The position numbers and the translations under genes were made by a program. Shown here in pieces: positions 1-64,000 of a stretch of DNA of 64,000 nucleotides (the first letter of the stretch is position 1; every line of letters begins with the position of its first letter). Under the pieces are notes generated by a model that saw only the letters and a list, made by a program, of their open reading frames with translations, had not been told where the DNA came from and did no database searches. The stretch lies in assembly GCA_964035545.1 (NCBI GenBank), contig OZ037773.1, forward strand, positions 3,873,751 to 3,937,750, written 5' to 3'. The stretch is from Bugula neritina. Lineage: Eukaryota > Animalia > Bryozoa.

Positions 1-61
1 TAATAAATAACAATGTTTCTCGTATACCTATTTATAATTAAATTGCTAACTCGTAAAGATA

Positions 62-96
<35 letters not shown>

Positions 97-1818
97 ACTT
101 TTCATACTGCTGAAGTATGCTATCATTATAAGCAATCATTAGCATTTTGTGTGGTAAAATGTGATGTTTATGTTCGATGTCAATGCTAATGTTTTTTTGC
201 TCTTCATGGCACAGTATAGTGCTACCACTTTGCTGCTATAATACTGTATTACATATAACAGTGTAAAACCAGAATTTTAGATACTGATAGCAAAACTTGC
301 ACCTTTTGTGACAATGATACTATTTTAATGTCATTTGAATACAATTTACTACTCTGATAACTCTTAGTTTTAGGTTTAAATTATAATTACATTCCTAAAC
401 TTTAATTACAAATGTTACATTCTCTTGTGTCATAAAAATTTGATTCAATTTAAAATAATTATATGTTTGATCATGGGGATATAAAACAAACAATAAACAA
501 TACGAATCACAATTTATATTTTCAATAAACTACTTCGAGCTCTTACGTTGATATTCAAGTTGTAGAATTTAAAGGTAACTGTAACAATAAAGACACTGGG
601 AAAAGCCAGTGTTCTGAATTTGAAATGTCACTAAAAAATTATGTTCTTGGAAAAGTTTCAATCCGAAGTTAAATGATTAGGACTGTATCAATTTCTCTAC
701 TATTACCGTTCAGCTGCCAATAACAGAGCTACTTTAAAGTAAATAAACAATTCATTTGAACATTTGAACTGTTGACTCACAATGGCTACTGTTGTCCAAC
801 TAATTCTATGATCTTCCAGGAAACTCCCGGCAATGTTTGTTATCTGAGCCTGTAACTGATTTTCTGAGAGCCTGCAAGCCTCTCTAGTAAATTGATTGAG
901 AAATGAGAAATCTTCATTCTTTAGCTGTCTAAGCACTGAATAAAAGCATTTAATAGTTATTTTAAATAAATTCGAACAACAATTTCTCACAAATAAAATT
1001 TAACCACTTTTAGCAATAACTTTTAATTTTAATTTTTTAATTTTAATTTTTACTCCATCAACTTTTCATTGCTAAAAAGTTGATAGATTGTTTAAAATAT
1101 TGATTTCAATCACTAAAATGCTTAAAACTGAGTAAAGCTATAAAGAACAATTCTCTTTTAAAAACAAAATTGAAGATAGATAATTCTTTGTGCAGTTGAC
1201 TCGGAAAAAACCTATTATTTTTCCTCGTCACAACAAAAACATTCTGAAAAAGTAATGATATTATTTACCATTGCAAAAATGTAATAGCTTTTAATTTTTT
1301 TCTTGCCATAAATTATTAACGGACATATAACGGAGGTTGCACTTGCCTATTCTATCCATTGCTATAATAACTGGAATATGTGTTTTATTGAGGAGCTCAT
1401 CAACATCTATTCCCAGTAAATCTGCCAACTCTTCCTTCATTTGCAAATACTGTGATTTGGTATAAAATTGTCTTTCAGCACTATGATAAAATTACACACA
1501 TTTATACCATATATAAACAATATATATACGATATACAAACAATATACAAACAAAATATAAACAATATAATATATACAATATATAAACAATATATATACAA
1601 TATATAAACAATATATAAGCAATATATAAACAATATATAAGCATTATATAAGCACTATATATACGATGTATAAACAATATATATATAATATATATATTAT
1701 ATATTATATATGATGAATAGCATGAATAGTATAGCTAAAGGTATCTCAGTTTAGATATAATATATACATACCCATATGCAACATAACTTCTGAAGATATC
1801 ACTTGATGTTGGAATCAT
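1..1818 (-). CDS. Divergent Bcl-2-fold-like protein, paralogue A (3' end runs off the window)
   Basis: Manually spliced exons are 1818-1772 (47 nt), 1480-1347 (134 nt, GC-AG donor gcaagt), 935-781 (155 nt) and a probable exon starting at 27 that runs off the window. Protein: MIPTSSDIFRSYVAYG/AERQFYTKSQYLQMKEELADLLGIDVDELLNKTHIPVIIAMDRIV/LRQLKNEDFSFLNQFTREACRLSENQLQAQITNIAGSFLEDHRISWTTVAI/(VYEKHCYLL...). FLEDHRISWTTVAI resembles BH1 (FxDGxxNWGRIVA). Exon sizes and phases are identical to the gene at 2685-7425. Confidence 0.8.
1500..1710. repeat. AT-rich minisatellite (aaacaatatatat-like) in intron 1 of paralogue A
   Basis: Degenerate tandem units are visible; they explain the spurious Y/I/L/C ORFs at 1437-1677. 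Confidence 0.8.
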
Positions 1819-2684
1819 GTTTCTTATGTTGCCTCACAATTGATGCTTTACTGAAAAAACTTTTGAACTAAATCCTTTTTAGCAAATGCAAAAAATTGAT
1901 TTGTCACTTTTTTTAAAACCCTTCAAATTGTTGAATTACAACGTGAAAAATATCTGTTCAAGCAATTTAAAAAGCATATATAAAATGAATTTTAAATGAA
2001 AACTGACGCTTCATGGATCATCCAGACAAAACTACCTCATTTCTTTATAAACATTTGTTATTAATAGAATTTCTGAAACAGAGAACAGTTATCAGAGAAA
2101 AGAAAGCTGAGAAAAGCTACAAGCTTATATTACATAACAGCTGGTACACATGGCCAATAATTTTATATATACTCAAAATAATGCAGGTTTTTATTATGTT
2201 ATTTCGTTAGTAATAGTTTTTCTGCATTATAATTTTATGAACCAAGTCTTGACAATTTAGCTCAGGTTTGAAGTTGCATGTTAGGTCATAGAGGTGGGCG
2301 CAGTCTACAACAGAGCTAAAAATACTTGGCAGTAATGAGAATTTCAACTACAATGCTTACAGTAAATATTTAAAAAAGCTAAACAACTTGGTAAAAGCAT
2401 AGCTATTTCACTCTGGTTATAATCATCAAAAAGCTAGTATTTTCTTTAATGTACATTTTTATACTTTAAACGATAACGAGCACACTGGTTTTAGTAATTT
2501 TGATATAACTGCAACTAAAGTTACTTATTCAAAATACTAAACTGAAATTATAAGAGTTAGTTTCCTTTTAAAAGTCATAGTCATATTAAAGCGATAATAT
2601 TTTATACAAATTGATCGAGTTTTACAAAAAGCCAATCAGCAAAGAATCTGACGTAGATCACATCTGTTTTATCAATCGACTAAG
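1819..2684. promoter_or_regulatory. Putative shared bidirectional promoter of the two Bcl-2-like genes
   Basis: 866 bp between divergent ATGs; GC-box-like gggcgc near 2296 and a CCAAT box (agccaatcag) near 2630. Transcription starts were not located. Confidence 0.5.
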
Positions 2685-5600
2685 ATGATTCCAACAACAA
2701 CTGACATACTCATATGTTACATGGCTTTCGGGTATGTAGTCATGTGCTATATTGTTTGTTAGACTGAATAGAAGTATGACATATTTATATATGGACATTG
2801 TACATCTTTATATATCTATATGCATGCACTACAAAAGTAAGTGCTTTTAGATATTTTCAGTATAGCACTTAAGCCATGTCTATATAACATGGATTATAAA
2901 ATTTAGTCATGGTTTAGGGGTTAAGGCATTTGCCTAGTAAGCATGAAGTTATGGGTTCAACCCCCCCTCCCCTCCCCCCTCCCCCCTCCCCGACCAAGGT
3001 CATTGGTGATGTTAGGAAGAGCATCCAGTCATAATTGCTCCTATGCCTCATTTAAATATAAGTTCTTAGCCTGATTCAACAAAAACCCTTTTCTATCAAG
3101 GTTTTTTGAAAGCAGGCTAAGGACTTATTCCAATGTGGCACAGGAGATACTTTTTCTAACATCGCTACTGGCCTTTGCCGAGTTAGAACCCACAACTCCG
3201 TGTTTACTAAACCAAAACCCAAACCCCTGCTCAAGTTTTTGTACTACATTCTACGATTTGCTCTCCTTATTCTAATAATGAGCTCTACTCATGATTAATG
3301 GTGAACTTTGAACTTGTAAAGATTTTTTTTTTGAATTATACAAATCTTTATTAAGGTTATCTTAATGCTGGCATTGCATTAGCAGAATATGGTTTATATT
3401 TACAGCTAAACTGAAGCAGAAAATAGAAAACTGAACTTTGCCCTTTTAACTATCCAATAGGGTTTAACAGCCCTAAATATAGTGCTCTCTCTATATCTCA
3501 CTATGACAGCTCTCAACAAATTCCATAGGTCACAACAAGCGATTGGACCCAAATTTTATGGCTTATATTATATATGTGTGTATTATCAGAATAAAATGAC
3601 TAGAATTTAACCTTTTTCTGGTATTCTACCATGAACCATAACATAGCCAGATAAGGAGGGAGCACTGTGTAGTTAGTCAATAATTGAGTCTGATATCTAT
3701 GCTAACTATAGTCATGATTATACAAAACTAAGGTAAATAATAATTATATTGTTCTTCAATCATGTGACAATAGATAGAAATCATAGTAGAAGCCTTGGAG
3801 TTTTTATATGGTCTAGCTGCAGTCCTGTGTTGTCCCTTAGTGTAAAGTTAGACCACTTGCTTACAAGCCAGAGGTCACGGTTTTGAATCCCAGTATGGGT
3901 AATTTTTTTCTACTATTCTAGAACTTTAGGAATTAAATTGCTTTAAATTTATATAACTATTATATTGCTATGATAGAATTTTCAACTTTTATATTAAAGT
4001 TATAGTGCTTGGATTTTCGAATAAGACATATTGGAAATATATTATAATGTAGCTATATAATTCATATATCTTTTATTCGTAAGAGTTATCTCTCCATATT
4101 ATTCGTAAGAGTATCTCTCCATGTTATATTGTTATAGAGCCTCCCTAGGCGATGCGTACAAGGCAGCTTATTCTGCCAAAAAACAGCACCTTGCGAAGGC
4201 TCTCAACAGAGACGTTAACTCTCTGATCAACCCATCCTATCAGCCAATCATAGACGCAATGAATGCTATTCGTAGGTTCTTTAATTTAACCTTCAAATGT
4301 TCAAATGACAGTTTTAGAAATCTTTGTAATTGTTTTCAACTGTATTAGTTTAGCTCTTTCACTCTCTCAATTGGATGTTATTGCACTATAAAGTTCCACT
4401 ACTTATTTGTAAGTAAAAAATGATAAAATGTTGTATGTATTCTGTAAAAAGAACTTTTCAATTTTATTTCATTTAAATTGATCTTGATATTTTATTAGAA
4501 TGTCAACAATCTAATAGTTGTAGCTTGAAAACTTGTAAAATACTACCTTCAACCAATTTTCTAGCAATAATTTAAGTCACAAATAACATGTTACAAACTA
4601 GGAGTATGGTGCAGCCATCACGTTAATGTTAAACCCAAAACTCTTACTGAAACAAAGTTCTATATCTGTGTGTTTGTGTTTGTGTGTCCGACTGTGTTGT
4701 AAGAGTGTTTGTGTTGTATATGTGTGCTGTATGTGTTTTTCTGTTATATCTAGGTTGTGCGCTTGTCTATGTTGTAAGTTTGTTTGCGTGTTATGCGTTG
4801 TGCACATGTGTAGCACATTTGTGAATCATTATCTCATACTTCCAGCTCCTGTCGACAGAATTACATATTCATCACGACAGCATCATATGATCATCACATT
4901 TAAAGTTTTATAGTCGGCAAAATTGCCACAAACTCAGAATAAAATGTATATTATACTACTTTTGCTGGTTCATTCTAACGAACCACTTGATATTACTATA
5001 ATATACTACTTTCTCAGCCATATTTTCATATTTGCCTATGGTTTATTTGCATACAATTCTATCAACAGGTAATAGGCAACAAATGTTACCAGACCAAGCA
5101 TTCTTAAATAGGTATGTCGAGCACGTGGTAAAGCTGAGTAAAACCCAAATAGAAGACACTCTCGATGCTGTTTTAGTTCCAGCGATGAGTACATCCCCTT
5201 TCAGTTGGAGCAAAATGACCGTGGTGAGTGATAACCAAAATAGATTACAGCTGTGCGAACTCTATTGAAGATTTCGTCTTCCATCATAATTTTTCTGACT
5301 TTGAAAAATTTAAAGCCTATAAACTGATTGAGGTTATAATATTTTTGTAAATTGTTGATGCAAAACTTGAATTTATAACGCATGAGTATACTTTCAATTC
5401 ATCTTGCATGTCTGCTGCTTTATATTACAAGTTTTCTGTTAGTAATATATAAGAAGTAGTTGATGAGTCATTATCAAGTTCCTTGATTGTAGACTCATCA
5501 TGAATAACGAAAAAAACATTTATCGTTACAAAATTATTTATGTTTACAATACAATGGCTGAAAAACAAATATATGATGATGAGATGCTGATTGATTGATC

Positions 5601-7425
5601 AAAGTCTGTTGAATACAACAGTTTACAACCCTGCATATACACCTATGTGCAGGCACTCTTTTGCAAATCTTTTTATATGTAACTTTTTTAAAACAAAGTT
5701 CACTGAGGTATTCAGCGAACAAGAGTTTTCGCTAGTAAAACTAAATGACAGGAGTTGAAACTTGAAGTAAAAATACCACAGCTAATAGGATGAGTGATAG
5801 CAATAAGTCTAGTGTTGAGTTTACCCAGTGGTGCAGGTGGTGTAATGGTTAACACACTTGCTTGCAAGCCAGAGGGCTCGGGTTCAATTCCCAGTGGGGG
5901 CAATTATTTTACAAGCTATTTCGGCCTTTAGTAAAATGTAGTACTCTGAGGAGTTGAGTGGCCAGGAGAGCCTGATGACTGAAGGAGTAGTAGATAGGCC
6001 AGTGGAGTTGAGAGAACTGGGTGAGATGTAGTGTTGAGTCCCGTGGTGTAATGGTTAGCACACTTGCTTGCGAGCTAGAGGACTCTGGGTTTGATTCCCA
6101 GTGGGGGCAATTATTTTACAATAAATGCACCAGTAACTAACATTGGTTGGTCTAAGACTCAAAATCTATAAACACTTTTGACAGTATTATTTACAATGAA
6201 TGAAATTGTTAAAAGGATTTTGAAATAATATTGTTGTGAACTTCTGTTTAAAACTTCTAAGAAGTCACACATAGTTAGTAAATTATATCTTTTAGTTGGG
6301 TGGGTTTGCTTGTCCATGAAATGCTTTGCATTGCAGCAACTTTTAAAAAAAATTTTTACTCCATAATCAGTTGAACAAGATTTTCAACGTACTAAAGGTG
6401 TTTATTTTTGTCATTAAAACAAGAATATGCAATGCATAAGCAGGGCAGCATCATTGTTTGAATTTTTATGTAATCCTCCACTACACCAAATACCACGTGA
6501 CCCAGATCTTCAAAGCACAACAAATAGCTTAATAATTTTCTAAGCAAAACGAAATTCCTGAGTTACCAAAAACCTTTTCATCAGGGGTTCTCACAGAGAT
6601 GGTGACTATAAACCTTTGTGAGTATTTTTATGTGATGATGCACATAATAGGCTATTTGTTGTAGATAATGCATGTTCTCTCATGGATTGGTTGTTTGTTG
6701 CTGCGAGAAACGTCTGATATGAGTAAAATCGGGACAGTGGTAACCTGGTGGACTGTATTCTCCAGATACTTCAAGGATAAAGCAACTGGTCTCTGTATTG
6801 ATGAGTGGGTCCTTCAAAACAACTGTTGGGTATGTTTTCAGATCATTTGTTTTATTTTCAGTTTAAAAATAATTATAGTGTCAAGGTTAGCTAGTTGGAA
6901 GTAAAATGAACAAAGACGTCATTGTAATAAGAAATGTGAAGAGCTTCTTGATTGGATGAATTGAAATACTACGAGTATTTAGAAGTAATTAAAAGTATTT
7001 GGAATTTTGGATAGATTGTCTCAAGCACCCTACAAGGATATTCATAATTTTCATAGTTTCAAGCAATAGTTTTTTGTATTCCAAATTTAGTTTTATTTGC
7101 ACAATGTAACAGGAGACAAATGTAAGAAAAATGCATGTGATTAATTTATAAAGTTAAAATTATACCACAAAAATTGATATTATTTTGTACATAGCTGGTA
7201 TTACACTGCAAACAGTTTGTGGTTTTGTCATTGTGAACAGTTGGTATGTGTATTTAAATGTATGAATATATATATGTATCCAAATTATTGCAGTCAGGAA
7301 TAATGATTCAAAGTGAGAGGCAACAAGCATACCTACCAATGAAGTACATAAGCTTAGACACCTTAGCCTCTTACAAGGTACCAGAGAAGTATGTGCCCTT
7401 CCAAAGCATTCCTGGTGATCATTAA
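2685..7425 (+). CDS. Divergent Bcl-2-fold-like protein, paralogue B (210 aa, 5 exons, no C-terminal TM helix)
   Basis: GT-AG exons 2685-2731, 4138-4271, 5069-5223, 6665-6829 and 7294-7425 join in frame (633 nt). Motifs: BH4-like TTDILICYMAFG, BH3-position IIDAMNAIRNR, BH1-like PFSWSKMTV/IMHVLSWIG, BH2-like IDEWVLQNNCW/SGI. A phase-0 intron follows the BH2 Trp, as in Bcl-2 family genes. Confidence 0.8.
2905..3105 (+). mobile_element. tRNA-derived SINE, family A (degenerate copy)
   Basis: A-box-like tggtttagggg and B-box-like gggttcaacc; the body matches the reverse complement of 63051-63234. Confidence 0.75.
3099..3232 (-). mobile_element. tRNA-derived SINE, family A (internally deleted, tail-to-tail with the previous copy)
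   Basis: Segments gctaaggacttatt, cacaggag, ctaacatc, tggcctttg, gaaccca, gtttacta and aacccct align with 63070-63232 in the same orientation. Confidence 0.65.
3832..3909 (+). mobile_element. Short tRNA-like SINE or pseudo-tRNA, family B
   Basis: Shares cacttgct..caagccagagg and a B-box-like tgaatcccagt with the copies at 5824 and 6038; ends in a T-run. Confidence 0.55.
5824..5913 (+). mobile_element. Short tRNA-like SINE or pseudo-tRNA, family B
   Basis: A box tggtgtaatgg, B box ggttcaattcc, 3' gggggcaattatttt; the acceptor and anticodon stems are imperfect. Confidence 0.7.
6038..6120 (+). mobile_element. Short tRNA-like SINE or pseudo-tRNA, family B
   Basis: Head gtcccgtggtgtaatggttagcac resembles the tRNA-Gln D-arm; T-arm ctggg-tttgatt-cccag; same 3' tail as the 5824 copy. 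Confidence 0.7.
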
Positions 7426-7826
7426 TTTACCCCACATATTATAGTCAAAACTTATTTTTATATGATATCTTTAACATGTTGGTTATTGCTATAGAAAATA
7501 AAGGCAAGGTTTATACTCAAGTATCCAGGTTGATTATTATAGTGCGTCTTTGCTGTCTTTTTCACAGCTATATTCTCATACAAGAACAATTAAAATAGAT
7601 TACGTTTGGATGAACAAAAGAAATTCATTTTTGACTTCGATTTCCCAATATTATATTTATCTGCCTATTTAACCATATAATTACAAATGATATAAAATAC
7701 ATGGAAACATTTAATAGACAGCAGTACACAAAGAAGTTCATGTAAACACAGAAGCTGCAGTAATATCGCCACAACACTACTTAACTTGACTTGAGATAGA
7801 AAAAAAAAAAAAAATCAATTTTGAGA

Positions 7827-10800
7827 TTATTTTCTACGCCTTTTATTGGCTGGTTTTCGACTATTCCTCTTGGAGCTAGAAAGCCATCTTTCTTGCTTAT
7901 CCTCCCACGCCAACTGCCTGGCACCTGAATTAGCAGCACATAAACAAGTGTGAATAAACTACACGGTGAATCATTTCAATAGAATGCTGCCATCATTAAC
8001 TTCTCAAGCAGTCGCCACAAGCTACATCAACAATATATATGAGCTGCACAACATTGCACTGCATTCACCGAGTAAACAAGAAATGCTGAATTGACTGATG
8101 AAACAGGAAATGCTGTATCTACTGATAAAACAGGAAATGCTGTATCTACTGATAAAACAGGAAATGCTGTATCTACTGATGAAACAGGAAATGCTGTATC
8201 TACTGATAAAACAGGAAATGCTGTATCTACTGATGAAACAGGAAATGCTGTATCTACTGATAAAACAGGAAATGCATGGCACACAGCCGACAAACAGGAA
8301 ACACATACTTGCTTTGCCTCTGTTCACCACGGCGTTGGAGGAAGTCGAGTCTAGCAAATCTGCTGACTCCTCATCTAGCAGGTCAGCAAATTCCTCTGCG
8401 GCAGCAAAAACAGAGCCCGAGTTTTTACTCTTCTTAGTTAGCCTTAGAGAAATGATAAAACACCAAGGTTAATGAAAAGATGGTAATATAAATGATTATT
8501 GGCGGGCAGTTAAAATGGCTAACTATCCAAATTGCTCTAATATTCTCCAACTAACCAGCAGTTGAAACAAAGAGCATTGATTCATGGCATACTAGATAAT
8601 GCTGTCAACAAACCATATATTTCTTTCTTGCAAAACTAGCAACAGTAGTGTGAATGGGTGAATGTTACAAAAGTAATAAAATTCCATGTCAACTGTAATG
8701 TTAAAAGCGACCAGTTTTTCAAGCTTTACCGATAACTTTTAATAATAGAAGAAGTAAACTTCCATGTTCAAAAGCATGTGATATTTAAGCAATAACAACA
8801 TGTAAGACAAAAAATACGAACGTGTTTTTAGACGACTTGAATATGTCTTTAGTCTTTTTAGCTTTAGATGTTGCCGCGAAGTCACCAAACTCATCGTCTG
8901 AAATATGCACACATTGTTAGAGTGACACAATACTAACTTAGCAGCTGCTCGGCCTTCCAGTTCATTCAGCAGAGATTAATAAACTGATTTACAAGATTTA
9001 GGTTTCAAACCAACAAACACCGACAACTAAAAGCATTAGAAATTATCATGATTCAGTTCAAGTCTGTCATTTGTGCAACGGCTTTAACACAAGATAGTTT
9101 TGTTTAGAATGTAAGATACAGGCTGATATTGGAATAAGCAGAGCAGAAGACTTACCAGAGAACTCAACATTCTCTTCATCAAAGTCGGGGGCTGGTGCAA
9201 AGACCCCCTCCATAGCCTCGTCGTCCATGTCTAGAGGCAGATCACTGCTATCATCACTCTCCGCATCGTCAGACATCTGACCAATAAAGTAGTAGCTTAA
9301 TAAGTACAACATATCGAGACAGCAACTACAAACAAATAAATATTTTACGAAAAAAGATTACCTGCACATCATCTTCTGGGTCTATTTCATCATTCAGATC
9401 GTCGTCATCAAGGCCAAAGTCTGAAGGCTTTAGCCCTAAATCTTCAGCCTCGTCATCTTCTAAATAATTGAAGAACTAAGGTTATAAAATGTGCCGAAAG
9501 AAACAGGGAATAAATGATCAGTTATAGAGGGAGTGGCTAGTGAGTTATAGAGGGAGTGGCCAGTGAGTAATAGAGGGAGTGGCTAGTGAGTTGAAGAGGG
9601 TGTGGCTAGTGAGTTATAGAGGAAGTAGCAAACAGGAAATGGCTGACCGACACTCACCATCACTATCTCCACTCTCAGGGTCACTGCCATCCTCCTCACC
9701 ATCAGATTTCTTTCCTTTACCAACGTCTGCCAAGGTTTTCTTTTTGAAGTCACTAGAATGCAAATAGGACTGAGTCATTTGACACAAATACAAAACCAAC
9801 TGCAAAATGATCTCCATAATCAAAAGTTTAGAGTTTAAATTATCATAAAAAAAGACCGGATGACTAAAGAGCTGTTTGATAAACACACGTAAATCACCAT
9901 GAGAACAAGTACCTCGCAAAGTCCGCACCAAACAGGTCTTCCTTCAAATCTGCATAGAGAGACTTCTCGTACTTGTGGAGATAGGAATCAAAGTCATCAT
10001 CGTCCACCTCACTTCCGTCAGAATCAGCAGCTTTCTCCTTCACTCCCAGGCGACTGCCCAACTTGTGTTTACTGCCGTCAGTTAGTTTGTGGAAATATCT
10101 GACACAAAGTAAAGAAATAGTAAAGAGACAGCGTGTGATAACTCCAACAGAAGAGTGGCAATGCATGACAAACATCACTGATAACCACTTCATAACTACA
10201 TTATACTGAAAAAATATCTGGCCATCTTCTAAAAATCATTCAAGTAGTGTAATACTACATGAATTAATGCTCTATTCACAGACACCCTGTGATACTGTCT
10301 GATACCAACTAATGCCTTCTAATGGACCCCATAGCATACTGACACCTTACGCTACTTTCTGACACCATGTTCTACTGTATGGCACTTTGTGATGCTGTCT
10401 GACACCACATATAAACACTCCAAACGTACCTGTGAAAAAATCTTTGGTCCACTGGCACATTTTCCAACTCCATGTTGTAAAACTCTTCAGAATTAACCGC
10501 AACACCTGTTGATTTCTTAAGTAACTCTCTGTTTTTATGCGAGCTGAGCGCATGCTTTGCTTTGTCTAAAACACAGCAGAATATAATGGAAAGACAACTC
10601 TACAACCTCAAAGCATTTAAAACTAAACTTAAGATATCAATTTATATACATAACTAGGCTGAGAAAAAAAGTTAACAAATTTATGGATGTCAAAATTATG
10701 ATACAAATAAATGAAACCTTTACAACAGTTCTCATTAAACAAACAGGAAAAGCGTGTATGTATACTTGTACACAACATGGCCCATACACATCCAACACTC

Positions 10801-13800
10801 TGCTCGACACTGAACTTTAATTAGGAGCTTATCTATTAATCTTTTGCATAACCGTGTTTACAGGCTCTACATTCAATATATTATAGAATTGAGAGAGGAA
10901 AACTCCAGAAGACCAGACATTCCAGAATACTCCTGGAGGTTTATGCCTTACAACTTGTATTCATAAACTTCTATTCTTAAGTATTATTGAAGTCAAAAGT
11001 TGTTTCATGATAATTGTATCTCACCTTGCTTGACCACCTTTTTGGGATTCCTGAAGACAAACCGATCGAGAAACTTCTGCAGACTGAAATCTGCCATCGG
11101 GTCCCCTTTGTATGTGATGGACTCCGAGTTCAACAGTTGATTAGCGAACACAGCTACAGAAGGGTGGTAGTGGTTCGCTAGTGCAACCAGCTCTGTCTCA
11201 ATGCATTTATCTGCATGACAGTACAGAGGGTTTCTTGCCAGACTGTCATATTTGTCTACAAAATGATCCGGGAACTCCACAATTGACATTAACTCAAAAT
11301 TTATCATAGCCGCACAGCATTGTTTGAAAAAAAAAATGGTAAGCCAGCAATCCGAGCTATTTCTTAATCAATTCAACCAACATGAGTGAATTTTGTACAC
11401 TTTGAAAGATTATTTCTGAAACTTCAAGATGCCAATAGAATGAGAAAACGCTTTCAACAACACACAGGGCAAAGATAGTGTAATATAAACACAGGATAGT
11501 CTGGTACCTGATTTACTAGAGGCGTGTGTCCATCCTTTGCTGTTGCCGCCATCTTTGTTTAGAGAGAACTTACTGTCAGCTTCATCTGTGTCAGAGTCAG
11601 CATCTACAAAGTGTTCTTCTTCACTTTCCTCATCTGCCTGGTACAGGAGAGACAATTATTCGTAAGACATCAGTTACTAGCATACTCACTACTCACTATT
11701 ATACTCACTAGCATACTCACTACTCACTATTATACTCACTAGAGTAACTAATACTCACTAGTATACTAGGGCAGGGCATCCAGCCTACATTTATGTGGCC
11801 CTCAGAGGCATAGAGCTAAAATTACTTTTTCACACGTATACATGTATTAAAGAGAAAAACCACCTTTTAAATGTATTATTTATACACATAAGACAAAACA
11901 TGCAACATGCAGTAACTATTGAGACTTAATTGTGTAATTATTCATAAACTTTTGGAATAAAGTAGTTAGAAAAATGCTAATGCTGTGGCCCCTAGCTTAA
12001 ACTAAAGTTTACAATGTGGCCCTCGCCACCAGAATATTTCCTTTCAGTGACACACGGTCTGAAAAGGTGGGACACCCCTGTACTAGAGTGACTACTACTC
12101 ACTAGTATACTGGATGAACTAATACTAGTATACTAGAGTGACTAATACTCACTAGAGTGACTAATACTCACTGGTATACTCACTAGAGTAACTAATACTC
12201 ACCGGTATACTCACTAGAGTAACTAATACTCACTAGTATACTAGATGAACTAATACTAGTATACTAGAGTGACTAATACTCACTAGAGTGACTAATACTA
12301 GTATACTAGAGTGACTAATACTCACTAGAGTAACTAATACTCACCAGTACACTGGATTTGAGGGATATAAGTGAGGGTTTGAGTTTGACTATCTCTGATA
12401 TTGTGATGAGAGTTGAACAGACAAAAGTGGGCGACTGGTGGGCACAGATCTGCAACAGTCTCTTCACAAATGCCTACAAACATCAACAAGGAAATATTAA
12501 TAAAATAAAATATTCTAAATAATAAGAAAAAATCTACAGATACAGCCAGGAGCACATAATGTTGGTAAGTAATCATTATTATCCTTTCACTGCTCTACAT
12601 TGCTTTTTAGTAAGAAATGCAACTGCATGTTATCTTGAGAGAATATCAAAAGAGCAATGCTTATCTCCGGAATTATTGGCTTTACACATGGATGTGTTTG
12701 TTGAGAGAATAATTCACATCGCACGATTTGTTGAAAAAAATCTTTCCCCTTGCACCACTATAATAACTCGCGGTATTCGCTACAAATTCCAGCCACTTTG
12801 CACATCCTGTCACTGACTCAACTCACCTTGCATCGCCTGTCACTGGGATCAGACTTCATACTCTTATAGACAAGGTGCAGAAACATGGCCTGTTTAGAGG
12901 AGCTTTTCAACTCTGGATCAAGAAGCTTTGCGTAGAGGGACGTGTAGAACCTGTCCGTCATGCTGTCACTGCGAGATTGTATCACAGATTATATATTATT
13001 ATAGACTGTGTGAGACTATATTATATACAATACGAGATTATACTATATACAATATGAGACTACATTATATACAATTAGTGACTATATTATATACAGTACG
13101 AGACTATATTACAAGCAAGGCCTCCACAACATGCCTGTGATCCATGTATGCTGTGTGAATTGTCTACAGTGACAGCTGATATTACCTAATTCGAGGCAAC
13201 TAACATGGGTTGGCTTTTTATACATAACTTTTGGCTTTTTGGCTTTTTGTAAAGCCCTAGCCAACACAGTGCTAAGAAAGGTAACTAACAGTTGCAATAC
13301 TTGCTGAAACATTTGTACTGTAAGTTGTTGTGATAACCAATTTCAATTTGCTAGAGTGAACACTTTATCAAAGAAAAGGGGACAATTTAACCCGGGAGAA
13401 CCATTCAGCAACTTCCAACACACCATGCTTATAGATGATACACACAGTTGACATGTGCCATACAGTGCTGACACGTGCCACGCAGTGCTGACACGTGCCA
13501 CACAGTCCTGACACATGCCACGCAATACCGACACGTGCCACACAGTGCTGACAAGTGCCACACAGTGCTGACAGGTGACACACAGTGCTCACATGTGACA
13601 CACACAGCGCTCACATGTGACACACACAGCGCTAATATATACCTTGTAGAGCAGACTTGATAGAGCAGCATGAGAGCTTGCAGACTAACTGAGAACTTAT
13701 TCACAGTGTGCACCAGTTTATATATAGCGTTGATCTGCTCATCCAGATTCAGCTTTTTCGAATCTACAGAAATAAGAGATTTCAACATGTTTAATAAAAA

Positions 13801-16800
13801 AGAGAAATGCATATGCACTCTACCAGATATTGTATTCTTAAACATACTATCAATGAATGAGAAAAGTAGAAACCACAGATATATAAGAAGGTCATCATGT
13901 AAATATCTTAGCGTCATCAACACATATCAGCCAAATGCTAAGCGCCATGTTGAAGACACTTTTTTCAGAATGATATTATCAAAGGTTTTAGCATGAAACA
14001 GAAATGCTGGGCAAAAGACAAAGTTGGAGAACAGAAATAAGTTTACTTTACAATCAAACACTAAAGAGAACAAACATTACCTTTAGCAAATGGGAATGCC
14101 CGGACCACACCCACTAACAATGCGCTCATCATTTTAGAGTCAACTTCCTGTGACTTAACAGTCGCCTGCAACACGTCAAAAACATACGATACGGCCATTT
14201 GAACGACAAAAGGAAAACTGGTCTATTTGTATAGTATAGTGCACAAGTAAAAAGTCTACATGCATGTGTTCAAGTGCGTTGAACTCGCAAACATTCCAAG
14301 AATGAACCACTTTAAGCAGGATGATTGTCTAAAATTAACATTACTCTGTGTATGTGTAAGTGTGTAGGTTTGTGTGACACTTACCTTAAAGAAACTGAAG
14401 TAAATGGTGATGAGTTTAACAGCGAGCTCTTGGTCGTTTTCACTAAGTATCATCTGATTGAGGAAGCATATGGAATAGTACCTGTTAGAGATCAATAAGC
14501 AATAATAATTAATTCTCATCTCTATAATGGCTATTAGGACATTATAGAGATGAACACAATCCGCCGACCTATATAAAAAACTAAATACAGCTTGCTTGAG
14601 ATGAGTGCAGATAGCAACAGACTTCTGCAGAAAATAAAAGGTAACAGTAGATAGCTAGCAATAGTACTAAGAAAGTAGAGTAACTACAAATTATACAATG
14701 TAATTTTAAATGTAATCTGCAAGTGATGAAAGCTTGTTTGTGATTATATAAGTGATGAGGTAATGATAGAGGCTGTATAACAGACATAGTAGCACTCACT
14801 GAGCCTTTTTTGAGATGTTGGGTCGGTACAGGATGTTCATCACCTCAGACACCACAACCATTTTCATATTTGGGTGTTTCTTGACTGCAACACAATACAG
14901 CACAGATCTTGTGAAAAGGTGTTTGCTGTTACTGGCTGAATATGAACGTAGATGTTGCATTATGTTTCACAGCAAGCCATACGCCACTACTTAATAGAAA
15001 ATACTCTAACCTCCGTGAAACTCTACATCACAAACTCTTTAAAAAGATATTGTGATTAAAAGAACACAGCTCTGTGCACGTGCATGCTGTGTGTTTTACA
15101 AAGATTGGCAAACTAAATGTATGATGGATACTCTGGAGAATGCCAAATGAAAGAAGGTGAAATGCTTACCCAAGCAGCTGAGCAGGTGGGCAACATTAGC
15201 AGCTATCTTCCTTTCCGGGTCTCCCAGCTTATTCACCAGACCGGGAAGCAGCTTCTGCTCCAGCTCTGGTTTAGATGAGAGTAGATCCAGTACAACCTGG
15301 TGAGGGACAGAGTGAACAGATAGTAAAATACATACAGGGAAACACAACTCTCGACTACAATACTATGCCGGAAAGGAAAAGGCCCCGCCTACCTTGAGAG
15401 CAGCCTGCTTGTGGGCGGAGACACTATCAAAGGTAGCGGCAAGCACCGCCTCCACAAACAGCGAGTATACAGCTTTCAGACGAGCCTCAAAGTGCCAAAG
15501 AGCGAGAATTCTGTCTTGAGTGTCTTTGTTGCCGCTCGAGTGATGCTGAAGGGTTTCCAGGGGCATCTGTGGAGCAACAGGAAATAGGTCGATAAACAGG
15601 TCGCATATAACGGCTTAAATATCAAGTTAGTGAAAATTAGTTGCATGAAACAATGTAAGATTCTGCCATAACTGAGTTTTGTGTGGGATCATAGCGCTGC
15701 ATTCTCAAATTATTTCTCCGTGAAAATAAAAAACAGGTTGTCATTCACCTGATGGAAAGCACGGAGTTTTCTCTTGTTGGGTAACAGATCCAGAAACACG
15801 TCCTTTAGGGGACCTGAAAGACAAACTAACTAGTAATATACATTGTATTGTATTGCAGTAGCTGTGTTGATATAATAACAAACTAACCAGTAATATACAC
15901 TGCATTGTATTGCAGTAGCTGTGTTGATGTTATAACGAAGCAGCATTACAAAGTATTTCCTGAACTAAACAACCAATGACATGCGTGTTGAAAAGAGAAC
16001 AGCCAATGCAGCAGAAGAAAGTGAAGTAGACAGCCGGTAACATGGCAGAGAACAAAGTTACTGACAGGATATATACACAAATACTGACCAATAGCGGTCA
16101 TGCTCTCTCTGCGGCCCTTCTTCTTCACCATACTGACTAGAGACTCTAGACTGGAGAGGTTGTGCACCACGTCTTCCTGCACGAGGGTGGTCAGGGCGGC
16201 TGCCCTGTCCGCTAAAGTACCACTTGACACCATCCTCTTCCGCCACTCAACGTCTGACTTACTGGCCCCAGTGATGTCTACAAGTAATAAGAGTTTAGGT
16301 CATAGACATAGACCTAAAGTAGATATAGAGTACAGGTTTAACAGAAGTATAGAGAGTAAGTATTACAAACAAGTGAACCTATTTCTACTTTTACGATACT
16401 ATCAAATGCTCATACATTCTACAATACAGATACAACATACACCCAAAGTGATAACACGACTCCAAACGCACTTTCTAATAGCACTACTATTAAAGGTTTT
16501 GTATACATTGTTGTGACTTACTGGAACTGTATATGCTGATGTCATCATTAAAAACTTGCTGAGCAAACCTTTCAATCTCTGATATTTGAGGGTGGGGTAG
16601 GCCAGAGTGCACCGGGCTGTCTTTACTCTCCAACTTCAAGAACACAGACTAGTATGAATTGAATTACATTATCACCATATTAGACATATTCAACTTTAAC
16701 AAAGATTGAATAACTACAAATATTGTGTATAGCTTTCACAATGATTTATACACAAGTTGAGCTTGTAAGTAGGGTTTGCAGTGTAAAATGCTACCACTGT

Positions 16801-19383
16801 AAGCCTATGCAGCGCATTGCTACCAGTGTATGTGACATATTGTCAACACTGTGTGTGGTATACTGTCAACACTGTGTGTGGCATATTGTCAACACTATGT
16901 GTGGTATATTGTCAACACTGTATGTGGTATATTGTCAACACTGCATGTGGTATATTGTCAACACTGTGTGTGGTATACTGTTAACACTGTGTGTGGTATA
17001 TTGTCAACACTGTGTGTGGCATATTGTCAACACTGTGTGTGGTATACTGTCAACGTTGTATGTGGTATATTGTCAACACTGTATAGCAGTATATTGTCAA
17101 CACTGTGTGTGGCATACTGTTAACACTGTGTGTAGTATATTGTCAACACTGTGTGTGGTATATTATCAACACTGTGTGTGGTATACTGTCAATATTGTGC
17201 GTGGTATACTGTCAACACTGCATGTGGTATACTGTCAACACTGCATGTGGTATATTGTCAACACTGTGTGTGGTATATTGTCAACACTGTGTGTGGCATA
17301 TTGTCAACACAGTATGTGGCATATTGTCAACACTGTATTGTGCACACCTGATCAAGCCTACATCCTACAGAGACTATAAACATACCTGAGCAAGCCATTT
17401 GCCGGGTTTAATGAGAGGATAACTTCTCTTTGAGTAACCAGTCTCAATATAAGCCAATAAGTTAGTTAAGTCAGCGACTCCACTGATTGGATCTCCAGGG
17501 TCAGCGCTGACTGGCTCTGGTGGTGTGGTGCTGGTCACCTCGTCATCCTGCACTGAAAACACCCATTTAGTCTTGAGAAACATAAAGTATACAAGACAGT
17601 TCATAGATGAAGTTATCAAACTGGTAGATGTACACACATTTAAATTTATTTTTGCTTTTCTTTTCCTTCTTTGAAGTAGTGGGTGCTTCGGCGGGGACAA
17701 ACTCTGACGTCAGGAGCTTTTTAGACTTTTCTTTCTTCTGCCTATTGAAGCAAAGAAGAGCCGTGAACAGCTGATTTGTCTAGACAATGAATTGTGCATG
17801 TTAAAATGATATTTTATAAAAAAAATCAAGTGACTTGTTCAGTACAATTGAGTATAACAACCGCATCTGCGACCAACAAATATATGAGCACAAGATCCCA
17901 TCTAGTGGGCAAAATTCTACACACAGAGGCCACATGTATATCTATATGGGTACATATCACTATGGGACCCAATAAACCTAGAAATACTATATACTACATA
18001 TATACTATATAAAAGGTATCCTTATGCGGTTGTGATAAGCAAATCATTAGTTCAACATATAATTGATATACTAGCTTTTAGTTTCTATATGAGTCATATA
18101 ATATATTACTCATACTGTTGATTATAAGATATTTATAGTCAGTCCAAAACGCTTACATTTTCATTACCTGTTTCAATACAAGAGCCAAACAATTACTAAA
18201 AATCTTACAAAAATGAAGGTGGAAATGCTTACGCAAAATCTGGTCTTTCTTTCCGAATACCCAAATTGGATATGAACTGAAGAATATCGTCCCTTTTGAT
18301 TGGCTCAGTATCATCATCCCCAAACTCAAGGTCTTCGACATCAGAGCCAATATCAACATCCAGTAAATCTAAATCTTTCTGAAAATTCCAAGACATACCC
18401 GAGATTACTTTATATAGATCAGGTCATAGAAAATTAAAAAAACTAATTGCCATTATCATTACATTACAATTATCGGAATTATTGATGAAAAAAATATGTT
18501 CAACATTAAAAATAAAACAGTGACAAGAAACAAATCTGCAAACTCAAATAAAAATTCAAGTTACAATAAGACAAATTCTAGGGGTATTCAAAATAGTAAC
18601 AAATCAATATGACAAAATGTTAAAAACCTAAAGGCTAGAGCAGACTAAAGGATTTTAAGGGAGATTAACCAGTCAAGCTAAAAATCAAATGTCAACACAT
18701 TTCTAAACTGAACAAAAATTATGCAATAATTTTCATTGAAAACACTGAGCACTAACTCTAAACCTACTACTCACTACTACAGGTACTATAAATAATAAAT
18801 GTCAGAATGTAGAAAGAACTCAGGAAAACTAAATCAAATTGTGAGCTAAACAAAACTCCAAGCAACATAAGTAAAAAGAAAATGCATAACTTAAACTAAT
18901 AAAGAATTATAATCTAAAGTAGAGATTGGAGGAAATTATAAAACTTTAACTAAAATGTAAGTGATATCTAATGCTGCATTGACAATATCAATAGAATATA
19001 AATATTGACTGCTTCCAATTTGCCTCAATTGAAAAATATCAGTTTTTATTTTAATATTACTAATATAATACCTTGCTTCCTCCCAACTGTAAAACGTGTT
19101 GAACAATTGCACCACGACTATCACCATGGACATCTTCATCTTGATCATCATGATGATCTTCAACTTGATCTCCATCTTCACCTTTCTCTTGTTCTACAGA
19201 ACTCTGCTGATTCTTGTTTGGCCGCAGCTTTTTACTGAGGTTTTCAGTCCCAGAGTAAGTTAATTTCGCACCAACACTGTTGATGTTACTGGTCAACCTT
19301 GTACTTTTAGTTTTGCTTTTAGAATTGTAATTTTTCTTCTTGGTTTTATTTTTAGCAGGTGCCGTAGCCGTATCCATCTTCAT
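7827..19383 (-). CDS. CEBPZ: CCAAT/enhancer-binding protein zeta (MAK21/NOC1 ribosome biogenesis factor), multi-exon
   Basis: Exons encode GTLADRAAALTTLVQED, KPELEQKLLPGLVNKLGDP, HPNMKMVVVSEV, YYSICFLNQMIL, RNPLYCHAD..HYHPSVAVFA..YKGDPMADFSLQKFLDRFVFRNPK, an acidic C-terminal region, GSVFAAAEEFADLL and terminal ARQLAWEDKQERW..KRRRK*. ATG at 19383, stop at 7829-7827. Not every internal boundary was resolved. Confidence 0.93.
8076..8276. repeat. 27-bp minisatellite in the last CEBPZ intron
   Basis: Unit aggaaatgctgtatctactgat(a/g)aaac, about 7 copies. Confidence 0.95.
9521..9620. repeat. 23-bp minisatellite
   Basis: Unit gttatagagggagtggctagtga, about 4 copies. Confidence 0.9.
11676..12344. 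repeat. ~19-bp minisatellite containing the splice-donor motif, interrupted by a MITE
   Basis: Unit actagagt(g/a)actaatactc reads gtgagtattagt... on the sense (minus) strand and starts at the real donor at 12344. Confidence 0.85.
11772..12080. mobile_element. hAT-type MITE
   Basis: Imperfect TIRs cagggcatccagcct / aggtgggacacccctg; 8-bp TSD tactaggg/tactagag (1 mismatch); internal tgtggccc repeats. Confidence 0.75.
12990..13110. repeat. ~22-bp minisatellite
   Basis: Unit agactatattatatacaatacg, about 5 degenerate copies. Confidence 0.8.
13441..13630. repeat. 20-bp minisatellite
   Basis: Unit cacagtgctgacacgtgcca, about 9 copies, next to a CEBPZ splice donor. Confidence 0.9.
16836..17336. 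repeat. 23-bp minisatellite
   Basis: Unit attgtcaacactgtgtgtggtat, about 21 copies; source of the Cys/Val-rich spurious ORFs. Confidence 0.95.
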
Positions 19384-20321
19384 TGATATTATAATTATAT
19401 TTATATTATTAAATAAATATTAATTATTCGATGTTGACTGTAGTCGTAGAGTGTAGTGCTAGTGTTGAGTCCTATGGTAGTACTAGTTGCGAATTTTATT
19501 ATATTGGTAAAAGATTTTACGGTACCTGCCTTTGAGGTTTGAAGTTGAATCTACCAGATCGACTTCTAGCAGAAAATCAAAATGATATTTAAAGCTGTGC
19601 AATTGGCTTCAAGTTTAGTAAGGTTTACGGGCATGGTGGTAATGATTATAATTAATATTGGTAAAACTCATGCTTGACGAGGAGATACTAACCGCCTTTC
19701 AGAATGTTTGCCAATGTTCTCTTACGACTTACTGTTTACAGTATGAGTATTCGCTCATCGGATAAAACGCATAGTCATACGGTATAAAAAGTATTCACAT
19801 CAATGATTACCATACACTTGGTGATGCAGTTGCAAAAACACTTTGTTTATGTAAAAAGACGTGTTATTTTCAAATTTTCAATTAGTTTGCTGTATATTCC
19901 AAATTTACCTAGGTAAACTTTAGAGCTCTTACTCATTTGTCCCACGTGGACTAGTTATTTTCAAGGCTTAATAACTTACTATCCTCAACATGTTTTCGCC
20001 CTTAAGTTTACCTTGACAATTTACATAGCCGAGTAAGAATCACCCGCACTGAGGTATTGTCTATACATATTCAACTACGTAAATGCGTGCTGTTCTTTAT
20101 AAGAGACTATCGTATCAAATAGCCTTTGTTTTCAGTTCAGCAACTTATACAAGCAAAACAAAAACAATTTCTACTACCTATTTAGGCAATTATTGACTTG
20201 ACTTTGGGCCTAAGACTGAGGATAACAAAGTTTTATTGAAGTCCAGCGGTACTACGAAACAGTTATCTCTACTACTTTTAGTTTTAGAAACAGTTACATT
20301 AAAAAACGTACAAAAACCAAC

Positions 20322-21865
20322 ATGACAAGCAAAGTTAAAACAGAATGGGACAGAAACACGAAAAATATGGGATTTTTCTCATATTGGTATTATCAATATT
20401 TGGTAACTACCGCTCTATATATGCTGGAACCTTGGGAGAGAAATTTGTTCCGTATCCTTTCACTTTAACTGTTCACTTTCAGTTCCTTCAAGTTTAAGTT
20501 AAAGTTTCAATTACTGAGTTGGGCCTTGGATTTCAATTGCTTTCACTTTTTACAACTTTCTTGTTAGTTTTTGCTGTTATTGACTCTAACTCTAAGGCCA
20601 GGAAGCAAACTCATACTTAGTTTTACTTTTGCTCTGATTTTAGTTATCAGTGACTGTGAGCTTCAAGTTCATGTCTTATACTTATAGTAAATATAATACT
20701 CTTTAGTAAAAGTTATCATTATACTAATAGTAATAGTAATACTTATTACTTATAATTAATCTTAGTAATATTTATACTTATTAGTTCGTTTTTATTTTAC
20801 TCCCGTAATTTGAAGCTTAGACTTTCACTTTAGGCTTAAACCTGAAGTTACGCCTACGCTTACTCATACTGATATTGGTACTCATGCTCAGAGTTATAAC
20901 ACGAGTCATGCTATTAGTTTAAATTGAAATTTGAAAGTTTCTTGTTAAGATGGAATTTAAAATTTAAATTATAGTATCAGTATCAGACTCAGTGTGAGTA
21001 TGGCTAGGGTGAAGTTTAAAACTGAAAGTAAAGTAAAGAAAAAGTGAAAGTTGATAAATAGCGTTTCTATGTTGTAGTACTAATATTATTAGTCAGTAAT
21101 GATCACGATTTCAGATAATGGTGTAGTGAGTAATCATTACTATCAAAATGTGATTCATGTAGTTTAAATACATTGGATATTGATACTCTTGTTTCCAGTA
21201 TTTTGATATATCAATTTGACAACTTACTTTGTAAATATTCGAACACTATAGTAATATTACTTACTGTGTGTAACTGTGTATGACTATTCTCCTTGATTGT
21301 ACAGATTGCTGATTGCCATACCGTAGTCATTGTAATGGTAGTTATAGTTGTCACTCATTGTGAACTTTCTGTTGTCTATATTAGTTTAAGTAATAATGAC
21401 ACACTAAATAACCAGATTACAATAGCAAGTTCATTTTTTGAACAGTTAGTTTTAGTATTACTATGAGTATTAATAATTTAAAATCATAAATAGATAACTT
21501 GTTGTATATGAAATACGGTTATTAGAAGAATAATTAAAATAATATAGCAATTTGTGCTAAAAGTAGCTGAATATGCCTTTTTTTTACTGTAAAAGTTATA
21601 TGGTATTGATTTGTGTTTTAAACATTCAGTAAGTTGAGCTCGCGTTACTTGAAAGTAGATGTGCAACATGTTAATATTTGTCTGCTGCAGGCAATTATTT
21701 TTCTTAACGATGATTGTAACAGATTCTATCCTAGGTCTCTTTTCCGCCATGATGTTCTACAGCGCATATGTTTACCTCCCATACCATTCGATCTTGGTAT
21801 ATAATGCAGTCACTGAACTCTTTACTGGCATTTTTAACATGATAAATGGCGGAGACACATCCTGA
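20322..21865 (+). CDS. SPTSSA: Serine palmitoyltransferase small subunit (SPTSSA/B family), 90 aa, 2 coding exons
   Basis: Exons 20322-20451 and 21723-21865 give MTSKVKTEWDRNTKNMGFFSYWYYQYLVTTALYMLEPWERNLF/HSILGLFSAMMFYSAYVYLPYHSILVYNAVTELFTGIFNMINGGDTS*. The family motifs YYQY..TALYMLEPWER and Y..YV.LP.H are present. SPTSSA versus SPTSSB cannot be decided. Confidence 0.93.
20452..21722 (+). other. U12-type (minor spliceosome) GT-AG intron
   Basis: 5' site GTATCCTTT; branch point TTCTTAACG about 13 nt upstream of the AG; no polypyrimidine tract between them; splicing restores the frame. Confidence 0.9.
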
Positions 21866-22287
21866 GGGTAATCGCTCAATCCCATATCCATTTTATTACC
21901 CTCCACAACAGAGCGTTCATGTTTTCATCTCAAATATAGAGCAAACTTTAGACCCTCTCTTTTTATTTTCAGGCTCAGATGCTTTATAGTTGTTTTATTT
22001 TTATTTCAATTGATGATACAATTTTCACTATATAGCTATATATATTTATTATCAATTTAAACAGCTGTACAATTTCACTGTTGATGGAAATGCAATCAAA
22101 TTGATCAAATTTCTATGATCAAATTTATATCGTGGTAATGCTTTTACCCATGTTTTGATAAATATTTTATAAAAATAAATTAATACTCTGATAATCTTTT
22201 TTAAAAATATTGGTATCCAATGTTAATATTATGCTCTAGTTTTGGCAGTTGTCCAGTTCCTCACTTGAATACTTGTTGTAATTTGTG

Positions 22288-22301
22288 GCGCCACCTTGTG
22301 G
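22288..22301 (-). promoter_or_regulatory. CTCF-like motif
   Basis: CCACAAGGTGGCGC on the minus strand, a near match to the CCASYAGRKGGCRS core. Confidence 0.4.
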
Positions 22302-22317
22302 TGGCTTGATTCTATGA

Positions 22318-25300
22318 CTAAGTCCTCCACTTGATTGACTAAAATTAAAACATATTTTTAAAACAATTTAATACAACAGGAAATAGTTTCATATTATGTT
22401 GTTCAAACACTACATTGTGCTAGGCTACGGTTTGAACCCTGCACAGGTCATTGACCAAGTTGAAAAATGCATTTTGTCCGAATGGCTCACCCACTAGTTG
22501 GAAGCCCCCACTGCCAGCTCATTTTAGCATTAAACAAATCAACATCAAATGTTTACATGTAACTTTAAATAGGTCTTTTTTTGACCCAACATATTTGCTA
22601 AAATAATCTTACCGGAATAGGATATTATGAAAGTGAATCATGGTGAACATTTTGGCAACCGTTCAAAAGTATGTCAAAATATTATATTTATTAGACCTAT
22701 TGATTATTGTTACAAGCAAACTATTTGAAACATTGTAACATAAAATAGCTCAACATGATCATATGCAGATCACCATGAAGTTAATTTATAGGACAACCAT
22801 GCTCTGATCAATTATCACATTAGCAAACAACTATTAGACATTACATCAAGCAATTATTACAAAAACCTTGTTGAAAAGAAATAATAATTTGCATTGCACT
22901 CAAAAATGATTGGGTATGTTGCACCATTATGGTTATTCTTAAAAGTAAAAAGTTAGAAATTATTACTTTACAAATAAACTTACAGAGTTCTTCAACGCAG
23001 CGTTAGCTTTTTGTAACTCGAGGCTCCCTGGAAGTAATGTGCTTTTAAGTTGCAGCAACTGAGCTCTATCTTTCATTGCAATAAGTGTCTACAAGATTAA
23101 GTGAGTTATACATGTCAATGCAAATTGTGAATGTCATTTCTGAAAACAAAAAACAAGCAAAATAACAATTACAGTATAAAGTACAATTCCATCATGATGC
23201 TACATAATCAAACAATTGGCTTTTCACAAACCTATCTAAATACATATTTCATATATTTTTCATGACCTTATTACATGTATATTATATCATACCTCCACTA
23301 TTGCAGGGGTACACTTGAATTTCTTAGCTATCCTCAGTCTTTCTTCTTCCACGGGGATCAGAGCGCAGTAGCTGCTTATTATCTGTAGGCAAAAAATCAG
23401 ACCTTAAGAATGTTACACACTGTAAATTGCACAATTTAGACGAAGTGGAGATTAAATTGATATTAGATATCAAGACAGGAAACCATTCTGATTAATAGGA
23501 ATTTTCTCAACAACTTGAAACTTTTAATAACCAAAGAAAGTCAAGATGACATCATTTTGATTGACGAAAAATTATTGACTTGGGAGCTACTCCGCCATGC
23601 TCTTTTATTGTCAAAAAGACCTTTTATGTGCATGTAAAATTTAAACACTGACTCAACACAACAAAACTAACATATCTCCATCTTGTGTTTAGCTCCAACT
23701 GGATTCTCGTGAAAATATTTGGTTCATTTGTAAGAACTATCTTCATTTCCCTAACTATTAATTTAATTGCGATTCTCCGAGAGTCAAATGAGCTTGAAGT
23801 TCTCAACAAATCTGCAAAATTTCGCCTTTCTCACTCGCCATTTTTCATAAATGTCAATCAGCAGCTGAGGTACTTACGTCGGGTGTAGCCTTAGCATGAG
23901 CCAGTAGTTTCACCACATTATGGAAACCGATAACGGTGGACTTGGTACTCCCTCCGTACCATTTCTGCAAAAATGAGAAAAAATGTCAACTAAATAGAAT
24001 AACATTTCCATTCAAAGAAAGCTCATGAAAATAATCCAACAATTACAAAAAAAGTAGTTTAAATATATCCTTACAGGGTAGTAATTTCACTAAAAATAAA
24101 CAAGGAACATCTTAATTACTACTTTAATCATATAAATACATTAACATATTTATAGGTTATTCATTTTGTTGAATAATTTACCCTTGCAAACAAAACTATT
24201 AAAATATTTAGCATGCCATACAATAGACCATGTAAAACTCAGCCAATCAGCGAAGTGTACCAGGTCAATGTCTTACCATTGTAACTGATATAAAATTCTG
24301 CAAGTTCAATCGCAAAATGCCTACTTCTAAAAGCTAGTTGTGCAACTTTTTTTTCTTGCATTATTTAATTTCATATCTTAAATTGATGACTCTTGAAATG
24401 ATTTTTTAAAATTTCTAAATTAAGTGTTTATAAAATGCAATTAAAAATTGCATGTCTAAAAAAATGACCTGGTACACTTTTGCAACTTAAGGCCAATTAT
24501 TACATAACTGCCAGCTTAGTAGTTATTTGTTGTTGCAGCTTGAATGGGTTATTGTTTAGCATTGAAAGCTTGTAGTAAACGGCTGTGAATTTGGTACATG
24601 ACTTTGATTGGCTGGTTTTTGAATGGCTCTTTAGTATATGCATCTGGATGGCTGGGTAGTGTAGGCTCCGCCTACATCTAGCTAATGTACAGTAGCCAAT
24701 CCACAGTAGTATTACAAAATTTCTGTTTAACATATGAAATATTCTGGTCATTTGTTTTGTACTTTACAATAGTATATATTCTATTCAACTGGAATTTTAT
24801 TGTATGTAAGCCATGGGAACTACTAAGAGGTTAAATCAACCACCCATGCTGGTAATATTGTAGCTAGCAGTAATAGCAAGTCCACACCATATAAATATAC
24901 TACACATTAGCTATTATGTGCAGCTTATGAATGCTAAAATGACCCCACTTCTTACCTTCAATTTGAAAAAAATTGTATTGCATATTCTGCCACTTCTGCA
25001 CCAAGAATGTGTTTTCCTTTTAAATTTTGAAAATAGTAGTCAGTTTCTGCAGCAGTCAACATCCACAATAAACAACGTAAGCTTTCAAATAAACTATAAA
25101 TATATGAAATAATAATGTGGAAACAATGTAATTTATTTATTGCTATGATGAAAATTACAAGAATATTATATAAAAGCTAGATATAGATTTCTAGTAAAAT
25201 GGCACAGGTAAAAATAACACATTTTTACTTCAAATTCTAAATTTCATCAGTCACCAATGGTGGCTGTAGATTACAGAGAGCACAGCAGACTATCATAATC

Positions 25301-28300
25301 ATAATCGTAAGGATGGTCAGCCCACTGAGCAAAATCTAACTCCAACCCTTCATTTGGGTTACCAACGCCTTAAAGCATATAATGTAAGACGCACAAAAAA
25401 CAGTGGCTTTAATAAAACAAGTGAAGGAAACGAACAGAAAATGTCTTCAACAGAGTCAGCTGATATAGAGCAACAGAACTCATCTGACAGCCATCCTCAT
25501 AGTCAGACTTCATCAGAAGTAACTGAGTTACCAGAAACATCAACTACTCAAAAAAAATACCTGCACATTCTATTGATAGCCGAATTCAAAAGTTGGAAGA
25601 AAAAGCTCAAAATATTCCACGTTTAAACAAAAAGCAACTATTAAAAAAGTAAAAGTTTTGAAAACTTTCACCACTACAGATGATCGAACTAAATTCTATA
25701 CTGGAATACCTACACTTTTTCTATACTTTTCTTTAGCAAGGTGAAAATTATTATTTTCTTATTGCAAAGATACACTATGGTTTATTACAAATAAACAATG
25801 CAAGTCTGACTATGCTAAAAGTTGTACATCGATTAAATTTGATATGTATTAAAACTGTCATTTTAATTAAATTTGTTGCAGTGAGTGTATCATTCATACG
25901 TTTTTTCATTAAAGATGTTGTTTTATGTAAGATATTCATAAATACCACAGTGGTCATCTGTATGCTTTGACTTATTTAGTTTAGGGTTTTATTTAAACAA
26001 GCAGCAGTCTTTTATTTGTGTACAAATTGACTCACTTTCTCCAGGAAAAGTAAATTGTTTTAACCTAAATTTTCCTTGGTTATTTTAAAGCTTATTAAAA
26101 GTAGCCTCCTAATCTAATTATTAGCTGAAACTAACTCGGTGTTTAAAACTAAAATGGTTTACACTTGTTACTAGTTTCACTTATTCACAAACATTATTAA
26201 ATGCTATTCTAGAAATAATATGGGTTTGAATTAGTTATAGTATAATTATAAAATAAAGTAATAATTGTTTGTCCACAGTATTTGTTTAAACTCATGACTT
26301 CATTCAAAGCATGTATTCATACAACTAGCTTATCATGTACTGTTACAGTATTATGTAACACATGTTGACACACATTACACTCTGTTTGGATGGTGATATA
26401 TTGGGTCAAGCCTTCAGCTAGCAGTTCTTGAACTTCATAGTTCTTGCAAAATATAACTGAAGCTACTTACCAGAGGGTAAAAACTGCTGAATGAATACAA
26501 ACTAAGCACAAAAGAGGCCATTTGCAAATGACTAAAATGCAGTTACTGCAAACAAAGTTGATTTCTAACCTTCGAATCCATGTCGAAAGAGCAATCAAAA
26601 GGATAAAGGAGTTCAATATTTTAAATGGGCCCGAAGTGTGAACTTGGTGTTGGCACCTCTATTAAATAAGACTATGATAGTCTGCTGTGCTCTCTGTAAT
26701 CTACAGCCACCATTGGTGACTGATGAAATTTAGAATTTGAAGTAAAAATGTGTTATTTTTACCTGTGCCATTCTACTAGAAATCTATATCTAGCTTTTAT
26801 ATAATATTCTTGTAATTTTCATCATAGCAATAAATAAATTACATTGTTTCCACATTATTATTTCATATATTTATAGTTTATTTGAAAGCTTACGTTGTTT
26901 ATTGTGGATGTTGACTGCTGCAGAAACTGACTACTATTTTCAAAATTTTAAAGGAAAACACATTCTTGGTGCAGAAGTGGCAGAATATGTAATACAATTT
27001 TTTTCAAATTGAAGGTAAGAAATGGGGTCATTTTAGCATTCATAAGCTGCACATAATAGCTAATGTGTAGTATATTTATATGGTGTGGACTTGCTATTAC
27101 TGCTAGCTACAATATTACCAGCATGGGTGGTTGATTTAACCTCTTAGTAGTTCCCATGGCTTACATACAATAAAATTCCAGTTGAATAGAATATATACTA
27201 TTGTAAAGTACAAAACAAATGACCAGAATATTTCATATGTTAAACAGAAATTTTGTAATACTACTGTGGATTGGCTACTGTACATTAGCTAGATGTAGGC
27301 GGAGCCTACACTACCCAGCCATCCAGATGCATATACTAAAGAGCCATTCAAAAACCAGCCAATCAAAGTCATGTACCAAATTCACAGCCGTTTACTACAA
27401 GCTTTCAATGCTAAACAATAACCCATTCAAGCTGCAACAACAAATAACTACTAAGCTGGCAGTTATGTAATAATTGGCCTTAAGTTGCAAAAGTGTACCA
27501 GGTCATTTTTTTAGACATGCAATTTTTAATTGCATTTTATAAACACTTAATTTAGAAATTTTAAAAAATCATTTCAAGAGTCATCAATTTAAGATATGAA
27601 ATTAAATAATGCATGAAAAAAAAGTTGCACAACTAGCTTTTAGAAGTATGCATTTTGCAATTGAACTTGCAGAATTTTATATCAGTTACAATGGTAAGAC
27701 ATTGACCTGGTACACTTCGCTGATTGGCTGAGTTTTACATGGTCTATTGAATACATCACACTCCTATAATATAGATACATATATAACATCGTACCAATAT
27801 AATATATATAAATATTATATAACCACCTTCCCGGTGAACAGCTGCTCCAGCTGCTGCCACCTTTTCAGTCTGGCAAGAGTTTTAATAGCTGTCCACTGCA
27901 GCTGTGCTTCACTCAACTATCAGCAAATCAACAGATCATTAAAAATAATCTATCACTTGTAGACAAAATATATATTTACTGGGTTCCATTGCCACCATAC
28001 TCTATATTACTAAATTAATTGAGATGTAAGTCAATCAATACAGCATAAAATCTGTAACTCACAAAAATACATTTCATGATATCTTAAGGGAAAGGTGAAC
28101 TAAAGGTATATTCTTGGAAGCTCATTTATACCTAAATTCTACTTTTTACTACCTCCCCTTAAATTGCGGGGAAAATAATTTACAAGACACACAACACCGT
28201 GTTTCAGTTGCAACAAATAAACTTCTCGTGTTCTAGTGATACAAAAAAGGCTGAAGCCTTCAAACTACATTAATATATTGCTTTAGCATGAACTCTTTGC

Positions 28301-31242
28301 AAGTATATATTTAAACGTCTATAACCACTTGGCACCTTTCATATCGATATACAAAGCTGTGAGATCTGTTGAATCAGTCAACTTAACATCTAGTAGGCTG
28401 TGAACAACACAAGAAGGTAGAACTACTCCAACAAGAAGATTCATACTTTTTATAATTAGTTTAACTGGCACCTTTGCCTGACTGTAACAAGCAGTTTATA
28501 TGTCTGCCGTACATATCTTAACATTCAGCTGTCTACTGATATATATCAGTGCTAAGTAGTAAAAGGTTTGGAAGGCAAGTTCTGCGTTACTCACTTGGAA
28601 ACGTTGGATGAGGTACTTGGGGCTACAGAACTGAGAAGCTTCGTTGTCATAGTGATACAAACAACAATAATACAGAGTAGTCATCATGGACTGATCTGGC
28701 AGGGTTCCTTTACGTTTGTGTATCCTCATTACAGGGTGCCTGCCTTGCGCCTCCAACTCCACATCGGCTTTCTTTTGCGACAAAATATTATTAAATACAA
28801 TATGTATATACCCAACAGGATGGTGGAAATACAAAACATGCGCAATTCTCTCCCATAATCATGCAACACCTACTTCTATTATCTGCTGTATCTCTAACAG
28901 ATCCACCTGATTTTTAAGATGGATAGCATCACTTGCCAAGTTTGGGTCAAGGTCAAAATGGCTGCTGCAAACAGAAAGTATATAACGCATTAACAACTGT
29001 TATACCAAATATATATAGACAGAGAGGTATACAACTTGTAGAAGATAGTGACGATGAGCAGAATAGCGAGTTATGAAAGTATGACTAATGGATAAAACAA
29101 TAAATCACGTAACATTGGACTGAGTAAAGCTAACCTGCGGCAGTTTTTGAGTAGTTGAATCTTGTTATCAATGTGAGTGACAGCATTCACAAAGCGATAC
29201 CTGGTCATCGCAGCATCGTCCGACTTCCCTGGAATTCATAACACGACATAAAATAACTACACATCATGATTTCATTGTATTAGAGTGTGTTAGAATGAGT
29301 GATAATATTGTGCAATAAATGACATCCACTTTCTTACCTTATTCACCAATGACTTACCTATCATTGAGACGATATCTTCTGCTTCCGCTACTTCCTCCAC
29401 CTGTAGAAGGTAGCTGATGTACTGCTCGGCTCCGCCCACTTCCAGCAGCGTACTTTGAAACAGACTTTTATTGAGTGAATTTTTCAGGAAGCCAATTACC
29501 TATGTTATGAAATCAGAGTTTCACTTGAATGAATCAACTTTCCCCAAAAAGACTCGGCATTTACTTATGAGACCGAAGTTTTATTCAACTAACTCAAGTT
29601 TTACTCAAGATTCATTAACAAGTATGGAACTGAAACCGACAGGAGGCAACTCACAGCATTGATGACATTCCCATCATGGCAGGCCAAAGCACACTTCAGT
29701 AAATACTTCTTATCTTCCAGGTTTCTATAAGACTCCAATAAGTATGGCTACAATGATTGACAAAATGATGTTATAAGATAACACACCAGCAAATAACTAC
29801 AAACAACTTCATTTTATGAGCTACATAGAAAAAACTTTGATAGAAATAACTAAGACTGACAAAGCCAGCAACCAATAATAGCGCCGAAAAAACAATTCTC
29901 CTTAACAGAAATCATACAAACAGAAAAACACCTCAAGCTTACTAAGACAGACACAACAACAATTTGAGAATGAATCGAGATAACCCCATAAATGTGATGC
30001 GGGGCACTTACTTTGCCACAGAGCATACGTTTGATGGTTTCCTCTACCGCCAATGATCCCACTGATTGATTCTACAACAAGAAAGAAGACAGCGGCAGCT
30101 GTTTATTTCTGGCAGCAATTTTATTGGCTGAAAAACCTTATGCTATAATTTAAATCCATATTGATTCCAACACCATTCAATAATGAATAACACTTGCTTA
30201 CTTTGCAACAGTAAAGCTAATATTTTACATAGTTCGCTTAATACCAAAATCTTACAGGCAATATCACAGTATTTGTACAACAAACTTAACTGGAATATTT
30301 GAAATCATAATTATAGTATGGTACTAATCCATTACCAATTAGATATAAAATATTATATAGAAAATAACAGCACTTGCCAATCTAAAAACTGATGAAGTCA
30401 TATACAAACCTCAAGCTGTATTTCTAGTCTTTTAATTTTGGTTTTCAACTTGGCTATATCAGATTGTGTGGGTGTCCTTGCAGTTGTAGCAACAGCTACA
30501 ATTACAGTTTCCATACTTGAATACATAGATATTTCATAAGACCTCCTAATATGAAAATTATTACAATGCACTAACATTTTTTTCCAAAGCAAAAATAGGC
30601 CACACTAATACAAAACTAGGAAAAGAATACAAGAAAGTCATTATCAGTAGCAAGTTCATCGATATCTACCATCTGCTATGGAATTTGACAAATTTCCTTT
30701 CAAAGTGTTAGCAGATCCAGATCTTAGTAGTTGATTATCAGTTGTCGAGTTAGAGACCTGCTGCTGGCTACTCCATGCTTGAGGAGTAGCTTTCACTTCA
30801 GATGACGTCTGCGGCCTTGAGTGAGACTGAGATGTAGTTGAAGAGAATGTACTAGTGGGCTGGGTTCTAGCACTCCCAGCTCTTTGATAGCGAACCGACC
30901 CACTTAGACTCTCTGACTCAGAATTTACTACTGAAAACCATAAACACAAAAAAAATCAGATGTAACTTTTCTAAACAACCTTCTTTATCAGCTTGAGTTC
31001 AGACAATTTCCAGGTAGGTGTGGATGTAGGTATACTCTAGAAGCTGAAGAACTAGAAGCCGTACCTGTGAAACCACTCAGGGAATCATTATCATCGTCAT
31101 CTTGTAGGCTTTTTCTGCCATTCTCAGCAAACTGTTTGATGTCTTTGCTTTCATCGTCATCGTCATTGAAATTGAAAACAGTTCTAAATTTGGAGTTTTG
31201 CCAATACGTATCATCTTGGTCTTCATCATCATAACTCGACAT
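22318..31242 (-). CDS. VIPAS39: VPS33B-interacting protein (SPE-39/VPS16B), multi-exon
   Basis: N-terminus MSSYDDEDQDDTYWQNSKFRTVFNFNDDDDE resembles the family [21 protein letters not shown]. Also EETIKRMLCGK/PYLLESYRNLEDKKYLL..HDGNVINAV, TTLYYCCLYHY, WTAIKTLARLKRWQQLEQLF, KWYGG..IGFHNVV and TLIAMKDR. Last exon 22338-22318 encodes SIKWRT*. Confidence 0.9.
24225..27745 (+). mobile_element. Foldback derivative of an ISL2EU/PIF-Harbinger-type DNA transposon with ~1.08-kb inverted arms
   Basis: 24221-25297 is the near-perfect reverse complement of 26673-27749 (1077 bp each; about 6 mismatches seen by eye). Termini AGACC...GGTCT are flanked by an AT duplication in a caATtg target. Confidence 0.9.
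25309..26732 (+). pseudogene. Disrupted THAP + DDE_Tnp_4 transposase
   Basis: KDGQPTEQNLTPTLHLGY (THAP C-terminus), DDRTKFYTGIPT, TKLISNLRIHVERAIKRIKEFNIL and LAPLLNKTMIVCCALCNLQPPLV, separated by frameshifts, stops and deletions. Confidence 0.85.
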
Positions 31243-32339
31243 TCTCTAAAATTTTAGCACGCTTCAATATGAAAGTGAAATCTAGATACAACAATTTTAA
31301 ACTCTATAAATCAGTATTCAGTACCACCAATTATTTTTCAAATAGATATTGTTTTATAATTCGCGTTCATAATAAATAATTTATATGTTATTTATTTTAA
31401 TTTGATATTGACTTTGACTTCCAGTCCCTTTTATAAATATTTCAATATTATAAATATTTCGTAAAATAGTTATACAACAATTTTAAGACTTTTAATAGGC
31501 AGTTATCCTCCCGTGCGATGTAGAGCACAAAACTATAATTCAAGTTAATTTGGCTACAGTAATATAGAATCTAGTGCAGGTGTGATATGTGCAATGATTA
31601 TAATCAATATGACAAATATAAAAGGTGTCTGTTTGCAATAGATAGTGGATAGATTAGGAATGCATTAGATAGGAGTTGAAAAAGATTCTGTGTGCATTAA
31701 TTAAATGTGGGTGCGACTGTGAGTGCTCAGCCGAAAATTGTGACGACTGCACAGTACCACTATACAAGTACCTAATCAAGGGCTTTATAACATCTATGAA
31801 CCAAGATAGTAGTTGGGAATAACATCACAACCAATTTAAGCTGAAACTTAGGACATAACTATTACTATTTGCATTGGCATTACTATTACTATAAGTACAG
31901 CTACTAGACAACTAAAGCTGCTATTAGACTTAGTATTGATGGCGTTTTACAATAGCCATAGTTTGAGTTACTGACTAATTGTTAGTGACTTAGTGTTTCA
32001 ACTTGAATTTAAAAGTAAACATCTTCACCATGATTATCATGAGATTTAACATCAACATGAACACCCCTTTCAAAATCAACAACACGTAATTTTTTTCACA
32101 TCAATTTCATTAAAGGACTAAAATTAAACTTGATACAGCAAATTCAAAATTTCCAAGACCAAGCTTGATCATTAATGACCAATGGCTGAATGGGGCAAGT
32201 AATAGTAATACTAATACTAATAGCAATAACACTGACAGTAACAATAAATCAAAGTCAAGCTGTAGTGTAACTGTAAGCCTAAAACTAAAAGTAAAGCCAA
32301 AGGCTAAGCTGTAGCACCGCTATTTAAACCAAGCAGAAC

Positions 32340-32650
32340 GTACTGCTACTTCTCTACTAGTACTGCTACTAGTACTAGTACTGCTACTACTAATGGTAAT
32401 ACTGCTACTACTGGTACTACTACTAATACTACTACTGCTAGTAGTAGTACTGAACTTTACTAGTAGTAATAGTACTACTACTAGTTAGTACTACTACCAC
32501 CACCACTACCACTGCTACTACTGCTATTACTACAACTGGTACTACTATTACTACTACTACTACTGCTGCTACATCTACTACTACTGATAGCACTAGTAGA
32601 GTAGTACAGGTACTAGACAGTAGTCGTAGACATGGTGATGGTACTACTCC
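32340..32650. repeat. (ACT/AGT)n low-complexity tract between VIPAS39 and the AP-4 mu-like gene
   Basis: Degenerate tactac/tagtag runs. Confidence 0.8.
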
Positions 32651-33679
32651 TAGCCCTAGGACTAGGCCTAGTACTTGAAGTTGAATTTGAACTTCAATTT
32701 GAAGTACGTTTTCACGGCTTTTGGTGCGTCAATTGAGAACGTCGAATCAACTTTGAATTGCTTCTATTCACTATTGACAAACTACATACCAACATCATAA
32801 AAAATTGTGTAACAATTTTTAATTTCGTTACACACCTTCCCGGAAAAAGCCTTCGCCTAACTAATAAGAGCACTAGGATTGATTTGGCAAATTATCGAAA
32901 GGAGTTCATTTTTTGCTTAAAATAAATACTTGACTCGATAGTTTACGTCTATGTTAGCCCTATTCACTTTTTGTGCATTTTCTCAGAAAAATTTCCAACA
33001 CCGAGATATTATGAGTTATAATTTAATTGTTTTGAAGAAATCAGGTTATGTTCTGAAATTTGCCATAGAATCTCAACCCCTGGAGTTAGATCGCGCTACT
33101 GAAACTTATAAATAATTATTCGTGTCATGTTTCTCCGTAACAAACTAAAGATTTCTAGCTAAGGTCATGATTATCTCTTGTCTTGAACAAAAGTTGCCAG
33201 AAACAGCACCAAGTCGGTGATCACTGAAAGCAGTAGTTCAGAGTAATGAACTGGCAAAGTTATATTTATTATTTCTAGTTCAATGGTTCATAGTCTTGAG
33301 TGTAACTTTGGGTGTTAAAAGTTTAACTCAAACCCCTAATTTCAAACTCGATACTCTCAAACTACTGCGCTCCAATGACCAACAACTAGAAGTTGATGCT
33401 GCTTCTATCTTCTACTCTAGTTCTAGCAACTTCCATTACTGCATTAGTTTTAGATATTACTGATAGTGATACCCATACTTGTAGTAATAACCATATTAAT
33501 AGTCATAGTGATCGAGTGAAAATGTTGCAATATTTATAATAAAATGATTGTACCAGTATGTCAATTTCAATGTGTAATTGTACCAGTACTTGTAGTTGTA
33601 GTTTTAGTTGTTGATATTTTTCATTGTGTGTTATTCATGATCATAATGTATGCTATTGCTATTGATTGTAGTATTCACT

Positions 33680-39083
<5,404 letters not shown>

Positions 39084-41303
39084 ATGTTCTATGCAATATC
39101 AATTTGATTGTTTTCCTTTTTATTTATTGCAGTGCGATTTTGTACATTTTTTACTTTAAAATATTGTGCTAAGTTTTCGAATATATTTTGTAATTTTTTC
39201 AAAAGCTAAACATATACTCTGAATTATCAAGTAGAAAGAATTTCCTATTGTTTTTTACCCAAATCAACTTATATAAACTTGTCACTTAGTAATCTAGCTG
39301 CGTCATCGTTTCTGCATTTTAGTGTGCAAGTACATAAGCTACTATAAAATGTCTTAGCAGTTTTGCAGGATGAATTAACAAAATTTTGGTGGCTACTAAA
39401 ATGTTCAAAAGAGATTAATATGTGAACCTTTAACAATTTTAACAGTGCTTCAGTTTTTTTATTGTTTGGTTCGGTTTATCATGCCGGTTCAAAATTGTAA
39501 ATTGACTTGTAAAATTACTTATCACTTGAAATATAATTAACATCCGTATTTTAGTAGCTGAATTGTTTATGAAAGAAAATTTTTCTTGGGACATTACTGT
39601 TTATTTTCATGCAATCATTTAATTTCTGTTGAATTTGATATATTAATTTATATGAGTCATGCCTACCTAGAATATTGATGTATAGGTTGCTAGTTTTCAT
39701 TAATGAAATTCTTTAGGATTTGCTGTGATCACTGATTACCTAGATGAAGGCCTTAATTTGTGCAACAATAAACAACTGTTGTAAAGTTGATATAATATTA
39801 TTGATACTATTTTTAAATGCACATGAATAAAACTGAAAGAAACAATTCTAGGCACAAAATCAACACTGATTTATAAATATTGTGTCATTGCAAGTGAGAG
39901 TTTGGAATGCAACAAGTTGGTGACCGGTTTACTGTATTGCAGTTGCAACTTGGCTAATTACCACCTAATTACTAATTAGAATACATATAAGTACAGTCTA
40001 TATATTATATTACTATATTCCATTTTAATGCACCACGGGTTAGACTGTTCTAGTGGATTGCACAAAAATAATAAAAGCCTTTGTTTTTAGGGTTGTAGTT
40101 AGATCTCTATGTGAACAGATTTAACCTGCATGTTTATCTTTTCGAAGAAACGAAATGAACTGAACCAGTGGGCGTTACTTTTTTGAACGTAAGAGTACGT
40201 ATCCATTATTTACATTTCTCTTTTGCAAAGCAGTTTCATTTCGTTGTCTTCCTGTTTTGTGCTGCAGGCAGGTCAGATTTAATAGGTGAGATTGTTTTGC
40301 AATTTGCAAGCGTAACAGTTTTGTATATTAAATGCCACACCAAACATCTTAAGCTTGCTGGGTTGAGATTTCCATACGTTTTTTAATTTTTCTTTAATAT
40401 AAAAATATATAGCTTTTTGGGCCCCAATACTTAGGCGTCGTTGTACTTATGACTTTCACCGGCACCGTGGGCGTGTAACTGTAAGTGTTTTAGTTTATTT
40501 AATTAAATTTAATATGATTATTATCTGTAAGTATAACTATAGTATCAGTATTACTAAGTATTACTTAGTTTTAGTATTACATTAATACTACATTGGTTAT
40601 ATTATTAGGCCTATTAGTCATAAAACTTGAAAGTAAAAGTAGTGCTACTGCTTCAGACTGCACTACATTTTGATTTAGTTATACTTTTACTTTTATTATA
40701 AAAAATACCATTAGCCTTAGCACTATTGTACTCAGTGAAGATATCAGTATTACGCTATTAGTGTATTACTATTAGTAAATTAGTATTACTAAATACTAAT
40801 TACTATTATAATCATTATGGTTTTCATAGACCTGTATCATACGTAGATGTTTTTGCTTCTCTGCCACATAGTTAGGAACATAACTTCAGAAATTTGCTTT
40901 ACATCAGCAATTTAATGTTTGTAGAAGGTGGAAAAGCTTGATTTCTGCAAAAATCACCAAGCATAACCAATCTATCTTAAACTGAGTATGACAACATTAA
41001 AGAAATTCAACAATTTGGTTAGTACTCGAAACACTTCATGTTGACATTATTCCTATGCACGTATTAACTAAGTGCTATTTAAAGCAATCCAACCCCATAT
41101 GTCTTATCAAACTGATTTTTTTTGTTCTAGTAAACATAATAGTCAACCTATGCAATTACAGCAAATTATTTTGTATAACTTTCTCATTCACTTCTGGTTT
41201 TATATAAGAAAAAAGATTTTGCGTGCATAGCGATGCTTGGTATATTACTATATAATCTGATAATATTTACATATTTTACTTCAATTGACTAGTTTAGGGA
41301 GAG

Positions 41304-44300
41304 ATGATATGCTGTAGCAGCCCACTTGTAGCTAAATACAGTGTAAGGTTTCTTGGTCATCTGCTGTGTATCTTAGGTAAAGTATTGGTATCACAGCCTT
41401 TGGTGCTGGATCACCATAAATCTGTCTTCTCAAACGAAAGCTATTAGGGATATTATTTCACACATTCTTTAGAAGTCTGCCTGCAACCGCACAATTCTTC
41501 GCCAATTCAATTTTTTAAATTCAACCTATTTGATATATTGATAGACTACCACATTCTAATGTGGTAATATGTGTTTGATTACGTTTGCATATTTTGTATT
41601 ATATAACTTTGTTATGCTAAAATTGTCCGTCATAAAATCGGCACGTAGTCGTAACAGCCAATTGACTTATAGATAGCTGTTTTGTTCTGCTAACTTTTCT
41701 AGTGAGTAAGTCAAATATAGTTTGGTAATCTTCTTGTAAGCATGACAAATTACATCCTGAAATACATTCCTATTTGTTGACAAATCACTGGACATTAAAT
41801 AGAAATAACCTTTCAATCATTTTTACAAAGTTATTCAAGTGTTGATTTTGATTTTGAAGCCAACGGAAAAAGCATGCTATCAATTAGATTGAATGGCTGC
41901 CATATCTTCAGCTCAACAACTATACATTTGAAAAAATTATTCTCACAGCATCAGTCTATTTCTCTATGCATTTTAAATGAAAAGCTATTATCCTACATAT
42001 GTAATAATTTCAGACATCCAGTGGCCTAAATGAAAATATAAAGAAACCTGCTGAAGATGGCACTGTCTATGAAGATCCCCCACCACCCTATTCAGAAGTG
42101 AGATACTCTTAATATTATACCTAAAATATCTCACCTTGGTATCTCACCTTTAATATCCTACCTCGAATATCTCACCTTTATTATTCTATTGTTAATATCC
42201 TACCTAGAACTTCATCTTTAATACCTTAACTTTAATATCTTGCTTAACATCTCACCGTACTATCTCACCTAAACTTCCACCAATAATATCTTACCTAATA
42301 ACTCACCTTTATCATCTCACCTTAAAATATTTCAGCTAAGCTTTGTTTAACTGCTACTATACTTGGCACTACTTTATTGTTATTTTTAGTTGAAGTGTGA
42401 AATTTGCTCTACCACTGTGGGAGATGGCTTAAGGAAACCAAAGGTTTTGCCATGTGGAAACTGCTATTGCTTACCTTGCCTTATTAAGCACTACAGCCAG
42501 CCTAACGATGCCATGCATGAACAGGTGCCAGCAAGGTGAGTGACAATGTTTATAGTAAGGTGGATTCCCTTATCTTCTTAACTTATATGTTGAGAATAAC
42601 TCAAAGGTAAAGGTTGCACCTTCAGTGTACTAAAAGCTACATAATTAACTGCCAACCTTTCTGTGCCTGCCCTGTGCTCAAGTTGTACTCTGTTTTGCAG
42701 TCATACTTTATGTTTAAGTTTTACTCTGTTTTAGAGTAAAATGTTGTGGTCAAATTGTACGCTATTTCAGGGTAACACTTTATGCTCAAGTTTTACTCTG
42801 TTTTAGAGAGCCACCATTGCAAGCTGACTCAATCTCTATGACCGTTAGTCATCTTTCGGTGCCTATGGACTCAGATGTGAGTATCTTATATTAATAACCT
42901 CTGCCCCTTAGTTAGAGGAGCAGCTTATACAGAAGGGTATTGTGTTCACCCAAATCTTGGTATTTGTTCAAATGAATAACACAATCTTTTTATATTTTTG
43001 TAATTGTAAAGGTTGTGTTGAAACTGATCATTAAAATGTTCTCAAGTCTTTTGCCCAAACCCACTGTAATAACTGTATTTTTACTTCTTTATAACTTATA
43101 TATGAAGTGGTTTGTAGTCTATTTGTTTATTTTTTGCTCATTTACCAGTCAATAGAATGAGTCTCTGTTTTTTTTATAAGTAAGTACTTCTCATACTACT
43201 TTCATTATGTAGGTTTCTTCGCTAATGACGAGTGATGCGCGTCTTGTGACGGACGAGGAAGATGTTCCCAAGTGCCCCATTCACAGGGGTGTGGTGTTTG
43301 ATAAGGGGTGCAAATGGTGCTACGCCCCTCTCTGTGAGCAATGCATTACTAACCCGGACCACTGCCCAAAGAGAGGTGCTTCTTTACTCCATGTTATCTA
43401 TTTTGCTATTTGTTTAGTTTACTATGCTGTTTCACATTTCCTGTAAAGATATCTTTAAATATGAAATACTTATTAGTTGGTGTTATTCTACACATCTATG
43501 CTGTGGTGTTATTTTAGCATATAAAGTGTTTTTTTTTCAAGTATGAATTTTTTGGTAAAAGCACCTCTTCTTAGTATGCTCTTATTTTGAGGCCAAATTA
43601 AAAGATAGTCTGGCAGAACTGGGGGTTAGGTTCGCAACCTCGGATAAAGTTTTTTTCTCTCTTGATTATTTATCTTGAGGGTCCAGGTAAATATTTCCAG
43701 GTGGGTGTGGACCCGCCACCCTTGAGCATTTCGAGAAATCCAAGATGGCCGCCAATTATGAAAAAAGTCGTCATCTAATAGGCATAAAGTCTATATTATG
43801 TTGCAAAAACAAAAGTTTTTTAATGATTCAAATAGATGTGCAATTTTGGAATGAATATGTGCCATGCCAGCTTGCAAAATTAATCAAAGTAAAGAGCCAA
43901 GAGACATGTTGTTCAGCTCAAAAATCGGAATTGCTTCAATAAAACATCACATATGGTGCAGAGAAATGATACAAGGTTTTTGAACAATTGTTTGGACAGA
44001 TATATAAAGAAAAACATTGCTCATTGCCAGTGAATAAAAAGTGAAAAAGATAGAGGCATATTGCTCAGCTAAAATTAAAATGGAACATATATATAATCAA
44101 ACAGATGTGACAAACTTTTGCTCATGTTCATATTAAGCACCTTTCTCATTTTTTTCTATCATTAGCATTTGTTAGACATGTTAGTTCATTGCAGCACACC
44201 CCTGTTACTGCTTCACAAGGAGAGAACTCTGTGCATGGGATAGATATGTACTAGAACAGCCATATCTCGTTGTTTTGCATGATTGTTGGCTTCCACAGGA

Positions 44301-47300
44301 GCATCTAATGAATTTAGGCCATTTTACTTTATTTAGCACACATCAACAGATTATGATCAAAAATTTTTAAGTTTACTCAAAATTCATGAAAACTTGCTAT
44401 TATAGAGTAATAGAATTTGCTGATTTTAACTATGCATAGCAAAAACACTGGGAAGAGGTCCTGCAACATATAAGTGCAGCGTCATGTCATAGGAGCTAAA
44501 TATATATTTGTGAACCATCATGGTTCATATAATATATCTCAATGTACTAATAAATTAGGAAAAAGCAAAGAAAATCATGCATAATTGAAAAAGCCTAAAA
44601 TATTCAGTTTTATTTGCTAAAATTTCAATAGTTTGAGGCTAAAATCTATATACAAGAGTAGCTAAAGTGTAAAAAATCGCCAATGTTCTAGTGGGTTTAA
44701 TGCCGCAGTTTCATATGGCTACCTGGAGGCGTGCTCTGGTGACATTGTCCAATAGCTTCATCGGTAGCAGGCAAAGTACATAAGCTTAAGTCACATCGCA
44801 AATAGCATTGCTGACCTTGGTATTCTAAGCCTTTTGTTTTGTAGATGTCATGGAGGAACACTTTGCATAAGCGTAGCAACATAGCATAAACCTGGTAGCT
44901 TGTATGAATAGTAATCCTGAAAAAAGCCCTAGTGTCACCAAATCACACTTTCTTTCTACCACGACATTTAGTATGACTCCCTTTCCAATGTTTTACATTG
45001 TTGCCACTACATCACACCCTGAGAGGCCATGGGACGGCAGCAAATTGTCCATTATAGGAATTTGTCTTGGACTTTCTCACCTAGTACGCTGTGGTCTAAG
45101 ATGGGTGGTGGTTTTGCAGGGCACCAAGTGCTATCAGAGAGTGTCATCTGATTCTGTCGTCAACATCTTCATCTGAGAGGCCACATTTCAGTATGACATC
45201 CTTCACTGTATTCATTAACCTTTTCTTTGGCCTCCCTCTTTTTCTCTGTATCTTCATCTCAGCCACCATTATAATATCTTCATCCCTATCTCTTCGGCGC
45301 ACATGTCCATACTATTGAAGAGGTCTTCTCTTCATGCCTATTGCGATGGCTTTTATTTTGGCCTCCTCCTTATATTATCATTTGTTATATGGTCTTCCCA
45401 CTCTATATTGTAAATGTGACAAGGCATTCTCATCTCAGTTGCACTTATCTTGTTCTCTTGTCTTTGAGTCAGTGGCCCTGTCTGATATCCATACATCAGT
45501 GTAGTTTTTATTGTCATCTTGTATAACAGAACCTCCTGCTTGGTGGACATTTTCTTAATTTCTTGTGCATCCTTCTTTGAGTAGTCATTGCAGAATTCAA
45601 TCTTCCTTTTGGCAGACTCCCTGCCCTTTGAATCAGATTGGTTTCTTGATTGCATCTCATCCTTATGAGTAGTGGAAGCATTTATTTCAGACTCATCTCT
45701 GATGTCACTGAGGCCTTACTGTATCTTGTTGCATGCAGAAGTGCTATACACCCACACCTTGACAATTTCAGTTTTATTGGTGATACCAATGATTCCCCCT
45801 TGTTGTGACCAAATCTCACGAAGGTCACCTCAATGGTCATGTCCGGCCAGATGCCGTCGAGCTGGCCGAGTTTATGATGCATTGTGTGGTTACCAGCCAC
45901 GAATTCAATCCTTACATCTTGTGGCATGACCTACATGCTATACCGATATAAATACGTTTCCTCTTCCATTGCTAGGTGTAAGGCCCAGTCTCCTTCTCTA
46001 TCAGCTATGATGTGGGTGTTGATGGTAAAAATTGGTCTAATAAAGCACATGGCCCACAGTTTTGCTGTTCTTGAGCTCTCTGAAATCTTGGTCAACATCT
46101 TTTCAAGGTCCTCCATGCTAGTGATTACACTTTCATCAAAGACTGGCTTCAACAGCTCTCCCACCAATATTCTCAGGCCCCGTGCATTATGGGAAAACTT
46201 TTTCTATTTAGCATTTTGAGGAAACTACCAAAAGTAGAATTAACTACTTTTACCAAATCAGTTTCAACCATTTGGTGTTCCATTGCACTGAACATAGGTC
46301 ATTAAAGTGGAGAAATTAATAGTAAACTTTTATGAAAGGAGATTGGTATGAAAAAGGTAGGGAACCACTGTTCTAATAGATGTATTACTTTCCCCAGCAT
46401 AAAATGGATTCTTATTCATAAAAAAACTGTTTACAAATATTTTTAGAGAAAAAGTCAAATGTGCTGATAGTAGAAGTAGTTTTCGAAAGCAAAAATGTCA
46501 ATATTTAGATAAATGATGTGTCAATAATAAAGCAATTAAATTATGTTAAGAAGTCAGGGTATTGTGTTATTAAGGTTGTTGACCCCTTTTATCTAACTTT
46601 AAAAACATGGCTAAAGTTTTAAAACTGGAAATAACTATTAAATTGGCAGCTCAACAAACCTTTTTGATAGGCATGCTAGTTTGAAATAAATTGCTATTTA
46701 GCTCAAATGACAATGACGTTGCATTTCAATTTTACAGAACCCCTTTCAGTTTTATTTGTTGGACATATTTGTAATCAGCATATAAAATCACCCCATACAG
46801 TAAATTTTCATGAATTTAGAACAAACTGATGCAGAGATGCAAGGAAATTATAAACACGGCAAGGCTAGTTTAAACTTAAGAAAATGAATGATTAAGGCTT
46901 AGCTTAGTTACCCTTGGGGATCATTTGCCTATTACTCAATAATACACATGATAAAGGCACATGCATCTTTATTATATTAATTTCTAAAGATTTCAAAGCA
47001 TTGGAACCTTAAATTTAGCCTCGGCGGGTAGATACATTTGAATTATAAAGAATCGTCTAGTGCCTGGCGGCCATCTTGGATTTCTCAAAATGCTCAAGGG
47101 TAAGAAGTCCACACCCTCCTGGAAACATTTACCTAGACCCTATATTTGAATAATCAGAAGAGAAAAAAACTTTATCCGGGAGTGCAAACCTAAGTCAAAA
47201 ATTGGTGTTTTTCTGCCAGACTAAGAACTTGAAGCCTTTGATAATGGTTTGTGTTGTAGCTCCTGCAGGGAATCAGCACGTCAGCGACTCTCTGGACAGT

Positions 47301-50300
47301 CTGATGGAGGCTATTCGAAGGAAGCTAGACTCCTTGAGCTTTGATGTCGACAGTAAAAGAGAAAATCTCTCAGTTCTGAGGGCTGAATGTGAGGCAGCTA
47401 AGGATAAGTACAGTGAGGGAACAGCGGAGTGCAAGCGTATGATTGAAACGGCTAAAGTTGGGCAGGTAATGTCACTATAAGTCACTCAGTCACTATGAGT
47501 TACTATAAATCACTCAGTTACTATATGTCACTACAAGTCACTATAACTCACTCAGTTACTATAAGTAACTACAAGTCATTCAGTCACTATAAGTCATTCA
47601 GTCACTCTGAACTGATAACAGAGGCTACAAATTAGCCAACACACTAGTTTGTTTGTTTGTTTGTTTTCTTTATTTCCATCAAAAAAAACAAAAGGACAAA
47701 AAAATACAAATATACAACAGTAACACAAAAAAGAGCTAAATTCAATTTATATATAATATCAATCGAAGTCAAGATGGGGGCCCATGTGCTCAGTAGCATA
47801 GCTATTCAAGGAGCGGGGCCCAAGTGGCAGTTGAAAAAATAGTGGGAACTATTTATTCAGATTAAGTTAGAGATTTTAGTAGGTGCTTTTTCAACAATAT
47901 TTTAAATGTGGCAAAGCTTTGATGATGTCTTAAAGTCAGAGGTAGCTTATTCCAATTGCTAGACATCTGGTAGTACACTTGACGATGACCTGCTGCGGAG
48001 GTAGAGAGAGGTAAGGGTAAGGAAAGTTCAGAATGTCTGGTGAGGTAAGTTGGTGGTTGTTTGGTGTGAGATGGAGTATAATAAGCTGAATGACCAAGAA
48101 GACATAGGCGGTAGATATACAAGAGATCAATAGGAAGAATTTCTGCTTTGATAAATAGAGGTGACGTGTGTTCAGTAGGTGATTTGTGGAAAATAATGCG
48201 AATAATGCGTTTTTGAATTAAAAGCAATTTGTTCAGATGGGTTTTAGGGGCATTTCCCCAGGCTTCTAAGCAATATGTAAGTTTGCTGTTTATCAGACTG
48301 TTATATAATAAAATCAAAGCTTTGTATGGCAAAAACTTTGAAGCTAAGTATATCATACCAGTTACTTTGTTGAGCTGAGTCCTTAAAGAATTTATATGAG
48401 CACACCAGTTTAAGTTAATGTCAATGACTACACCTAAAAATTTTATTTCTGAGCTAGGTGAGAGAGGTATATTGTCAATATGGATGGTACTGTTAAGTAC
48501 AAAATTCTTTTGGTAGTTTTTAACAATGATATAGTTTGTTTTCGTTAAGTTTAGAGTTAGTTTGTTTGCAATGCACCAGTTATTAACTTTATTTAGTGAG
48601 GAGTTTATATTTCCAATATCAGCATTTAAATCTTTGCTCTTCCAAAAAAGATTTGTGTCGTCGGCAAACAGAATAGTATCAAATAAAGGACAATGGGTAG
48701 CTAAATCATTTATGTACAGCAGAAAGAGCACAGGGCCCAAGATAGAGCCCTGGGGAACTCCACAGGTGATATGCAAGGAATTGGATATACTGTTCTCTTT
48801 ATAACATGCTGTGTTCGATTGGTCAAGTAGTTTTGAATTAAACTTATGGAGTGAGAATCAAAATTGTAATCTCGTAGTTTCCGTAGCAAAATATTGTGGT
48901 TGATTGTATCGAATGCTTTTGAGAAATCAATGAAAATACCCAATATTACTAATGAGTCATTAAGTGCTTTGAAGGATTGGTCTGAAAACTTAAACAGTGC
49001 GTCTTGTGCACCCTTCTTCTGTTGGAAGCCAAATTGAGAAACCGACAAAATTTTGTGTAGGTTTAAATGTTCATTTAATTGCTTGCAGATTATTTTAGAG
49101 TAAACTAGTACAAATAACTTTCAAATAAGTTGAAGCCCCTTTGGAATTTAATGATCTATATTTTCTAAATTTTTTAGCTAAAAGCTGGTTTAACCTTGTG
49201 AACCATTTATTATTGTGAAATTTAACTAAGTTTAAAGGATTAGGATAAATTTATAAATATGCCTCTTTAATTTAAATGCTAAAAAGATAATAGCTTTGGT
49301 TAAGAAAGCAGGTTGCTGTTTATGCTTTACTTTTTTGCACTATAGGCTTCATAATAGTTATGAATTTTTCACTTTTCTAATTTCAGACTCTGGAAATTCT
49401 TGCTAAATACATGGAATTTGAAAAGATTCTTGCAGCTAGTCGTGAAAAGGAGAGGCAGAAATTGGAAGAGTTTCAAGAAGGTCTAACAAATAAGATGATG
49501 ACTCTTGAAGGAAATGTTAGGACAGTCAGGTCTGGGCTCCAGGCTCAGCAACAGGTGGGAAATCATGAAATACCTGGGATAAATCAGATCATATATCTAT
49601 ATATTCTACTGGTGTTTGTACCACAACAAGTGTTAATATCATGACAAGTGTGTATTGTGGTAGGTGTGTATCATAGCAGGTGTTTGTATTATGACAGGTG
49701 TGTGTATCGTGACAGGTGCTTGTATCATGACAGTTGTGTGTACCATGACAGGTGCTTGTATCATGACCGTTGTGTGTGCCTTGACAGGTGTGTGTAACAT
49801 GACAGGCGTTTGTATCATGACAGGTGCTTGTATCATGATAGGTGTGTGTATCATGACAGGTGTGTGTATCATGACAAGTGTGTGTAACATGACAGATGTT
49901 TGTATCATGACAGGTGTGTGTATCATGACAGGTGCTTGTATCATGATAGGTGTGTGTATCATGACAGCTGTGTGTATCATGACAAGCGTGTGTAACATGA
50001 CAGACGTTTGTATCATGACAGGTGCTTGTATCATGACAGCCTGGCAATTTATTACAGTATAGAAACACTCTTGAGTAAAAGTCATATAAAAACAAATGCG
50101 TAATAAACTGCAATGGCTGTTGAATTATAACTCAAAGCTAGTAGTTTACAAACTTGGTTAGTCTTCAACGTCAAAAACTTAGCTATTATAAACCATCAAG
50201 CTCATGGTTGAAAAGAAGTTGTTTAGTAAATCCAACTTTCTTTTTTGCAAAATTAGATACATGTAGTCTAGTGCAGCCAAAACAATCTAGTCGGTGTTGG

Positions 50301-52789
50301 TACTTGTAGCTACAGCCTGTCCACTTCGGGGCAGCCGTTTAATACTGGTCATTAATTTCTTAAAAAGTTAGTGACTGGTTACACAACGCATGTAACGTGT
50401 TTAGACATGTCTGGCTAGACAGACATGTCTACGTACTCTGATTGGTTGAACAATTCATAATTTATCTATTTATTCACCAACGAGATTATTTCTTTACAAG
50501 GCTTTCTTTACAAGTAATTTTTACTAAAGGCTTCTTTGGTCTTATTGAATGCAAAAGTTTTTTCTCGCATAAAAACATACGTAGAAAAGTATATGTTTTC
50601 ATGATGATTAGTGTTTGTGATGCCCAGTTTGCATACCAGTATTTTTCATCGTAGATTTTTAGACACCCATAATCAACCTATTATTTGATGAAACTATTGG
50701 ATAATATACAAGTATTTTCCAGCCTCATTCACTAATTTTTTCAAAGGGTTTTGATTATAAGTATATCCCAAATTATTTTTGCCTACATGCCTGCTTATAC
50801 ACCTGATGTTTAATGGCTGGTACCGACACTCTATTTTAGTTGTTACGAGTCGATGACTGGCTTAAAATTGCATTAAGCATAAGCAATAATGATTTGCTGT
50901 TTTCTGTCATGAAAAGACAATTTCTAGCTGGAAAGGAAGTTTCATAGTCTATTGTTATAATTTACAGGCTAAGGTGCTGGTGAGATATCAAGAAACTAGG
51001 AAATTAGTGGACTCTTTCTCTAGTCTAACACTAGAGGATACTACTGCCCAGCCAGGTATTGCTTTATGTTATATTTTATTTTATTTTATTTTATTATATG
51101 TTGTATTACATTTTATTACGTTGTATATCGCATTATATATGAGATGATATTTCATCAATTGAGTAAACACTTACTGCATTAGCAATCTTCTGCTGTAAAT
51201 ACATTAATATACACTAATTACCATACAACTTGTAGTGACTTGTCAGTTGTCTTCTTTTTATAGCCAACCGTCAAGAGTAGATAACTTTGGATATGTTGTA
51301 ATTGAAACTTTTTTATAACATAATTATATTATAATTTTTTTTCTTTCCCATTAAATAAATTGGTTACGGGAATTATAATTCAATCTCAATAATTTTAATT
51401 TTATAAATATAACATCTGCTTCCAACTCAACAGTTACACCATTTCCTGTTGGTAAAACACAATAGCCTTAGGAATTATGGCTCCAATTATATGAAGTCAT
51501 TTTTTCAAATGTCCACATTTATAATTGGATAGTATGTTATTATTTAACAAAAAACAATGTACAATAACTCAAAAGTATAATTATATAATGTTTCTTGTTG
51601 GAGTTGTCTAACCTCTTTTATGCAGTCATTTAATGTTGCCTTGTTATTTATATTTTAGGGAACCCATCTCGGGATATTGAGATGGAAAAGAATGAAGCAG
51701 CCAGACTCTGCTTGAGAGAGAAAGTGGCCCTGAAGAGGCTGCCCAAACCAAACTTAATAAATCAATTGCCTAGCGTTGATCTGTCCAAAAAGGTTAAATG
51801 CGTTCATCGGTGTTTCCAAGACACATATTTAGGCCACCAAAATGGAGTCATCAAAGTTTCAGAAAATAATGATGTCATCGACGATTTTATCGTAACCAAG
51901 ATGATGGTGATGTCCGTTTCAGTAGAAATGGATCGGCTATACACGCTAGAATATGACTGGGCATCCTTTTTTGTGCGAGTCTACAACATGGCCGGCGAGC
52001 CTTTAAACGGATGGCAACATCATGATAAGAAGTTTGAAAGTAATAAACTGGTCGTAGTGGATGGTAAAGTTGTCGTTCCAAATAGAGAGAAAGCGCAGCT
52101 GAATATTTACAAAGCAGAAGATGGTACAGAATTACCCAGTGTACCCTGTGATATTCTGAGGAAGTCAGGCACGACCTCCATCTGTAGTCCCGACTCGGAG
52201 ACCGTCATTGTGGCTGTGTGCAATTTCCGAATGTGCCGTATTGATTTGAGTACACGTGAGGTAGTGGAGTGGCCCACTGGCTATAAAGCTGCGCTCAGCA
52301 TGACATGCTTTGGCAGAGACTTCCTGCTCGTGGCTGGCCAATCTTCTTTCAAAGTGGAGCTCACTATTATCAATGCTAACACAGGTAAGTGTGCCCAAAA
52401 GTATTTTGTGTTGAGCAGTAACCACTGGAGGGGGTATTAGAGCCTCTCCTCTACCGCCTGGTTTATTAAACATTTACTAATTACTAGAGGATTGGCTAGG
52501 ATTGATAGCTTTGGAGTTGTTCTTCTTTATTTGATGCTTTTTTAAACTAATATTATGTGTTATTACTGACAGAATTCCATCCCAGTAAGTTGTAACTTTT
52601 TTGCTTTTATATTCGTAATTCTTTATATGGAAATGTTTGATTTGCTCAGGTGCTGTGGAGGGCACACTCGACTGCGGACAAACTCGGAGAACAAAGTTTG
52701 TTATCCCCGACCTGCACACTGATGGGAACACCCTGGCTGTCTCCCAGTCCTTTAACAAGCAAATCTTGTTCTACTCTTTTAATAGTTAA
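41304..52789 (+). CDS. TRIM-like protein: PPxY motif, degenerate RING, B-box, coiled coil, beta-propeller (NHL-like) C-terminus
   Basis: In-frame exons 41304-41342, 42014-42097 (YEDPPPPYSE), 42390-42535 (CEIC..KPKVLPCGNCYCLPCL), 42807-42876, 43213-43375 (CPIH..CKWC..LCEQC), then about 47260-47465, 49387-49553, 50968-51055, 51659-52384 and 52649-52789. The first exon is tentative. Confidence 0.8.
43606..47223 (-). mobile_element. Academ-type DNA transposon remnant in a TRIM-like intron
   Basis: About 150-bp imperfect TIRs starting TAGTCTGGCAGAA / ending TTCTGCCAGACTA; 3-bp TSD aga. Broken transposase motifs on the minus strand: LWAMCFIRP..DREGDWALHL, HHKLGQLDGIWPDMTIEVTFVRFGH, HGLSGCDVVA and terminal IRCSCGS..C. 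Confidence 0.8.
45070..45535 (-). mobile_element. RTE-clade LINE 3' fragment nested in the Academ element
   Basis: YKMTIKTTLMYG..KISATEMRM..WEDHITNDNIRRR..YGHVRRRD..KRGRPKKR is the typical RTE C-terminus; stops are present. Confidence 0.8.
47470..47607. repeat. gtcactataa/gtcactca micro-repeat directly after a splice donor
   Basis: Degenerate 8-10-bp units. Confidence 0.8.
47648..49100 (-). mobile_element. 5'-truncated CR1/L2-like LINE (reverse transcriptase fragment with frameshift)
   Basis: QFGFQ..FIDFSKAFDTINH (48710-49048), then GVPQGSILGPVLFLLYINDL..FADDT..KFLGV (47862-48776) in another frame. AATAAA and an (AAAC)n tail at the 3' end; possible TSD acactagt/aaactagt. Confidence 0.9.
49636..50040. 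repeat. 18-bp minisatellite
   Basis: Unit tgtatcatgacaggtgtg, about 22 copies. Confidence 0.95.
50403..50430. promoter_or_regulatory. Candidate p53-family response element
   Basis: Two perfect RRRCWWGYYY decamers (AGACATGTCT) separated by 8 bp. Confidence 0.45.
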
Positions 52790-53310
52790 TTTTATTCAGC
52801 AGCTGAACTAGTGTTGGTTACCTAGTGTGATTGCAATGTGCTCATATATTTTAATATCTTCAGTGTGAAGCACTTCTCATCTTCTAATGGAATGTTTTCT
52901 AAAGGAATGCATTCCAGGCACTTTTTCTATTCAAGCAAAAAACTAGATGTTTTCTTTTTGATTTCCACTGACTTATAATGTTCAAAGGTTGTGATTTCAG
53001 TTTCAGGTCATTTATATGTTGGCAATATTTCAGTTACTGATAATATTGCTGTTTACTTTTTTAGATAATGATTCAATGTATTTTTATAGTTGTAGAGTAT
53101 TTTAGGAGAATATAGCTTTTGTAGTGGAATATTATTTTTGTAGAATTATTTGCTAGGTTTTAATTACCAGTGATTTACTGGCTATACTGTGACTGAAGTG
53201 CTTATTGTTAATTTCTTTCATAACATATCTGTTTTATCTACAGCATATTGTATTTTTGTATTAAAGCTTACACCTGCATTTTACTTGAAATCAATTCAGT
53301 TGGAGTCACT

Positions 53311-53325
53311 CCACTAGATGACGCT
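53311..53325 (+). promoter_or_regulatory. CTCF-like motif
   Basis: CCACTAGATGACGCT, one mismatch to CCACTAGATGGCGCT. Confidence 0.3.
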
Positions 53326-54108
53326 AAGCTTTATTTATTCTTATACTAGAGTATGTATGATTTCAGAAAGCTAACTCTAATACCTAATAATGTGCTTTTA
53401 AAAGTTAAAGTTTGCTTCCCATATTTTTTATATATTTTTAGTAATTGTTAATTGATTACCAATGATTACTAATTACTAGCGAAACAGTAGTGACTGCTTA
53501 ATTACAATTAGTTAGTAAATTTGTATTAATAGTAATTTAGTAACTAGTAACTATAAGCTAGAAGTAATTATTAAAACAGGTTTTTTATTTTAATATGATT
53601 TTTTTGCCAATATTGGTTACTGATTACTATATACAACTATTTGATAACAGTAACTCATTCACTTAGACTTATTCAAGCTCTGGACCTTTAAATTTTGCTG
53701 CAATTTGCAAATTTTCAAATGCAAGTTACAGGAATTCAAGCTCCTGTGTATCATTTATGTAGTAACAATACGCAACCACTTTCTATATTTATCACCTTCT
53801 AATACTTCGAATTTTCTCTGCTATGATGATGTAATAGTTCAATAAAAAAAGTTTAAAATGCTGACCTCAGTTTACAGGAAGTGTTTTGCAGAAGCTATGG
53901 CAGCTTAGTTCCGCCAGCCACTTCATATTGTTGGATCACAGTGTATTTAGTTATCTAGACATAAATTAAAGTGTTTAATTATTGTGTTTATTCATCTGTA
54001 TTTATCATATAATGCTGTTGAGCAGTATAATGAACCATGATATTATTTCTTGCATTAAAAATATAATATTAAGTGTGCACATATATAATATAAGCACAAA
54101 AGGGTCTA

Positions 54109-55110
<1,002 letters not shown>

Positions 55111-56492
55111 ATTGTCTTACAATTAGAAAAAAATACTTACATCATTATGTTATACCAGTTAATTTACATGATGCTGCATGTAAATTCTATAATATATGCA
55201 CAGCTCATGTTTATACATAAAAAAATTTTACAGTAGAATATTACAGATTTCAAAGTTACGTTGAAATGGTATATTTTATTATTTATAGAACTAATTACCT
55301 TATAAGCACATGTTGGCAAACTAAATGCATTTTTTGGTATATATCTTTTGGAAAATAATAGTTTATGGTTAAAATAATTTTACATACGACCCATAATTTC
55401 TCAAATTTTAAAGCAAATTTGACAGAGCTCTGATAAAAATATATTATGCAGTTCTCTTTTTGAGTCAAAATTTTGAAGCATAAAGTTACGTGCTAGGCAA
55501 CATGTTAGCTTTTAAAGGAAACAACTTCTAAATTAATACATCTAAGGTAAAAACAATGCAAATATCATAAACAATCGAACAATCATTGCATTCATAATAG
55601 TAATATAATATACGAAAATGTGTGTAGAGGTTCATTGTAACAATAGGACACTAAATTTCCTTATATGGTTTGCATATTTTCCCAACAATCAAACTGTTAC
55701 TATACTTAATAGATTAGGCAAATTAAACAAAATGGTGGTATTGAGTGAGATTTATTATTTCAGCGTTCCTTTATTGCAAACTACTGTATGTGCGTATTTT
55801 TATTACCCTTTTTCATTTTTTGCTTGATCAATAGGATTGGCGCAGCAGGGAGCTTTGTAGACTCGTAAGTTGAGATGAGTATTTTGTAAAATAATTGAAT
55901 TAAATAGGTGTTATTGACCATGTAATAATATTTATTTAAAAAGCAACTTGATTTTAGTAGACAGATACAGCATTGAGTTGGAATATTGTAATAGTTGTTG
56001 GTGACACTGGGAAGGGCACTGCTGAGGAAATAGCTTTTATAAGTTTTGAAGCTTATTAGTTCAAGTTATTATCTTCTTAGTATTTCACAATTTATTACAT
56101 TTACCGTTTATAGTATTACTAATAGTGAGAGGAAAATCTTTCAATAAAACTCATTTTTAAGTTAAAAGTTTTCATTATGATGAGAAACCTTCATAATTGA
56201 AAGTGGCAAAGCCTCAGACTATGCTAGCAACATAAACTGAGGGCTTTTAATGTAGCTCAGTAATAGATGGGACCATACGTTCTTCCTGATGTCACTAACA
56301 ACTAGGGCATGAACCCCATGATGTGTGTCAGCATAGAGCTTATCTAATAGCCTACAGATGCTTGCTTGCTTGCTTCTTTATTGCTGTATGTTTAATTTCA
56401 CTGTAAAAAGTTACCAAGCAATCATGTAACTTTTGCAACTTCAGCCAAGCATATATGAGCCAAGTTTAATTAAAATTTAATAAATATTTTAG

Positions 56493-57026
56493 TTGGACAA
56501 GATATGGATCTGCAACTGTTGCAAAAATTGATGTGGTGAAGGAAGATAAGCCTGTTGAGGCAGAAGAGCCCAAGTGGGGAACAGGAAAGATGGCTGGAGA
56601 TGAGATGGTGGTGAAAGAAGATGAGGCTGTTATAAATGGACAGGCAGATCGTGATATCAAAGGTTCAGAAAAAGTCGATAAAATTGAGCATGACAAGGAA
56701 AGCAATGATACTACAAAGGTGGTCAATAAAAATGGATTGGTAGAAGCTGGAGAGGAGATCACTAATAATGGATATATTAATGGTGAGTTAGTGTTGAGCA
56801 TAGATACGTAAACTTATATTTCCTCCATATAGCATCTGAAGATTCTGAAGATGTCTCAAGTCGCATCATTTGTACCCTGTGATGTATGATGTATGATATA
56901 CTATAAGAAAAACTGACAATCCTCTTCGTTGTAGGAGAAAAAGTGACAAGAGAGGGAAATTCTAGACAAAAAAGATTTAGAAAGTTCTTGCAGAGGGTGT
57001 GTTGTTGTGCACCAGAGAACGACTAG
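56493..57026 (+). CDS. Small acidic, low-complexity protein with a C-terminal basic helix and CCC (5' end uncertain)
   Basis: Exons 56493-56782 and 56935-57026 splice in frame to give ...VVKEDKPVEAEEPKWGTGKMAGDE...NNGYING/EKVTREGNSRQKRFRKFLQRVCCCAPEND*. A possible upstream micro-exon lies at 55835-55864. Confidence 0.6.
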
Positions 57027-57414
57027 TGTAATTCCTTTGTGTTTTTATATAATGTTATCATGGGTGTCTAGCTACTTTTTTGTATATAATTTGATAATAA
57101 AATAATACAGTGCCATACGTAATATATTATAATGCTAATAGACATTTTAATTGGTGCAAACACTGAAATTTCACTTGAATAAAAAACCATTCTTTACCTG
57201 GAATGATATATGATAGCAACACCTACTTTCCATGTTTCTACTTGTGCCATGTTATAGTGAACAAGATCATATTCTAAACATTTATTGCAAAGTAGTGCAT
57301 GAAATATATAAACATAGAAATCAAATTAAAACACCTAAACATTTAATATGCAATATTGAAAAGTCTGCATATTATATAATATAAAATACTAAGATGTACC
57401 AGAAGCTATAAATC

Positions 57415-57560
<146 letters not shown>

Positions 57561-58047
57561 GTATCTTTTTATACCTACTAGCTCTAGCATCTATAGCATG
57601 TCGTATTTAATGCCACATGAAACCTTCTTGCTGGTATGACAGCCAACTTATAATTTTCTAAATTTATAGAAAGACTAATTTTACAATTCAAATTGATTGA
57701 GTGCATGGATATTTAAATTAATCTTTTTGCTCAATAAATATCCTCTTTGGTTTCATTCATACTGATTATATATCAACTGTGTGCTGAACATATGGCATAA
57801 TTGTAGTTATTTTGTTACAATAAAGAGTAGTAACTCTAGATTAAAGATATAAACAAATTGTCTCAATACAAATTTACAGGTATTTACTTTTCAAGTATAA
57901 AATGTTAGTAATAATATAAATTAGTATTTAATTACATTCAAGAGACTCAATTCTGTTGTGACACCTCTGATAGTTGGTAATCTAAGATATAATGCCATTA
58001 TGTGTTTAATCACTAAAAAATTATGCCAATGGAGAATTGGTGAGGTA

Positions 58048-58206
58048 GGTGCAGTAATGGAGAAATTGAGAAAAGCCTGTGTTCTAGATTAGAAATGTAG
58101 CAAAAGAAGTTATGTTCTTGCAAGAATTTAAACCTGCATCCCAAACCAAAATTTAATAAAATAGTTAAAGAAGTTAGGTTATCTCAATTTCTCCACTACT
58201 GCTCCT
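58048..58206. mobile_element. Small MITE-like inverted-repeat element
   Basis: gcagtaatggagaaattgaga ... tctcaatttctccactactgc inverted ends; TTAA on the right side only. Confidence 0.45.
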
Positions 58207-58475
58207 TAATGGAATTATACTTCTGAGTCATCTCGGAGCTTACAACCTCCAGCAGGACGGATTACCACACAGACCACGGCTTGCAAGCAGACATCATAGT
58301 GGTTATATGGGGGATTGCTTATGATGACCAAAAATACCAATTCAAAACATATAATTACCAGAACAATAAGGAAACAATTATTTATCTATCATTATAACAA
58401 ATAAAACAGTAAATTAGTAAAAGTAAGGCAAAAAATGATGATATAAAAAATTAGACAGTTGGAATGCATCTTGTG

Positions 58476-61400
58476 TTATTTGATGGTTAATGTCCTAATT
58501 TTTGTTTGAGTACCACAATCAGCTGTTTTTGGCCTTTGTGCTGAATAATCTATGAATTCTAGTTCAGTTTGGGTGGATTGACTTTTTGTGGATATTTCTG
58601 GAGCTGAGGCAACTTTGCTAGAGCAAGCTGGGTCAAAGGGGGTTGGTGATAATGATAGTGGGGTAGATAGGGGAGATGGTGTTGTGGCTTGAGTTGATGG
58701 CACTGAAGGATGTGTAATTGTCGATGATAGTGTTAAAGATTGTATTGATGGTGTTGAAGGTTGTGGTAGTGGTGTTGGAGAGTGTGCTGATGGTGTTGGA
58801 GAGTGTGCTGATGGTGTTGGAGAGTGCGCTGATGGTGTTGGAGAGTGCGCTGATGGTGTTGAAGGTTGGGTTAATGGTGTTGGAGATATGATTGGTGACT
58901 TTAAAGAGAGCGCTAATGATTTTGAGACTTTAGCTGATGATGTTGAAAACCGCGTTGATGGTGACGATCGATCAGAGTTTTCTTCCTCTCTAGGTATGTC
59001 AGGAAAAAAAAACTGCCAATACAGCTCCACTAATGCCTCCAATCAACGTACACAGCATTCCTTTTGTCTTGTAGCTACTCCTAGTCTTTTTACATTTGGC
59101 TGTAAACACACATGTGAAACATAAGTTAACATGCAGTTAGAACTGGTACTAGGGGATATATGTTATATGTATAGCATGTAACATTTTTAACATATTGCTG
59201 TCAGTATAATATATGCATTGCAAATTCACATGTTAAGAATTAATTCAAGTCATAGAAATATTTTTTTTATTTTTTGCAAATAAATAGTTTTAAAACTATA
59301 AGGCTAGTTGTAGCTGAAAATAACGTATAGCATTAAAACTCATAATCATGATACTTACATTTTGACTTCTTATTGTTGGCTTTTTTTAGCTTTTTGCACT
59401 TGATTTCAATTCTTAACAAATCAACGACAGTTGTCTGTTGAGTGGGTGCTGCTGTAGCAGTATTTATGGTAGATAAGTTTGAAATGGTTGTAGAATTTGA
59501 AGGAAAAGCTAAAGCTAAATAGAAAAAAAAGTGCAAGAAAAAACATCAAAATAATATGACAAAGCAAACCAATAAGTTTCAATAGATTATATATACAGTT
59601 TGCCGCTGAGTGTGGCCAATTGCATAATCTTTCAAAAGAATTGGCTCAATACATCTTGCAACAGGTTCTCTAAATCTTGCTTCTATTGAATACATAATTT
59701 CAGCTTATTGCAGCCTGTTTTATATAAATATTATTTTAAATACACAGCCAACTAACATAACAAAGCCATATGTTGCATTACTACAATGTGTTGCACGCAT
59801 AAAAGTGAGAATTGTCTTACATGTGTCAAACTGGCTGACATTGAAAGAAGCGTCAGTCTCCTGTCCATATAACATCTTCCTGTATAACAAGCATTTTGTA
59901 AAAAGACATTTAGCAGCAAGAGCACTATCTTAAAGAAAAATTTGCAATAAAAAAGTTAAGACAACAACTTAAGTATTTTTGTGAGTAATAATGCAAATGC
60001 ATGTTTAGGCTTTTACTAAAAATATTTTTGCTCAAAATCGGTCCTATAACTTTTCAAACAATTAAAATTTGATATTTTAAATTTACTTTGGAGACAGGGA
60101 TGTAGTGGCAAAAATATTCTAGGCCATACTCTCAGGCCGGGGGTCCAGGGGGCCGCCCAGGCCCCCGGCGGGGTCCGGGGCAGCGCCCCGGCCGCCGAAG
60201 CCCTCAGAGCGCTTCTGATACAAATTTATGCAATTTAAAGCCATTGTGAATTATAATTCTTCTGAAAAAAATATGTGTTGAAATGTGCACCTCGCTATTA
60301 TTTTCATACCATACCAGCTACATGACGACTGGGCATTGCTGCAAACTACATAAATATTCAGTCTTGTCCCATACCTGTTGACTGTAATGTAATGTAATGT
60401 AGTCTTACTCAACTGCAGTTAGGTTTGTTCTGACACTAAGTCCAACCTGTACAGAAAAATTGCTGAAGAGCTCAAAAAGATGGAAGGATAGAGACAGGTA
60501 ACAAGTGCTCTCCAAATGTAACCTGATTACTTCAAATATCTAATACACTGACGTGCACAGAAAAAGAATTATAGATCAGGACAGAGGAAGATTGCAAATC
60601 GGAAAATGTGTGTTGGTTATTTATAAAAAGCAATTTGAATTGATAACTCATTGGTTGAAAACCTATTTGGAGTTTATTAGAATACTAGTCTAATCCATAA
60701 GGAGATACCACCACACCTCCTTACACACAATAAAGCACACCTAAGAATAGTATGTTAACTTAGTTTTAAAGTAAAACCCCTGAGCTTCCACTAGACACAT
60801 CAAGGAAATATACCCCAAAAGAACAAATTTGACAGGTTCAATATGTGTTAACCTAGGAGATGATTAAATGTAAAGCCAGACGGTAGTACAATCAAACATA
60901 AAAGGTTACTTATGGTGGTGTTCAGTTTGCAAAACCTCATTGCATTGATCATTAACATGCAATAACGCAACCAAAATGTGGATATAGTACCTGTAGACCT
61001 CAGTGATAAATTTTCATTAACCTCTCCTACACACCTGGTACTGTTTGCTGAAGACATTTTGATTTTATTTCTGGATTTCAAGTTGGTTTTTTTTTCAAAT
61101 TTCATTGCTTATTGACAAAATGCAAGTCTACACAAGATAGATAAGGGCAACCTTCTAGCTGTCACTGCCTTGCTGAGGCCACATTATTGGTATATTATAA
61201 GAATTCAGTCCCGCCAAATAAAACCATACTTAGCCTAATTGTGCTAGAATTAAAATTTAAAAACTATGCTTTAGATCTTCCTGTTCCTCAGAGCACCTGA
61301 TTTTTCAAATTTTCAATATTTTTTTGCAAGGTTATAGACAAAAATCTACTATTTTTGGCCAATTTTACCTGAAAAGTTTATTTTTCAATCCCTGCCAAAT

Positions 61401-62548
61401 ATCTCAGCAGGAAAGCATGGTATTTGAATAAAACAAACACTGTCGGAAACCTGAGAAATTTATGCATAGCAAACTTTCTTATCTTTTCAATAGCCTTCAT
61501 AGATTTTCTACAAGTTAGTGATTTATACACTGAAGTTGAAATATTTTTTCCTTAGTAATCACTAATGCGCAGCATTTCGCGCTTCAGTGAACACGTAGAG
61601 ATGAGAAGATGGAATGTTGATAGCTGCTTATATTCATAGTGTAATCTCAGGCTAAACAATCACAAGTAGGCAACACGCATGCCACCCACATAGCATTAAC
61701 ATACCAAGAACTTAAACTAGATTATGAGCGAAATTTATGATAGTCTCAGTGAGGATGCCCTAACTATCCTGTGCACTAATCAGTAACACTTTCAAAAAAT
61801 ATATGCCCATACGGGCGTATGGCCAAGAACAGCCTATTTTCTTTTAGGCCATACGGCGTATGGGACCGTATGGGTACCACTACATCCCTGTTTGGAGATG
61901 ACGAAGGCACTTATACAAAAAACTGACAAATCTAATGAAGTTAAATGCTTTTTTTAGATTGCATACCAGGGTTGGGGTCAGTTACCTATAAATGCAATCA
62001 ATTACAATTACAATTATATGGTAATGTAATTATTTACAATATTGCAATTACTTTTGTTCTCACGAGGAACAAATGGAAGTTATGTAACTTCATTTCTGGA
62101 GTCCAACTATCTGGGGCAATTTTGATAACTGAGAATCTTCTTTTTCTCAACAGTGATTAATAGGGTGATACAAAACCACATTTAATTAATCTGAACTTTT
62201 TGTTAACCAATAAGCATTGTAGGAAAAGTATGAATTTTATAAGATTTAAAAATTTGAAGTAGTTGTTATGCAATTGTAAAAATCATTTACATTGACTTTG
62301 TAATTAATTATAATTACATATAAAATTACTTTTTTATACATCAATATTGCAAATTATATTCAATTAGTTGAAAAAATGTGATTAGTTACAACTAATTACA
62401 ATTACAATTACCCCAAACCTGCTGTATGCCTTCAGACTACTGCTTAGCACTATGAATACTTTTCTATTAAGTTTCACAAATCTTGCAAAACTTACCCATA
62501 GAAAATCAGGATCAGTACCGCAAGAGTTGAACCATTTATAGCAGCCAT
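58476..62548 (-). CDS. Putative secreted or single-pass membrane protein with S/T-rich stalk and S/P-rich tail; frame break at a T9 run
   Basis: Signal-peptide-like MAAINGSTLAVLILIFYG/ALA (ATG 62548), exons near 59924-59821, 59704-59598 and 59510-59420 (FPSNSTTISNLSTINTATAAPT), hydrophobic MLCTLIGGISGAVLAVFF near 59060, then a long S/P-rich ORF with PSAHSPT 21-bp repeats. Middle splice junctions are not fully resolved. Confidence 0.5.
60095..61890. mobile_element. Non-autonomous hAT DNA transposon (1796 bp)
   Basis: Perfect 14-bp TIRs cagggatgtagtgg / ccactacatccctg; perfect 8-bp TSD tttggaga; subterminal ccatacg repeats; no transposase ORF seen. Confidence 0.92.
61967..62421. mobile_element. 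hAT-like MITE with subterminal (caatta)n repeats
   Basis: Ends cagggttggggtca ... taccccaaacctg; degenerate 8-bp TSD ttgcatac/ctgtatgc. Confidence 0.7.
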
Positions 62549-63050
62549 TATGTCACAGGAAGAAATCAGGCAGTTGTGAATCAGTAGTTAGTATTTTCTC
62601 GTTTAGTATCTACAAAGATCACATCTTTCTGCTACAGCATTTCATTCTACTGATGTAGAAACTAATATTAGATAAACTCATACTATATATCTGGTCACAC
62701 AAAGCAGGACTTATACAAAATTGGTTTTTAGTGCAGTGTTTGCTTTGGTAGGGTAAAGTAACATATACGAAACTTTTTATCCACATGTAAAGCATAACTG
62801 CCTATTCTACACTTAATGGACATTCTAAAAAATGCACATACCATTTTATAAATTATGCTCCTCTGCTAATACCCCTTCACAGTACCCTTTCAATAATACC
62901 CCCTCTGCTAGCGTCACTTTATAACTTTCTACATTCTCAAACAATGACTCTCTATATGCAGCAAACTACGAACATCCCTCTACAAAACTTTTTCACCAAC
63001 ACTCTCTCTGATGAAAAAAAAACTCACGCAAAGTTTATATAGTCACTATT

Positions 63051-63234
63051 CCTGTGACAAACCCTGATGGAAAGGGTTTTTGTTAAAGCGAGCTAAAAAC
63101 TTATTTAAATGAAGCACAGGAGCAATTATGACTAGATGCTCTCCCTAACATCACCAATGGCCTTTGTCCGGGCTCGAACCCATGACCTCAGGTTTACTAG
63201 GCAAACGCTCGAACCCCTACACCACGGCTGCTCC
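63051..63234 (-). mobile_element. tRNA-derived SINE, family A (best-preserved copy)
   Basis: The minus strand reads ggagcagccgTGGTGTAGGGGttcgagcg...GGTTCGAGCCC (pol III A and B boxes), followed by a body shared with 2905-3105. Confidence 0.8.
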
Positions 63235-64000
63235 TTCTCTGATACAGTATCCTTATATCTTTTTTCAGTCTCTAACAACATCCTCCTAATATTTTGATAT
63301 CTTTCTACATCTACACTTTTCTACACCTCTTTATATCTCAATCCACACACTCCCCGGATATCTTATACCCCTCTTATACATTGGTTTTTGCAAATCATAT
63401 GACCTGTTTTGAGTAGAAATAATATACTGTAGAAAAATTCTAACTGCAATGCAAAATATATTAGCTAAATTATATAATTTATTTTCTGAATGACTGTTGA
63501 AATGTTTAAAAACAACCAATGTCCATCTGCAGAAGATAAATTACAACTGTATATAACTGTATTATAAAACGCAATTCAACAAAGTTTAATAATAAGGCTC
63601 TGATAGCAAAAAAAGGTGAAGATAGTTTTAAAAAAACTCTACGGCATAGAAAAATGTGATTGTTTACATTTTGGCACAAGTATTAGACTTTACTATAAGA
63701 TACATAAAATACTCACATGTTATGCTCAGTGCATCTTGGTTTTATTGGTTTTATTTACTGTAAATGAGATGTGCTTAGCTACTGAGTGGCTTGCATTCCT
63801 TATAAAAATTGATGTACTAACACAAAATGTATGCTCATTGTTCTTTTAGAATAATATTACTGAATGGAGGAGACGCTATGCTGTGTGTACTTAGTGAAAA
63901 TTTGAGGCCTAGCTGGATAATAAGTCTTACATTACCTTTACCTAGCAACAAGCCATGTATGGAATCTGTTGTAGTGATACAGCTACATTACACTGTATTT

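Follow-up and report, generated by a model that had tools for sequence, protein, structure and literature searches.

Introduction

In canonical multi-BH Bcl-2 proteins, the glycine and arginine of the BH1 motif NWGR line the BH3 groove, and a C-terminal transmembrane anchor is typical of these proteins, though not universal. Several Bcl-2-fold proteins that are anchorless or degenerate in their BH motifs work outside this canonical BH3-groove mechanism. Bryozoans are colonial animals whose zooids cycle through degeneration and regeneration; to our knowledge their cell-death machinery is essentially unstudied, and a literature search turned up no publication about the Bcl-2 family in bryozoans. 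Here we describe three genes of the bryozoan Bugula neritina, A, B and C, which lie in or upstream of the window (the whole 64,000-nucleotide stretch of DNA analysed) and whose descent from the Bcl-2 family our comparisons support.

Set beside canonical multi-BH Bcl-2 proteins (PF00452; the Bugula protein KAF6031707.1; the Trichoplax, Hydra and Schistosoma structures 6yld, 6wgz and 7jmt), the trio is collinear from a BH4-like helix to BH2 and keeps the BH1 tryptophan, both BH2 tryptophans, a hydrophobic central helix and the phase-0 intron after the BH2 tryptophan; its fifth exon opens with [AS]G[LIF], as in Bugula BCL2. Unlike them, it falls below Pfam detection, carries an insertion of 7-9 residues before BH2 and has no transmembrane tail. 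An expanded Bugula Bcl-2 subfamily (loci L009 and L011 on contig C3, and many exon matches on contig C8) has both intron positions and phases identical to those of the trio and shares with it an exon, some 47-57 codons long, that extends from helix 5 as far as the BH2 tryptophan. Genes of the L009/L011 type nevertheless keep NWG[KR] and GGW and score above or close to the Pfam cut-off, and in L009 the C-terminal exon is hydrophobic; A, B and C share none of these traits. BCL2L12, BCL2L15/Bfk, Bid and the poxviral proteins N1, A52, B14, K7 and M11L resemble the trio in their eroded BH motifs and in being anchorless, but no sequence relationship to them is detectable, and the YVPF..GD tail occurs in the Bugula trio alone.

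Gene models and transcript support

Gene B lies on the forward strand (2685-7425) and comprises five exons of 47, 134, 155, 165 and 132 nt that encode 210 aa, with all introns of the GT-AG type. The spliced contig L017 (1316 nt), which derives from a close relative and aligns in five blocks ending at the modelled exon borders, confirms all four introns. Its positions 1-248 align at 85% identity to 2485-2731, covering a 5'UTR of at least 200 nt (2485..2684) and exon 1 (2685..2731, 47 nt, MIPTTTDILICYMAF), in which the BH4-like helix starts and whose end is a block border. Exon 2 (4138..4271, 134 nt) corresponds to the block 248-385, mapping to 4137-4274, and exon 3 (5069..5223, 155 nt), which ends FSWSKMTV before gtgagt, matches its block exactly. 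Exon 4 (6665..6829, 165 nt) encodes helices 5-7 and ends with WVLQNNCW ahead of a phase-0 intron; the block over it maps to 6664-6829 at 97% nucleotide identity, and in alignment it lines up with canonical Bcl-2 exons. The coding part of exon 5 (7294..7425, stop codon 7423-7425) encodes a hydrophilic tail with KYVPFQSIPGD, and the 3'UTR runs on to at least 7924. The protein encoded by L017, P0001, also has 210 aa and is 90% identical to the gene B protein. The dN/dS of gene B, a ratio that the original prediction had proposed to compute, is 0.30 (dS 0.185); gene B is under purifying selection.

Gene A, on the reverse strand, likewise has five exons, encodes 207 aa in all and starts MIPT, with its ATG at 1818. 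Exon 1 (1772..1818, 47 nt, MIPTSSDIFRSYVAY) is followed by an intron containing a simple AT-rich stretch (1584-1619), exon 2 (1347..1480, 134 nt) by a GC-AG intron with the donor GCAAGT, and exon 3 (781..935, 155 nt) ends ISWTTVAI before gtgagt. The gene then exits the window edge, and its exons 4 (162 nt, G000:C9:3871618-3871457, reverse strand) and 5 (126 nt, G000:C9:3870889-3870764, reverse strand) lie 2.1-3.0 kb upstream of the window. Paralogue C (C9:3869509-3865907, reverse strand), 4.2-7.8 kb upstream of the window and tail-to-head behind A, has exons of 47, 134, 149, 171 and 117 nt in the same phases as A and B, encodes 205 aa and starts MIPN.

The spliced contig bears out the predicted junctions for B, and both spliced-transcript support and evidence of selection are confined to that gene. 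It might be, then, that only B works and that A, perhaps with C, is unexpressed or decaying, its frame open by chance; the dependence of A on a rare GC donor and the lack of an A orthologue in protein or metagenome collections (see below) would fit. GCAAGT is, however, the standard consensus for GC donors. All three genes, not just the two first described as intact, are open, free of stops and frameshifts, and equipped with good splice sites, and at 26-33% identity they retain five exons, phases, tryptophans and tail motif. Since exon plan, frames, tryptophans and tail have been kept despite such divergence, we regard decay as very unlikely.

A local trio of paralogues

The two start codons of A and B are 866 bp apart in head-to-head orientation (A reverse, B forward). 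This spacing, the MIPT starts, the first three exon lengths (47, 134 and 155 nt) with their phases, and the gap-free identity of 36/112 residues over exons 1-3 all reproduce what had been reported from the sequence. The two genes had, however, been described as a pair, and the discovery of C with the same five-exon plan and matching phases makes them a local trio. A fourth, unrelated-looking Bcl-2-like gene, D, adjoins it; a four-gene tandem family was considered and dropped because D has no specific similarity to A, B or C.

By blastp, A and B share 33% identity over 209 aa (E 2e-37) and are each other's closest paralogues, followed by B and C (E 2e-26) and A and C (E 5e-15); identities among the three are 26-33%. 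Judged by these alignments, the similarity among A, B and C is far beyond chance. A genome search found exon 4 and the tail exon in these three genes alone. The expectation of lineage specificity held: a phmmer search of 1.84e9 protein representatives with P0001 returned just P0001 itself, the 90% orthologue of B, and one 69-aa fragment. A word-based search of the protein collection holding B's orthologue gave no orthologue of A, and exons 3 and 4 of A had no match in two metagenome scans.

The region from the A ATG to the first known transcribed base of B (1819..2484) is a putative bidirectional promoter, delimited by coordinates; the upstream DNA common to both genes is at most 666 bp because the known 5'UTR of B reaches back to 2485. 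Bcl-2 family members often function through paralogue heterodimers, and with start codons this close, so little common upstream DNA and a mutually closest relationship, A and B could form a co-regulated module, with the two proteins acting either as a heterodimer or as sensor and antagonist, as the original prediction suggested. The family is nonetheless a trio, with C tail-to-head behind A, and there is therefore no special pairing of A and B. Both proteins also lack the BH1 Gly-Arg used by canonical heterodimers. Furthermore, no orthologue of A was found in the transcript-type assembly that holds the spliced orthologue of B, the only such assembly, which weakly argues against equal co-expression of the two genes. 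A module of this kind appears distinctly unlikely.

Evidence for descent from the Bcl-2 family

A six-frame scan of the genome with PF00452 gave 29 exon matches in at least about 22 loci, none of them in the trio cluster. Clustering places the genome's canonical Bcl-2 ORF with KAF6031707.1 ('BCL2 [Bugula neritina]'). The Pfam comparison proposed with the original prediction did not recover the family: PF00452 had no match at E<=10, whether the query was a single exon, the core of spliced B or P0001, and the Pfam gathering score was not reached. Single-exon Pfam scans brought up Emaravirus_P4, DUF4466 and DNA_pol_P_Exo (the last at 21.7 bits, where 27 are required), all of it noise below threshold, and among PDB sequences neither phmmer nor hmmsearch with an exon 4 profile matched a Bcl-2 chain. 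A feature search of the ESM Atlas gave no informative match. This failure of every sequence-to-profile search would be expected if A, B and C were lineage-specific helical proteins unrelated to Bcl-2, with a coincidental likeness in motifs and introns. Profile-profile comparison points the other way. In hhalign, a profile of A, B, C and P0001 scored 46.3 against a set of six canonical Bcl-2 sequences from Bugula (Prob 90%, P 1.6e-6), in a match of 139 columns that extends from the BH4-like helix through to BH2. None of 39 controls made by reversal or shuffling scored above 19.0, and the true score lay about 12 SD above these controls. Two canonical subgroups, each taken by itself, matched the trio (P 2e-4 and 6e-5), MAFFT by itself gave the same alignment register, and the most hydrophobic segment of A, B and C sits at the expected place of the Bcl-2 central helix 5.

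Intron positions provide a second line of evidence. A phase-0 intron lies five residues past the BH1 tryptophan in A, B, C, gene D, L009 and L011; the third exon of C ends MMWSVFSG before gtgagt, in the same manner as those of A and B, and the Pfam-positive loci L009 and L011 read INWGKLVL|gtaagt and LTWGRLAI|gtgagt at the equivalent place. Another phase-0 intron directly follows the BH2 tryptophan (W|gt) in all of A, B and C, and gt stands right after this tryptophan in 10 of the 12 PF00452 matches inspected, nine of these ten reaching the end of the profile. Both introns thus coincide with those of Pfam-positive Bugula Bcl-2 genes in aligned register, which counts against coincidence.

Structure prediction depended on the alignment supplied. 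From P0001 alone, AF2 gave an uninformative model (pLDDT 45) and the Foldseek result was noise, as the hypothesis of an unrelated family would allow. With canonical rows in the alignment, core residues 70-160 reached pLDDT 70-88, in a model that already builds on the Bcl-2 hypothesis; nearly all of its top 50 Foldseek matches were Bcl-2 family members (prob up to 0.98, E 0.2 or worse), and VIA gave a Z of 8.4 to Bcl-xL over 101-105 residues, values of about 8 being within the range that generic helical bundles also reach. The controlled profile-profile match, the two common intron positions and phases and the Bcl-2-like model core obtained once canonical sequences were aligned support the predicted descent of A, B and C from the Bcl-2 family, and we consider a family unrelated to Bcl-2 highly improbable.

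Altered BH motifs and an anchorless tail

The BH1-like SWSK of B and SWTT of A, and the WVLQNNCW-intron-SGI arrangement, were seen as first described. Only the tryptophan of BH1 is kept, C reading MWSV, and the Gly-Arg is gone from all three proteins, which supports the predicted remodelling of BH1 and the groove. In BH2 both tryptophans are invariant and GG is replaced by NC, DA or NF (WVLQNNCW in B, WISAKDAW and WVHNHNFW in the other two).

The membrane anchor is absent from the trio, in which the maximal hydropathy of a 19-residue tail segment is 0.25-0.61, compared with 2.06 in Bugula BCL2. The hydrophilic tail instead carries a conserved motif, [DK]Y[VM]PF[QL]x[IL]xGD. The core F-x-x-[IL], which follows acidic residues, is similar to an LC3-interacting region, and the stretch [IL]-x-G-D to an initiator-caspase site.

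Discussion

Taking these observations as a whole, we think it probable that A, B and C are duplicated, divergent, anchorless Bcl-2 relatives with altered binding. They would have arisen by local duplication, one step of it inverted, from the Bugula Bcl-2 subfamily with phase-0 introns five residues past the BH1 tryptophan and right past the BH2 tryptophan. The arrangement of helices, including the hydrophobic central one, would have been kept together with the key tryptophans, while a hydrophilic motif tail took the place of the C-terminal anchor and the BH1 Gly-Arg was lost. The products may be soluble cytosolic Bcl-2-fold proteins in which a BH3 helix would not be clamped via the usual Arg-Asp salt bridge. 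Their likelier role might be to modulate signalling in cell death or a related process, or to serve it as adaptors, and the tail motif could dock onto a partner or back into the protein's own groove. A bolder proposal, which we hold to be unlikely, is that the trio represents a new soluble Bcl-2 branch in which the anchor was swapped for a docking motif, [DE][DK]YVPF-x-x-[IL]-x-GD, and which would work away from mitochondria, for example in selective autophagy, in caspase control or, in this colonial animal, in cell death linked to allorecognition.

As probable divergent, anchorless members of the family, the three genes add Bcl-2 relatives that are invisible to standard annotation, beyond the loci detectable with Pfam. 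They offer a measure of how far the fold can drift, with the anchor and the BH1 Gly-Arg lost and a conserved tail gained, and gene B, at least, kept purifying selection throughout such drift. The trio also makes it possible to ask, on a concrete case, whether Bcl-2 families that have expanded in invertebrates still use the BH3 groove.

Gene models and transcript support

Gene B, on the forward strand, assembles from the sequence as five exons at 2685-2731 (47 nt), 4138-4271 (134 nt), 5069-5223 (155 nt), 6665-6829 (165 nt) and 7294-7425 (132 nt) of the window, with GT-AG at every intron and a 210-aa product. Its divergent, head-to-head neighbour A, on the reverse strand, starts at 1818 and has its first three exons at 1818-1772 (47 nt), 1480-1347 (134 nt) and 935-781 (155 nt), with a GC donor (GCAAGT) at intron 2. 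We also examined the 20 kb upstream of the window, which itself spans C9:3873751-3937750; there, two further exons of A were found on the same strand (C9:3871618-3871457 and C9:3870889-3870764), giving a protein of 207 aa. The two start codons have 866 bases between them, and residues 1-112 of A and B share 36 identities in a gapless alignment; re-reading of the sequence and exon assembly recovered every figure of the original prediction for these genes. An AT-rich, minisatellite-like stretch in intron 1 of A (about 1490-1720) matches about 200 places genome-wide.

With the spliced B core as query, the protein collection yielded one protein, P0001 (210 aa, 90% identical), the B orthologue of a close relative, which derives from a 1316-nt Logan contig of SRR4020085 (L017). 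Aligned to the window, this contig splits into blocks at 2485-2731, 4137-4274, 5069-5223, 6664-6829 and 7293-7924; these five end at the modelled exon borders, within an overhang of 1-3 nt, so that all four predicted B introns are seen removed as modelled in the relative; P0008, a genomic fragment of the relative, carries exon 2 with intron sequence on its flanks. L017 gives B a 5'UTR of at least 200 nt and a 3'UTR of about 500 nt. Between B and its orthologue dN/dS is 0.30 (dS 0.185, dN 0.055), exon 4 being the most conserved. For A, neither the protein collection nor metagenome contigs yielded an orthologue.

From the B 3'UTR, L017 (1077-1316) also reaches the 3' end of an opposite-strand ORF (about 7685-7924, minus strand), so a convergent neighbour gene seems to overlap or abut that UTR. 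The B introns hold several copies, in both orientations, of a tRNA-like element (2880-3000, 3830-3900, 5820-5900 and 6040-6115), apparently a SINE, and a C-rich run lies at about 2965-2990. Further along the window, GC is raised to 0.39-0.40 at 8-18 kb, an open frame at 16723-17379 (+) matches the ATR-like HEAT repeats of Pfam below threshold, at 24.9 bits where 27 would be needed, and skew in the composition profile is extreme at 54001-56000 (GC +0.63, AT -0.33).

A trio of paralogues

The upstream region common to A and B spans no more than 666 bp (1819-2484) and might hold a bidirectional promoter. Within their family, A and B are nearest to one another (full-length blastp 33%, E 2e-37), and they might act as a co-expressed or physically binding pair. 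However, transcript evidence concerns B alone, and the family is a trio. Behind A on the minus strand lies gene C (C9:3869509-3865907; window -7843 to -4241), with five exons (47/134/149/171/117 nt), the same phases as A and B and good splice sites, encoding 205 aa that start MIPN, with BH1-like MWSV, BH2-like WVHNHNFW and the tail DYVPFLDIMGD. It matches B at 30% (E 2e-26) and A at 26% (E 5e-15), and in searches of the 216-Mb genome, profiles built on exon 4 and on the tail exon matched A, B and C only. The head-to-head arrangement originally described stands, but as part of this trio.

We considered the adjoining gene D (about C9:3861350-3863400, minus strand) as a specific relative and found no specific similarity to A, B or C. 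It has a BH1-like exon (IFWGVIVE, then gt) and a BH2-like exon (DDWIFTMPLYGW, then gt) ending in LYGW, both introns being placed as in the trio, including that five residues past the BH1 Trp; 3' of the BH2-like exon comes a Pro/Ala-rich exon of roughly 415 codons that carries two Cys/His modules. Its similarity to canonical Bcl-2 is weak (P 5e-4).

Bcl-2 membership

The proposed Bcl-2 identity drew no match in sequence searches: PF00452 matched neither the exons, the spliced B core nor P0001, Bcl-2 chains were absent from the PDB sequence search results, and phmmer over 1.84e9 representatives found no relative. It is, however, supported by profile-profile comparison and introns. With hhalign, the A/B/C/P0001 alignment matched six canonical Bugula Bcl-2 sequences (Prob 90%, P 1.6e-6, score 46.3) over 139 collinear columns running from an N-terminal BH4-like helix through a BH3-like region to BH1 and BH2, whereas of 39 control queries, one of them reversed and the other 38 shuffled by column or block, none scored above 19.0. 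An earlier two-sequence template gave P 1.5e-5, two canonical subgroups each matched the trio profile separately, and MAFFT alone yielded the same register.

As for gene structure, gt directly follows the BH2 Trp in A, B and C and in 10 of 12 inspected PF00452 matches, nine of which extend to the profile end. At L009 and L011, which are Pfam-positive, a further phase-0 intron lies exactly five residues past the BH1 Trp (INWGKLVL before gtaagt; LTWGRLAI before gtgagt), the same place as in A (ISWTTVAI), B (FSWSKMTV) and C (MMWSVFSG), each before gtgagt. In A5, an alignment that takes in canonical Bugula Bcl-2 rows, exon fragments of both groups share start and end columns. Together, these two lines argue that A, B and C are Bcl-2 genes.

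Predicted structures bear on the same question. AlphaFold2 on P0001 alone gave an unconfident all-helical model (pLDDT 45, pTM 0.37) whose Foldseek list was noise, whereas with A5 the core (residues 70-160) reached pLDDT 70-88 (pTM 0.50) and Foldseek's top 50 consisted almost wholly of Bcl-2 family structures, including schistosome BCL-2, MCL-1, Trichoplax trBcl-2L2, BAX, BOK, BAK and Hydra HyBcl-2-4 (probability up to 0.98, E 0.2 or worse). VIA-align placed this model on Bcl-xL with Z 8.4 over 101-105 residues, a value that generic helical proteins reach similarly. The A5-based model is consistent with the Bcl-2 fold but neither independent nor decisive.

Elsewhere in the genome, a six-frame PF00452 scan gave 29 exon matches at about 22 loci and none within the A/B/C cluster; judged from these matches, the Bcl-2 family is very large for an invertebrate. 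The loci are partly tandem (C3:19.927-19.930 Mb, C8:9.87-9.94 Mb and C8:10.79 Mb). Many weaker matches begin at profile position 52-56, which fits the exon plan of an expanded Bugula subfamily, a plan confirmed at L009 and L011 only. One canonical Bcl-2 ORF, L005, is 100% identical to the representative of a cluster that includes KAF6031707.1, 'BCL2 [Bugula neritina]', which assigns the genome to B. neritina or a very near relative. Our literature search found no paper on the bryozoan Bcl-2 family.

Departures from canonical Bcl-2

Compared with canonical Bcl-2, the trio retains only the Trp of BH1, reading SWSK in B and SWTT in A, as predicted, and MWSV in C; BH2 keeps both Trp but lacks Gly-Gly, and 7-9 extra residues are inserted before it. 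The last exon encodes a hydrophilic stretch, its hydropathy peaking at 0.25-0.61 where Bugula BCL2 reaches 2.06, and ends, in A, B, C and the orthologue, in the motif [DK]Y[VM]PF[QL]x[IL]xGD. In Bcl-2 and Bcl-xL, two residues of BH1 line the groove, a Gly and an Arg that pairs with the conserved Asp of BH3. We therefore infer that canonical BH3 clamping would be lost or changed in the trio, and that its proteins would be soluble. The tail motif might, we speculate, dock to a partner or fold back onto the groove.
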